Shown here: positions 1 to 18,334 of the stretch, one piece after another
How positions within the stretch are numbered: the stretch's first letter is position 1
Layout: every line of letters begins with the position of its first letter
DNA from: a virus
Taxonomy: Duplodnaviria; Heunggongvirae; Uroviricota; Caudoviricetes
IMG/VR virus record: IMGVR_UViG_2651869725_000022
Coordinates: 1 to 18,334 of that record
Length of the DNA: 18,334 nt
Reading direction: 5' to 3' (one strand)
The notes under the pieces: generated by a model
Seen by the model: the letters and a program-made list of their open reading frames with translations, nothing else
Told to the model about the DNA's origin: nothing
The model's database searches: none
Position numbers and translations under genes: made by a program

Positions 1-183
1 GGCCCGTTCAGCCAGGTCCTTGTCGAAGCGGTAACGAAACGACTTACTTTTTTCCGCCATCAGGTCATCAAGATGGCGCTGGCAGGCCTGAATCACAAAC
101 TGGCAGGCCACAATCTTTCCGCGCACGACATCACGGGCATACTGATTGGCAGCATTTACGTTGGGGTAAGATTTCCGGCTCAT
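1..183 (-). CDS. Terminase large subunit, N-terminal fragment (gene continues beyond window start)
   Basis: Minus-strand frame open from 207 to the window edge; ATG at 181-183 overlaps the stop of the upstream small-subunit gene (ATGA coupling). Translation begins [49 protein letters not shown], which I recall as typical of HK97-family TerL N-termini. Position directly downstream of TerS supports the call. Confidence 0.55.
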
Positions 184-674
184 GATTCGATAATTTTCAG
201 AAACGGGTTAGTAGCTTTCTTCTGCCCCGCCAGGCCAATCAGACGCTGGCGGCTGCTGGGGTCGAGTCCGAGCATTGCCCCCGTGCTGCTCATCTCGGAC
301 TCCTGTTCTTTTTTGGCGGTCAGCTCCGGATTTTTGACCCTGCCGCCCATTGCACCGGTGATGGTGTTGCCCTGTATGGCAATATTTTTCACGGCACGTC
401 GCCAGAACTCATAGGCCACGCACCACCGCTCAAGCACTGCGAGGTCAGTCACGCACAGCAGGCCCTGACCGCAGAGTTCTTTGGTTGTCAGTTGCCACAT
501 GATCGTGGCGAGAGGGAGATCTTCTTCAGCGAACCACTCTGGTGGCTCAACACCTTTGATGGGCGTAAAAACAGGTTCATCTTTGTTCAGGGCTCGCTTG
601 CCGGGGTTTCCGGCCAGCGCCTTGCGCGCCGTTGGCTTGGGGCGACGCCCGGAACGCCCCGCCGTTCCAGCCAT
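180..674 (-). CDS. Terminase small subunit (P27-like family)
   Basis: ORF 180-683; the preferred start is the ATG at 674, which has an AGGAG about 8 nt upstream (the GTG at 683 is too close to the RBS). Basic, Gly-rich N-terminus and overall composition resemble P27-type TerS. Located between the HNH endonuclease and TerL as in HK97-like phages. Confidence 0.7.
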
Positions 675-799
675 ATGCGGCACTCCTGGTTAAATTTCAT
701 TTTTCGCGGGTATAAAAAAACGATGGGGCGGGCAGTCCGGAAGACGTCAGGCTGCAGGGATTTGACCCGCCCCTCCCCTCAGGCAGTTGAGAATTATTA

Positions 800-1150
800 T
801 CACTTTAACCGTTCACGGGCCGTCTTCGCCTTATGACACGGCCAGCACAGACTCTGCAGATTACTGTCAGCATCAGTGCCGCCATGCGCTTTAGGGATGA
901 TGTGGTCAACAGTTTTCGCCTCACGCACCACACCAGCACGCAGACATAACTGACACAGACCTTTGTCACGCTTCAGAACACGCGCGCGGATACTGTCCCA
1001 CTTCGAACCGTAGCCGCGCTGATGACGGGATTGTCCAGGTTTGTATTGCTTCCAGCCTTCGCTTTTGTGGCTTTCGCAGTAGCCTGAAGGGTCAGTAGTG
1101 GTATGGCGGCAGCCGCGAACACGGCAGGCTTTCGGGGTTCGTGGCGGCAT
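800..1150 (-). CDS. HNH endonuclease (packaging-associated)
   Basis: 116 aa with Cys-rich N-terminus (CRVRGCRH...CESH) and a C-terminal HNH motif (DHIIPKAHGGTDADSNLQSLCWPCHKAK). Sits immediately upstream of the terminase genes, the usual arrangement in cos phages. Confidence 0.8.
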   Translation of the reverse strand: MPPRTPKACRVRGCRHTTTDPSGYCESHKSEGWKQYKPGQSRHQRGYGSKWDSIRARVLKRDKGLCQLCLRAGVVREAKTVDHIIPKAHGGTDADSNLQSLCWPCHKAKTARERLK

Positions 1151-1199
1151 TAATGCTTCCCTTTAAGTTATTACGATGGAACAGACCATAGAAATGGCA

Positions 1200-1223
1200 A
1201 TAAAAAACCGCCCGGAGGCGGTT
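1200..1223 (-). terminator. Intrinsic terminator downstream of the 106-aa gene
   Basis: Plus-strand AAAAAACCGCC-cgga-GGCGGTT; on the minus strand this is a GC stem followed by a T-run (TTTTTTATT). Confidence 0.55.
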
Positions 1224-1242
1224 CAATTATCATCTCGATAAA

Positions 1243-1563
1243 CTAAATCAGATCACCAATGTATTTTGCACTAATTGAAATTTGCATCTGAGGCATTCCG
1301 ACCACAGATCCATTTAACAGGTAATCACGTCCTCGTTCCTGCAAAGAAAGACTCAATTCAAAGTTCTTTACCCCAGGGAAAACCGAGGTGGCATTTAAAT
1401 CATGCTGCGATACGCGCAGAATAAGTTGGCTACCGTCAACTTTTCCCTGATACGTAAAACCAAAATCTCCGCCGTTTACTGCATTGTTTTTGACAACTAC
1501 GGTACCATTACCAAAATCACGCTGATTGCTTCTGAAAACAACAAAATAGATACCATCTTTCAT
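1243..1563 (-). CDS. Hypothetical protein (106 aa) between spanins and HNH
   Basis: Intact ORF followed by a terminator; no family recognised by eye. Weak RBS. Confidence 0.4.
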   Translation of the reverse strand: MKDGIYFVVFRSNQRDFGNGTVVVKNNAVNGGDFGFTYQGKVDGSQLILRVSQHDLNATSVFPGVKNFELSLSLQERGRDYLLNGSVVGMPQMQISISAKYIGDLI

Positions 1564-1655
1564 GTGTAAAGCCCTTTAAAAGAGTCACCAAAATCAGGTG
1601 CTTTGTATCTATTGGGCCATCACATATCAAATCAAGGAACAAAACAAAGTTAACA

Positions 1656-1925
1656 TCATTTTTTTTGCATGATGTGACCACGCTCAACTTCAATCCTTCT
1701 GATGTCAGCTTTATCGGTATTACATTGCGCCAATGCAGACAACAAGGCGACATTCAGATCTAAGCTCGAGCCCCACGTAAAATGATTAGGTAAATCAGGC
1801 TGAGGGGTTTCAGCCGTCAGGCTGGCTGGTAACGGAACTACCGGAACCTGGACGTAAACTGTTCGCGTACTTCCGCAACCGGTCAGCAGCGGCAGCAGGC
1901 ACAGGACGTGAAGCACAATCATCAT
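1656..1925 (-). CDS. Outer-membrane spanin (Rz1-like lipoprotein), overlapping Rz in another frame
   Basis: Frame 1656-1991 overlaps the 3' part of the Rz-like gene. Contains a lipobox (LLPLLTGC) followed by a Pro-rich stretch (VPVVPLPASLTAETPQPDLP). Start placed at the internal Met-Met (1925); the exact start is uncertain. Confidence 0.55.
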   Translation of the reverse strand: MMIVLHVLCLLPLLTGCGSTRTVYVQVPVVPLPASLTAETPQPDLPNHFTWGSSLDLNVALLSALAQCNTDKADIRRIEVERGHIMQKK

Positions 1926-2202
1926 CCGCAACAGCCACTTTGATATCTTTCTGGGTTCTCTGTGACTCCAGTGCGATCTGCTGTTTTGCATGTTGATTCG
2001 CCTCCTGAATGATGTTCGTTATTGCCATAGTACGCAGAACATTCGCGGTGATAGCCTCAGTAGAATCAGCTCGCTGTTCCGCAGCATCAGCACGCTTCTG
2101 CTCCTCCAGAAACTTTCCATGATAGTGATTCGCTGACCAGACAAGACCACCAGCGACACAAGCAATAAACGTTAAAATGAGCGCCCAATAACTCATCTTC
2201 AT
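1810..2202 (-). CDS. Inner-membrane spanin (Rz-like)
   Basis: 130 aa with an N-terminal transmembrane helix (WALILTFIACVAGGLVW), then a charged, coiled-coil-like region. Immediately downstream of the endolysin, with the lipoprotein frame overlapping. Confidence 0.6.
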   Translation of the reverse strand: MKMSYWALILTFIACVAGGLVWSANHYHGKFLEEQKRADAAEQRADSTEAITANVLRTMAITNIIQEANQHAKQQIALESQRTQKDIKVAVADDDCASRPVPAAAADRLRKYANSLRPGSGSSVTSQPDG

Positions 2203-2813
2203 ACCAGCAGCGCCGCCCGCGCCTTGTTGTATCGGACCTTACGATCCTCAATACCGTTCAAACCGCCGTTAATGATGCGCGTAACACGGTTAATATCGGC
2301 ACCGTAGATCATGCAACCTTTAGAGGTGTAGAACCATGCAGCTGAGCGCGCAGCCTGTAGTTCCTGTTCCAGTTGTTCAGGTGAAGTCACCAGATCTAAC
2401 TTCAGCGCCGCGCCACAGATGCGATAATTATGGAGGCCAGTGATTTGAATTAATCCTCTACCGCGATATTTCCAGCCATCACCGGGTGCTTTGTTACCCA
2501 GCCGGTTGCTATACACCAGATTGGCAATAGCATCCTGGCGAGCTGCATGTCCGGATGTTCTGCCAAGGGCATCAGCCTGCTGCTGTGTGATCCTCTTTCC
2601 GAACGTCGCCACCAGCGCAGATGGCGTGTAGTTAAAATTTTCAACTACGGCGCTAAACCCCATCGACTCATGGCCTACCTGAGCGATAAACATTGCCTGA
2701 TCCGCTGGTGCTGTAATGCCGAATTCCTTCATCGCCGCATCAATGTGCGGAAACCAGCGCGCAGCCAGCCCGGCGCTAATACCAGCCGCCTTTTGAAATA
2801 ATTGTTGGTTCAT
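2199..2813 (-). CDS. Endolysin, glycoside hydrolase family 19 (chitinase-like lysozyme)
   Basis: 204 aa; motifs FIAQVGHES and YRGRGLIQITGLHNY are characteristic of GH19 phage endolysins. Flanked by holin-like and spanin genes; 4-bp overlap with the Rz-like start. Confidence 0.8.
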   Translation of the reverse strand: MNQQLFQKAAGISAGLAARWFPHIDAAMKEFGITAPADQAMFIAQVGHESMGFSAVVENFNYTPSALVATFGKRITQQQADALGRTSGHAARQDAIANLVYSNRLGNKAPGDGWKYRGRGLIQITGLHNYRICGAALKLDLVTSPEQLEQELQAARSAAWFYTSKGCMIYGADINRVTRIINGGLNGIEDRKVRYNKARAALLV

Positions 2814-3094
2814 TAGTGCCTCAGATGATCAACCAGACGTGCAACGTTGCCTCTGACAGCCACCAGCACGGAAAGAAAAATAGTGTTCGCCACGATAATG
2901 GGCCATGAGGAATGGGGATAAATCCCACAGAGATAGGCCAACGGAACAGCACTGTATGTAACAGTAATCAGCCAGGCTAAACGTGAAACCCAAGGACGAT
3001 GCCGCGAATCACCACGACGATAAAACATCAGAGTAATAACAACACAAGCACATAACAGCGCATTTATAGTTGCTGTCGGGTCATTTAGCTCCAC
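2813..3094 (-). CDS. Small membrane protein of the lysis cassette (holin/antiholin-like)
   Basis: 93 aa with at least two hydrophobic helices (INALLCACVVITLMF; IIVANTIFLSVLVAV). Lies between the putative holin and the endolysin, with start/stop overlaps on both sides. Confidence 0.45.
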   Translation of the reverse strand: MELNDPTATINALLCACVVITLMFYRRGDSRHRPWVSRLAWLITVTYSAVPLAYLCGIYPHSSWPIIVANTIFLSVLVAVRGNVARLVDHLRH

Positions 3095-3467
3095 CTGAAC
3101 CTCCCCGGCGCGTTATGAGCGCCACCAGCGAGCCGATATCCTGATTATTCAGGAACGTCAGGATTTTAACGGCTAAAGCAGAGACGATTACGGCACCAAT
3201 AGCATCCAGAGGTTTATCACTGTATCCGGTCAAGTTCGCCAGCTTGGAGCCAACCAACCCAGAGCAAAGAATCCCGGCAATATATGACACGATAAAATAT
3301 GCCAGTCGGCGCGATGCACTCAGATCTGCAGCTGTTGCTATGTAGAATACAGCCCCTGCAAATGCGCCAAATACAACGCCGTAATCAGTTCCGGTCAGCA
3401 GTCCATAAACACTGGCACCCGTCAGGGCACCACCAGCCAGCCCAGTACCGGAAATCGGATCGGACAT
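3081..3467 (-). CDS. Putative holin (Gly-rich multi-pass membrane protein)
   Basis: 128 aa, Gly/Ala-rich hydrophobic segments. First gene of the lysis cassette, with a GAGGGGG RBS 5 nt upstream of the ATG at 3467. Confidence 0.5.
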   Translation of the reverse strand: MSDPISGTGLAGGALTGASVYGLLTGTDYGVVFGAFAGAVFYIATAADLSASRRLAYFIVSYIAGILCSGLVGSKLANLTGYSDKPLDAIGAVIVSALAVKILTFLNNQDIGSLVALITRRGGSGGAK

Positions 3468-3510
3468 TTAGCCCCCTCTTAATTGCTGTTGGTCCTCTCA
3501 GAACGAGGGG

Positions 3511-3540
3511 AAACAAAAAAGGCCGCATTAAGGCGGCCTT
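3511..3540 (-). terminator. Intrinsic terminator downstream of the accessory gene 3558-4154
   Basis: 8-bp GC stem AAGGCCGC / GCGGCCTT (3519-3540) with a 6-nt loop; on the minus strand it is followed by TTTTTTGTTT. Confidence 0.65.
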
Positions 3541-3557
3541 GGTGAGGTATAGTTTTT

Positions 3558-4154
3558 TTAAGATAAACTTTGATTGATATACTCATGACACCCAAAAATA
3601 AAGGCGTTTTGTGCATCAATAAATGACTTTTTTTCTTCCGGAGTAAAATACCCTTTTGTAAAACATACTTTTAGCGCTTTTTGAAGATCTGCCGTCAGGG
3701 TTATCAACTTACAACCTTCCTCATCAGGCCTTATTAATAGAAGTAATTTATTTTTACTTATTTCAGCGGCCTTTATTGGAACTTGAATCTCCTCAGGGAA
3801 AACACCCTTAGCCAATATATCCATATTCTTATTTCCGACCAGATGCCATTGCTCAAATGTGCTGGCCAACATAATTACGTCTGTCACATGCTCAGCGCCA
3901 GCAAAACGTATTTGTTGCGCCAATTCTTTATTAGTATTCAAGTGAGCCTGTAATGTGGCTAAGGCAAAATTTTCTTTGATTGCCCTGTATGCAACCCAAC
4001 CAGTTATTCCTGCGGCAATAACGCCTGCAAGAGCAGTAATGAGTGTTTCAAAAGGAAAGGAAGAACTGATTTCAATTGGCGGTAATTTTTCTATTACCAA
4101 GGTCAACTCGCCAGTAGTTTTTTCGAAAGCGTACGGTACGTTTTGCCAAGTCAT
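3558..4154 (-). CDS. Hypothetical membrane-anchored protein (198 aa); accessory gene between Q and the lysis cassette
   Basis: Strong RBS (AGGAGG 4 nt before the ATG at 4154). One predicted transmembrane helix (LITALAGVIAAGITGWVAYRAI) near the N-terminus, then a soluble domain of about 140 aa. Visibly more AT-rich than its neighbours and flanked by intrinsic terminators. No family recognised. Confidence 0.6.
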   Translation of the reverse strand: MTWQNVPYAFEKTTGELTLVIEKLPPIEISSSFPFETLITALAGVIAAGITGWVAYRAIKENFALATLQAHLNTNKELAQQIRFAGAEHVTDVIMLASTFEQWHLVGNKNMDILAKGVFPEEIQVPIKAAEISKNKLLLLIRPDEEGCKLITLTADLQKALKVCFTKGYFTPEEKKSFIDAQNAFIFGCHEYINQSLS

Positions 4155-4182
4155 GAAGCCTCCTGAGTTTCAGAGGAATCAT

Positions 4183-4208
4183 AACAAAAAAACCCGCTCA
4201 ATGGCGGG
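4183..4208 (-). terminator. Intrinsic terminator just downstream of Q (tR'-like position)
   Basis: Plus strand AAAAAAA-CCCGC-tcaatg-GCGGG; on the minus strand the stem is followed by seven Ts. Lies between the Q stop (4261) and the next start (4154), as tR' does in lambda. Confidence 0.5.
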
Positions 4209-4260
4209 CTCTTAATGTTGTGTTGCTCAGTTCGCTTTAACGTCCCGAGCCTACCACAAT

Positions 4261-4839
4261 TTAAGCACTTTCTTGCTCACTCTGCAACTTAAATCTGTCG
4301 CTATTTGTGCCGAATGCGTCACAAACTGGAGCGTACAGGATCGATTCTGCAAGACTTAGCCAAGTGTCAATGCGTCGACGACAGGTGATCAGCGGCCAGT
4401 CAGGATGTTTAGCCTGCAGTTCATTGGCCATCTGCAACTTGCTCTTACGAAGACGATACCGGTCAACAATCACGCTATAGAGCGATCGGTAGTCATCATT
4501 CATCAGTACTGAAGCAATGACACCGTCCACTAACAACCCTTCTTCATCTGAACAGAACGCCAGGCCGCTTTTATTTTTGCTGTTGAGAATTTCACGCAGG
4601 TACGCTTCAAGTTCAGGCTTGGTGATACCCGCTATCTTCATCCGGCGTAGCGCTTCATTGATAGCTGTCTTGGTGATTTTCCCGGATGCCAGAAGCTGGT
4701 TAAACATGTTTCCACCACTACCACCGCCGATATAAGACCAGCGGCCCCACATGCGCAACTTGCCTTGTATCCAGATACTTTCCAGAGTACGAAGGCGAAC
4801 CATTTCACCTGATTTGCCAACTTCAGAAGGATTAATCAT
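4261..4839 (-). CDS. Late-gene antitermination protein Q-like
   Basis: 192 aa. Position (end of nin region, directly upstream of terminator and lysis genes) plus recalled resemblance to Q-family antiterminators (LRMWGRWSY...GGGSGG region, Cys/His pairs near the C-terminus). Family assignment is from memory. Confidence 0.55.
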   Translation of the reverse strand: MINPSEVGKSGEMVRLRTLESIWIQGKLRMWGRWSYIGGGSGGNMFNQLLASGKITKTAINEALRRMKIAGITKPELEAYLREILNSKNKSGLAFCSDEEGLLVDGVIASVLMNDDYRSLYSVIVDRYRLRKSKLQMANELQAKHPDWPLITCRRRIDTWLSLAESILYAPVCDAFGTNSDRFKLQSEQESA

Positions 4840-4853
4840 TTAGCATTCTCCAC

Positions 4854-5849
4854 TTACGCCAGTACGCCTATTGCCAGCGCACGATCGATAAAACGAAATA
4901 TCAGCTCCAGCTGGGAGCCATACTTCTCTTCAAATGCCACGGTATCCGCATGCAGCTCGTCGTGATGCTTTCTGCACAAAGGCAACACAAAGAGGTAATG
5001 CGCTTTTGTACCCATTCCACCCTGACCGTGACCTATCAGGTGGTGGGGATCATCAGCAGGCTTTCCACAACATGCACACGGCTGTGTCTTAACCCAGCGC
5101 GTGTACTTTTCATTAACCCAGCGGCGACGTTTTGGGCGTAACATAAAAGACTCCGGCGACTCCGGATCCACTTTCAGCGCCAGCACCTTTTTTGCCTTAT
5201 CCTGGATGATGCTGGTGGCAGGAACCGAAGGCACAAGGTCACTTTCCCGGGTGACAGACGGCACAACAGGCTTCGGTAATCTCAGTGCCTTACGGGCTGC
5301 ACTTTCCGGTAAGGCACCCGCCAGGTCATTACGAATCAGCCACCAGCACAGTTCCGGCATTGTCACAGCGTGACTATCATCAAAACCGAGATCCCGACGC
5401 ACAACAGACAACACCCAGCGGGCACAGTTATCCGTTGCCATTGATTCCAGCCGTTCCGTGAACTGATCGCGCAGCTGGTTATCGCAGTGCCAGCACAGAC
5501 GGATTGCACCCGGCGCGTGTCGCATTGTGGTCATGTTCTCGCTGTGCCAGTCGGAATGAGGCCACTGGCAGCCTTTTTCACGAAGTAACCAGCTTTCAAG
5601 ACATTCCACGCCACCAGCACGACGGATCACTGCCTCATTGCGGAACACGGCCCGAACGGCAGGATCATCCGCCAGCGGTTGTGATGCCGCCGGAACAGCA
5701 CCACTGGCGAAAGATGAATAACGTTCCGGCTCAGGCTCCAGCAGGACACGCCCCTGCATAAACAGGGGCATCAGCTCTGAACCTGGTCTGAACAATACGA
5801 TCCCCATACGCGGGGCAATTTCAGGGGTCAGTAGTGCTCTCACGGTCAC
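4854..5849 (-). CDS. DUF968-family (YdfU-like) protein with C-terminal HNH-like Cys/His motif
   Basis: 331 aa; C-terminal CACCGKPADDPHHLIGHGQGGMGTKAHYLFVLPLCRKHHDELH resembles a zinc-binding HNH-type nuclease motif. I recall this architecture from YdfU-like prophage proteins in the nin region. Confidence 0.55.
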   Translation of the reverse strand: MTVRALLTPEIAPRMGIVLFRPGSELMPLFMQGRVLLEPEPERYSSFASGAVPAASQPLADDPAVRAVFRNEAVIRRAGGVECLESWLLREKGCQWPHSDWHSENMTTMRHAPGAIRLCWHCDNQLRDQFTERLESMATDNCARWVLSVVRRDLGFDDSHAVTMPELCWWLIRNDLAGALPESAARKALRLPKPVVPSVTRESDLVPSVPATSIIQDKAKKVLALKVDPESPESFMLRPKRRRWVNEKYTRWVKTQPCACCGKPADDPHHLIGHGQGGMGTKAHYLFVLPLCRKHHDELHADTVAFEEKYGSQLELIFRFIDRALAIGVLA

Positions 5850-5850
5850 C

Positions 5851-6648
5851 TCAATGAACGATATCGAGCAGCTTTAACAGCTCAGGGAATCGGGATTCGA
5901 AGAAATGCGGCTGCGTCTCGCGCGGATTTGCGGGACTGGTGATGTTCTTGCCGAACATGCAGCCTTTCGCTGTCAGCGACCAGAATTTTTTGATGTTGTT
6001 AATCGCGGTACGGCTGTATCGTTCGCGCTGCTCGACGATCCCCAGCTTCACCATCTGGTGATATGCCTGATTAGCCGTCAGGCGTATACCATACTGTTTC
6101 AGCAGTGCACTCAGTGACAGTGTCGGGCGACTTGAGCCATCGTGTGCATCAGCAGGAGCATCAATGGCATAGCGCGGTGCCAGATTCGGTAAGCCAACAG
6201 CCTCCTGGAGTTTCTGACAGGCACCAAGCACTGAAGAGTTAGACAGGTTTAATTCCCGGCGCATAAAGTCCAGCAGAATCACACCAGCCTGCATCTTGTC
6301 AGCAGCCTGTCCGGATAATTTTTCCGGTGCGCTGGTTACCATATCGAAAGTACGGATCACCTTCAGATGGAATGACGGGCTGATCCACATTGCATAGGCA
6401 TACACCAGTTCTTTGCAGACATACGTCCCCTGGTTATTTCCGCCACGAATAACGTTAACTGGCTCTATATTGACCGAGTTGCAAATCTGCAACTCGCTTA
6501 TTAAACGTTCAGTTTGCTCATTGCGGAGCCAGAATGCAGGCTTATGCTTATCCAGAGAACCGGCAGCCCTGTGCAGATCGTTCAGGCTGTAACGCCCATA
6601 AGCATCACGACGAACTTCAATACCATCAATGACCATCAGATTATTCAT
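5851..6648 (-). CDS. KilA-N domain protein (antirepressor-like)
   Basis: Preferred start is the ATG at 6648 (GAGGAGA RBS 8 nt upstream); the longer ORF to 6750 is probably read-through. N-terminal MNNLMVIDGIEVRRDAYGRYSLNDLHRAAG...GTYVCKELVYAYAMWISPSFHLKV matches the KilA-N signature. Confidence 0.65.
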   Translation of the reverse strand: MNNLMVIDGIEVRRDAYGRYSLNDLHRAAGSLDKHKPAFWLRNEQTERLISELQICNSVNIEPVNVIRGGNNQGTYVCKELVYAYAMWISPSFHLKVIRTFDMVTSAPEKLSGQAADKMQAGVILLDFMRRELNLSNSSVLGACQKLQEAVGLPNLAPRYAIDAPADAHDGSSRPTLSLSALLKQYGIRLTANQAYHQMVKLGIVEQRERYSRTAINNIKKFWSLTAKGCMFGKNITSPANPRETQPHFFESRFPELLKLLDIVH

Positions 6649-6667
6649 ACTTCGTTTCTCCTCTTGA

Positions 6668-7057
6668 TCAGGCGGCTGCACCCGCCGTTTTCTCGTACTT
6701 ACTGATAGTGATCTCGATCTTCCCTCCCGGGATAACCGGTCCCCACTCAACCAGCATTCTTTTCACCTGACTGTCGTCTTCCCACACACCCGCGTGGGTC
6801 AGGGCGTCAAACAGCGCCTTGTTATAGTTGTCCAGATCGCGGATCCGGTTATCCGGAGGAAACAACACGATCTCCACTGAAGCAGGTGCCGACGTTGGTT
6901 TCGGCAGGCGACGTAACTGCTCAACTATTGCTGCGCACGCCGCGCTCTGGAATTTGCGCCCCGCTGCGCTTATCAGACTCTTACCAGCAAACGCCCCTTT
7001 GTTGGGGTGTCGCCAGTACGTGTTCACGCTGGGCGGGAAAGGCAAGATCAGCTTCAT
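6668..7057 (-). CDS. rusA: Holliday junction resolvase RusA
   Basis: 129 aa starting MKLILPFPPSVNTYWRH; conserved RusA N-terminal motif and acidic catalytic residues (DLDNY, DALT). 4-bp overlap with the upstream gene. Confidence 0.85.
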   Translation of the reverse strand: MKLILPFPPSVNTYWRHPNKGAFAGKSLISAAGRKFQSAACAAIVEQLRRLPKPTSAPASVEIVLFPPDNRIRDLDNYNKALFDALTHAGVWEDDSQVKRMLVEWGPVIPGGKIEITISKYEKTAGAAA

Positions 7058-7380
7058 ACTTTCAGGCCCCTCTCATGTAACCAGTGGGCTGCACGCAGCC
7101 TGCCGTTTTCCTCACCGGCAAGCAGTGCGCGGATAATCCCGACCGCCTCGCTGTCGTCGTCCTTCACCGCGGTATGAAGCGTTATCCCCCGGGCCACGCC
7201 ACGCTTTATCGTGATGACGCCTTTTTTCTCCAGTGCACGAAGATGCTCTACCGCTGCATTCACTGAACGGTATCCCAGCATGGTTGCCACCTCCTGATTG
7301 GTTGGCGGAAAGCCACGCTCTTTCTGATAAGAAATCAGCATATCCAGCACCTGCTGCTGGCATTGAGTTAACGTCGTCAT
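7054..7380 (-). CDS. LexA N-terminal DNA-binding domain homolog lacking the S24 peptidase domain
   Basis: 108 aa; residues about 3-70 align closely by eye with the E. coli LexA winged-helix domain (LTxxQQxVxDxI...GxPPTxxExAxxLGxRSxNAAxEHLxALxxKGVIxIxxGxxRGIxL). No Ala-Gly cleavage site or Ser/Lys dyad follows. ATGA overlap with the Dam gene stop. Confidence 0.6.
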   Translation of the reverse strand: MTTLTQCQQQVLDMLISYQKERGFPPTNQEVATMLGYRSVNAAVEHLRALEKKGVITIKRGVARGITLHTAVKDDDSEAVGIIRALLAGEENGRLRAAHWLHERGLKV

Positions 7381-8030
7381 GCCGCCATCTCCCTGACCAG
7401 TTTTTCCGCCTGCTGGCGAACCTGCGCCAGAAACGCCTCACCACATACCTCAAGTTCATCGCGCCCGATGTAGCTGATTGCCGGTCCCTTCCAGGTCTTA
7501 TCGAAAACAGCAATAGCACCAGCGAAGAAAGCGCCTGTCGGCACCTGCTTCTCATCCTTCGGGATAAACCAGGCAGGCAGTTCAAAACCAATACGCCCGC
7601 GAATAAAAGCAATATGGTCTGCATCTTCCGGCCACCACACTTCGCTGGTGGCAGCTTTGATCAGGAAAACATAGCGCCCACCCTTATCACGCATAGCACT
7701 GGCATGTTTCATGATGTAACGCATGCCGGTGATGTATTGCCCCTCATGCTGACTGGCGCGGCTGTATGGGGGATTACCAAAGGCAGCCCCTTTAAGCTCC
7801 GCAAGACGTTCTGACCAGTCATGCGCCAGCGCGTTGTCTTCCGCCGTGTAATACGCAGCACATTTGGCGTTATCACCGTCAGTGAACAGATCCAGAACAA
7901 ACGGGCCAAACAGGGTGTTAATTCCCCAGAAAATGTTGTCCGGCGTGCGCCACTGATCGCCCACTTCCTTCAGTTCATGGGCTGGTTTGTTCCGCAGCTC
8001 CACCAGCGCCCGGCAATATTTATTACTCAT
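7377..8030 (-). CDS. Phage DNA N6-adenine methyltransferase (Dam-like)
   Basis: Preferred start at 8030 (MSNKYC...), overlapping the upstream stop as TAATG. Contains the catalytic NPPY motif (FGNPPYSR) typical of N6-adenine/N4-cytosine methyltransferases. Confidence 0.7.
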   Translation of the reverse strand: MSNKYCRALVELRNKPAHELKEVGDQWRTPDNIFWGINTLFGPFVLDLFTDGDNAKCAAYYTAEDNALAHDWSERLAELKGAAFGNPPYSRASQHEGQYITGMRYIMKHASAMRDKGGRYVFLIKAATSEVWWPEDADHIAFIRGRIGFELPAWFIPKDEKQVPTGAFFAGAIAVFDKTWKGPAISYIGRDELEVCGEAFLAQVRQQAEKLVREMAA

Positions 8031-8524
8031 TAAGCCCCCACGTAATTCCCTGACAGATACCACTCTTCACCCGATGCAGCGCGCTTGCTGCTTTTCCGTA
8101 AGCACCGCTCACGATGCGCCAGAAAATTGTTTCGTTCTGGCTGGGAGTGGCTTTCACGGAATGCCGCCATCCACACGGTTGCAGCACGACGAAATAAGCC
8201 TCTTGACTCCAGTTCTTCAGCCTGGCGGGTCAGGCACAAAATCACCCGGGGATCGTTAGTGCCGACATAGAAATTGCGCACAGGTCTGGTTTCACGAACT
8301 GGTTGTGGTTCCGGCTCCCGCGCTCTCTCAGTCAGGCGCGGGAAATGTCTGCGTGTATCCCCTTCACAACGGTGAGCCACAGGCCCACTCTGACGTAACT
8401 TGCTTGCTGACTGCAGTACGCGCTGCCGTGAGTAACCTGCAAAAGCATCCGCAATGTCTCCGGAAGTACACCCCGGATGGGCTTCAATGAATTTCTGAAC
8501 GTCATTCAAAAGACTCATGATCAC
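8030..8524 (-). CDS. Putative transcriptional regulator (PerC-like C-terminal motif)
   Basis: 164 aa; the C-terminal LESRGLFRRAATVWMAAF resembles the PerC-family signature as I recall it. Translationally coupled to the O-like gene (4-bp overlap) and the Dam gene. Family call is tentative. Confidence 0.4.
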   Translation of the reverse strand: MIMSLLNDVQKFIEAHPGCTSGDIADAFAGYSRQRVLQSASKLRQSGPVAHRCEGDTRRHFPRLTERAREPEPQPVRETRPVRNFYVGTNDPRVILCLTRQAEELESRGLFRRAATVWMAAFRESHSQPERNNFLAHRERCLRKSSKRAASGEEWYLSGNYVGA

Positions 8525-9462
8525 CCCCTGAATCCTGCCGGGATCTGGCTGTAGTCCACGTTGTCGTAACTGGATTTGAAGTACGGGTCTTCGCGTTTTT
8601 CGGTGTACGTGCTGACGGACGGCGATAAGCGCAGGGAAAGCTCATCCCATTTTTCCCGCAGCTTCGACGGGCTGAGCACGTTACGGCACCAGAACGGATC
8701 GCGGCTGACGCGGCTGTACATCTCGCAGATTTGTTTGTGAGTACGACCATCCTGCACACACATCAGGCGAATTTCGTTTGCCCAGGCTGTCCAGTTCGGT
8801 TCTTTGGGACGAACCACCTCGCCGTCACATTCGGCAGCCTGCTCGTACAGGGCGATGATTTTTTTCCAGAGCCACTGTGCGCAGGTCAAATCATCCTGCG
8901 TCCCCCACTGGCGCTTTTTAGGGCTGAATACAACCGCATCAGGATGGCGAGTTAAAAAATCCTGTTCAGCCGTCTGCGTGTCCGGTTGCGAAGCGTCCGG
9001 ACGAGAAGGTTTTTTATCTGACGGATCATGTTTTGATTTTACTGACGGATCCCCGCCAGATTCTGACGGGTGAAAACCCGCTTTTTTGCCAGATTTCGAC
9101 GCATCAAATTTTGACGGGTCAGATTTTGATGCGTCAGATTTTGACGGGTCAGAATCTGACAGTTGAGAAAATGCCGCTGCCTGAAGCTTCGCAACGTTAA
9201 GCTGATAAACATTCGACGCATTGCGGTTACCCTGGCGACGCGCCTTACGCGTTAACCAGCCTTCTGCTTCCAGCCGTGCGATAGCCGTTCTGACGGTACT
9301 CATCCCCGCGCCAATCTGACGGGCAATGGTTTCAATTGATGGCCAGCACACACCTTCGTCATTACTGAAATCAGCCAGGCGGGCCATAATTGCCACGCTG
9401 GATAACTTCATGCCTGATGCAGCGCAACCATCCCATACATAGCCGGTTAATTTAGTGCTCAT
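8521..9462 (-). CDS. Replication initiator, lambda O-like (HTH N-terminal domain, iteron-encoded linker, O-type C-terminal domain)
   Basis: 313 aa. The C-terminal segment (WGTQDDLTCAQW...NWTAWANEIRLMCVQDGRTHKQICEMYSRVSRDPFWCRNVLSPSKLREKWDELS) closely parallels the lambda O C-terminal domain (WGTAEDLTAAEW...NFAGWANDIRLMRERDGRNHRDMCVLFRWACQDNFWSGNVLSPAKLRDKWTQLE) from memory. The central low-complexity SDSDPSKSDASKSDPSKFDASKSG is encoded by direct repeats. Confidence 0.8.
   Translation of the reverse strand: MSTKLTGYVWDGCAASGMKLSSVAIMARLADFSNDEGVCWPSIETIARQIGAGMSTVRTAIARLEAEGWLTRKARRQGNRNASNVYQLNVAKLQAAAFSQLSDSDPSKSDASKSDPSKFDASKSGKKAGFHPSESGGDPSVKSKHDPSDKKPSRPDASQPDTQTAEQDFLTRHPDAVVFSPKKRQWGTQDDLTCAQWLWKKIIALYEQAAECDGEVVRPKEPNWTAWANEIRLMCVQDGRTHKQICEMYSRVSRDPFWCRNVLSPSKLREKWDELSLRLSPSVSTYTEKREDPYFKSSYDNVDYSQIPAGFRG
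9016..9162. repeat. Iteron array (candidate replication origin) inside the O-like gene
   Basis: At least eight copies of a T(C/T)TGAC(G/A)G core; the last five are spaced at exactly 15 bp (cores at 9096, 9111, 9126, 9141, 9156; unit approx GTCAGATTTTGACGG), with further copies at 9018, 9042 and 9063. Moderately AT-rich stretch on the 3' side (8940-9015). Mirrors ori-lambda architecture within O. Confidence 0.6.
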
Positions 9463-9471
9463 GACCGACCT

Positions 9472-9810
9472 CTATTTCCCTGAATTTACGACGAAACTGT
9501 TCGAGCGGGCTGAAGCACTCATGCTCATAGCCTTCGCGGAGGTAGATAACTCGTTGTGTTTCCGGCTCCCAACGAATGACTCTGACGGGCACTCCGTAGT
9601 GATCTTTGAACCAGCGGTTAACTTGTCGCAAAGGACTGTCTCCTTCTGCCGGTTGAAATCACCCACAGCCCACTCAGCAAAGCTGTGGGTTACAATTTCC
9701 CTGTCACCTGGTACATTTACTGCATAGCAATACTCCACCTTCGCTTTTCCACCCGGTACAGGAAGCGCAATCAGTTGCGAGCGACGGTAGTGTGTTGTTA
9801 AACTGTTCAT
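9472..9810 (-). CDS. Hypothetical protein (112 aa), translationally coupled
   Basis: ATG at 9810 overlaps the upstream stop (ATGA) and has GGAG 9 nt upstream. No family recognised. An antisense ORF (9455-9727, plus strand) occupies the same DNA, so the coding strand is not fully certain. Confidence 0.35.
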
Positions 9811-10358
9811 GCGTTAGTTTCTCCACAGTCACGACACGCCACGGCGCCCGGAGCTGCACACTCGCGGGCGTCACTACTTTCTGAAACGCAAAAGATTTTG
9901 TAGACCAGTGCTGCATGCTCCTGCAGCTTCGAAATTGAGAGGTACAGCTCATCGTTAATTGCTGTCTTCTCATGCGGTTCCACTACACCGTCTTCAATTG
10001 CTGAACGAATCTGTTTTGAATAACTGCCGATCTGTTCAATGACTTCCAGCAGGCGTTGGTTGATATCGGCGTTGTCCACATCCTCGACGTCAGGAAGAGA
10101 CACAAAGACGCCATTTGCAGACTGCGCCACAGCATCAGCAATGAAGTGAGTGCCACCAGCACGCTGTAAAACCATTGCCCATCCCAGCGGGAAAATCTGA
10201 TCGCCATCTGCACGAAGGCGGTTGAATAAAGCGTTTTCTGTTACATCGAGCCAGTCAGCCGCTTCAGCGTAACCACCCGGCAACGCCGCGATAGTTTTTC
10301 TGACAGCTTTCACATACCACTTAGGCTGTTTTTCTACTTTCCAGTGATGCTTACCCAC
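9807..10358 (-). CDS. CII-like regulatory protein with extended C-terminal domain
   Basis: Preferred start is the GTG at 10358 (AAGGAG 6 nt upstream); the longer ORF to 10463 would overlap cro. The segment [39 protein letters not shown] parallels the lambda CII HTH region (TEKTAEAVGVDKSQISRWKRDWIPKFSMLLAVLE) from memory. Sits between cro and O as cII does. Confidence 0.45.
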
Positions 10359-10380
10359 GGCTATCTCCTTAAAACTGTGG

Positions 10381-10629
10381 TTACTTTTCATCTGATGAAT
10401 CTTTAATCTTTTGAAAAATATCTGGACGTAATTTTTCTTTTGATATGCCAGTGGTCTTTTCAATGAATATCGAGAGCTTTGCAGGGGGACGCTTTTCTCT
10501 GTTCAACCAGTTCCAGACATGTTGTTGCTTTACTAAATGACCGCTGCTGGCTGTGAGCTTCCGAGCCAATTCTGATTGACCACCAGCCAGAGCGATTGCC
10601 TCCGATAAGGCTAATTGCTCAGGTGTCAT
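10381..10629 (-). CDS. Cro-like repressor (YdaS/Cro-type HTH)
   Basis: 82 aa, divergent from the cI-like gene across a 135-bp operator region; AAGGAG RBS 6 nt upstream of the ATG. HTH-like segment LSEAIALAGGQSELARKLTASSGHLVKQ. Confidence 0.6.
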   Translation of the reverse strand: MTPEQLALSEAIALAGGQSELARKLTASSGHLVKQQHVWNWLNREKRPPAKLSIFIEKTTGISKEKLRPDIFQKIKDSSDEK

Positions 10630-10764
10630 AGCTTTCTCCTTTTTAGGTAGTTAAGTTGTTACGAGTTGCAAGAATACAACATTAACAACTTTTATCACAA
10701 CTTTTAGGTGTTGGAAAGCTAAAACATAAAGTTGTAACCTCACCAAAAAAGAGAGGGATATGTT
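10630..10764. promoter_or_regulatory. Divergent operator/promoter region (OR analogue; pR towards cro, pRM towards cI)
   Basis: Intergenic region between divergent cro-like and cI-like genes. It carries at least five copies of the half-site AAGTTGT / ACAACTT (for example TTAAGTTGTTAC, TTAACAACTTTT, ATCACAACTTTT, AAAGTTGTAACC); the same motif recurs at the pL candidate. Confidence 0.55.
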
Positions 10765-11451
10765 GTGAAAACACTGGCAGAACGATTAAAGATAGGTAGA
10801 GAGAAAGCTGGCATGAGCCAAGCTCAACTAGCTGAAAAAATTGGACTTTCACAACAATCTGTAGCCAAAATAGAGAATGGCGAAACTCTACAACCGCGCA
10901 AAATTAAAGAAATTGCAAAAGTTTTAGGTGTATCACAAAAGTGGTTACAACTTGGTATTGAAGACAACGCATCCATACCTGATCTTGTTGTAAAAGAAGC
11001 AGAAAGCACCGCATTAGACCCCGATATTTTCGTAAACATCCCTGTTTTAGATGTCGAGTTATCGGCAGGTAATGGATGTCTGGCTGAAATAGTTGAATCA
11101 GCTATTGACTGGTTTCCGTTAAGAAGAGCAGATTTGAGAAAATCTGGCGTATGTGCATCTAATGCCAAGATCGTAAAAATATGGGGGAACAGTTTATTAC
11201 CGGTTCTCAATAATGGAGATCTTGTTGCCGTTGATATTTCTCAAACCGTTCCTATTCGTGATGGCGATCTTTATGCCATACGAGATGGTGTATTGCTAAG
11301 GGTTAAAATACTTATCAACTTACCTGACGGTGGCTTGATTCTTAGAAGCTTCAACAAAGATGAGTACCCAGATGAAATACTCACCTTTGAAGATAGACGA
11401 GCCAGAATTCATGTTATAGGTAGGGTATTCTGGTCATCGCGAACTTGGTAA
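10765..11451 (+). CDS. cI-type prophage repressor (HTH-XRE N-terminal domain plus S24 LexA-like autopeptidase domain)
   Basis: 228 aa starting at GTG 10765 (purine-rich RBS upstream). N-terminal HTH (MSQAQLAEKIGLSQQSVAKIENGE), candidate Ala-Gly cleavage site (LSAGNG), catalytic Ser (GNSL) and Lys (LRVK) in S24 arrangement. Confidence 0.85.
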   Translation: MKTLAERLKIGREKAGMSQAQLAEKIGLSQQSVAKIENGETLQPRKIKEIAKVLGVSQKWLQLGIEDNASIPDLVVKEAESTALDPDIFVNIPVLDVELSAGNGCLAEIVESAIDWFPLRRADLRKSGVCASNAKIVKIWGNSLLPVLNNGDLVAVDISQTVPIRDGDLYAIRDGVLLRVKILINLPDGGLILRSFNKDEYPDEILTFEDRRARIHVIGRVFWSSRTW

Positions 11452-12324
11452 TGCATCGAAAAGCATTTCTTCAGAAATAATTTTAAGTTTTGCACCATTA
11501 TCATCCCTATAAGATATAGCTTTTTCGATCTTCCTTCCGTGACTTGAGAATTTCCAATCACGGGAGGAAAGCGTCCCAATTACTAAAAAATCCAACTTTT
11601 GAGTAATTCCACTACTGATGTTCCCACCAGCATTTTTAATCAAATTTTCAACTACGGCTCTCTTTCCTGCAACAAAAGTGCCTGTAAGACAATAGGTTTT
11701 ACCCTCTAACTCTATCGAAGCCCCTACATCAATAGGCAGCCTGGTCGCCAAACCATCCACCACCCCACTTTCCAAGTCACATCCTGTGAAGTCTACTAAT
11801 GCCTTATGTAGAGTTAAACTCTCATCTTCAGTAATAACACCATCTTTAAGAATTTCCTTTACAAGTGCATAAAGTTTTTTTCCTGGGTAGTTGTTCTTCA
11901 AAGCTCCATTTTGCTCAAGCCACCAATTAAGATATCTTATTTCTTCTTGAGTTAAGTTCCGATCAGCAATTAATCCTTTACATAGTCCATTAAGTAAATG
12001 GACATCTACATCCTTGGAGTAAAAATCAATTTCAGGGATATCAAGAATTTCCCTCTGTATTTGGAGAAGGCTATTTTTAAGGTCATCACGTTCTTCTGAT
12101 GTGATTATTCCATCCGCAAGAATATCCGACACCCGTGCTGATAGACTTTTTATAACTCCATTATTGATAATCTGCTTTGCTTCAAGTAACCATGTATCTA
12201 AGTAAAGAACCTCCTCTTCACGGACAACTCCATCTGCAATGATTCCATCAATGATGCTAATCAAGTTAGCAAATAACTTGTCCCGGTTCTGTGTGTAATT
12301 AAAAGCGTAAAGCGCGTCTTCCAT
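11434..12324 (-). CDS. Accessory protein: four TerB-like helical repeats followed by a C-terminal BRCT domain
   Basis: 296 aa; GGAGG RBS 4 nt upstream of the ATG at 12324. Four repeats built on an acidic core (IADGVVREEEVLYL; LADGIITSEERDDL; IADRNLTQEEIRYL; LKDGVITEDESLTL). The C-terminal GKTYCLTGTF...GGNISSGITQKLDFLVIG...ISEEMLFDAL matches the BRCT pattern as seen in NAD-dependent ligase C-termini. AT-rich, convergent with cI and overlapping its 3' end by 18 bp. Confidence 0.65.
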   Translation of the reverse strand: MEDALYAFNYTQNRDKLFANLISIIDGIIADGVVREEEVLYLDTWLLEAKQIINNGVIKSLSARVSDILADGIITSEERDDLKNSLLQIQREILDIPEIDFYSKDVDVHLLNGLCKGLIADRNLTQEEIRYLNWWLEQNGALKNNYPGKKLYALVKEILKDGVITEDESLTLHKALVDFTGCDLESGVVDGLATRLPIDVGASIELEGKTYCLTGTFVAGKRAVVENLIKNAGGNISSGITQKLDFLVIGTLSSRDWKFSSHGRKIEKAISYRDDNGAKLKIISEEMLFDALPSSR

Positions 12325-12380
12325 ACAACCTCCTTTTTTGATAATCCTTGCACTCCTTGGCTACTCGTTCAAACCACATA

Positions 12381-12430
12381 AAGTTGTTGACAACATTCAA
12401 AACCACAATTAAATTACAACTTAAAGGTGT
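12381..12430 (+). promoter_or_regulatory. pL-like early-left promoter with operator half-sites (OL analogue)
   Basis: TTGACA at 12387-12392, 17-bp spacer, TAAATT at 12410-12415. It overlaps the imperfect palindrome AAAGTTGTTGACAACATT and a further ACAACTT copy, the same half-site as in the OR region. Confidence 0.45.
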
Positions 12431-12525
12431 TAAAACGACGAACAGGCAGGACGCCCACGAAGTAGCCGCCGGTGGCGTATGAATGACCGGATGATTCGTT
12501 AAATACTATGTGTAAGAGAGCGCAA

Positions 12526-12729
12526 ATGAACCGTTATTTCACATGCTCGTTTTGTGGCGCAAACGAGCTGCAGGCAAAAAAAATCATCGCCAAAGGCGGA
12601 AAAGATGAAGTTGCTATCTGCTCTGAGTGCGTAGTCTTGTGTGTCGGGGCATTAATCAATATCAGCACAACTATTCAGTTCACACCAAATGAGAATGCGC
12701 CTTTAGATGCGCGGAAATCTGGAGGTTAA
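12526..12729 (+). CDS. Small protein with ClpX-type C4 zinc-finger (ClpX N-domain-like)
   Basis: Preferred start is the ATG at 12526 (MNRYFTCSFCG...). CSFCGANELQAKKIIAKGGKDEVAICSECVVLC parallels the ClpX zinc-binding domain ([30 protein letters not shown]) from memory. First gene downstream of the pL candidate. Confidence 0.55.
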   Translation: MNRYFTCSFCGANELQAKKIIAKGGKDEVAICSECVVLCVGALINISTTIQFTPNENAPLDARKSGG

Positions 12730-12737
12730 AGAACAAA

Positions 12738-13013
12738 ATGAAAGTCCAGATTTTAAACAATAGTGGTGAAGTCGTTTGGTCATACGACATAGCCGCTCCT
12801 GTAGATCAGAGCGGCGATAGCTGGACCAATGGGAAACATCAGATTATGGCTGGAGTTGTATTCTCTTTACGCCGTGCTTTGGAACAGGCTGAAGTATTTC
12901 CATCAGACCCTGAATGGAAATGGCCTTTTTCTATTTGTCCAAATTCGGAGAGTACATTTCAGAAAATTGGTCAGAAAGTCGCACTCGAAGAGCATCAGCC
13001 AACTGTTTCCTGA
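12738..13013 (+). CDS. Hypothetical protein (91 aa)
   Basis: GGAGG RBS 9 nt upstream of the ATG. No family recognised. Its 3' end overlaps the convergent minus-strand ORF by about 83 bp. Confidence 0.4.
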   Translation: MKVQILNNSGEVVWSYDIAAPVDQSGDSWTNGKHQIMAGVVFSLRRALEQAEVFPSDPEWKWPFSICPNSESTFQKIGQKVALEEHQPTVS

Positions 13014-13176
13014 TTTTTTCAGGTAGCTCGTCGGCATCGCAGAAACAACAACGCTCGATCATGTTGAAAGCCGATTCGTAGAACTGTTTCTGCTGAGTGT
13101 CGCTGAGACAGGAAAAGAGCGACGTTACGATGATTTTATTAATTGCATTATCAAGTTCTTTTTCATCAAAAGTCAT
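12931..13176 (-). CDS. Hypothetical protein (81 aa), antisense-oriented within the early-left operon
   Basis: AGGA RBS about 7 nt upstream of the ATG at 13176. Helical-looking sequence with a CCFC motif. Convergent with and overlapping the 91-aa ORF. Confidence 0.4.
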   Translation of the reverse strand: MTFDEKELDNAINKIIVTSLFSCLSDTQQKQFYESAFNMIERCCFCDADELPEKIRKQLADALRVRLSDQFSEMYSPNLDK

Positions 13177-13430
13177 TTGATTTTCCTTTTATGTATACGG
13201 ACTTAAAAGGATACCACCGAGCCTGAAGTGGTGAAAAGACAGGCACATAACAGCTAAGTATTTTCAACCAGAGAGAATCCTTAGCGTTGTGGTGAATGCG
13301 GCTCAGCGCACGCGGGTTAAGGTTGAGGCTGACAGTCGACCTTCTGTGGATACCCACCCGCCAGGTGTGCAACCTTCGCCAGGCACCGGGAGGCACCCGG
13401 CACCACAACTTTATGCTGTGTGTAGTCTTG

Positions 13431-13478
13431 GCGGTACCAGCTTGTACCCTTGCTTCCGGCTGGTACCGCTCTTTTTAC
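13431..13478 (+). terminator. Candidate intrinsic terminator inside the early-left operon (tL-like)
   Basis: Perfect 11-bp stem GCGGTACCAGC (13431-13441) / GCTGGTACCGC (13459-13469) with a 17-nt loop, followed by CTCTTTTTAC. The loop is large for a canonical terminator, hence moderate confidence. Confidence 0.45.
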
Positions 13479-13613
13479 AAAACAGAGAAGAGCATCACCG
13501 GACGACGGGCTCATAACCCAATCCACCCGGGCGGCTGCCACCGCAGGTGTTCTTCTCTGTTTTGTGGAGAAACCAACCGACCTTGCAGGGTCGATATGAT
13601 TAGGAGCAGCAAA

Positions 13614-14048
13614 ATGGCTAGCGAACGCAGTACTGATGTGCAGGCATTTATCGGGGAGCTGGACGGCGGCGTATTTGAAACCAAAATCGGCGCAGTTCTC
13701 AGTGAAGTCGCTTCCGGTGTGATGAACACGAAAACCAAAGGTAAGGTCTCACTCAACCTGGAAATCGAACCGTTTGATGAGAACCGTGTGAAAATCAAAC
13801 ACAAACTCTCATATGTTCGCCCGACTAACCGCGGGAAAATTTCCGAAGAAGACACCACCGAAACGCCGATGTATGTCAATCGCGGTGGTCGCCCGACTAA
13901 CCGCGGGAAAATTTCCGAAGAAGACACCACCGAAACGCCGATGTATGTCAATCGCGGTGGTCGCCTGACTATTCTGCAGGAAGACCAGGGACAATTACTG
14001 ACTCTTGCCGGTGAACCTGACGGAAAACTCCGCGCAGCAGGTCATTAA
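13614..14048 (+). CDS. Hypothetical protein (144 aa) containing a duplicated 24-aa segment
   Basis: Preferred start is the ATG at 13614 with AGGAG 7 nt upstream; the upstream part of the long ORF 13296-14048 is GC-rich and lacks an RBS. Contains the tandem repeat PTNRGKISEEDTTETPMYVNRGGR twice. Confidence 0.55.
   Translation: MASERSTDVQAFIGELDGGVFETKIGAVLSEVASGVMNTKTKGKVSLNLEIEPFDENRVKIKHKLSYVRPTNRGKISEEDTTETPMYVNRGGRPTNRGKISEEDTTETPMYVNRGGRLTILQEDQGQLLTLAGEPDGKLRAAGH
13821..13964. repeat. Perfect 72-bp tandem duplication (2 copies) inside the coding sequence
   Basis: Copy 1 at 13821-13892 and copy 2 at 13893-13964 are identical base for base. A degenerate partial third start (GCCTGACTATTC) follows. 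Confidence 0.9.
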
Positions 14049-14113
14049 TATCGTTCTTAATTAACTGATTATTTATCTCATCACTGAATATCTTTATATA
14101 GTGAGGACTTATT

Positions 14114-14938
14114 ATGTCTCAGAACTTAGACGCAACCGCAATTAATCAAATCCATGCTCTTATTTCTGCTCAGGGTGTTAATGAAATTATCAGTAAGATT
14201 GGTGCCGATGCTGTGGCATTGCCTGAGAATTTCCGCATTCATGATCTGGAAAAATTTAATTTAAATCGCTTCCGTTTCCGTGGTGCGCTTTCCACTGCCA
14301 GCATCGATGACTTTACCCGTTATTCTAAAGATCTTGCAGATGAAGGCACCCGCTGCTTTATCGATGCCGATAATATGCGAGCCGTCAGTGTGCTTAACCT
14401 GGGTACTATTGATGAACCAGGTCACGCAGATAACACCGCCACTCTCAAACTGAAAAAGACAGCACCGTTCTCTGCTCTGTTGTCTGTTAATGGCGAGCGT
14501 AACTCCCAGAAGTCACTGGCAGAATGGATTGAAGACTGGGCCGACTACCTTGTGGGCTTTGATGCTAATGGTGACGCCATTCAGGCAACCAAAGCGGCTG
14601 CGGCGATCCGTAAAATCACAATTGAAGCGAACCAGACCGCTGATTTTGAAGATAATGACTTCAGCGGCAAACGCTCCCTGATGGAGTCTGTCGAAGCGAA
14701 GACCAAAGACATTATGCCAGTGGCATTTGAATTTAAATGCGTTCCGTTTGAAGGTCTGAAAGAACGTCCGTTTAAATTACGCCTCAGCATTATCACTGGC
14801 GATCGTCCTGTACTGGTTCTGCGCATTATTCAGCTGGAAGCGGTGCAGGAAGAAATGGCTAACGAATTTCGTGATCTGCTTGTTGAGAAATTCAAAGACA
14901 GCAAAGTAGAAACCTTTATTGGTACTTTCACCGCCTGA
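14114..14938 (+). CDS. YfdQ-like (DUF2303-type) prophage protein
   Basis: 274 aa with an AGTGAGGA RBS. Length and gene neighbourhood (followed by an HD-domain YfdR-like gene and a 120-aa YfdS-like gene) match the CPS-53-type yfdQ-yfdR-yfdS block as I recall it. Family call is from memory. Confidence 0.5.
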
Positions 14939-15065
14939 TTTCATTACTGCAAATGCCCCTGCGGGGGCATTTATGGAAACGTAATTTACTCAATAATCGC
15001 CGGATGGTGATGGATTCTTTTTACCAGAATTCAGCGCGGTGCAGCGCATATACGTGGAGAACAAA

Positions 15066-15602
15066 ATGTCATTTATCAAAACTTTTTCTGGGAAGCATTT
15101 TTATTATGACAGGATAAATAAAGACGACATCGATATTAACGATATCGCGGTTTCCCTTTCAAATATCTGTCGCTTTGCCGGTCATCTTTCGCACTTCTAC
15201 AGCGTCGCCCAACATGCGGTTCTTTGCAGCCAGCTGGTGCCGCAGGAATTTGCTTTTGAAGCGTTAATGCATGATGCAACAGAAGCGTATTGCCAGGACA
15301 TTCCCGCACCACTGAAACGCCTTCTTCCTGACTATAAACGGATGGAAGAAAAAATAGACGCCGTAATCCGTGAGAAATACGGGTTACCACCGGTTATGAG
15401 TACGCCCGTGAAATATGCCGATCTCATCATGCTGGCAACCGAACGCCGCGATCTCGGGCTTGATGATGGCTCTTTCTGGCCTGTACTGGAAGGTAGCCCG
15501 GCAACAGAGATGTTCAACGTGATTCCACTGGCTCCAGGCCATGCCTACGGGATGTTTATGGAACGCTTTAACGAATTATCGGAGTTACGCAAATGCGCAT
15601 GA
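15066..15602 (+). CDS. HD-domain phosphohydrolase (YfdR-like 5'-deoxynucleotidase)
   Basis: Preferred start MSFIKTF at 15066 (178 aa). HD-domain His...His-Asp pattern (AQHAVLCS ... ALMHDATEAY) and a later Asp consistent with metal-dependent phosphohydrolases. Confidence 0.6.
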   Translation: MSFIKTFSGKHFYYDRINKDDIDINDIAVSLSNICRFAGHLSHFYSVAQHAVLCSQLVPQEFAFEALMHDATEAYCQDIPAPLKRLLPDYKRMEEKIDAVIREKYGLPPVMSTPVKYADLIMLATERRDLGLDDGSFWPVLEGSPATEMFNVIPLAPGHAYGMFMERFNELSELRKCA

Positions 15603-15955
15603 ATGTTTTCGAAATGGAAGGATTTCTTCGCGGGAAATGTGTACCGCGAGATCTGAAAGTGAATGAAACGGATGCTGAATACCTGGTGCGTAAATTTGAT
15701 GCGCTTGAAGCTAAATGTGCAGCACTGGAAAACAAAGTAATACCAGTGTCAGCTGAACTGCCGCCAGCGAATGAAAGTGTTCTGTTATTTGATGCTAATG
15801 GAGAAGGCTGGCTGATTGGCTGGCGTTCTCTCTGGTATACATGGGGGCAAAAAGAAACCGGAGAATGGCAGTGGACATTTCAGGTCGGGGACATTGAAAA
15901 CGTCAACATCACTCACTGGGCAGTAATGCCAAAAGCACCGGAGGCTGGAGCATAA
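15593..15955 (+). CDS. YfdS-like (DUF551-type) protein
   Basis: 120 aa; start overlaps the upstream stop. C-terminal Trp-rich segment (WLIGWRSLWYTWGQKETGEWQW). Call based on size and synteny. Confidence 0.45.
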   Translation: MRMNVFEMEGFLRGKCVPRDLKVNETDAEYLVRKFDALEAKCAALENKVIPVSAELPPANESVLLFDANGEGWLIGWRSLWYTWGQKETGEWQWTFQVGDIENVNITHWAVMPKAPEAGA

Positions 15956-16764
15956 TGACCACATTTACCGATAAAGAACTGATTAAAGAAATCAAAGAAC
16001 GAATCAGCAGCATGGACGTGCGAGACAATGTTGAGCGCCGTGCTTATGAAATTGCTCTGGCATCGCTGGAAGAGGATCCGGTGGCATGGCTGCATTCAGA
16101 CAATGGCTTAGGTATTCCGGCAATAACCAGGAGTAAAAACATTGCTGACAGTTGGTTATCAAAGGGCTGGTATGTTCAGCCGCTATATATAGCCAAGCCA
16201 GTGCCGGTGGTGCCAGATGCTCGTCCGTCTTTAAATAATGGCATAGTCGGTTTTGATGAAGGCTGGAACGCCTGCCGCGCTGCCATGCTCTATGGTGCCG
16301 TACCTGCAAGCCAGGCTTACAAGTTGCCACAAACGCAGTTTAAACAGGTTGCTGACCTCTACGAAATGCAATTTGATGACGGTCGCACTTGTGCCTTTCA
16401 CACTGATGCGCAAAAGGCTGTGCAATGGCTTCAGGCGTGCGACGGAAACAGGGTTCAGGAATACGTTAAGCTGGAACGATTGCAGAACGCACTGTCTGGC
16501 AACTCTCCGGTAACTCCGGATGGTTGGGTTATGGTGCCGAAGAGACTAACAGCCGAGAACGGCGCTAAGGGGGCGCTATCCGGTGAATTTTCAGAAACTA
16601 CGTTTATAAGCTGCCTGGAATGCTTTGGCGATGATGATTGCGATACCTGTGACGGGAGCGGACGTATTGAAATTAAAGTGCCAGTCACGTGGTCGACCAT
16701 AAAATCTATCTGGGATAAAGGTATCGAGTATTTTGCAGCAAAACCATCACAAGAGGTGAAGTGA
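15955..16764 (+). CDS. Hypothetical protein with C-terminal Cys cluster (putative zinc ribbon)
   Basis: 269 aa; start overlaps the previous stop (TAATG). C-terminal CLECFGDDDCDTCDGSG. Confidence 0.45.
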   Translation: MTTFTDKELIKEIKERISSMDVRDNVERRAYEIALASLEEDPVAWLHSDNGLGIPAITRSKNIADSWLSKGWYVQPLYIAKPVPVVPDARPSLNNGIVGFDEGWNACRAAMLYGAVPASQAYKLPQTQFKQVADLYEMQFDDGRTCAFHTDAQKAVQWLQACDGNRVQEYVKLERLQNALSGNSPVTPDGWVMVPKRLTAENGAKGALSGEFSETTFISCLECFGDDDCDTCDGSGRIEIKVPVTWSTIKSIWDKGIEYFAAKPSQEVK

Positions 16765-17336
16765 TGAACAACTTAATGATCGACCTTGAGACGATGGGGA
16801 AAAATAAGGATGCACCGATCGTTTCCATTGGCGCGGTGTTCTTCACTCCAGAAACCGGAGACATCGGACAAGAATTCTATACGGTTGTTAGCCTGGAAAG
16901 TGCTATGGGGCAAGGAGCTACACCTGACGGCGATACCATCCTGTGGTGGTTGAAACAAAGCCCTGAAGCACGAGCTGCAATCTGTATTGATGATACTTTG
17001 TCGATCAGCGATGCTCTCTCAGAACTAAATCATTTCATTAACCGGCACGCAGACAATACGAAATATTTAAAAGTCTGGGGTAACGGAGCCACCTTCGACA
17101 ACGTAATTTTACGTGGAGCTTATGAGCGAGCAGGACAAATCTGCCCGTGGGCATACTGGAATGACCACGATGTACGCACGATCGTTACGCTTGGGCGTTC
17201 CATCGGATTCGACCCCAAAATGGACATGCCTTTCGATGGCGAACGGCACAACGCCCTGGCTGATGCCCGTCATCAGGCAAAATATGTTTCCGCTATCTGG
17301 CAGAAATTAATTCCTGCCACCAGCACAGAATTATGA
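16761..17336 (+). CDS. 3'-5' exonuclease, DEDD (DnaQ-like) family
   Basis: 191 aa; N-terminal MIDLETMG (Exo I motif with Asp/Glu), central WGNGATFDNVIL and C-terminal HNALADARHQAKY (Exo III His-x4-Asp) fit a DEDDh exonuclease. Confidence 0.6.
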   Translation: MMNNLMIDLETMGKNKDAPIVSIGAVFFTPETGDIGQEFYTVVSLESAMGQGATPDGDTILWWLKQSPEARAAICIDDTLSISDALSELNHFINRHADNTKYLKVWGNGATFDNVILRGAYERAGQICPWAYWNDHDVRTIVTLGRSIGFDPKMDMPFDGERHNALADARHQAKYVSAIWQKLIPATSTEL

Positions 17337-17372
17337 TTTTCCCGGGTGCAGCCGGTTTTGATGGAGAAAATT

Positions 17373-17654
17373 ATGAACACCTTGTTTTTACTGATGGCTG
17401 AATTCAATACCCCTAACATTGAACTCTCAGCAGTTAGCCAAAAGTACTTTGGCATGAGTCCAGCCACGGCAGAAGCAAAAGCAAACGCTTGTAAGTTGCC
17501 CGTTCCAACATATCGCATCGGCACATCACAAAAAGCAAAACGTTGCATCAATATTCAGGATCTTGCGGAATACATAGACAAAAGACGAGAAGAAGGACGT
17601 ATCGAGTGGGAACAGGTCAGAACAAGCAAACAGAAGGGCAAAGAACATCACTAA
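17373..17654 (+). CDS. Small DNA-binding protein, excisionase-like (PrtN/Xis-type)
   Basis: Preferred start at 17373 (GGAGAAAA RBS). The segment KLPVPTYRIGTSQKAKRCINIQDLAEYIDKRRE resembles winged-helix excisionase/PrtN-type proteins as I recall them. Last gene of the plus-strand operon, followed by a terminator. Tentative. Confidence 0.4.
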   Translation: MNTLFLLMAEFNTPNIELSAVSQKYFGMSPATAEAKANACKLPVPTYRIGTSQKAKRCINIQDLAEYIDKRREEGRIEWEQVRTSKQKGKEHH

Positions 17655-17660
17655 ATAAAA

Positions 17661-17690
17661 AACCCGCCTAAAGGCGGGTTTTCAAAAAGC
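17661..17690. terminator. Bidirectional intrinsic terminator between convergent genes
   Basis: AACCCGCC-taaa-GGCGGGTT hairpin, flanked by an A-run upstream and TTTCAAAAA downstream, so it can serve both strands. Confidence 0.6.
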
Positions 17691-17701
17691 ACCAGCTATG
17701 A

Positions 17702-17875
17702 TCATGCTGCTTTGCGACGACGAAGCTTACCCTGCTGCTCTTTACCAGAGACAGTAGCGTGAGTGAACGCATTAGGAGCAGCCTTCATCAGAACTTCAAC
17801 AGCAGCACCCATACCTGCGAATGCTTTCATTGTGTCGAACTTAACCTGTGGCTTGGTTGCTTTTTGATCTTCCAT
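17702..17875 (-). CDS. Small hypothetical protein (57 aa), absent from the supplied ORF track
   Basis: Hand translation of the minus strand gives MEDQKATKPQVKFDTMKAFAGMGAAVEVLMKAAPNAFTHATVSGKEQQGKLRRRKAA, with AGGAG 7 nt upstream of the ATG at 17875 and a stop at 17702-17704 next to the bidirectional terminator. Confidence 0.4.
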   Translation of the reverse strand: MEDQKATKPQVKFDTMKAFAGMGAAVEVLMKAAPNAFTHATVSGKEQQGKLRRRKAA

Positions 17876-17914
17876 AGAAAACTCCTGAAGTTATACCGAA
17901 ACAATTCCTGTTGT

Positions 17915-18334
17915 TTACTCATCATCAATAGATGATACGCAATATTTATTTTTAAATTTAAGGTTCTTTGGCGTAACTTCATCAGAGATATCAAAACCGT
18001 CCAGAATTCTATTGAATGTAGCTTCTGGCATATCATCATGAACAGAAATCTCACCCGATCGCTGCTTTCTAACCATGTTATCCACTCGCCAAATTATAGC
18101 TTCAGCGTAAACAACATAACTTGGATGCTTGATAAAGCGATGATCACCAGAATTCAAGACGCAAGACGGATCGTGGGGGACACCATCCTTGATACTAGAA
18201 ATATTAACAACTAAAACACAATAACAATCGTTAACGGGGTAATAAACAGGATCATTACAAATCACATGAAGATGATTGCATGGCCCAGTTGGGGCAAGCA
18301 CAGTTCCTTTCCTGTATGGCTGATAATCCGTCAT
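17915..18334 (-). CDS. Hypothetical protein (at least 139 aa; ATG coincides with the window end, may extend further)
   Basis: ORF on the minus strand in a visibly AT-rich region. Cys/His-rich (CNHLHVICNDP, CYC). No family recognised. Confidence 0.35.
   Translation of the reverse strand: MTDYQPYRKGTVLAPTGPCNHLHVICNDPVYYPVNDCYCVLVVNISSIKDGVPHDPSCVLNSGDHRFIKHPSYVVYAEAIIWRVDNMVRKQRSGEISVHDDMPEATFNRILDGFDISDEVTPKNLKFKNKYCVSSIDDE

Follow-up and report, generated by a model that had tools for sequence, protein, structure and literature searches.

The window considered here, namely, the complete 18,334-nucleotide stretch of IMG/VR record IMGVR_UViG_2651869725_000022 (Caudoviricetes), contains on its minus strand a complete ORF (positions 7054..7380) that begins with an ATG codon and encodes the 108-residue protein of the initial annotation. 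This protein, referred to here as LexN and belonging to PHROG 362, comprises a predicted LexA-type DNA-binding domain followed by a conserved helical tail that likely mediates dimerization, with no protease domain being present. The sequence feature is real and already catalogued, and its architecture, that of truncated LexA homologues of phage, is of a known kind; what offers useful new leads is the conserved helical tail, together with operons in which dinI or recA and lexN are fronted by SOS boxes. That LexN would serve as an uncleavable SOS repressor, as originally proposed, is a plausible hypothesis, with SOS-box binding being that part of the proposal which we infer.

The gene lexN sits in the nin-like, early-right part of a lambdoid prophage, and a 3-kb segment around it matches many E. 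coli chromosomes at 98% identity. Immediately upstream, on the same minus strand, positions 7377..8063 encode a phage Dam-type N6-adenine methyltransferase (Pfam PF05869, E 2e-45; similarly annotated in a close relative), RefSeq relatives of which begin at the equivalent of position 8030. Immediately downstream, and again on the minus strand, positions 6668..7057 encode a RusA Holliday-junction resolvase (Pfam PF05866, E 8.3e-15). As read off the sequence, the Dam stop codon and the LexN start codon share a 4-nt ATGA (7377..7380, minus strand), as do the LexN stop codon and the RusA start codon (7054..7057, minus strand), while a Shine-Dalgarno-like GGGAG is found 8 nt 5' of the LexN ATG. Upstream of the methyltransferase gene, the run of overlapping genes takes in a member of the PerC family and a replication gene of the HTH_36 type; 3' of lexN and rusA come genes for KilA-N and DUF968/HNH-like proteins and for a Q-type antiterminator. 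With such overlaps at both ends of lexN and with the run extending upstream, the earlier claim of translational coupling in the stretch of nin-region genes leading from Dam to RusA is borne out: lexN shows translational coupling inside the early operon that is read rightward, with an orphan DNA methyltransferase on one side and RusA on the other.

As to when this operon is read, a prophage CI-type repressor containing HTH_3 and Peptidase_S24 domains is encoded on the plus strand (10765..11451), facing Cro-like and CII-like genes, and this RecA-cleavable repressor presumably gates the rightward operon in which lexN lies. A consensus scan of the minus strand between positions 4000 and 11000 returned no promoter-like sites. 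Phage SfV has an annotated dam promoter, a weak one whose -35 hexamer is not the same in the window. On these two counts, an internal promoter allowing for expression in the lysogen was rejected. As lexN of the type seen in the window has no promoter-like site of its own, expression is expected only after cleavage of the S24-type CI.

The N-terminal part of LexN (residues 1-68; 7177..7380, minus strand) is, as judged by profile searches, AlphaFold2 models and Foldseek, a full-length LexA-type winged helix-turn-helix domain. In a Pfam search, residues 1-65 aligned with all of the LexA_DNA_bind profile (PF01726; positions 1-65 of 65, E 2.9e-19), scoring 69 bits as compared to a cutoff of 23.7. 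When solved structures were ranked by sequence, chains of E. coli LexA came out on top, with the isolated N-terminal domain (1lea) first (E 6.8e-16). Likewise, Foldseek superposed residues 1-67 of the AlphaFold2 model onto DNA-complexed LexA (3jso_B) with an rmsd of 1.0 A over 67 columns, at 51% identity, with 1lea likewise being matched in structure. The modeled elements correspond to helices at residues 6-22, 28-35 and 40-52 and strands at residues 56-58 and 66-68, and a second AlphaFold2 model, built from a more diverse alignment, showed a mean pLDDT of 85.6. The likeness to the LexA N-terminal domain claimed in the initial annotation is, therefore, upheld by both profile and structure matches, and the different predicted fold that could have spoken against it was not seen, since AlphaFold2 gives the LexA topology.

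Beyond this domain, LexN and LexA part ways. A profile search of the 108-residue protein yielded no match to Peptidase_S24 (PF00717). Moreover, in the case of the TIGR00498 lexA equivalog, LexN scored 70.1 bits against a cutoff of 110.95 and aligned to positions 1-91 of 203 only, such that, with a whole-protein score below the cutoff and no S24 domain, LexN falls outside LexA proper. Because there is no Peptidase_S24 match and because the TIGR00498 alignment stops at position 91, the Ser/Lys dyad (Ser119/Lys156 in LexA) is absent, as had been noted. With the catalytic domain missing, RecA-stimulated self-cleavage is unavailable to LexN and, as far as can be read from the sequence, self-cleavage is not possible. 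The related prediction, namely, that RecA-stimulated cleavage could not remove LexN, thus stands.

LexN is, however, more than a bare N-terminal domain, the helical tail having been overlooked in the initial annotation. Following a linker that starts at residues 69-73 (7162..7176, minus strand; assigned by model confidence) and which includes the only low-confidence portion of the models (pLDDT below 50, at residues 71-76 of the first model and residues 71-75 of the second), residues 74-103 (7072..7161, minus strand) form a conserved amphipathic two-helix tail, as delineated by the second AlphaFold2 model and the family columns. In that model, the two helices span residues 74-88 and 91-103, with the block showing pLDDT values of about 87-89. 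The family columns that are mostly hydrophobic are found at positions 79, 80, 82, 83, 86, 87, 97, 98, 100 and 101. These conserved columns form on each helix an apolar stripe two residues wide, exceeding the needs of a monomeric hairpin. When short relatives sharing 39-50% identity were drawn from 1.84 billion representative proteins, their matches reached profile positions 99-104 of 106. Given these stripes, the tail is likely a dimerization module, which would form a four-helix-bundle dimer in place of the LexA C-terminal dimer. Such a module being unlike that of LexA, the spacing or orientation of half-sites may differ.

In the reading put forward here, which is favored yet tentative, LexN would be a RecA-insensitive, tail-dimerized binder of the LexA type that is made during prophage induction and that takes up CTGT-type operators in the stead of LexA while being itself uncleavable. 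In such a scheme, the tail would pair two winged-helix domains, thereby replacing the LexA C-terminal dimer, and the dimer so formed would bind inverted CTGT-type half-sites, that is, SOS-box-like operators. Transcription of lexN would take place only once CI is cleaved and, in relatives of the Klebsiella type, also from a promoter bearing an SOS box. As transcription follows CI cleavage or comes from such an SOS-box promoter, LexN would be present exactly as host LexA is being destroyed. LexN would then re-impose repression on some or all SOS-box promoters, with possible targets being host SOS genes, SOS-controlled accessory genes of the phage and SOS-controlled rival elements.

The main competing explanation, itself quite possible, is that LexN is a phage-specific transcription factor with a diverged operator, which activates or represses a phage promoter, such as a late or accessory one. 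Precedent is provided by gp6 of GIL01, a Bacillus thuringiensis tectivirus. This truncated LexA homologue, the only one from phage that has been characterized, is made after repression by LexA has been relieved, binds the non-LexA palindrome GaCACA-n-TGTGaC and, in a manner that depends on Lys38, activates the late P3 promoter, downstream of the early promoters that LexA represses (PMC6182141). As gp6 is described, both it and LexN are proteins of temperate phages that contain a LexA DNA-binding domain and lack S24. The two, however, differ in host and phage type, gp6 depends on Lys38, LexN having Arg at its own position 38, and a conserved helical tail is found in LexN, with none having been described for gp6. 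The new tail of LexN would, moreover, permit a different half-site geometry.

These two readings were weighed in terms of the residues that touch DNA. In LexA, helix-III contacts involve Ser39, Asn41, Ala42, Glu44 and Glu45 (PMC3091678), with Asn41 and Glu45 contacting bases and Arg28 the DNA backbone (bioRxiv 10.1101/2020.07.14.201889). In an alignment to E. coli LexA, the LexN recognition helix (residues 39-52, SVNAAVEHLRALEK; 7225..7266, minus strand) retains the gamma-proteobacterial pattern S-x-N-A-A-x-E-H-L. Ser39, Asn41, Ala42 and Glu45 are kept, which speaks in favor of SOS-box binding, and His46, Leu47 and Arg64 are kept as well; Asn stands in for Arg28 and Val for Glu44. In favor of a diverged operator, none of the aligned short-family proteins has retained Arg28 or Glu44, which occur in 21 and 20, respectively, of the 24 full-length LexA homologues (outside LexN, the short family has Gln, Tyr, Met or Thr at position 28 and Ala, Phe, Thr or Leu at position 44). 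Furthermore, positions 44-46 vary among short-family clades, including a change of Glu45 to Leu. Against it, the helix of LexN itself is much nearer to that of enterobacterial LexA than a new specificity would lead one to expect, given the six identical residues at positions 39, 41, 42 and 45-47.

Possible operators in the window were also considered. SOS boxes were sought with a 20-bp weight matrix compiled from 20 E. coli boxes, the SOS-box consensus itself being confirmed in the literature. The best score across the 18-kb window was 9.9 bits; real boxes score 12.7 bits or more, and the maxima in shuffled sequence averaged 10.6 bits. In the same window, CTGT-N8-ACAG with up to one mismatch was matched eight times, with 6.0 matches being expected, and other geometries of CTGT/ACAG half-sites (both orientations, spacings of 0-24) revealed nothing notable. 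The scan for SOS-box-like sites that had been recommended thus gave none above chance within the window. The lack of an SOS box over 18 kb would fit LexN having an operator of its own; at the same time, the CTGT/ACAG pairs with spacings of 0-24 offered no candidate for such an operator, and lexN is flanked by scarcely any non-coding DNA in which one might lie. The sole item to emerge from the half-site scan was a 15-bp palindrome in the lysis region (2953-2967), probably a chance occurrence.

Suggestive context in favor of SOS-box binding comes from viral contigs of the Klebsiella type, where PHROG-362 members sit 3' of near-consensus SOS boxes, such as TACTGTTTATTTATACAGTA and ACCTGTACATTCATACAGTG. 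In these loci, the box directly follows a terminator-like hairpin and is found a little 5' of the first ORF. The distance from box to lexN is roughly 440-690 bp in most contigs and about 1.4-1.9 kb when a recA-sized ORF lies between. Three arrangements were observed. In the first (L017-L021, L027, L028 and L031), the box is followed by a small ORF (PHROG 1813) and lexN; in the second, seen in most other contigs of the clade, a dinI gene comes between the box and the small ORF; and in the third (L041 and L042), two boxes precede recA, the small ORF and lexN. The assignments of the DinI and RecA homologues rely on Pfam (E 1.7e-21 and 2.6e-130, respectively), and a DinI gene is annotated in a Klebsiella phage record. 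A second SOS box is present in several of the Klebsiella-type nin regions.

In the clade in which lexN is found directly 3' of the box (P0132 type), the recognition helix (SPNAAAEHLKAL) is one residue off that of LexA (SPNAAEEHLKAL) and the N-terminal domain is 63% identical to that of LexA. In the largest Klebsiella-type clade, Leu is found at position 45 (SPNAVALHLRAL). It may be that the SOS boxes in these phages serve the small ORF and the accessory dinI or recA genes and not LexN. Were LexN to recognize a diverged operator, SOS-box control in some phages would merely time its synthesis.

The three other explanations are minor. The first ties LexN to the orphan methyltransferase encoded upstream, whose expression LexN would control or buffer, or else LexN would dampen SOS provoked by methylation. 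Foreign methylation can reportedly provoke SOS induction through methylation-dependent restriction. Consistent with such a tie, the upstream slot is filled in different clades by methyltransferases of apparently different families, often with overlapping start and stop codons. Whereas the window contains the Dam PF05869 enzyme identified by Pfam, inspection of ORF translations by eye pointed to an adenine methylase of the classical Dam-like kind (L003 and L044) and to a cytosine-C5-like methylase (L047 and L008), and an enzyme with a DPPW motif was similarly recognized by eye in L048. Nonetheless, no methyltransferase gene directly adjoins lexN in the clade where DinI or RecA is encoded upstream, and the replacement of one slot within an otherwise kept gene order is common in mosaic lambdoid phages. 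Furthermore, lexN lies 3' of the methyltransferase gene, unlike the controller proteins of restriction-modification systems, and the operator searches yielded no site. As such, this explanation is improbable.

The next explanation concerns an Ala-Gly pair, the absence of which had been claimed. Taken literally, that claim is wrong, since HMMER carries the alignment to residue 90 of LexN, placing L-L-A88-G89-E over V-A-A84-G85-E of LexA, such that Ala88-Gly89 (7114..7119, minus strand) is aligned with the Ala84-Gly85 cleavage site. Given this LexA-like L-A-G-E motif, LexN could be imagined to act without sequence-specific DNA binding, as a protein-binding decoy or pseudo-substrate that offers, for instance, Ala88-Gly89 to the active sites of LexA, CI or UmuD or to RecA filaments, or else to be cleaved in trans itself. 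The pair is, however, lost even in relatives sharing about 86% identity, where ANEE or VGEE is already found at this position, and those with 39-50% identity present ERES, TRKE, SGGD or DDQP. Both AlphaFold2 models place Ala88-Gly89 in the turn between two helices, inside a confidently predicted helix-turn-helix, so that LexN presents no cleavage-site loop in which a scissile Ala-Gly bond is conserved. At the same time, the conserved surface of LexN corresponds to the winged helix and its recognition helix. A decoy role is accordingly very improbable. Variable in relatives and lying in an inter-helix turn, Ala88-Gly89 was ruled out as a functional cleavage or pseudo-substrate site and, in light of sequence and models, is treated as a vestige.

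The distribution of lexN was considered next to its sequence family. Residues 1-108 of LexN match positions 1-106 of the 106-position PHROG 362 profile ('transcriptional repressor'; E 1.1e-58); the short relatives checked all match this profile nearly end to end, as do, almost end to end, the distant members P0132, P0124 and P0150. The gene is found in 2233 of 5426 complete E. coli genomes (about 41%), with up to four copies per genome. Proteins sharing 95-98% identity with LexN are encoded by SfV (orf42), SfII, SfIV, cdtI, mEp460 and Stx2a and Stx2c phages, and the exact protein is present on 738 public contigs, where it is named 'LexA family transcriptional regulator.' In a survey of Stx phages, the family appears only as pham 237, pfam01726. 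The searchable literature yielded annotation-level mentions only, with no functional study of the LexN family and no experimental demonstration of DNA binding by its members being found. That LexN is but a functionless, decaying remnant of a captured lexA, as might be suggested by the frameshifted or truncated lexN copies among database entries, is scarcely credible, given how the gene recurs at 95-99% nucleotide identity in those 2233 genomes, how the full-length architecture is kept down to 39% identity over several phage clades and how clear a conservation pattern the tail presents.

Returning to LexN as a tail-dimerized stand-in for LexA, were SOS boxes indeed bound by it, a RecA-proof LexA surrogate that comes on during DNA damage would be present in many lysogens of E. 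coli, Shigella and Klebsiella. The length and strength of the SOS response would be altered, including mutagenesis, filamentation and persistence after quinolones, and the winner among co-resident prophages, Stx2 phages included, would be affected. If LexN instead recognizes an operator of its own, then it would be an unrecognized nin-region regulator in a very common group of lambdoid phages. A bolder version of the former reading, which is at present doubtful, sees LexN as a widespread SOS 'off-switch' of phage, namely, an uncleavable, tail-dimerized LexA surrogate that re-represses SOS-box promoters during prophage induction. Host SOS functions would be curbed by such a switch, and SOS-controlled rivals, for example colicin operons or prophages whose antirepressors are under LexA control, would be blocked. 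In phages of the Klebsiella type, it would close an SOS-box mini-regulon of dinI or recA with lexN by negative feedback. SOS-dependent mutagenesis, prophage hierarchy and the induction of toxin-encoding phages could all be shaped in this manner, with such reach being conceivable since the gene is found in some 41% of complete E. coli genomes, including in Stx2 phages.

Comparison with known systems places LexN among several relatives and analogues. LexN shares its fold, and its numbering to about position 68, with the N-terminal domain of E. coli LexA (1lea; 3jso with DNA). By contrast, LexN is phage-encoded, lacks the S24 catalytic and dimerization domain and bears a different, two-helix tail, nor is lexN autoregulated by an SOS box within the window. 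The LexA(1-84) fragment released by autocleavage is, like LexN, a DNA-binding domain detached from its protease. This fragment, which ends in a tail recognized by ClpX and is rapidly degraded, reportedly retains part of its affinity for SOS boxes and some repressing activity, such that its removal by ClpXP is needed (PMC10584840); repression by the domain alone thus has a precedent. LexN, which ends in ...ERGLKV after the structured helical tail, is likely to be both stable and a dimer.

Non-cleavable (Ind-) LexA S119A renders cells SOS-deficient (bioRxiv 10.1101/2020.07.14.201889). Mutants of this type and LexN are both of the LexA type and inaccessible to inactivation by RecA filaments, in the case of LexN because of the missing domain. 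However, whereas the mutants are full-length dimers with wild-type operator specificity, LexN is natural, truncated and phage-borne, and its specificity is predicted. For interference by a phage with LexA control, GIL01 gp7 offers a precedent: following DNA damage, it holds promoters under LexA control in the repressed state and thereby suppresses a second prophage in the same host (PMC9700832). As gp7 is a small LexA-binding co-repressor and LexN a LexA-homologous predicted DNA binder, the likeness is one of functional analogy to the role proposed here. A search of defense systems with PADLOC gave a match to a CARF3 model (E 3.7e-4), too weak to be retained, and membership in a defense system was dropped. 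[quoted passage not shown]

In a series of Klebsiella-type viral contigs carrying the LexA-domain gene (L017-L043 and L050), near-consensus SOS boxes were found upstream of runs of genes of which the LexA-domain gene is the last, as seen, for example, in L025 (4387-4406), L017 (4559-4578) and L042 (3536-3572). These runs include a small PHROG-1813 ORF, preceded in some contigs by a gene encoding a DinI or RecA homologue. L042 carries, within a phage nin-like region, the gene for a full-length RecA homologue (3598-4683), preceded by two tandem SOS boxes. The SOS box-fronted runs look like phage-borne mini-SOS regulons under LexA control.

SOS boxes were also detected at other positions. In two different phages, a near-consensus SOS box lies within the coding sequence of a CI-type repressor, namely, at 31970-31989 in mEp460 (L053) and at 1531-1550 in locus L048. 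Several phages with the LexA-domain gene have a strong SOS box that overlaps the initial codons of a DNA methyltransferase gene found downstream of the antiterminator gene Q (SfV [L052]: 34170-34189; mEp460: 41021-41040; L001: 7454-7473; and L042: 7943-7962); both this methyltransferase gene and its SOS box are absent from the window.

In different clades, a DNA methyltransferase gene is found immediately upstream of the LexA-domain gene, with the stop codon of the former often overlapping the start codon of the latter. In the window, this gene (7377-8063) encodes a phage Dam, as assigned by Pfam. At other loci (L003: 4119-4991; L044: 4159-5052; L047: 3124-5010; L008: 2833-5022; and L048: 4429-4998), the enzymes were assigned by eye as classical Dam-like, cytosine-C5-like or DPPW-motif enzymes; the family apparently differs between clades. 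This variety reflects either a fixed gene slot subject to replacement or a functional link.

Elsewhere in the window, a 198-aa ORF between Q and the holin gene (3558-4154, minus strand) and a 250-aa ORF (13296-14048, plus strand) returned no Pfam or PADLOC match. A 15-bp palindrome, ACTGTATGTAACAGT (CTGT-N5-ACAG), in the lysis-gene region (2953-2967) is probably due to chance. Within the HTH_36 replication gene, 4.3 copies of the 15-bp unit CAGATTTTGACGGGT (9090-9153), encoding SDxSKxD peptide repeats, probably correspond to origin iterons. Finally, a 296-aa ORF adjoining cI (11434-12324, minus strand) contains a BRCT domain (E 1.3e-6) and weakly matches PDC-S48 (E 2.4e-7), a candidate defence family; this ORF may represent an accessory gene or a defence gene in the immunity region.

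Follow-up and report, generated by a model that had tools for sequence, protein, structure and literature searches.

We consider it probable that the O-like initiator encoded in the window (the whole stretch of 18,334 nucleotides analyzed here) belongs to an "O-only" lambdoid module, in which it is the one replication protein that the phage itself supplies, and that its DnaT-like C-terminal tail docks the host DnaC-DnaB complex at an iteron origin. The O-only class itself is already known: according to a recent survey (Genome Res 2025; PMC12315714), an O homolog occurs alone in 34 of 314 lambdoid phages, whose replication "is not yet understood," and the survey leaves their mechanism open and makes no mention of the tail. 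The module described here likewise consists of an O homolog with no helicase or loader, in the window as well as in the SfII and LLS genomes. What constitutes a new lead is the DnaT-type tail and the way in which it tracks the loader gene.

The initiator is made up of three parts (Table 1), a winged-helix HTH_36 N-terminus, a disordered linker encoded by the iteron region and a lambda-O-like C-terminal domain, and in the PHROG scan it matched PHROG 391, "replication initiation O-like," over its full length (8e-136; residues 1 to 313 against profile positions 1 to 298 of 298). Its initial annotation as a chimeric O-like protein is borne out by both halves. Residues 166 to 277 align with lambda O at 39% identity (E = 9e-18), while residues 23 to 70 match Pfam HTH_36 (E = 4e-11) instead of Phage_rep_O (PF04492); no match to the latter was obtained at E ≤ 0.01 in the Pfam scan, in which lambda O itself matched at 5.7e-36. 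Weak Pfam matches of the N-terminus to DnaD_N (1.3e-3) and RP-C (4.6e-3) were also recorded. The AF2 model of this region consists of helices and a beta wing (block pLDDT 67 to 90), forming a winged helix over residues 1 to 99, and a Foldseek search of the full model against the PDB returned wHTH matches only (MarR/ArsR proteins and the RepA_N-type initiator 4pql/4pt7), with nothing informative for the C-terminal domain. That domain was modeled with a block pLDDT of 76 to 97, mostly above 88; it has the segments WANxIRLM, DGR.H and NVLSPxKLRxKW in common with lambda O, and a three-sequence alignment of the lambda-O-type C-terminal domain contains 34 invariant columns. Isolated C-terminal halves gave no Pfam match at E ≤ 10, and the C-terminal domain of lambda O is likewise without a Pfam model match. 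When the initiator, SfV orf39, YfdN and DUF4222 were scanned with NCBIfam, all matches were to HTH regulators and below threshold. PGAP names the initiator gene only "helix-turn-helix domain-containing protein."

Table 1. Features of the replication module, in window coordinates
Feature	Position	Strand	Evidence
O-like replication initiator gene	8521-9462	minus	ORF, 313 aa plus stop; full-length match to phrog_391
N-terminal winged-helix (HTH_36) domain, aa 1-99, presumed iteron-binding	9166-9462	minus	Pfam, AF2, Foldseek
Disordered Ser/Asp/Lys/Pro-rich linker, aa 100-160	8983-9165	minus	AF2 pLDDT <50 for aa 102-159; encoded by iteron region
Lambda-O-type helical C-terminal domain, aa 162-278	8629-8979	minus	Lambda O identity, alignments, AF2
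Disordered C-terminal tail, aa 281-313: PSVSTYTEKREDPYFKSSYDNVDYSQIPAGFRG	8524-8622	minus	Translation; AF2 block pLDDT 46-61
Tight iteron array, 15-bp spacing	9090-9164		TRF, direct-repeat families D1 and D2, motif search
Three spaced iterons and short interleaved A/T tracts	9017-9075		Motif search, comparison of relatives
YfdN/PerC-like gene, likely start ATG 8518	8030-8524	minus	Pfam PerC 8e-8; phrog_1324 "transcriptional activator"
DUF4222/YmfM-like gene, directly upstream of initiator	9472-9810	minus	phrog_1170 (unknown function); PGAP "DUF4222 domain-containing protein"

The presence of iterons inside the gene, also proposed initially, was corroborated. TRF reported a 15-bp period with 4.3 copies at 9090 to 9153 (score 86 to 100), and the iteron core was defined as TGAC-NN-GTCA (10 bp). 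Searching the plus strand of all 18.3 kb for TTTGACGGGTCA with up to two mismatches gave six matches, five of them within 9017 to 9151, a total count that was reached by none of 200 shuffles. The 15-bp periodicity that had been assigned to 9016 to 9162 holds for the tight array, which has good cores at 9112 to 9121, 9127 to 9136 and 9142 to 9151 with degenerate units on both sides, but not for the remaining part, where three copies (cores at 9019 to 9028, 9043 to 9052 and 9064 to 9073) are spaced 24 and 21 bp apart. The G+C minimum of the initiator gene (35%) is found at 9000 to 9039.

Several observations speak for real iterons rather than mere low complexity of the coding sequence. At the DNA level, the 48/33-21-24 bp spacing pattern is kept in all four relatives, and the iteron layout of the Klebsiella, Citrobacter and Yersinia relatives is the same as that of the window. 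The serines in D-x-S positions of the linker are encoded by TCA in 22 of 24 cases in the four relatives, compared with 24% TCA among the serine codons of neighboring genes. Finally, the motif was found together with the HTH_36 N-domain type in four genera and not in genes with other N-domains. On the basis of this co-occurrence, the N-domain may be taken to bind the iterons. Opening of the origin is presumed as well.

The very end of the protein is where the likeness to DnaT resides. The core of the tail, DYSQIPAGFRG, is encoded at 8524 to 8556 on the minus strand, and the terminal residues (...DNVDYSQIPAGFRG, followed by the stop) are identical to the C-terminus of DnaT at eight of nine positions, with SQIP[PA]GFRG-COOH in common. 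Homologs that are 57 to 60% identical to the window protein end in RCVNHISEPDTEIPPGFRG, 13 of 17 residues of which are identical to the DnaT end. The DnaT-like tail had been missed in the initial annotation. IPxGFRG is kept in DnaT orthologs down to ~32% identity and occurs on at least four unrelated initiator body types, 0 to 4 residues from the stop in all 120 viral loci among those listed; the tail-coding DNA differs from the dnaT 3' end at many synonymous positions, with the peptide kept. In genome contigs, the DY-type tail was matched only 11 times, with eight matches in Enterobacterales and three that may be due to chance.

Some initiators carry the full DnaT C-terminal domain in addition to the tail. 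The window's initiator showed no sign of the ssDNA-binding three-helix domain of DnaT (PF17948; no match at E ≤ 10, hhalign probability 0.4%) or of the N-terminal oligomerization/PriB-binding domain, its own N-terminus being a wHTH and a tblastn search with DnaT giving no match in the window. As hhalign comparisons among the lambda-O, SfV and mEp390 types and the DnaT C-terminal domain gave probabilities of ≤20%, we do not claim homology among the four C-terminal domain types; an HHpred link between lambda O and PF09524 is stated in PMC5509034. A literature search retrieved no account of the IPxGFRG motif or its function, and in the 2014 and 2026 papers on DnaT structure residues 154 to 179 are covered only by a modest effect on cooperativity. 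That the extreme C-terminus of an initiator can be essential follows from lambda O, of which a mutant without the last five residues is null (PMC6022878).

Tail types were then set against loader types in viral-contig loci with at least 1.5 kb of downstream sequence. Among the matches listed, a lambda P homolog was located downstream in 188 of 189 loci with WNxx[DE]xW-type tails, as in lambda O, namely in 91 of 92 with NTDWIxGV tails (lambda O type) and in 97 of 97 with HWNSPEGW tails. Here as in the counts that follow, raw numbers overstate independence because the sample is dominated by closely related enterobacterial prophages. DnaC accompanied none of the 189 P-type tails listed. Conversely, the 190 listed loci with IPxGFRG tails included none with P, 58 with a close DnaC homolog and 132 with no loader. 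All of these DnaC homologs (47 to 50% identical to DnaC, starting 0 to 100 nt downstream) follow the terminal PDxxIPxGFRG subtype, for which 40 further listed loci have no loader and none has P, while the DYSxIPxGFRG subtype was without a loader in 92 of 92 loci among the matches listed. A fourth tail type, DYGxTE[IM]PxWA, was followed by a distant DnaC-like loader in all 91 listed loci. The reverse comparison gave the same picture, with an ORF ending in IPxGFRG preceding 73 of the 74 phage dnaC-like genes listed. When listed matches were clustered at 70% identity, nine clusters of type i without P stood against 33 of types ii and iii with P, without exception; at 50% identity, one cluster combined similar bodies with mixed tails, and P tracked the tail.

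The host chromosome has the same gene pairing, tail first and loader second, in E. coli dnaT-dnaC, and in Rac ydaU (ending in VNTVSLPDSAIPPGFRG) is followed by ydaV, 50% identical to DnaC. What counts against reading the tail of the window protein in this way is that, among the matches listed, its DY subtype never occurs beside a phage DnaC and has only the last seven to nine residues in common with the DnaC-linked subtype. The premise that a lambda-O-like globular domain implies a P partner fails; within the same domain family P follows the last ~10 to 25 residues instead.

The window contains no P, DnaC or DnaB homolog, as judged from tblastn and from Pfam/PHROG scans of the listed ORFs, in agreement with the initial annotation. 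The partner P gene (PF06992) expected directly downstream of the initiator is absent from the window, and no P is present in the SfII and LLS genomes. Likewise, none of the queries lambda P, DnaC and DnaB gave a tblastn match in the 120 tail-bearing viral loci listed (1.21 Mb), while controls did match. In its distribution the gene family is nothing unusual. The initiator gene is present over at least 80% of its length in 1,576 of 5,426 complete E. coli genomes (29%), and the same module occurs in Shigella serotype-converting phages and, with an SfV-type initiator bearing the same tail, in Stx2 phages.

The window covers only 18 kb of the prophage, and the initial annotation had accordingly offered, besides direct recruitment of the host loader, an ordinary architecture with the loader encoded elsewhere or a defective module. 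Both can hardly be credited now. The complete SfII genome, whose module is 97.5% identical to that of the window, and the complete LLS genome contain no lambda P, DnaC or DnaB match in tblastn even at E ≤ 0.1, with positive controls matching. The module is found at 97 to 100% identity in complete genomes of isolated phages (SfII and SfIV), the protein being 100% identical in phage vB_EcoM-720R4 and 99% in SfIV; E. coli K-12 supports plaque formation by LLS, a sequenced phage with the same N domain and iterons in its O protein; and the O-only type makes up 34 of the 314 lambdoid phages in the survey (PMC12315714). The original description therefore stands, two of its three explanations do not, and the evidence favors, indirectly, the third, direct recruitment of the host loader by the initiator. 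A phage loader of an unrecognized kind was also considered, with YfdN, which has a winged-helix-like N-terminal half and sits in the position of P, or DUF4222 acting as a nonhomologous loader or adaptor. The PerC-like gene that had been noted directly downstream (8030 to 8524) was confirmed as such (Pfam PerC, E = 8e-8); a YfdN-like gene occupies this P/DnaC slot directly after DYSxIPxGFRG-tailed initiators in 90 of 92 viral-contig loci among the matches listed, the PHROG to which its N-terminal half belongs has no known function, and replacement of loaders by nonhomologous ones is known (PMC5509034 and the title of PMC11087808). However, YfdN is missing after the tail-bearing initiators of the plaque-forming LLS, mEp390, phiNP and two Klebsiella phages, where the next gene is a methyltransferase or LexA-DBD-like gene; it follows only 1 of the 40 listed PDxxIPxGFRG initiators without DnaC; and its family matches are PerC/ANR-type transcription regulators only, which together make such a loader highly improbable. 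With the gene absent from these five phages, YfdN was dropped as a P analogue in any general explanation. It is probably not part of the replication machinery, although a role in the DY-tail lineage is possible because it nearly always follows that subtype (90 of 92, among the matches listed). DUF977, encoded 3' of DnaC-less initiators, was dropped as a replacement loader because it is also present in modules with DnaC.

Two further explanations concern the tail itself. It might be unconnected to helicase loading (a degron, for example, or another host contact), its association with loaders reflecting shared ancestry of recombination modules. The SfV-type and SfII-type initiators of E. coli phages are indeed alike only in the tail and are both followed by the same yfdN-dam genes, a tail-only likeness that would result if mosaic exchange had its junction close to the 3' end of the initiator gene, and the samples are phylogenetically clumped. 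Nevertheless, the tail persists despite different downstream genes and in the cellular DnaT of distant orthologs; among the matches listed, each of four tail classes goes, over many initiator clusters, with a single loader class, and bodies more than 50% identical bear different tails, with P present or absent to match. Shared ancestry alone is, in our view, quite improbable. We also regard as unlikely, if less so, that the DnaT-like tail recruits the restart primosome by docking PriA (or PriB) at the opened origin, whereupon PriA-PriB-DnaT would load DnaB from DnaB-DnaC, comparable to what happens at phiX174 pas sites, in ColE1-type plasmids and in phage Mu. In cryo-EM structures from 2026, the C-terminal domain of DnaT contacts PriA HD2/CTD by way of a small hydrophobic interface that is conserved, and because the text does not name the DnaT residues involved, the hydrophobic IPPGF tail could belong to it. 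Moreover, some initiators possess the whole DnaT C-terminal domain with the tail, and the O-only phage LLS needs RecBCD/Chi recombination, the intermediates of which are processed by restart pathways. Yet a PriA-binding peptide would leave the strict pairing of tail and loader without a reason: among the matches listed, P was seen with none of the IPxGFRG tails (0 of 190) and DnaC with none of the P-type tails (0 of 189), and the other tail always goes with the other DnaC-like subfamily (91 of 91). In addition, the order of a tail-bearing protein followed by a DnaC-type gene recurs in the host, in Rac and in phages.

In the reading that we prefer, docking of the host DnaC-DnaB complex by the tail, the winged-helix N-domain would bind, as dimers, to the TGAC-NN-GTCA iterons within the linker-coding part of its own gene, giving an O-some-like complex beside the short A/T tracts. 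Instead of passing the origin on to a phage-encoded loader like lambda P, the initiator would present a flexible peptide ending in IPxGFRG-COOH, the same end as that of host DnaT and Rac YdaU, both encoded directly upstream of a DnaC-type loader gene. Once the origin is open, this peptide would dock DnaC-DnaB there (DnaC itself or the complex), and under this proposal a phage loader gene is therefore not needed. The sequence data thus suggest that the initiator may call in the host loader via its DnaT-like end; a physical contact between tail and DnaC/DnaB is proposed here from gene association. Against such a contact, no DnaT-DnaC interaction is documented in the accessible literature (PMC5778457). 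In the 2026 preprimosome paper the C-terminal domain of DnaT sits on PriA, and recruitment of DnaB/DnaC is proposed to be the work of the N-terminal domain rather than of the tail.

A more general reading is offered tentatively, and we would give it slightly less than an even chance. IPxGFRG-COOH would be a portable docking motif for DnaC-type loaders, shared by DnaT, YdaU and many phage initiators, and part of a "tail code" in which the last 10 to 25 residues, not the globular C-terminal domain, set the loader engaged: WNxx[DE]xW for lambda P, IPxGFRG for E. coli-type DnaC and DYGxTE[IM]PxWA for the distant DnaC-like family. O-only phages such as the window prophage would then replicate by showing the DnaT tail at the origin. 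If true, the IPxGFRG peptide would also supply what is missing from accounts of how DnaB-DnaC is brought in by the PriA-PriB-DnaT preprimosome, a step that "remains unknown" according to the 2026 structural paper. Here the phage data direct attention to the C-terminal tail of DnaT, which is conserved but has gone undiscussed. Helicase loading in O-only phages (34 of 314 in the published panel, with the gene in 29% of complete E. coli genomes) becomes testable with one peptide, and recruitment by the preprimosome with the same one. A rule linking initiator tail and loader would also improve the annotation of such genes and allow prediction of the host factors on which prophages depend, Stx-converting prophages among them.

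Compared with known systems, the module shares with lambda O-P a two-domain initiator, a disordered linker and iterons in the linker-coding part of the gene, followed by A/T-rich DNA. The C-terminal globular domains are homologous (39%, E = 9e-18), and the extreme C-terminus is critical in lambda. On the other hand, lambda has four 18-bp iterons where the window has 10-bp TGAC-NN-GTCA cores at 15-, 21- and 24-bp spacing, a P gene, and a tail (NTDWIYGVDL) that contrasts with the DnaT-type IPxGFRG. The plasmid initiators pSC101 RepA, R6K pi and RK2 TrfA are winged-helix iteron binders that use host DnaB-DnaC without a loader of their own; DnaA is a further requirement for them, their contacts with DnaB are made by globular surfaces, and we know of no DnaT-like tail in them. 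Phage LLS, a member of the same O-only class, has the same N-domain and iteron-coded linker and likewise ends in IPxGFRG (KFGPVDTKIPEGFRG), and its genome encodes neither loader nor helicase, but it differs in its C-terminal globular domain (mEp390/TIGR02220-like) and has no YfdN gene.

E. coli DnaT carries the same C-terminal peptide, and its gene immediately precedes one for a DnaC-type loader, an order also seen in the phage initiator-dnaC pairs; unlike the window protein, however, it has its own N-terminal domain and PF17948, and it is targeted to forks by PriA/PriB, whereas the window protein would presumably be brought to the iterons by its own HTH. The O-DnaC modules of Rac (YdaU-YdaV), phiSTEC1589-Stx1c, FSL SP-016 and ST974-OXA48phi18.2 have initiators ending in PDxxIPxGFRG, with DUF1376-type or other N-terminal parts, and their own DnaC homolog (~50% identical to host DnaC); relative to this architecture, the module of the window lacks only the phage dnaC copy. 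The DopC-DopE system (Brezellec 2017; PMC5509034) is cellular rather than phage-encoded, with a DnaT C-terminal domain, a P-like loader partner and no iterons, but, like the window protein, DopC joins an O-like HTH_36 protein to a DnaT-related C-terminal element, so that O-like N-domains and DnaT-like C-termini have evidently been shuffled.

The O-like gene encodes a chimeric initiator, and all the elements on which the initial annotation had based that description were recovered: a foreign helix-turn-helix (HTH) N terminus, a lambda-O-like C-terminal domain, iterons, a PerC neighbor, and no helicase loader. The N terminus belongs to Pfam HTH_36 (E = 4e-11) and, in a Pfam scan, did not match Phage_rep_O, the N-terminal family of lambda O; residues 166 to 277 share 39% identity with lambda O (E = 9e-18), and over its full length the protein matches phrog_391, "replication initiation O-like" (8e-136). 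An AlphaFold2 model, with 42 homologs as input, shows a winged helix (residues 1 to 99), a disordered linker (residues 102 to 159; pLDDT of <50), a confident helical domain (residues 162 to 278), and a disordered tail (residues 280 to 313); a Foldseek search with it returned winged-helix proteins only, one of them a RepA_N-type plasmid initiator. The product belongs to the O-like initiators (phrog_391) and to the O-only class already in print, lambdoid modules with an O homolog and without a loader (PMC12315714); it is not a DnaT, and its N-domain places it outside the Pfam family of lambda O.

The window corresponds to the early region of a lambdoid E. coli prophage similar to SfII/SfV. In its rightward operon the YfdN/PerC-like gene is followed by Dam, a LexA-DBD-like gene, RusA, KilA-N, DUF968/HNH, and Q; genes for a 5'-deoxynucleotidase, a DnaQ-like exonuclease, and products without assigned function make up the leftward side. 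Positions 7000 to 10370 share 97.5% identity with Shigella phage SfII and with several E. coli phage isolates, and the initiator is 100% identical to a protein of vB_EcoM-720R4 and 99% identical to one of phage SfIV. In its distribution the gene is ordinary: at least 80% of it is present in 1,576 of 5,426 complete E. coli genomes, where PGAP labels it only "helix-turn-helix domain-containing protein." As a side observation, the C-terminal part of the open reading frame (ORF) adjoining cI has weak matches to NAD-dependent DNA ligase families and is possibly BRCT-like; this ORF could be a candidate lysogeny-expressed moron or exclusion gene.

Features of the window, with strand and remarks
Feature	Position	Strand	Remarks
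ORF	13296-14048		Two stretches match PHROGs without assigned function (phrog_204, phrog_17027)
Tandem repeat	13817-13971		72 bp, 2.2 copies, 98% identity (TRF score 303); within ORF 13296-14048
296-aa ORF	11434-12324	-	Adjoins cI, opposite orientation; full-length match to phrog_3989 (no assigned function)
cI	10765-11451	+	ORF calling and family scans
cro-like gene	10381-10629	-	Rightward operon
CII/YmfL-like gene	9807-10463	-	Rightward operon
DUF4222/YmfM-like gene	9472-9810	-	Rightward operon; between CII/YmfL-like and O-like genes
O-like gene	8521-9462	-	Rightward operon
YfdN/PerC-like gene	8030-8524	-	Rightward operon; directly after O-like gene
TCTGACGG half-site-like copies	9585-9597		In DUF4222 gene, upstream
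TCTGACGG half-site-like copies	9290-9326		In HTH-coding part of initiator gene, e.g., 9315-9326, TCTGACGGGCAA
Tandem array (TRF)	9090-9153		Period 15 bp, 4.3 copies
Good iteron cores	9112-9121, 9127-9136, 9142-9151		15-bp spacing; degenerate units on both flanks
Three more iteron cores	9064-9073, 9043-9052, 9019-9028		Short A/T tracts in between
G+C minimum of O-like gene	9000-9039		35%

Both tblastn and family scans of the window agreed with the initial annotation in finding no homolog of lambda P, DnaC, or DnaB, which is what "no loader" means here. That the loader might lie outside the window, as had been proposed, is contradicted by complete genomes: the annotation of SfII (41.5 kb) includes no helicase or loader, tblastn of that genome with P, DnaC, and DnaB gave no match even at E ≤ 0.1 (the positive controls lambda, Rac, and phiSTEC1589 gave strong matches), and no loader was found in the genome of LLS, a sequenced O-only phage. 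Nor does a defective module, another of the proposals, agree with LLS, which forms plaques on E. coli K-12 with an O protein of this kind. Since both genomes lack a loader and LLS is plaque forming, the window module restates the O-only replication problem already in print.

The initiator ends in REDPYFKSSYDNVDYSQIPAGFRG; eight of its last nine residues are identical to those of E. coli DnaT, and both sequences run to the stop. Homologs with 57 to 60% identity to it end in RCVNHISEPDTEIPPGFRG (13 of 17 residues identical to DnaT), and in DnaT itself IPxGFRG is among the best-conserved stretches, retained in orthologs as distant as about 32% identity. The same tail also ends initiators with unrelated bodies (SfV orf39/ST64B sb42, mEp390 gp42, and Klebsiella ST147 phi7.2) and proteins bearing a true DnaT C-terminal domain; hhalign found no relationship among the C-terminal domain types of the tail-bearing initiators. 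All of the at least 120 IMG/VR matches to DYSxIPxGFRG, the window's type, were in frame and 0 to 4 residues from the stop. Because many synonymous positions distinguish the tail-coding DNA from dnaT, the peptide has been kept by selection and not by recent DNA transfer. Neither this peptide nor its correlation with the type of loader was described in the literature searched, an incomplete library, so that an earlier account may exist elsewhere. Separately, the Yersinia phage YeP3 initiator (locus L329, 3001 to 4484) has the N-domain and iterons of the window protein yet ends in KECSQRVSGEIAA, which matches none of the recognized tails; the next ORF (156 aa) has only a weak phrog_60 match, and the record may contain a frameshift.

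Tail class is strictly paired with loader class, and the window's initiator combines an HTH, in-gene iterons, and a flexible DnaT-type tail with no phage loader. Viral contigs were scanned for five C-terminal motifs (at least 120 IMG/VR matches each, mostly enterobacterial prophages), and the 4 kb downstream was searched by tblastn, the census being restricted to loci whose downstream sequence extended for 1.5 kb or more; since the motifs were drawn from few sequences and then searched exactly, variant tails are undersampled. Among the matches listed, no loader followed DYSxIPxGFRG (92/92 loci). The DnaT-identical type, PDxxIPxGFRG at the stop, preceded a DnaC homolog at 58 of 98 loci, no loader at 40, and P at none; the subtype adjoining phage DnaC has only the last 7 to 9 residues in common with the window's tail. 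These DnaC homologs (47 to 50% identity with E. coli DnaC) start 0 to 100 nt past the stop. Again among the matches listed, a lambda P homolog followed the lambda O ending, NTDWIxG[VI], at 91 of 92 loci (the remaining one is a 10-codon chance ORF), P followed HWNSPE[GA]W at 97 of 97, and a distant DnaC-like loader (31 to 36% identity) followed DYGxTE[IM]PxWA at 91 of 91. The non-DnaT tails seen on phage initiators of IMG/VR loci (L208-L327, L341-L460, and L667-L786), namely, NTDWIxGV, HWNSPEGWxxFL, and ENFAxKDYGQTE[IM]PxWA[RQ][DE], each lie 1 to 10 residues from the stop, with one loader family apiece among the matches listed.

The pairing also held in reverse, an ORF ending in IPxGFRG preceding 73 of 74 phage dnaC-like genes among the matches listed, as it does in the isolated phages phiSTEC1589-Stx1c, Salmonella FSL SP-016, and Klebsiella ST974-OXA48phi18.2, where such an initiator lies directly upstream of a DnaC homolog. 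Globular domains of the lambda O type carry either tail, and P tracks the tail (60 versus 92 loci among the matches listed). When the listed initiators were clustered at 70% identity, P accompanied 0 of 9 DnaT-tail clusters and 33 of 33 lambda-type clusters, a perfect split of 42 clusters, for which we calculate a hypergeometric probability of roughly 2e-9; when the cutoff was 50% identity, the listed matches included one cluster of similar bodies with mixed tails, in which the presence or absence of P matched the tail. The lambda mutant Oam29, whose product has 294 of 299 residues, is null, yet a 76-residue tag can be added to O (PMC6022878); this phenotype is independent experimental support for the importance of such tails.

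The neighbor reported as PerC-like does contain a PerC domain (E = 8e-8). As the missing loader it was rejected because it does not follow the tail-bearing initiators in LLS, mEp390, phiNP, and two Klebsiella phages, where a methyltransferase or LexA-DBD-like gene comes next. Among the matches listed, a YfdN/PerC-like gene came next after DYSxIPxGFRG initiators at 90 of 92 viral loci, after DnaC-less PDxxIPxGFRG initiators at only 1 of 40, and never after P- or DnaC-partnered initiators; the linkage may reflect common descent or a function bound to the tail subtype. A DUF977 gene (PHROG "Ren-like exclusion protein") followed 32 of the 40 listed DnaC-less initiators with the DnaT-identical tail (L465 and 31 similar loci), and in phiSTEC1589 a member of this family lies downstream of DnaC and YdaW.

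The iteron array suspected at 9016 to 9162 was confirmed by tandem-repeat finding, its core being an imperfect palindrome, TGAC-NN-GTCA. That these repeats are only coding low complexity is contradicted by codon bias and by their conserved layout in relatives. A layout of 3 to 5 units at 15 bp, a 33- to 48-bp gap, and subsequent intervals of 21 and 24 bp recurs in the initiator genes from Klebsiella phage 1 LV-2017, Citrobacter phiNP, and YeP3, whose products have the window protein's N-domain; the motif was not found in initiator genes that encode another N-domain (SfV, ST64B, mEp390, Klebsiella ST147 phi7.2, and lambda). YeP3 has an inverted central dinucleotide (GG in place of CC), which alters the amino acid and retains the half-sites, and the serines of D-x-S are encoded by TCA in 22 of 24 cases over four initiator genes (24% TCA in neighboring genes). 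We predict that the N-domain binds the iterons and that the array functions as an origin. The additional TCTGACGG-like copies are inside the chance range at three mismatches.

It seems to us fairly probable that the initiator acts from its iterons with its tail docking the host DnaC-DnaB complex. Every mechanistic step past sequence anatomy is one that we infer: the N-domain would assemble on the iterons and open adjacent DNA, and the tail would then engage DnaC-DnaB as the lambda O tail would dock P-DnaB, the module having presumably dispensed with a phage DnaC copy in favor of host DnaC, about 50% identical to the phage copies. As the main alternative, the tail could bind PriA or a PriA-PriB complex and so bring in the restart primosome, in line with 2026 cryo-EM work in which the C-terminal domain of DnaT sits on PriA; a PriA-binding peptide, which we think unlikely, would leave the covariation of tail and loader classes unaccounted for. 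The same work suggests that the DnaT N-terminal domain recruits DnaB-DnaC by a mechanism that "remains unknown," and its text does not describe the DnaT tail.

Among known systems, the Rac prophage of E. coli K-12 (locus L666, 1620 to 3230) encodes YdaU, which ends in LLRQVNTVSLPDSAIPPGFRG/VNTVSLPDSAIPPGFRG, a near-copy of the DnaT C terminus, and, next in order, YdaV, which shares 50% identity with DnaC. The arrangement mirrors the host dnaT-dnaC operon, so that K-12 has two parallel pairs of a tail protein and a DnaC-type gene, which would fit a phage origin of dnaT-dnaC. Modules of the ydaU-ydaV type have their own DnaC copy, whereas the window's module has none. DopC, an O-like HTH_36 protein with a DnaT C-terminal domain, adjoins a P-like gene (Brezellec et al. 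2017, PMC5509034), so that the exchange of parts between O-like and DnaT-like proteins is already known. The O protein of LLS shares its N-domain and iteron-coded linker with the window protein, in a genome likewise without a loader.

Follow-up and report, generated by a model that had tools for sequence, protein, structure and literature searches.

The gene lying between cI and the leftward operator of this phage is, on sequence grounds, a new member of a known family that includes Orf2 of Vibrio phage K139 and PHROG 3989, and for which no mechanism has been characterised. A sequence-only reading of the window (the whole stretch of 18,334 nucleotides analysed here) had singled it out as the most likely place for an undescribed system, a claim that was overstated, given the full-length K139 orf2 homologue, the PHROG assignment and a RefSeq entry. 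What is new is the rejection of the TerB label proposed for its N-terminal half, which instead consists of a duplicated four-helix unit without solved structural relative, the large size of the family, the fixation of the gene beside cI and its co-divergence with it, a putative PRM-like promoter, and the reuse of the same module in proteins of defence type. We propose, with about an even chance of being right, that the product is an exclusion or defence factor of the Orf2 family, expressed in the lysogen and carrying a BRCT domain that would bind phosphate or DNA ends. The gene and its immediate surroundings are placed as follows.

11434..12324, minus strand: coding sequence of the 296-residue repeat and BRCT protein, starting with ATG and identical to E. 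coli WP_000389078.1 (K139 Orf2 family, PHROG 3989).
10765..11451, plus strand: open reading frame of a cI-like repressor with HTH_3 and Peptidase_S24 domains, convergent with the BRCT gene.
12329..12335, minus strand: Shine-Dalgarno sequence AAGGAGG, 4 nt ahead of the ATG of the BRCT gene.

The open reading frame, the convergent overlap with cI and a ribosome-binding site of its own had all been noted in the sequence-only reading and were confirmed: the 3' ends of the BRCT gene and of the cI-like frame, whose domains were assigned by Pfam profile search (HTH_3, E = 1.4e-15; Peptidase_S24, E = 8.9e-15), overlap by exactly 18 bp. The statement that the gene is more AT-rich than its neighbours stands only in part. 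Its GC content of 0.379 is below that of the window (0.483), but cI (0.399) and the whole immunity region 10400-12400 are likewise low in GC, and AT-richness is therefore a property of the immunity region rather than of the BRCT gene alone. The gene is placed between cI and OL/PL in the orientation opposite to cI. No DNA nearly identical to the window was present in the phage collection searched.

The exact gene was found in 47 of 5426 complete E. coli genomes (about 1%), where its RefSeq annotation is only 'BRCT domain-containing protein'. Relatives with 68-82% identity are carried by prophages of Serratia, Citrobacter, Klebsiella, Enterobacter, Salmonella and Cronobacter, those with 30-40% identity occur in Vibrio, Aliivibrio, Aeromonas, Alteromonas and many marine Gammaproteobacteria, and the family is also present in Providencia prophages. 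An exhaustive search of 50%-identity representatives recovered 1596 clusters at E ≤ 1e-10 and, at the looser limit of E ≤ 1e-3, at least 2857. The protein matched phrog_3989 ('unknown function') over positions 2-295 of 296 (E = 1.5e-128), and K139 Orf2 (NP_536630.1) with 33% identity at 95% coverage (E = 1e-38).

In K139, orf2 forms part of the lysogenic operon cI-orf2-glo-int, which is annotated as being transcribed from PL. Orf2 reportedly 'is involved in preventing superinfection', in the words of a 1999 abstract by Nesper et al., and Glo is said in the same abstract to take part in exclusion. Other papers examined on K139 are silent on orf2, no published mechanism for the superinfection phenotype of Orf2 was found in the literature, and literature searches on BRCT domains in prophages or antiphage defence, on PDC-S48 and on TerB combined with BRCT returned nothing relevant. 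The two proteins have the same two helical units followed by a BRCT domain and much the same length (301 residues in Orf2), and both genes adjoin cI in the immunity region. However, K139 is P2-like and its orf2 is co-directional with cI in the PL operon, whereas the phage of the window is lambdoid and its gene convergent with cI; and K139 orf2 is followed by glo and int, whereas the present gene has no glo-like neighbour and would be served by its own candidate PRM-like promoter at OL. The order S24-type cI, BRCT gene, one variable gene and integrase recurs in P2-like prophages of Aeromonas and Aliivibrio. The product of the variable third gene is in Aeromonas a protein of 232 residues, in Aliivibrio a K+ channel, and in K139 Glo. 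A short form of the family is encoded by Stutzerimonas phage PG1, two genes after an S24 repressor.

The protein is built from the following parts.

12040..12324, minus strand: helical unit 1, residues 1-95, four helices with the D-x6-E loops D31/E38 and D71/E78, net charge -9.
11770..12039, minus strand: helical unit 2, residues 96-185, a duplicate of unit 1 with the loops D121/E128 and D161/E168, net charge -6.
11713..11769, minus strand: conserved glycine-rich linker, residues 186-204, inside FTGCDLESGVVDGLATRLPID.
11452..11712, minus strand: BRCT domain, residues 205-291, with invariant T/S214, G215, R222, R255 and K265.

The four acidic helical repeats seen in the sequence-only reading (R1 ADGVVREEEVLYL, R2 ADGIITSEERDDL, R3 ADRNLTQEEIRYL and R4 KDGVITEDESLTL) are present and go beyond chance, because residues 1-95 align with residues 96-185 at 39% identity (BLASTP, E = 1e-12) and the D-x6-E pairs of all four repeats are invariant in an alignment of 54 relatives with 31-100% identity. 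The N-terminal half is better described as two four-helix units of two repeats each, a stretch of about 90 residues being duplicated in tandem. It is strongly acidic, with a net charge of -15 (family median -21). Sequence-profile searches with this half returned no relative of solved structure, and its likeness to the C-terminus of CII/YmfL of the same phage was at the level of the motif only (13% probability).

The further proposal that these repeats resemble TerB or the N-terminal domain of DjlA did not survive, there being no support beyond a motif of about 30 residues. What the repeats share with that domain (PF05099) is a short helix-loop-helix motif with D-G-x5-E spacing, the same spacing as in the ADG...E motif of TerB. 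Sub-threshold Pfam TerB matches were obtained for 10 of the 54 relatives (best E = 0.0016), covering 27-33 residues only at E values of about 0.002-0.06, and there were weak EF-hand matches, so that the repeats may conceivably bind metal. In contrast, the TerB model (PF05099) gave no match to the window protein at E ≤ 1, although it scored a DjlA control at 34.9 bits; hhalign against TerB gave a probability of 0.7%, and the window protein showed no significant similarity to the TerB-like three-dimensional fold. A metal- or stress-sensing domain of the tellurite-resistance or DjlA-N type fused to BRCT is accordingly very improbable.

A BRCT domain had been expected at about residues 205-290, and Pfam PF00533 indeed matches residues 206-290 with 29 bits against a gathering score of 21.3 (E = 1.3e-6), as well as 52 of the 54 relatives; the window protein also has the alpha/beta fold of BRCT domains. 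Residues 198-265 are matched best by the BRCT models of RFC1 and LigA, and the domain, which is basic, can be assigned to the LigA/RFC1 type. Residues T/S214, G215, R222, R255 and K265 are invariant in the 54 relatives, a T-G...R...K/R pattern that aligns with the TG...R...K residues of RFC1 p140; in RFC1 these residues contact a DNA 5' phosphate. From the conserved residues and the RFC1 contacts we infer a putative capacity of the domain to bind phosphate or DNA ends. In contrast to LigA and RFC1 p140, whose N-terminal partner domains are unrelated to those of the window protein, the family also has an SSRDW-x-FSSHGRKIEKA segment of its own.

Some database records name such proteins 'NAD-dependent DNA ligase' or 'DNA polymerase'. 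These names reflect BRCT-only matches: LigA and DNA polymerase III epsilon models are matched in their C-terminal part by the BRCT domain alone, at 20-30 bits against cutoffs of 369-1051, and the Pfam profile search found no adenylation, OB-fold or polymerase domain in the window protein. Ligase or polymerase catalysis is refuted by this domain content, and it is hardly credible that the gene is a fragment of a DNA ligase or repair enzyme.

The sequence-only reading had suggested checking whether homologues recur beside cI in other prophages; they do so in K139, Aeromonas and Aliivibrio, and an S24-type cI is the fixed partner of the gene in lambdoid as well as P2-like prophages. In Enterobacterales the association is strict. 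In every one of 90 loci scored with an HMM of S24-type repressors (80 of 80 viral, 10 of 10 from genomes), the gene directly downstream is a convergent cI, and from Escherichia to Providencia and Proteus the two genes overlap at their 3' ends by 9-18 bp. The identity of the BRCT protein, from 100 down to 54%, tracks that of cI, indicating co-divergence, and in E. coli the two are paired 1:1, with 48 genomes carrying this cI allele and 47 the BRCT gene. The same BRCT-cI-cro block occurs among differing flanking genes in prophages. Therefore, although the position in the immunity region was correctly recognised, its description as a slot for a moron is doubtful: the linkage and the co-divergence indicate that the enterobacterial gene is a fixed part of a mosaic immunity module and not a freely exchanged moron. 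No conserved partner other than cI was found in the enterobacterial clade. Outside it, an S24-type cI is missing from the surrounding 4 kb or so in 27 of 29 diverse genome loci, and the protein therefore works without cI. The neighbours in non-prophage loci are hypervariable, none being universally conserved.

The following elements at OL and OR bear on how the gene may be expressed.

12387..12415, plus strand: strong PL-like promoter TTGACA-17-TAAATT, divergent from the BRCT gene and driving the early-left genes.
12344..12352, minus strand: candidate extended -10 element TGcAAGGAT, with T, G, A, A, A and T invariant in ten diverse loci.
12367..12372, minus strand: candidate -35 element TTGAAC, separated from the -10 by a variable 17-nt spacer.
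12373..12387, no strand assigned: operator-like site ACAACTTTATGTGGT, directly adjoining the candidate -35 and corresponding to the OR site 10697-10711.
12416..12430, no strand assigned: second OL operator-like palindrome, ACACCTTTAAGTTGT on the minus strand, just past the -10 of PL.
10697..10740, plus strand: PRM side of OR, with operator ACAACTTTTAGGTGT, -35-like TTGGAA and -10-like TAACCT, collinear with the region upstream of the BRCT gene.

A gap of 183 bp separates the BRCT gene from the divergent early-left genes. The half-site ACAACTT is common to this gap and to that between cI and cro, and ACAACTTW occurs eight times in the window against 1.4 expected, six of the eight lying within the two gaps. 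We aligned the upstream regions of ten loci whose encoded proteins are 69-100% identical. Read on the strand of the BRCT gene, an invariant operator-like ACAACTTTATGTGGT is followed by an invariant TTTGA (-35-like; TTGAAC in the window), a freely varying 17-nt spacer, an invariant TG-AA--AT (extended -10), and then an A-rich leader and the Shine-Dalgarno sequence. This segment is collinear with the one upstream of cI, in which the operator ACAACTTTTAGGTGT, TTGGAA and TAACCT are followed by the same CAAAAAAG-GAGG leader, and the score of the alignment between the two was reached by only 1 of 2000 shuffles. If the start is taken to lie about 7 nt past the candidate -10, the centre of the operator would be near -43, the position from which lambda cI bound at OR2 activates PRM. 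Because the conserved promoter-like element copies the layout of PRM and its operator, expression linked to cI in the lysogen is suggested, and the BRCT gene would thus have a PRM-like promoter at OL, from which it may be expressed together with cI. Such a promoter would be the functional equivalent of the operon arrangement in K139.

Beyond prophages, many copies are chromosomal and lie in bacterial islands. Standalone family genes were found directly after a defence-type HerA (E = 3e-135), after the Lamassu gene LmuB (E = 3e-165), beside a helicase of the PDC-S37/Hhe type (E = 1.5e-149) and beside a KAP NTPase with a resolvase; the other neighbours of standalone genes were housekeeping genes. 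Since their flanking genes are shared, the HerA and LmuB loci represent one hotspot with swapped systems. The repeat and BRCT module is also fused to other domains: to an N-terminal DEDDh exonuclease in two relatives (P0306 and P0336), to LigA-type HhH and BRCT tails in two others (P0279 and P0324), and to a helicase-nuclease of the PDC-S37/Hhe/MkoA kind in a protein of 2042 residues (P0351). The PADLOC candidate PDC-S48 has the first of these architectures, DEDDh exonuclease, repeats and BRCT, and is matched by P0336 over positions 18-379 (E = 4e-33). The helical repeat and BRCT module is common to PDC-S48 and the window protein, which, however, lacks the exonuclease occupying roughly the first 180 model positions: in contrast to P0306 and P0336, the window protein has no RNase_T/DEDDh domain according to Pfam. 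It matches PDC-S48 (E = 2.4e-7) only at positions 239-377 (139 of 411), and for this reason cannot be counted as a PDC-S48 protein in spite of the common module. Both PDC-S48 and PDC-S37 are candidate systems awaiting validation.

In five loci a protein of about 240 residues resembling a K+ channel, with a TVGYGD filter and an arginine-rich S4-like helix, is encoded next to the BRCT gene and in the same orientation, upstream of it in two and downstream in three. The channel as a general partner was rejected, a BRCT-family gene being found within 2.5 kb of none of 80 metagenomic channel relatives, a weak test because these relatives are only 26-41% identical. PADLOC had no matches for K139 Glo, the 232-residue Aeromonas protein or the K+ channel. 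The pairing in these five loci echoes the sensor-plus-channel design of RexA/RexB, and the window gene sits in the same slot between cI and OL that rexAB occupies in lambda, with expression in the lysogen probable. In contrast to the two Rex genes, which are co-transcribed with cI, the window gene is single, opposite to cI and without membrane partner. Scans with PADLOC, Pfam and PHROG returned no relationship to RexA/RexB, PADLOC returning only PDC-S48.

We favour the exclusion or defence reading because of the homology to K139 Orf2, the place of orf2 in a lysogenic operon and the superinfection phenotype reported for Orf2, and also because of the linkage to cI, the PRM-like candidate promoter, the type of BRCT domain and the defence contexts of the module. 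The earlier idea of an exclusion factor or sensor expressed in the lysogen fits the K139 operon, the relatives in defence islands and the fusions to effectors of defence type. Several observations go against it. The window protein has no effector domain, and the enterobacterial clade has no conserved partner other than cI, with which the gene is co-inherited so strictly as to be atypical of exchangeable defence cargo. The pairing with K+ channels is rare, and PDC-S48 and PDC-S37 are only candidates, the first of them covered by the window protein at 139 of 411 positions. The linkage to cI could also be read as that of a lysogeny-switch accessory that works with the S24-type repressor, tuning its RecA-stimulated self-cleavage, as Hex of phage 434 is reported to do, or coupling DNA-damage signals to induction, and not acting on other phages. 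The adjacent S24 cI in all 90 enterobacterial loci with overlap and co-divergence, the 1:1 pairing with the cI allele in E. coli, the place as second gene of the cI operon in P2-like prophages where the third gene varies, and the PRM-like candidate promoter would all agree with such a role. BRCT domains are moreover typical of DNA-damage signalling, in which they are central in eukaryotes. Nevertheless, 27 of the 29 diverse loci lack an S24-type cI nearby, cI-free copies adjoin defence systems, and the module is fused to nucleases and helicases rather than to repressor-related domains, which makes a switch accessory unlikely.

Quite unlikely, too, is a counter-defence or host-takeover protein, in which a copy of a defence sensor module devoid of effector, or an acidic DNA mimic joined to a DNA-end binder, would shield phage ends and nicks from host systems such as Lamassu, RecBCD or LigA, or titrate them. 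The lack of a catalytic domain in the window protein, while relatives have a DEDDh exonuclease or a helicase-nuclease, the acidity of the N-terminal half and the standalone copy adjoining LmuB are in line with this, but the place of orf2 in the K139 lysogenic operon and the PRM-like candidate promoter here suggest that the protein is made in the lysogen and not early during infection, and many chromosomal copies reside in islands outside prophages. A 2026 study reported a statistical association between the prevalence of K139 and the state of the ddmABC locus, which is of the Lamassu type (PMC13171446); this could be taken as a sign of counter-defence; the association nevertheless runs the opposite way, K139 being less frequent where ddmABC is degraded (PMC13171446).

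Under the exclusion or defence reading, a cytoplasmic protein made in the lysogen would interfere with superinfecting phages. Repressor bound to the OL operator centred about -43 from the predicted start would activate or permit a weak promoter, such that the protein is made along with cI. The BRCT pocket would bind a phosphate-bearing DNA terminus or a nick on incoming or replicating phage DNA, with the acidic bundle as a regulatory or partner-binding part. The solo protein, having no enzyme domain, may cap DNA ends or nicks and thereby block cos sealing or replication; alternatively, it may recruit a host effector, which in relatives would be supplied by fusion or by a neighbouring gene. A broader version, which we put forward tentatively and regard as possible but with well under an even chance, is that the two bundles and BRCT form a portable module for sensing DNA ends or nicks, employed in several defence designs (exonuclease fusion, helicase-nuclease fusion, K+ channel pair), the solo prophage form being an exclusion factor of the Rex kind that cI would switch on through a second promoter, PRM-like and located at OL.

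To our knowledge, no role in phage exclusion has been assigned to BRCT domains. If the portable-sensor version were true, the module would be the first antiphage sensor of bacteria to rely on a BRCT domain, and the gene would be wired to the immunity switch in a way new for accessory genes. Should the exclusion role be borne out, bacterial antiphage biology would gain, from a common prophage gene, a principle of recognition based on BRCT domains, a function would be given to the module shared by PDC-S48 and the helicase fusions of the Hhe/PDC-S37 kind, and the phenotype reportedly described for K139 in 1999 would be explained. The candidate PRM-like promoter at OL offers, in addition, a testable idea on how accessory genes may be co-regulated by immunity regions.

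Genes of the BRCT family, to which the 296-aa BRCT protein of the window belongs, were found beside defence systems at several genome loci. Two of these (L098 and L099, BRCT gene at 4001-4860) represent one chromosomal hotspot with flanking genes c7 and c8 in common. The system found there is HerA in one MAG and Lamassu LmuB in the other, and in both cases the BRCT-family gene directly follows it. At a further locus (L107, 3248-8873), a K+ channel-like gene, a BRCT-family gene and a gene for a PDC-S37/Hhe-type DUF4011 helicase are all co-oriented, and this helicase is of the class that, in a 2042-aa relative (P0351), has the BRCT module fused to its C-terminus. In Vibrio cholerae, the K139 prophage is less prevalent in association with a degraded Lamassu-type ddmABC locus (2026, Nature; PMC13171446). 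The prophage in this association is the carrier of orf2, the homologue of the BRCT gene.

Several further features of the window lie around the BRCT gene and in the early-left region:

9807-10463, minus strand: CII/YmfL-like regulator (Phage_CP76, E 2e-13)
12442-12458, minus strand: terminator-like hairpin, upstream of the predicted BRCT promoter
12508-12729, plus strand: ClpX-type C4 zinc-finger protein, 73 aa (Pfam PF06689, E 1.4e-10)
12738-13013, plus strand: ORF matching phrog_3195 (E 8e-64)
12931-13176, minus strand: ORF matching phrog_3311 (E 3e-55)
13817-13971, within ORF 13296..14048(+): tandem duplication of a 72-bp unit (2.2 copies, 98% match)
about 16692-17264 (7061-7633 of locus L001): early-left 3'-5' exonuclease gene

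The regulator and the repeats of the BRCT protein have in common a D-G-V-V-x-x-x-E helix-loop-helix motif, and their likeness is confined to the motif level. The block around the hairpin (about 12440-12480, GGCGGCTACTTCGTGGGCGTCCTGCCTGTTCG) is kept in six of the ten diverse loci of the upstream alignment; read on the plus strand, hairpin and block could alternatively be a structured element of the PL leader.

The two overlapping ORFs share 83 bp on opposite strands, and each PHROG match is strong and full-length; RefSeq annotates the plus-strand ORF only. The peptide doubled by the tandem duplication is RPTNRGKISEEDTTETPMYVNRGG, and the corresponding region in E. coli MS1679, adjoining yfdP, is a frameshifted pseudogene in RefSeq. 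The exonuclease gene is likewise labelled a pseudogene there, with an internal stop.

The zinc-finger gene is the first one downstream of the PL-like promoter. Its 73-aa product lacks an ATPase domain and might therefore mimic ClpX or act as an adaptor.

Follow-up and report, generated by a model that had tools for sequence, protein, structure and literature searches.

A stand-alone ClpX-type zinc-binding domain encoded by the first gene behind the predicted early-left promoter of a lambdoid Escherichia coli prophage

The stretch of DNA that was analyzed (18,334 nucleotides, hereafter the window) is a lambdoid prophage of E. coli, similar to SfV/CPS-53. The analysis was focused on a small open reading frame (ORF) of its plus strand, which we named the finger gene. 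The features surrounding this gene are listed below with their positions in the window; Q-like, lysis and terminase genes are located farther along the minus-strand right operon.

8521-9462, minus strand: O-like initiator gene of the right operon, with 15-bp iterons inside
9807-10463, minus strand: YmfL/cII-like gene of the right operon
10381-10629, minus strand: cro, right operon
10765-11451, plus strand: cI (S24 type)
11434-12324, minus strand: BRCT-domain gene (296 aa, PHROG 3989) at the place of lambda rexAB, with cI and pL on either side
12373-12430, plus strand: predicted early-left promoter (pL) with two flanking operators, from a sigma-70 match and the operator consensus
12437-12500, plus strand: conserved structured leader RNA of 64 nt between pL and the finger gene, supported by covariation
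12514-12520, plus strand: weak Shine-Dalgarno-like AAGAGAG, 5 nt 5' of the finger ATG, read from the sequence
12526-12729, plus strand: finger ORF, 67 codons followed by TAA, with the 67-aa product MNRYFTCSFCGANELQAKKIIAKGGKDEVAICSECVVLCVGALINISTTIQFTPNENAPLDARKSGG
12535-12663, plus strand: part of the finger ORF encoding the zinc-binding domain (approximately residues 4-46); the tail, residues 50-67, is disordered and not conserved
12544, 12553, 12619 and 12628, plus strand: codons of the predicted zinc-ligand cysteines C7, C10, C32 and C35
12738-13013, plus strand: second ORF of the pL operon (91 aa, PHROG 3195), a homologue of SfV orf33

An in-frame ATG at position 12508 was ruled out as the start of the finger gene, because all of the relatives start at the equivalent of 12526, where they share the N-terminus MN(x)Y(F/Y)TC, and because in most of them this ATG is preceded by AGGAG, at the position of AAGAGAG in the window. 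The gene is under purifying selection. When divergent copies were compared over codons 1-46, dN/dS values of 0.08-0.38 were obtained, most pairs being at about 0.1-0.2 and dS being saturated for many of them. The four cysteines C7, C10, C32 and C35 are invariant, and kept in the CxxC...CxxC register, in all members of the family.

The sequence TTGACA-17-TAAATT at 12387-12415 (-35 element at 12387-12392, -10 element at 12410-12415) matches sigma-70 best within the region 10300-14200, and the predicted transcription start is located at approximately 12421-12423. The operator consensus ACAACTTWWAGGTGT flanks this promoter at 12373-12387 and 12416-12430, and can also be observed between cro and cI (OR), at 10697-10711 and 10721-10735; 12 matches to the consensus were observed, compared to 1.3 expected by chance. 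Since the operator copies bracket the promoter and recur between cro and cI, pL is predicted to be repressor-controlled. The interval between pL and position 12526 contains no ORF of at least 40 codons except for the finger frame's own extension. The sequence-only reading had proposed that the gene is the first of the early-left operon, and the analysis bears this out, showing it to be the first gene behind a predicted repressor-controlled pL, from which it would be transcribed once repression is lifted.

Several other features of the window should be mentioned. The 15-bp iterons in the O-like initiator gene (consensus CAGATTTTGACGGGT, 9013-9164, at least four copies and inverted copies too) coincide with a low-complexity SDPSKSDASKS repeat of the encoded protein, and probably represent the replication origin. 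The BRCT-domain protein, which may be a prophage-encoded defence moron, weakly matched PDC-S48, a candidate defence family of PADLOC (E 2.4e-7); the PADLOC analysis of the finger gave no match. An additional operator-like site, ACAACTTTATGCTGT, with two mismatches to the OL/OR consensus, is located at 13405-13419, about 1 kb 3' of pL. The ORF at 13296-14048 contains a near-perfect 72-bp tandem duplication (13817-13971, 2.2 copies, 98% matches) that doubles a 24-aa segment, and its counterpart in E. coli DETEC-P61 is annotated as frameshifted. Finally, a small convergent gene is located on the minus strand at 12931-13176 (74-81 aa including relatives; PHROG 3311 in the window, BssS family in the related locus L006). 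Its copies in other relatives are found at 5224-5448 of L005, 5302-5526 of L008 and 4245-4469 of L103. An overlap of this gene with the 3' end of a pL gene, either the first or the second, is a regular feature, and where the finger gene is overlapped in relatives, the extent is constantly 38 nt.

Comparison with domain and structure databases identified the product as a relative of ClpX. The finger matched the Pfam family PF06689 (zf-C4_ClpX) over residues 6-40 with an E value of 1.3e-10 and 41.4 bits, the curated gathering cut-off being 27 bits, and its relatives scored 26-45 bits. When PDB sequences were searched with phmmer, ClpX alone was matched, with E values of ~3e-4 for 2ds5 and 1ovx, the entries for the isolated E. 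coli ClpX zinc-binding domain (ZBD). The NCBIfam clpX (equivalog) models aligned to the finger over their first ~45 positions only (6-48), and in this comparison the AAA+ ATPase module with its ClpP-docking loop was absent from the 67-aa protein. An AlphaFold model built from an 8-sequence alignment (pLDDT 63) was superimposed on the ClpX ZBD crystal structures 2ds5, 2ds6 and 2ds8 with TM scores of 0.77-0.80, an rmsd of 1.5-1.7 Å and 37% identity; with 42 sequences, the finger reached a pLDDT of 80-95, and the tail, from residue 50 on, one of ~50. As the sequence-only reading had stated, the ORF thus carries the N-terminal zinc-binding pattern of ClpX, recovered at profile level by Pfam and phmmer and again in the predicted fold, and nothing else of ClpX. 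Taken together, the sequence comparisons and the models show a protein composed of a predicted ClpX-type treble-clef ZBD and a short, apparently disordered tail, and of nothing more. The identity to the E. coli ClpX ZBD is about 36%, and because of this low value the finger is not a recent capture of the host clpX.

The segment consisting of promoter, leader and finger gene was found in 98 of 5426 complete E. coli genomes (~2%). The domain assignment is already public: in a near-identical prophage of E. coli DETEC-P61 the gene carries the RefSeq name "ClpX C4-type zinc finger protein". The family is also contained in PHROGs 5259 and 20296, both labelled "unknown function". A word-indexed search of 5.8 billion proteins yielded 15 clusters only. 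Every one of them comes from prophages of E. coli or Salmonella, and one is very frequent among monophasic S. Typhimurium prophages; in IMG/VR, 80 finger loci were found. All lambdoid cases have cI (S24) followed, after ~200 bp, by the finger gene. The order cI-finger is constant across immunity types, replication modules (HTH_36, Phg_2220_C) and downstream genes, and the position as first pL gene is kept across genera. Residues 1-46 are conserved, the tails are non-homologous, and the total length of the protein varies from 61 to 147 aa; frameshifted copies (P0008) exist. These observations, together with the evidence for selection, show that the finger gene is a real, conserved and, judging from its predicted promoter, very early phage gene. 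In SfV, the leader and the second ORF are present and the finger gene is absent, with the second ORF located directly 3' of the leader; the finger gene can therefore be regarded as an accessory cassette of ~230 bp. A C-terminal motif, xFxxAP, shared by four relatives, was rejected as a functional element. It falls within the constant 38-nt overlap with the convergent 74-aa gene, and is for this reason probably a by-product.

An exhaustive HMM search of 1.84 billion representative sequences was used to place the family in a wider context. The search yielded 600 matches at E <1e-3, the majority being small proteins with a ZBD that stands alone or in tandem. ClpX proteins proper (~416 aa) reached only ~1e-5, and the nearest relatives of the phage family are other stand-alone or tandem finger proteins. 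Relatives occur almost exclusively in phage contexts, and this holds for all of the single-domain ones that could be placed. In a Mu-like prophage (L010, 3404-4198) the finger gene lies 76 bp after the c repressor gene and is divergent from ner and MuA, and in two high-GC prophages (L107, 3737-5492, and L108, 4747-5270) it directly follows cro, the L107 copy being 169 aa long with a long C-terminal extension. Distant single-domain fingers were also found among the small early genes of virulent-like contigs. The tandem-finger proteins of bacteria sit in ordinary housekeeping neighbourhoods of the chromosome with neither clpX nor clpP nearby, and these neighbourhoods were therefore rejected as a functional clue. 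The top match of the profile search, P0016, is a protein of 2505 aa with 37 ClpX-finger-like repeats; many other proteins contain two to four tandem fingers, and P0037 is a fusion of a pair of fingers with an aspartate carbamoyltransferase-like region. No description or published function of a phage stand-alone ClpX finger was found in the literature searched, and the fixed genomic position, the phage-wide occurrence of free ZBDs and the predicted divergence of the ligand patch (see below) likewise had no earlier description in the searched sources.

The leader RNA begins ~15 nt after the predicted +1, and its predicted pairings are the following.

12437-12442 with 12495-12500, plus strand: helix P1
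12445-12447 with 12453-12455, plus strand: small hairpin
12469-12473 with 12486-12490, plus strand: helix P2

The core of the leader, AGGCAGGACGCCCACGAAGUAGCC, is nearly invariant, and compensatory double changes were observed in 10 of the 14 predicted pairs across 14 phages. All copies scored 68-93 bits with the covariance model, with one copy per phage, and no second (pR-side) copy was found in the window. The leader is present in 1394 of the 5426 complete E. coli genomes (~26%), with no annotated feature under it among the matches listed, and the comparison with Rfam returned nothing relevant at either gathering or permissive thresholds. Its identification as an HK022-type put RNA was rejected, as neither BLAST nor the covariance model gave a match in the nun-cI-cro region of HK022. 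Downstream of cI, the leader was found in SfV, SfII, SfIV, ST64B, mEp237 and mEp460, and also in SPN3UB, ZF40, YeP1, AH07 and an Aeromonas phage; it is additionally present in virulent T5-like Providencia phages and in an autographivirid (T7-like). Its position, together with its presence in phages without an annotated N, suggests a cis action on the host RNA polymerase, and we consider it a candidate cis-acting antiterminator or RNA-polymerase-modifying RNA. In the T5-like Providencia phage PSTCR5 (L097, ~1256-1275), a canonical boxA-like sequence, CGCTCTTTAA, directly follows the leader, and this arrangement points tentatively to a connection with Nus-factor antitermination. The finger gene does not depend on the leader, which forms part of its context and may equal or exceed it in interest.

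The sequence-only reading had described the finger as a mimic of the ClpX N-domain. The family was compared with ClpX residue by residue. A hydrophobic patch of the ClpX ZBD, with F16 and I46 among its residues, is bound by lambda O, SspB, RssB and trigger factor, and the ZBD is required for the degradation of lambda O (PMC7804408). The equivalent of F16 is F9 of the finger, which is invariant in the phage family, and F16 is the sole known ligand-patch residue that is kept. The equivalents of I46 (V/T/I/A/K/L) and L42 (L/S/R/T/A/K/Q) are variable, an invariant Ala stands in place of Y34, and three extra residues, specific to the family, are inserted in the beta-hairpin (AKGG(K)DE). In addition, the phage proteins conserve residues of their own, T6, E14, K23-G24, V37, V40, I44 and N45; at T6, E14, V37, V40, I44 and N45 ClpX is polar, and V37, V40 and I44 are extra conserved hydrophobic helix positions with respect to the ClpX ZBD. 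The invariant F9 speaks for mimicry; the unconstrained I46 and L42 equivalents, the Ala in place of Y34, the hairpin insertion, the identity of ~36% and the precedent of CsfB (see below) weigh against a strict form of it. Because the conserved surface of the finger differs from that of ClpX, the protein probably has its own, narrower set of partners, and is probably not a general decoy.

Several classical phage regulators, among them lambda O, the Mu repressor, MuA and cleaved repressor fragments, are under the control of ClpXP, the Mu repressor and MuA being classical ClpX clients, and the ZBDs of ClpX are dimerisation domains. We tentatively incline to the proposal that the finger modulates ClpX N-domain-dependent recognition, with a partner specificity of its own. 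The protein would be a small protein-protein interaction module interfering with this recognition, and two routes can be envisaged. It would either compete with the ClpX N-domain for docking adaptors or substrates (candidates are the SspB tail, RssB and substrates that depend on the N-domain, initiator-like or Mu-type proteins being examples), or bind to that domain of ClpX itself, which is conceivable because ZBDs are dimerisation domains. The outcome would be a transient stabilisation of at least one ClpXP-sensitive phage or host protein during the lysis-lysogeny decision, and the action of the finger on ClpX would parallel that of lambda cIII on FtsH. We count in support of a role at ClpX the homology, which is to ClpX specifically, the purifying selection on the finger, its constant place as first pL gene, the invariant F9 and the location of the finger gene beside phage switch genes in three architectures, including the Mu-like one. 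Moreover, the isolated E. coli ClpX ZBD supplied in trans inhibits sigma-S degradation mediated by RssB in vitro, an inhibition that needed a roughly 10- to 30-fold excess (PMC7226468). Since a free ClpX ZBD can inhibit adaptor-dependent degradation in vitro, a decoy function of the finger is plausible by analogy; the same idea is weakened by the retention of F16 only, by the hairpin insertion and by the presence of at least three unrelated types of replication initiator beside the finger gene. For the last of these reasons, a specific link to the O-like initiator, which the sequence-only reading had named as one protein that might be stabilised, was not supported, and a linkage to any one replication initiator was rejected. 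The N-terminus of the commonest initiator, MSTKL.., bears a loose and weak resemblance to the N-degron of Dps and lambda O. The broader view that stand-alone fingers beside switch genes form a widespread class of ClpX-specific phage anti-adaptors or decoys is rather unlikely, and in the literature searched no phage-encoded ClpX-specific inhibitor or anti-adaptor was found.

It is also quite possible that the phages have reused the scaffold, in which case the finger would be a compact, zinc-stabilised and possibly dimeric module whose target has no relation to ClpX; a phage regulator or a host factor of transcription or division would be examples. The family-specific conserved surface, unlike the ClpX ligand patch, would fit this explanation, as would the hundreds of stand-alone and tandem fingers outside ClpX, some of them in housekeeping neighbourhoods, and the anti-sigma factor CsfB provides both a precedent and a parallel (PMC5890618). 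In related phages, moreover, the slot behind the leader holds other small host-takeover genes, such as Kil in mEp237, and in the high-GC prophages the finger occupies a cII-like slot after cro and has a longer C-terminal part. On the other hand, the sequence similarity seen with Pfam and PDB is specifically to ClpX, whereas CsfB is similar in fold only, and F9, which is invariant, is the counterpart of F16, a ligand contact of ClpX; the near-neutral protein, with no arginine-rich or basic surface, also speaks against a nucleic acid as the target. Much less credit is given to an adaptor or anti-repressor function, in which the finger would dock on ClpX and the variable tail would bring a particular target to degradation, for instance the repressor of the prophage or a defence protein of the host. 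The architecture of a constant finger and a variable tail, and the repressor gene that always adjoins the finger gene, are in line with it. We nevertheless consider it improbable, as the tails are disordered and non-homologous and those of several variants just run into the 38-nt overlap with the convergent gene, which explains the only C-terminal motif that is shared; in addition, a ZBD supplied in trans is not known to dock on the ClpX ring.

An explanation linked to RNA, in which the finger binds the leader RNA or RNA polymerase and thereby modulates early antitermination or its own translation, with lambda N, HK022 Nun and the Mu Com zinc finger as comparators, was judged highly improbable. 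The gene does occupy the position of N and Nun, the leader core ends 32-41 nt before the finger ATG in 77 of 79 loci, and the related phages examined have no annotated N homologue. Such a role is nevertheless disfavoured because the leader is 14 times commoner than the finger gene (1394 versus 98 E. coli genomes), because finger genes without a leader exist (L101/L102, L010 and L105-L108), and because the near-neutral protein has no arginine-rich motif; in addition, no match to the Com or N families was obtained. The least credible explanation is that of a spurious or decaying ORF without function. The shortness of the ORF, the weak Shine-Dalgarno sequence in the window and the existence of frameshifted copies (P0008) would be expected in that case. 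It is essentially refuted by the dN/dS of ~0.1-0.2 for most pairs, with synonymous sites saturated for many, and is further opposed by the four invariant cysteines and by a position conserved across genera, so that its probability is negligible.

If the stand-alone fingers beside switch genes tune how stable ClpXP-controlled regulators are, they would be a ClpXP counterpart of lambda cIII and FtsH. An action of the finger on ClpX would bring a new layer into the lysis-lysogeny decision and provide a natural tool to block N-domain-dependent degradation. If the finger does not act on ClpX, it would be a clean example of the reuse of a domain scaffold.

Among known systems, the closest is the ClpX ZBD itself (PF06689; PDB 1OVX, 2DS5-2DS8), with which the finger shares the predicted zinc ligands CxxC-(21)-CxxC, the motifs CSFCG, K(I/L)IA and IC.ECV.LC, and, by prediction, the treble-clef fold. 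It differs in being a free, phage-encoded protein of 67 aa without the AAA+ module, and in the hairpin insertion and the patch substitutions described above. Lambda N and HK022 Nun are positional analogues, each being encoded by the first gene 3' of pL; unlike them, the finger has no arginine-rich motif and no nut boxA/boxB, and its gene is dispensable for phages with the same leader. Lambda cIII inhibits FtsH, and T4 PinA and T7 gp4.5 inhibit Lon. These small early phage proteins, which block a host AAA+ protease and in this way shield proteins of the phage or the host, are functional analogues of the proposed activity only, as they target other proteases and have no sequence or fold relation to the finger; cIII, like the finger, is encoded in the pL operon. 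The anti-adaptors IraD, IraM and IraP are likewise small proteins that stabilise a ClpXP substrate, in their case by blocking its delivery by an adaptor, and it has been proposed that IraD and the ClpX ZBD share a docking site on RssB (PMC7226468). The Ira proteins are host-encoded, their target is established, and their folds are unrelated to that of the finger. Finally, the Bacillus subtilis anti-sigma factor CsfB (Gin) is a dimeric treble-clef protein structurally similar to the ClpX N-terminal domain; it is ~20% identical to ClpX, its evolutionary relatedness is doubted, and its function is unrelated to ClpX (PMC5890618). CsfB and the finger are both free-standing small treble-clef proteins, by prediction in the case of the finger, which is a clear sequence homologue of ClpX.

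What the first reader, a model, noticed from the sequence alone, without database searches (positions are those of the whole stretch)
13180..13613. Structured, GC-rich non-coding gap of about 430 bp inside the early-left operon
No ORF in this gap has a credible RBS or protein-like sequence, yet it is GC-rich compared with the AT-rich genes on either side. It contains (i) a perfect 11-bp stem with a U-rich tail (13431-13478), which is a terminator candidate, and (ii) immediately after it a perfect 15-bp inverted repeat ACAAAACAGAGAAGA (13477-13491) / TCTTCTCTGTTTTGT (13551-13565) enclosing 59 nt of GC-rich sequence. Together these suggest an ncRNA, an antitermination or processing element (nut/put-like), or a recombination site. 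No N-like arginine-rich antiterminator gene was seen, so an RNA-based mechanism is worth considering.
Basis: seen in the sequence. Interest (0 to 1): 0.55.

Follow-up and report, generated by a model that had tools for sequence, protein, structure and literature searches.

The report
Prophage small RNA plus tRNA-mimic leader
The "empty" gap in front of the prophage gene yfdP holds two conserved folded RNAs: a small regulatory RNA of a known prophage family, and an undescribed leader whose tip copies the anticodon loop of the initiator tRNA.

Summary
The gap 13180-13613 is non-coding, GC-rich, and more structured than chance.

It contains two adjacent + strand RNA elements, each conserved on its own.

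(A) 13285-13476 is a ~191-nt small RNA. It has a pseudoknotted 5' domain related to Rfam STnc100 (38 bits, below the gathering score of 47). It sits at the same locus as the published E. coli K1 "sRNA-17" and is built like DicF of prophage Qin.

It occurs in prophages of at least 13 Enterobacterales genera. Compensatory changes support its stems, and Rfam has no match. Its invariant apical hairpin GGG-CUCAUAA-CCC is identical to the anticodon stem-loop of initiator tRNA-fMet.

Tests for nut/put-type antitermination, a decayed gene, or a DNA recombination site did not support those readings.

Most likely A is a trans-acting sRNA whose terminator shields the early-left genes in the lysogen. B is a cis-acting leader of the early-left transcript, and its mechanism is unknown.

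The parts
12387..12415 (+). Candidate early-left promoter (PL-like), TTGACA-17-TAAATT
   Evidence: It matches 10 of 12 consensus positions. It lies downstream of the cI-like repressor gene and upstream of the first + strand early gene. This is a consensus match only.
13236..13264 (+). Weak candidate promoter for the sRNA itself: AAGACA (13236-41), 17-nt spacer, TATTTT (13259-64). An alternative -10 is GAGAAT at 13273-78.
   Evidence: It matches 8 of 12 positions. In family members with strong promoters, the -10 ends exactly 8 nt before GGUGAAU in 20 of 22 cases. This window lacks that arrangement, so whether the sRNA has its own promoter or is processed from the PL transcript is unresolved.
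13285..13409 (+). Structured 5' domain of the sRNA (STnc100-like core). Helices: P1 13286-94/13401-09; P2 13298-302/13308-13; P3 13314-16/13357-59; P4 13360-67/13377-84; P5 13386-90/13396-400. A pseudoknot joins 13319-25 (AAGGUUG) to the P4 loop at 13370-76 (CAACCUU).
   Evidence: Rfam STnc100 matches full length at 38.2 bits, E = 1.5e-6, below the gathering score of 47. On 96 distinct relatives, 96.1% of cells are paired against 81.6% in shuffles, and the covariation score is 0.41 against 0.14, with 0 of 500 shuffles as high. For the pseudoknot, matched strand/loop pairs score a mean of 6.7 against 4.5 (sd 1.15) for mismatched pairs. One example of compensation is AAGGUUG/CAACCUU changing to AAGGCUGG/UCAGCCUU in phage phiES15. 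The 5' end at 13285 corresponds to the RACE 5' end of sRNA-17.
13410..13429 (+). Single-stranded GU-rich linker UUUAUGCUGUGUGUAGUCUU, the candidate seed and Hfq-binding region
   Evidence: UGCUGUGUGUAGUCUU is invariant in E. coli, Klebsiella and Citrobacter phages and differs at one base in Salmonella phage ST64B, while the adjacent terminator stems differ and covary. It is predicted unpaired. It aligns with the seed region of DicF.
13430..13476 (+). Intrinsic terminator of the sRNA: stem 13431-41/13459-69, then U-tract 13470-76
   Evidence: The stem is a perfect 11 bp. In relatives the stem sequence is replaced but pairing is kept: GUCGGCGUC/GACGCCGAC in ST64B, UGCCCAC/GUGGGCA in LLS. The 3' end corresponds to the sRNA-17 3' RACE end. 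79 of 102 family members have a terminator 30-90 nt after the core.
13470..13572 (+). Conserved leader element B, a three-way junction. Pb is 13498-502/13526-30. Pc is 13531-34/13541-44.
   Evidence: My covariance model R2 scores the + strand 108.3 bits and the - strand 37.5 bits, though the window was part of the training set. Across 21 distinct sequences from many genera, 98.4% of cells are paired and 9 pairs change on both sides, with 0 of 500 shuffles as high. Rfam has no match.
13507..13519 (+). Apical hairpin GGG-CUCAUAA-CCC, identical to the anticodon stem-loop of initiator tRNA-fMet (CAU at 13512-14)
   Evidence: The flanked version, CGACGGGCUCAUAACCCAAUC, compares with CGUCGGGCUCAUAACCCGAAG in the tRNA. 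The 77-nt tRNA sequence I used matched annotated tRNA-Met at 100%, in a median of 4 places per genome in all 5426 E. coli genomes. The 13-mer is present in all BLAST-found relatives. Among the 160 fetched loci it occurs only at this element, apart from chance hits in unrelated MAGs.
13576..13595 (+). Hairpin 3 (stem 13578-82/13589-93, loop UUGCAG), just upstream of the yfdP ribosome-binding site
   Evidence: It is replaced by GGCGG-UGGCAG-CCGCC and similar sequences in other genera, so the stem covaries while GCAG in the loop is kept.
13602..13616 (+). Shine-Dalgarno AGGAG (13602-06) and the yfdP start codon (13614-16)
   Evidence: Read directly from the sequence. It matches the PGAP and SfV orf32 start.

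Best explanation
The gap encodes two separate + strand RNA elements.

**Element A (13285-13476)** is a prophage small RNA.
- It has a ~125-nt pseudoknotted 5' domain closed by helix P1, then a conserved single-stranded GU-rich stretch, then an intrinsic terminator.
- It is made either from a weak promoter of its own or, by analogy with DicF, by processing of the PL transcript.
- I infer that it acts in trans by base-pairing through the conserved linker, and that the folded 5' domain serves as a stability or processing scaffold.
- Its terminator stops transcription from reaching yfdP and the other early-left genes in the lysogen.

**Element B (13470-13572, plus hairpin 3)** is the structured 5' leader of the early-left mRNA.
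- It carries a 22-bp outer helix and an apical copy of the initiator-tRNA anticodon stem-loop.
- I infer that it acts in cis on read-through or PL transcripts, through RNase III-type processing, mRNA stabilisation or control of yfdP translation. No step of this was tested here.

**Shown:** the structures, their conservation, their strand, and the family relations.
**Taken from a paper:** a discrete ~193-nt transcript at the same locus in strain RS218.
**Inferred:** trans-acting base-pairing, Hfq dependence, processing, and every function proposed for B.
For: **Element A**
- Rfam STnc100 matches full length.
- 134 relatives in viral contigs share the core, with strong covariation and a covarying pseudoknot.
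- Members with strong promoters place the -10 exactly 8 nt before P1, and 77% have a terminator, so the family consists of discrete transcription units.
- STnc100 copies are expressed and one was positive by northern blot in EDL933 (PMC5331693). The related PasD sRNAs are Hfq RIL-seq sRNAs (bioRxiv 10.64898/2026.05.13.724894).
- The primers for sRNA-17 place a 193-nt RNA, mapped by RACE and northern blot, on the yfdP-sense strand at window-equivalent 13285-13475. Wild-type yfdP reads are about 0.
- The linker is conserved across four genera while the terminators covary.
- Qin of K-12 has the same kind of core next to dicF (65.6 bits). [quoted passage not shown]

**Element B**
- Covariation supports the structure, and the model scores are strongly asymmetric between strands.
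- It is present in at least 13 genera.
- It always lies between the repressor/PL side and the first early-left gene, whichever gene that is.
- In Mixta a PL-like promoter feeds directly into B and then yfdP, with no sRNA in between.
Against: - The STnc100 score is below Rfam's gathering threshold, and the window has no strong promoter in front of P1.
- No target complementary to the linker lies in the window. Host targets were not searched.
- There is no direct expression data for this exact variant. The RS218 variant shares only the first 15 nt, the P1 3' strand and everything downstream of it.
- The rise of yfdP in the RS218 deletion may be polar read-through from the retained CmR cassette, so it says little about function.
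- Folding energy of element A alone is not significantly better than shuffles, z = -1.5. Its support comes from covariation.
- The function of B is pure inference.
- The elaborate, highly conserved core is unusual for a simple base-pairing sRNA. It also occurs as a 5' UTR in front of dicB without a terminator, which hints at a cis function that I cannot name.
Confidence: 0.72

Rival explanations
1. Element A's core, or element B, is a put-like cis-acting RNA. It would modify RNA polymerase so that PL transcripts read through the sRNA terminator and later terminators. This would replace a missing N protein.
For: - The position matches putL/nutL. In ST64B, mEp460, LLS and phiNP no annotated gene lies between the repressor gene and the elements. 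In Mixta a PL-like promoter feeds directly into element B.
- A strong terminator sits between PL and genes the phage needs after induction, so some read-through mechanism is logically required.
- No N-like gene was detected among the small PL-proximal ORFs.
- The core is far more elaborate than a base-pairing sRNA needs.
- In Qin the core sits as a leader in front of dicB.
Against: - HK022 has no similarity to either model or motif.
- There is one copy per phage, with no PR-side partner.
- Many family members are stand-alone units with their own promoter and terminator. They occur in tandem arrays and accumulate as ~190-210-nt RNAs, so they terminate efficiently.
- In RS218 the sRNA is detectable while yfdP is silent.
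- Element B lies downstream of the terminator it would need to suppress.
Confidence: 0.12
2. Element B is a functional mimic of the initiator tRNA anticodon arm. It could be a decoy or sensor for factors that recognise tRNA-fMet: VapC/MvpT-type toxins that cut its anticodon loop, MetRS, or the 30S P-site with IF3. In that way it could protect or tune phage early expression.
For: - The 13-nt identity to the tRNA-fMet anticodon stem-loop includes the three G-C pairs that are the hallmark of initiator tRNAs.
- This hairpin and the adjacent AAUCCA are invariant across genera, while the surrounding stems vary and covary.
- A diverged Pantoea copy keeps this hairpin although its outer stem is completely different.
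- VapC toxins of Shigella and Salmonella, which are hosts of SfV and ST64B, cleave tRNA-fMet (review PMC7180214).
Against: - The link rests on sequence identity alone. There is no experiment.
- The lower two pairs of the tRNA anticodon stem are not kept: C-A and A-A instead of C-G and U-A.
- ARAGORN sees no tRNA-like gene.
- A single mRNA leader is unlikely to titrate an enzyme.
- A fragment of tRNA origin retained for another reason cannot be excluded.
Confidence: 0.1
3. The gap is a decayed protein-coding gene. PGAP calls 13289-13599 a frameshifted hypothetical protein, and PHROG families match ORFs on both strands.
For: - PGAP annotates a pseudogene here in strain MS1679.
- phrog_3651 and phrog_33599 match ORFs in the gap.
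Against: - The 'families' lie on opposite strands of the same DNA and have no known function or Pfam match.
- The translations are Arg/Cys/Pro-rich and not protein-like.
- ST64B differs by 1-nt and 20-nt indels and shares no ORF in any frame.
- Substitutions are compensatory in RNA helices.
Confidence: 0.02
4. The 15-bp inverted repeat is a DNA-level site, either a recombination or mosaic joint or a protein-binding palindrome.
For: - Mosaic joints do flank the elements. Homology to other phages breaks at about 13214, about 13428 and about 13580.
- Different genes are fused right after GGAGAAAC(C/U)AA.
Against: - Conserved G-U pairs and the 108 versus 37 bit strand asymmetry point to RNA.
- The most conserved part is the asymmetric interior, not the palindrome arms.
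- The arms covary rather than keep a fixed sequence.
Confidence: 0.03

Closest known systems
sRNA-17 of E. coli K1 RS218 (PMC7719688)
   Same: - Same locus, in front of yfdP in an mEp460/SfV-type prophage, and the same strand as yfdP.
- Same 5' start, CGUUGUGGUGAAUGCG.
- Same P1 3' strand, same terminator and same downstream element B.
- Similar length, 193 versus about 191 nt.
   Different: - The ~105-nt interior is a different sequence. The RS218/mEp460 version lacks the pseudoknot and the CCGGGAGGCACCCGG hairpin, and scores only 23 bits with the family model.
- The authors found no Rfam homologue and proposed ArcA control. Neither can be transferred to this variant.
Rfam STnc100 (RF02076) and the related PasD sRNAs of pathogenic E. 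coli
   Same: - Same core architecture: P1, AAU, P2, P3, P4, P5.
- The same near-invariant strings GGUGAAU and CACCGGGAGGCACCCGGCACCA.
- A terminator follows the core.
- Prophage location.
   Different: - The score of 38.2 bits is below the gathering score of 47.
- P2 has a different sequence (GCGGC...GCACGC instead of CCCCC...GGAGGGG), as in a minority subtype also seen in ST64B, phiES15 and Qin.
- The location is the early-left operon. The copies described in the literature lie elsewhere: downstream of stx2 for STnc100, near the Q antiterminator gene for PasD.
- There is no strong promoter of its own.
- The pseudoknot found here is not part of the Rfam consensus structure shown.
DicF of prophage Qin (RF00039)
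   Same: - Same genomic setting: a repressor, then an early operon on the same strand, with an sRNA that has a single-stranded seed plus the terminator UUGGCGGUA(U/C)CAG... just before the next gene.
- A ~190-nt long form exists for DicF, and it rises in stationary phase, as sRNA-17 does.
- An STnc100-like core of the same subtype lies directly next to dicF in K-12.
- In phiES15 the sRNA precedes kil, as dicF precedes dicB.
   Different: - The DicF model scores only 19.4 bits, against a gathering score of 48.
- The seed sequence differs.
- In Qin the detectable core follows dicF instead of preceding it.
- The region upstream of dicF is not recognised by my model.
HK022 put RNAs and lambda nut sites / N-leader
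   Same: The position is the same, at the start of the PL transcript ahead of the first early-left gene. The long helix in front of the first gene recalls the RNase III hairpin of the lambda N leader (my own knowledge, not tested).
   Different: - No sequence or structure similarity to HK022.
- No second copy on the PR side.
- No conserved boxA or boxB.
- No N-like gene found.
tRNA-like operator mimics such as the thrS operator (own knowledge)
   Same: An mRNA leader hairpin that copies a tRNA anticodon arm.
   Different: - Here the copied tRNA is the initiator.
- The downstream genes are phage genes, not a synthetase.
- No binding partner is known.

Membership tests
Rfam STnc100 (RF02076) | Covariance-model score at or above the curated gathering score (47 bits) | tested here: not met
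   38.2 bits, full-length match 13256-13478, E = 1.5e-6 in a 1-kb search. There was no hit at the gathering threshold on the whole window. I therefore call it a sub-threshold relative, not a member by Rfam's rule.
Rfam STnc100 (RF02076) | Core helices P1/P2/P4/P5 and the conserved strings GGUGAAU and CACCGGGAGGCACCCGGCACCA | tested here: met
   Both strings are present exactly. All helices form in the window, apart from one A-A mismatch in P4. My own family model gives 79.2 bits, but the window was in its training set.
Rfam STnc100 (RF02076) | Independent transcription unit: a sigma-70 promoter immediately before P1 and a terminator after the core | tested here: inconclusive
   The terminator is present. 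The promoter is only 8 of 12 and mis-spaced compared with the strong-promoter members.
sRNA-17 (E. coli K1) | Same sequence as the 193-nt RACE-mapped RNA | tested here: not met
   Only the 5' 15 nt and the part from CACCACAAC onward are shared. The interior is replaced (primers). It is a positional counterpart, not the same RNA.
DicF (RF00039) | Covariance-model score at or above 48 bits | tested here: not met
   19.4 bits, E = 0.19, at 13417-13471. Related loci from other genera also gave no DicF hit at the gathering threshold.
DicF (RF00039) | [quoted passage not shown] | not testable with these tools
   Known for DicF. It would need rnc and rne mutants carrying this prophage.
HK022 put RNA | Similarity to putL/putR | tested here: not met
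   No hit in the full HK022 genome with R1 or R2 at E up to 1-10, with the motifs allowing 3 mismatches, or with Rfam.
HK022 put RNA | Two copies, one after PL and one after PR | tested here: not met
   There is a single copy of each element in the window, which includes the whole PR-side operon.
HK022 put RNA | Suppresses downstream terminators in cis | not testable with these tools
   Indirect evidence argues against it. In RS218 the sRNA is detectable while yfdP has about 0 reads.
Lambda-type nut site | Conserved boxA (CGCUCUUA-like) followed by a boxB hairpin, plus an N protein | tested here: not met
   The boxA-like string in the window is the terminator U-tract and is not conserved in relatives. 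No N-like family was found for the PL-proximal ORFs.
tRNA / tRNA-like gene | Cloverleaf detectable by ARAGORN or the Rfam tRNA model | tested here: not met
   No tRNA or tmRNA was found in the window. Only the anticodon stem-loop is copied.
RNase III processing hairpin (N-leader / T7 type) | About 22 bp of duplex cleaved by RNase III | not testable with these tools
   Pa has 22 predicted pairs. Cleavage was not tested.

The most novel reading that the evidence does not exclude
Element B is a previously undescribed class of phage leader RNA. Its conserved function would depend on mimicking the anticodon arm of initiator tRNA. For example, it could act as a decoy or sensor for tRNA-fMet-cleaving VapC toxins, or as a P-site/IF3/MetRS ligand that gates translation of the early-left operon. 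Together with the pseudoknotted STnc100-type core, this would mean that lambdoid prophages of Enterobacterales carry a family of protein- or ribosome-binding structured RNAs that have been filed as ordinary sRNAs.
Probability: 0.12. Interest if true: 0.8.

Novelty: new variant of a known kind. Interest (0 to 1): 0.55.

Why it matters
- **Annotation.** The region is present, at least in part, in about half of complete E. coli genomes (2892 of 5426). It is currently annotated as nothing, as a frameshifted pseudogene, or as spurious hypothetical proteins on either strand.
- **Family links.** Recognising element A ties together three separately named RNAs: STnc100/PasD, sRNA-17 and the DicF locus. 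It also shows that their shared core is a pseudoknotted fold, which raises the question of what that fold binds.
- **A new motif.** Element B is a clean, widely conserved motif absent from Rfam. Its exact copy of the initiator-tRNA anticodon loop gives a concrete, cheap hypothesis to test, and it sits where lambdoid phages normally place their antitermination signals.

Tried and rejected
- **Rfam at gathering threshold** on the window found nothing. Only the permissive scan gave the STnc100 lead.
- **RS218 genome lookup by accession** failed because the record is not in the collection. I used the paper's primers instead.
- **put/nut.** I fetched HK022 and tested it with motifs, Rfam and both covariance models. 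All were negative.
- **PasB as the identity of element A** was rejected, because PasB sits among phage structural genes.
- **Protein-coding reading.** Pfam was negative. PHROG hits went to unknown-function families on both strands, and the ORFs are not conserved.
- **Self-target of the linker** within the window: none found.
- **Pairing ideas judged by eye** from the alignments were dropped because neither is conserved across genera. One was pairing of the linker with the 5' strand of Pa. The other was pairing of the CAU loop with the yfdP AUG.
- **K-12 as a source of data.** CPS-53 of K-12 has lost both elements.
- **DicF 190-nt form.** I looked for a P1-like closure by folding. The minimum-energy structure did not show it and z was only -1.8, so the homology of the region upstream of dicF stays a guess.
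- **Rfam on 18 related loci from other genera** gave no DicF or STnc100 at the gathering threshold.
- **tRNA-likeness of the element A core** was considered from short resemblances and dropped for lack of support.
- **Literature search on yfdP** found nothing about its leader.
Full report
**Context.** The window is a lambdoid, SfV/mEp460-type prophage of E. coli. The region 13100-13700 is 100% identical to strain MS1679. Similar DNA occurs in 2892 of 5426 complete E. coli genomes and in phages SfV, SfII, SfIV, mEp460, cdtI and several Stx2 phages. The local gene order follows, with annotation transferred from MS1679:
- cro on the - strand
- a cI-like repressor at 10765-11451 (+)
- a - strand BRCT-domain gene
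- a PL-like promoter at 12387-12415
- two small + strand genes
- the gap
- yfdP (ATG at 13614), yfdQ, yfdR and further early-left genes

- A perfect 15-bp inverted repeat was never reached in 20 shuffles of the window, where the maximum was 9-11 bp.
- The region 13285-13620 folds 5.5 sd better than shuffles.
- ORFs exist on both strands. They have no Pfam match and translate to Arg/Cys/Pro-rich strings. They are not conserved in ST64B or SfV, which differ from the window by 1-nt and 20-nt indels.
- PGAP's "frameshifted hypothetical protein" on the + strand and the PHROG family on the - strand are best read as spurious calls over GC-rich non-coding DNA.

**Element A is an sRNA related to STnc100, sRNA-17 and DicF.**

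*Identification.* A permissive Rfam scan gave a full-length match to STnc100 at 13256-13478. It scored 38.2 bits with E = 1.5e-6, below the gathering score of 47. A scan of viral contigs for the motif GGGAGGCACCCGGCACCA returned 120 loci.

*Shared architecture.*
- Helix P1 (xGUGGUG/CACCACx), which covaries with AUGGUG/CACCAU
- The junction AAU
- Hairpin P2
- A 3-bp helix P3
- Hairpin P4
- The invariant hairpin P5, CCGGG-AGGCA-CCCGG

*Covariation.* A covariance model built from 29 members found 134 copies. On the 96 distinct sequences, 96.1% of cells pair, against 81.6% in shuffles. The covariation score is 0.41, against 0.14 in shuffles and about 0.05 with partners slid by 1-3 columns.

*Pseudoknot.* The strand after P3 pairs with the loop of P4.
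- In the window this is AAGGUUG (13319-25) with CAACCUU (13370-76).
- In phiES15 it is AAGGCUGG with UCAGCCUU, and many other combinations occur.
- Matched pairs score a mean of 6.7, against 4.5 (sd 1.15) for mismatched pairs.

*Transcription units.* Members with strong promoters have the -10 ending exactly 8 nt before GGUGAAU in 20 of 22 cases. A terminator follows in 79 of 102 members. Some contigs carry arrays of 3-5 units. So the family consists of discrete small transcription units. The window copy has only weak promoter candidates.

**Published counterpart of element A.** PMC7719688 describes a 193-nt "sRNA-17" in E. coli K1 RS218. It was mapped by RACE and northern blot in an mEp460-like prophage, and it is more abundant in stationary phase.
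- The 5'-RACE and northern oligonucleotides are antisense to the yfdP-sense strand, and the 3'-RACE primers are sense to it. The "full-length" primers are CGTTGTGGTGAATGCG... and the reverse complement of ...CCGCTCTTTT.
- The RNA therefore runs in the yfdP direction, from window-equivalent 13285 to 13475.
- The mEp460/RS218 version shares only the start, the P1 3' strand, the terminator and everything downstream. Its interior is different, and it scores 23 bits with my model.
- Deleting sRNA-17 raised yfdP about 95-fold. The CmR cassette was left in place, so this may be polar read-through.
- Wild-type yfdP had about 0 reads while the sRNA was detectable, so the terminator is effective in the lysogen.

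**The 3' module and DicF.**
- The 17-20 nt between P1 and the terminator (UUUAUGCUGUGUGUAGUCUU, 13410-29) is predicted single-stranded.
- Its core, UGCUGUGUGUAGUCUU, is invariant in the E. coli, Klebsiella and Citrobacter phages and differs at one base in Salmonella phage ST64B. The terminator stems next to it are replaced with compensation. This is the expected signature of a seed.
- This 3' module aligns with DicF (UUGGCGGUA(U/C)CAG...), but the Rfam DicF score is only 19 bits.
- In K-12 Qin, my model finds a core of the same subtype between dicF and dicB at 65.6 bits (L160 3952-4086, which is NC_000913.3 1,649,451-1,649,585).
- DicF itself exists as a 190-nt form dependent on RNase III and a 53-nt form dependent on RNase E. 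Both are cut from the early polycistronic transcript and accumulate in stationary phase.
- By analogy, element A may be processed from the PL transcript and may have a short active form. This is inference.

**Element B is an undescribed leader with an initiator-tRNA anticodon loop.**

BLAST and a scan of one genome per species found it in Escherichia, Shigella, Salmonella, Klebsiella, Citrobacter, Enterobacter, Kosakonia, Mixta, Buttiauxella, Leclercia, Phytobacter, Pseudescherichia, Pseudocitrobacter and Erwinia. A diverged copy occurs in Pantoea. About five chance hits in unrelated MAGs were discarded.

*Structure.* The consensus is a three-way junction.
- Pa has 22 pairs, 5 of them with changes on both sides, for example G-C to C-G in 9 of 21 sequences.
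- Pb has 5 pairs, covarying as CCAGG/CCUGG and CCGGA/UCCGG.
- An inner hairpin sits at the tip.
- Pc is a variable hairpin.
- 98.4% of cells pair, and 9 pairs change on both sides, with 0 of 500 shuffles as high.

*Strand.* The + strand scores 108 bits and the - strand 37 bits. Several conserved G-U pairs fit RNA, not DNA.

*Not in Rfam.* No family matches it.

*The tRNA mimic.* The inner hairpin GGG-CUCAUAA-CCC (13507-19), with its flanks, is invariant.
- It is identical to the anticodon stem-loop of E. coli initiator tRNA-fMet. I checked the tRNA sequence against annotated tRNA-Met genes.
- By my rough estimate, a chance 13-nt identity to any tRNA anticodon arm within a 100-nt element has a probability of about 1e-4.

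*Position.*
- The element always lies between the repressor/PL side and the first early-left gene, whether that gene is yfdP-like or another gene.
- In Mixta a TTGATT-18-TATAGT promoter feeds directly into it, with no sRNA in between.
- Hairpin 3 (13576-95) covaries too and sits just before the yfdP ribosome-binding site.
- There is one copy per phage.
- K-12 CPS-53 has lost both elements.

**How it most likely works.**
- *Element A.* It is a trans-acting prophage sRNA. Its conserved linker is the pairing region and its folded 5' domain is a scaffold. Its terminator doubles as the barrier that keeps yfdP and the later genes silent in the lysogen.
- *Element B.* It is a cis-acting leader on transcripts that pass the terminator or start at PL. 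The 22-bp Pa helix is the right size for RNase III, and its position parallels the RNase III hairpin of the lambda N leader (my own knowledge). The tRNA-fMet mimic suggests a protein or ribosome ligand.
- *Status.* None of these functional steps was tested here.
- *The put-like alternative.* It stays attractive on logic, because a strong terminator lies between PL and genes needed after induction. However, it failed every test I could run.

**Verdict.** The feature is real. Element A is a divergent relative of known prophage sRNAs. Element B appears to be new as a motif and has an unusual, testable feature.

Noticed in passing
window 13817-13971: yfdP carries a perfect in-frame 72-bp tandem duplication (24 codons, RPTNRGKISEEDTTETPMYVNRGG twice). 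The protein is therefore 144 aa instead of the 120 aa seen in SfV, K-12 and MS1679.
   Followed up: partly
L160 3952-4086 (NC_000913.3 1,649,451-1,649,585): In E. coli K-12 prophage Qin, the unannotated dicF-dicB intergenic region contains an STnc100-like core of the same subtype as the window (65.6 bits, E = 6e-16). It ends about 25 nt before the dicB start codon, with no terminator between them.
   Followed up: partly
L069 4376-5465 and 8376-8520; L015 2321-3354; L024 369-993; L032 1722-2346: STnc100-like units occur in tandem arrays of 3-5 copies spaced about 250-460 nt apart in some viral contigs. Each unit has a conserved core and a variable interior.
   Followed up: no
window 12931-13176 (-) and 12738-13013 (+): An 81-aa - strand ORF with a good ribosome-binding site, starting at 13176, matches phrog_3311 end to end. 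It overlaps by 83 nt the 3' end of the + strand 91-aa gene (phrog_3195), which is the only one PGAP annotates. If it is real, its promoter must lie inside the gap.
   Followed up: partly
window 13208-13253: A 45-nt stretch containing the hairpin CCACCGAGCCUGAAGUGG is conserved at 89-96% in Klebsiella phages and Rac-SA53, independently of the rest of the gap. On the - strand it resembles a weak terminator just upstream of the - strand ORF.
   Followed up: no
window 14940-15052; L008, L036, L124: The yfdQ-yfdR spacer (hairpin AAAUGCCCC-UGC-GGGGGCAUUU at 14951-74) is homologous to the sequence that directly follows element B in phages lacking yfdP-yfdQ. The yfdP-yfdQ pair therefore behaves as a cassette inserted at the joint GGAGAAAC(C/U)AACCG. 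The same spacer gives a weak, probably chance, hit to the sRNA core model (15.6 bits).
   Followed up: partly
window 13363 and 13526: Compared with most E. coli relatives, this copy has two single-base differences that each break a conserved pair. A at 13363 gives an A-A mismatch in P4, where relatives have U. C at 13526 gives an A-C mismatch in Pb, where relatives have U.
   Followed up: no
window 1001-6000 versus L001: The window is not simply strain MS1679. Sample 60-mers taken at 1001-5001 (the region between the terminase and Q genes) have no exact match in the fetched MS1679 stretch, and the offset changes again at the yfdP duplication.
   Followed up: no

Follow-up and report, generated by a model that had tools for sequence, protein, structure and literature searches.

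An in-frame 72-bp tandem duplication in the prophage gene yfdP of Escherichia coli, probably formed by slippage between short direct repeats

Here, we have analysed 18,334 nucleotides of Caudoviricetes DNA (IMG/VR record IMGVR_UViG_2651869725_000022; the whole stretch is called the window below) and argue that the yfdP gene in it very probably carries a 72-bp tandem duplication that is genuine, in frame and restricted to a lineage, and that arose by slippage. Slipped-strand mispairing is the mechanism that we infer from the product, the event itself being unseen. The duplication is an ordinary mutation and holds no surprise for the specialist, and the allele is already public as the RefSeq hypothetical protein WP_028126010.1. 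The features on which the argument rests are collected in Table 1.

Table 1. Features of the yfdP region, in window coordinates (a slash marks the point of joining, here and in the text)
Feature	Position	Strand	Remarks
yfdP coding sequence, 144-aa allele	13614-14048	+	Equal to WP_028126010.1, stop included; the normal allele is 120 aa
Shine-Dalgarno-like AGGAG	13602-13606	+	7 nt upstream of the yfdP ATG; read from the sequence
72-bp unit, copy 1	13821-13892	+	Encodes P70-R93; equal to copy 2; Tandem Repeats Finder
72-bp unit, copy 2	13893-13964	+	Encodes P94-R117; extra relative to all single-copy relatives
Left microhomology TCGCCCGACTA	13817-13827	+	TCGCC is 13817-13821
Right microhomology TCGCCTGACTA	13961-13971	+	10 of 11 bases equal to the left microhomology
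Novel junction TCGCC/CGACTA from the duplication	13889-13899	+	
yfdQ (DUF2303), downstream operon partner, unaltered	14114-14938	+	Pfam PF10065, E 6e-93

An earlier note on this DNA had described two equal 72-bp copies lying head to tail and in frame, so that 24 amino acids are doubled in a protein of 144. Direct comparison within the window bears this out: all 72 bases of the two copies are equal, and the copies are contiguous with zero filler between them. Tandem Repeats Finder reports an array at 13817-13971 with a period of 72, 2.2 copies and a score of 303. The identity at period 72 is extended by 4 bp on the left and by 1 bp on the right, giving a repeated tract of 13817-13965, and the boundary of the unit is ambiguous by the 5-bp TCGCC. 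The repeat is in frame within the open reading frame at 13614-14048 (144 aa plus stop), the translation of which holds PTNRGKISEEDTTETPMYVNRGGR twice. A perfect tandem copy of 72 bp cannot be the work of chance. The diagnostic 26-mer of the duplication, taken at 13880-13905 with the junction sequence TCGCGGTGGTCGCCCGACTAACCGCG, occurs once in the window and in none of 200 shuffles.

That the altered gene is yfdP came from its relatives. When one 24-aa copy is removed, the window protein equals the 120-aa WP_000135680.1, annotated in relatives by RefSeq as 'protein YfdP'. The exact 144-aa protein carries a precomputed assignment to Pfam PF27127, as do all its homologues, the best of which matches with an E-value of 4.7e-79, and its PHROGs class is phrog_204, of unknown function. 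A local Pfam scan of the 144-aa protein returned no family; the recent PF27127 model is apparently not in that copy of the database. Members of the YfdP family are 120-123 aa long and have one conserved motif (P-T-x-R-G-K...E-T-P-M-x-V-N-R-G-G), and the 144-aa protein departs from this norm in having the motif twice. It is a mutant allele of a YfdP family member and not a separate family. Compared with YfdP of K-12 CPS-53/KpLE1 and its orthologues (SfV orf32, mEp460 and the Stx2 phages), its sequence is the same bar the doubled 24 aa. The gene also occupies the same place as the CPS-53/KpLE1-type genes (PF27127, PHROG 204), in the early-left operon upstream of yfdQ and yfdR, whereas its product has 144 aa with P70-R93 twice against 120-123 aa in that type.

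In the window, yfdP sits in the early-left operon of a lambdoid prophage, downstream of a cI-like S24 repressor (10765-11451), and is followed by yfdQ and by genes for a yfdR-like HD protein, a DUF551 protein, a 269-aa protein, an Rv2179c-like 3'-5' exonuclease and a PrtN-like protein. The order of yfdP, directly followed by yfdQ and then by the yfdR-like gene, is the same in strains IR53017 and MS1679. The opposite strand of the prophage carries replication, Q-like antiterminator, lysis and terminase genes, and the prophage adjoins zur-yjbJ-dinF-lexA. It has been reported that K-12 yfdPQ is an operon bound by SrsR (PMC9181523) and that the effect of YfdQRST on DnaA did not require yfdP (PMC4776307). 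A function for YfdP was not found in the literature, and fold searches with YfdP gave no usable functional lead. At gathering scores, Rfam found nothing over the whole window and hence no RNA element in the repeat. Scanning 12300-14200 for promoters and terminators gave matches at chance level only; two weak 'terminators' on the minus strand, at 13871 and 13943, are one and the same piece of the unit, met in each copy.

We would like to point out that a longer reading frame of 250 aa (13296-14048), in the frame of yfdP, was considered and rejected, as it is merely a stop-free upstream run and relatives start yfdP at the ATG at 13614. The stretch of about 300 bp upstream of yfdP (13289-13613, plus strand) is open in the yfdP frame, which yields this spurious frame, and it is annotated in relatives as a frameshifted pseudogene of a hypothetical protein. 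Two database entries named 'YfdP' (P0036 and P0049 in our set) are this upstream frame fused to a truncated yfdP.

The exact 144-aa protein WP_028126010.1 is encoded on two NCBI draft contigs. One of them, JHSH01000028.1 (L001), has 0 mismatches to the window in 14,721 bp compared and, by this identity, is apparently the source of the window or its twin. The other, JICE01000057.1 (L002), differs from the window by 15 SNPs in 10,544 bp, and for this reason represents an independent data set from a distinguishable strain. It comes from S6400, a typical EPEC strain of serogroup O119, phylogroup B2 and the EPEC4 lineage from Kenya, for which HiSeq 2000 paired ends were read and Velvet was the assembler (PMC4056304). 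The copies of S6400 agree at 71 of 72 bases: copy 2 has TCT where copy 1 has TCC, a synonymous difference at window position 13916. The description of the duplication as base-perfect in the earlier note is thus right for the window, with 72 of 72, but does not extend to every carrier. Of the 15 differences between the window (and JHSH01000028.1) and JICE01000057.1, 8 crowd into about 200 bp at window 7680-7884, an open reading frame region that annotation of relatives assigns to a phage N-6-adenine methyltransferase; their clustering in the compared sequences points to a small patch of recombination, or to paralogues collapsed in one of the assemblies.

The S6400 contig stops 109 bp past yfdP, just inside yfdQ. 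Partial YfdP proteins at contig ends number in the hundreds in the database, and one 70-aa fragment lies on 575 contigs. Contigs end at yfdP/yfdQ because many genomes have these genes in several copies, at up to 5 places each.

Compared among related prophages, as the earlier note had envisaged, the 72-bp unit is not duplicated in any collection scanned outside the two draft carriers. Among 5,426 complete E. coli genomes, 2,508 carry yfdP at about 3,000-3,200 places (up to 5 per genome). The yfdP matches listed from complete genomes each span 479 bp, not 551, which corresponds to one copy, and a 60-mer across the duplication junction has no match in the 5,426 genomes. All 46 phage records with yfdP have a single copy. 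The junction 26-mer is missing from GTDB representative genomes, from IMG/VR and from JGI metagenomes; as a positive control, the wild-type boundary was found on at least 120 IMG/VR contigs. Of 120 IMG/VR loci that were fetched, 114 hold a full-length, ungapped, single-copy gene, the other loci being cut off. Orthologues of YfdP across Enterobacterales have 120-123 aa and one copy, and among 134 representatives of the family an internal repeat is found in the query only. An ancient internal repeat of the family was likewise considered and is ruled out by the presence of one copy in all 81 aligned homologues.

In the closest complete genome, E. coli MS1679 (NZ_CP097719.1), this arm of the prophage is found at the identical chromosomal position, beside zur-yjbJ-dinF. 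When one 72-bp copy is taken out, window 9401-18334 aligns with MS1679 ungapped, with 12 mismatches in 8,862 bp. The sole difference within yfdP is then a third-codon site, which is T in MS1679. This site is a standing C/T polymorphism: the unit with T is matched at 72 of 72 bases in 184 complete-genome records, and the 114 IMG/VR loci have C in 106 cases and T in 8. The states are C,C in the two copies of the window, C,T in those of S6400 and T in MS1679, which require one more event beyond the duplication, a mutation or a gene conversion, in either order. In the same comparison, the Rv2179c-like 3'-5' exonuclease gene (16761-17336, plus strand) is intact in the window and has an internal stop in MS1679, the G/T difference at 16914 being its only mismatch.

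How the duplication could have been formed is suggested by the single-copy alleles. In IR53017 and MS1679, the segment that corresponds to the unit is bounded by direct repeats spaced exactly 72 bp apart, which agree at 5 of 5 bases as TCGCC and at 10 of 11 as TCGCCYGACTA. The junction created by the duplication lies inside the TCGCC of the TCGCCCGACTA/TCGCCTGACTA pair, and as it reads TCGCC/CGACTA, the switch took place within TCGCC. If breakpoints were random, a boundary ambiguity of at least 5 bp would be expected with a probability of about 0.005 by our own calculation, as the sum over k>=5 of (k+1)(1/4)^k(3/4)^2.

We argue that the ancestral yfdP held the two near-identical 11-mers, TCGCCCGACTA and TCGCCTGACTA, 72 bp apart. 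During replication, a nascent strand on which the second TCGCC had just been copied would slip back and pair again with the first TCGCC, so that the 72 intervening bases would be copied once more by slipped-strand mispairing, for which RecA would not be needed. The product would be the 144-aa YfdP that repeats residues P70-R93. This allele could then have reached at least two E. coli strains of EPEC type by inheritance or transfer, and the copies of one carrier would later have diverged at a site where yfdP alleles are polymorphic.

Slipped-strand mispairing is a classic route to spontaneous deletions and tandem duplications in E. coli, and it reportedly acts between short direct repeats, such as those at the hot spots of lacI. 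The duplication in yfdP shows no essential difference from the products of this route: the copies are head to tail, the breakpoints lie in an ancestral short repeat, and the reciprocal deletion exists. A DNA hairpin that might aid slippage was looked for by folding 13805-13905, which gave -13.4 kcal/mol (z -0.42 against shuffles), that is, no special structure.

The reciprocal deletion is found in 96-aa alleles that lack exactly the 24 aa, with the joint at SYVR/LTILQ in two of them (P0070 and P0071) and at SYVRPT/ILQ in a third (P0065). At the nucleotide level, the deletion junction is GTTCGCC/TGACTATT in one locus (L005, Logan SRR17735669) and GTTCGCCCGACTA/TTCTG in another (L006, ERR3581980). 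Since the two have different crossover points in the same pair of 11-mers and different allelic backgrounds, at least two independent deletions have occurred. The deletion, of which the 28-mers are CATATGTTCGCC, then C or T, then GACTATTCTGCAGGA, is rare as well: its junction is missing from IMG/VR, from JGI metagenomes and from the 5,426 complete genomes of E. coli. Slippage thus recurs at the TCGCCYGACTA pair, but at low frequency, and the locus is not hypervariable. As the earlier note had supposed, a change in copy number alters the length of the protein with no frameshift, and alleles of 96, 120 and 144 aa all exist. Its suggestion of a slippage or recombination hotspot agrees with our results as far as slippage is concerned, given the microhomology at the boundaries and the reciprocal deletions at two crossovers, but holds only weakly as to the hotspot, since neither junction is present in any collection scanned.

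Further in-frame deletions of 7, 10, 11, 19 and 29 aa in yfdP are present in public assemblies, at about window 13730-13830; their carriers are P0026, P0030, P0031, P0032, P0037, P0039 and P0048. The 10-aa deletion has three crossover points (SLNL/KIKHK, SLNLEI/KHK and SLNLEIE/HK) and lies between the similar stretches GAAATCGAAC and AAAATCAAAC, which are 30 bp apart. To judge from these sequences, the 10-aa deletions are probably the same slippage phenomenon at a second repeat pair.

Two other origins of the repeat have to be weighed against slippage. The two copies could be an artefact of short-read assembly or of a chimeric library molecule, the real copy number being one or some other, as the earlier note had allowed. 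It is true that the carriers are draft assemblies only, one of them being the Velvet assembly of S6400, that the nearby end of the S6400 contig points to a region that is hard to assemble, that partial YfdP proteins at contig ends show how often yfdP is multicopy, and that a perfect repeat of 2 x 72 bp cannot be counted exactly with short reads. However, the same junction is present in two independent assemblies 15 SNPs apart, and contigs from a de Bruijn assembler hold only k-mers that come from reads, so that the junction could not be invented and must have been in the DNA libraries. Tandem repeats also tend to be collapsed in assembly, not expanded; the copies of S6400 can be told apart by C and T, which speaks against a simple loop artefact; and a biological event would be expected to leave boundaries on microhomology and to have reciprocal deletions, both of which are found here. 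We consequently hold an artefact to be very improbable. What the assemblies prove is the junction; two copies are a lower bound, as HiSeq 2000 reads are probably shorter than the 144-bp span. The other origin is an unequal RecA-dependent exchange, or gene conversion, between yfdP paralogues of different prophages, in which case the C/T difference in S6400 would go back to two parental alleles. Genomes with up to 5 yfdP places would provide the partners, and the S6400 copies do carry both common alleles at the polymorphic site. Minimal processing segments for RecA-mediated exchange are about 20-30 bp, and the homology available out of register, 5 bp perfect or 10 of 11, is far below this need; moreover, the rest of the gene and the 8.9-kb arm have no mosaic pattern around the repeat. 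Such an exchange has, in our estimate, very little chance of being the source of the duplication. Slippage accounts for the boundaries, and the duplication is 'very recent', in the words of the earlier note, in a relative sense only, as the allele is common to assemblies 15 SNPs in 10.5 kb apart and the copies of S6400 are no longer identical.

Whether the length of the protein is under selection is a separate question. It is conceivable that the repeat is of the contingency type, that is, a programmed length variation of which the 144-aa form is adaptive in an EPEC lineage. The in-frame unit takes in the most conserved motif, the allele has been kept in two distinguishable strains though tandem repeats revert easily, and alleles with 0, 1 and 2 copies all exist. 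Against this, neither the duplication nor the deletion is present at any of the roughly 3,000 yfdP loci of complete genomes, there are no matches in IMG/VR, GTDB representatives or JGI metagenomes, the orthologues in Enterobacterales keep to one length class and one copy, no allele with three or more copies was seen, and the predicted model of the duplicated protein loses confidence and forms no extended repeat fold. We regard selected variation as highly unlikely. Like yfdP, contingency or VNTR genes have a unit that is a multiple of three bases and change length without a frameshift. In contrast to them, yfdP has two copies only, nearly the whole population has a single copy, and there is no sign of frequent switching; YfdP is also no surface protein but a small phage protein of cytoplasmic type. 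A copy number that is polymorphic at appreciable frequency, which defines contingency loci, is not what the collections scanned contain. Because such population-level polymorphism was sought and not found, yfdP is not a contingency locus.

The doubled segment is nevertheless not a trivial part of the protein. In an alignment of 81 homologues, residues 70-93 are the most conserved fifth of YfdP, with 12 of its 28 invariant columns and 8 more that are at least 90% conserved. In the AlphaFold prediction for the 120-aa form (pLDDT 73.8), there are a long helix at 9-39 and three long antiparallel strands at 44-55, 58-71 and 74-88, and the segment that is duplicated runs from the end of strand b2 through the turn and strand b3 to include the conserved NRGG loop. 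In the model of the 144-aa form (pLDDT 62.7), copy 1 builds b3, and copy 2 (residues 94-117) together with the conserved LTILQEDQG segment is below pLDDT 50; confidence is moderate to low in both, and such models are unreliable for the effects of mutations. The models would suggest that the extra copy loops out or disturbs the C-terminal LTILQEDQG segment. Most likely, then, the change to 144 aa would be neutral to deleterious, up to full inactivation, for what is an accessory protein. It is extremely unlikely that the 144-aa YfdP is a selected variant with gained or changed function that marks an EPEC sublineage, with the TCGCCYGACTA pair as a low-rate reversible switch between 96, 120 and 144 aa; if it were so, the second copy of the invariant motif could, for example, let the protein bind a partner from host or phage at a second site.

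For annotation, WP_028126010.1 is better read as YfdP with a 24-aa internal duplication, and the import of the finding beyond this is small. It offers a clean natural case of a microhomology-mediated duplication together with its reciprocal deletions, and the duplication could mark the strain or lineage of the two EPEC isolates. The alleles of 96, 120 and 144 aa might also be a natural series for studying the function of YfdP, an uncharacterised and very widespread protein; what makes them handy is that the repeat affects its most conserved part.

The window has some other features that are worth recording. An array with a 15-bp period lies at 9090-9153 within the open reading frame at 8521-9462 (minus strand), a replication-O-like gene (HTH_36, 313 aa). 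Its units, spaced by 15 bp, are TCAAATTTTGA, TCAGATTTTGA, TCAGATTTTGA and TCAGAATCTGA, and in sequence the array looks like the iterons of a lambdoid ori. Three of these four 11-mers are identical to the 'SrsR boxes' footprinted in the yfdO/yfdP spacer of K-12 (PMC9181523), and the fourth is one base off an SrsR box (TCAGAATCTGA against TCAGAgTcTGa). From this likeness, the SrsR site of K-12 may be a remnant of the ori iterons of yfdO, a truncated O gene.

At 11434-12324 (minus strand), the window encodes a 296-aa BRCT-domain protein of phrog_3989, of unknown function. The gene is convergent with that of the cI-like repressor and overlaps its 3' end by 18 bp, and its place, with the repressor on one side and the early-left operon on the other, is moron-like. 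An integrase was not seen on the zur side in JHSH01000028.1, whereas IR53017 has one. At the edge of the prophage beside zur, in window 17915-18334 (minus strand) and positions 14302-15290 of JHSH01000028.1, an open reading frame of 139 aa is followed by a 190-aa protein with a Panacea/SocA domain, and together they may form a toxin-antitoxin pair at the element's end.
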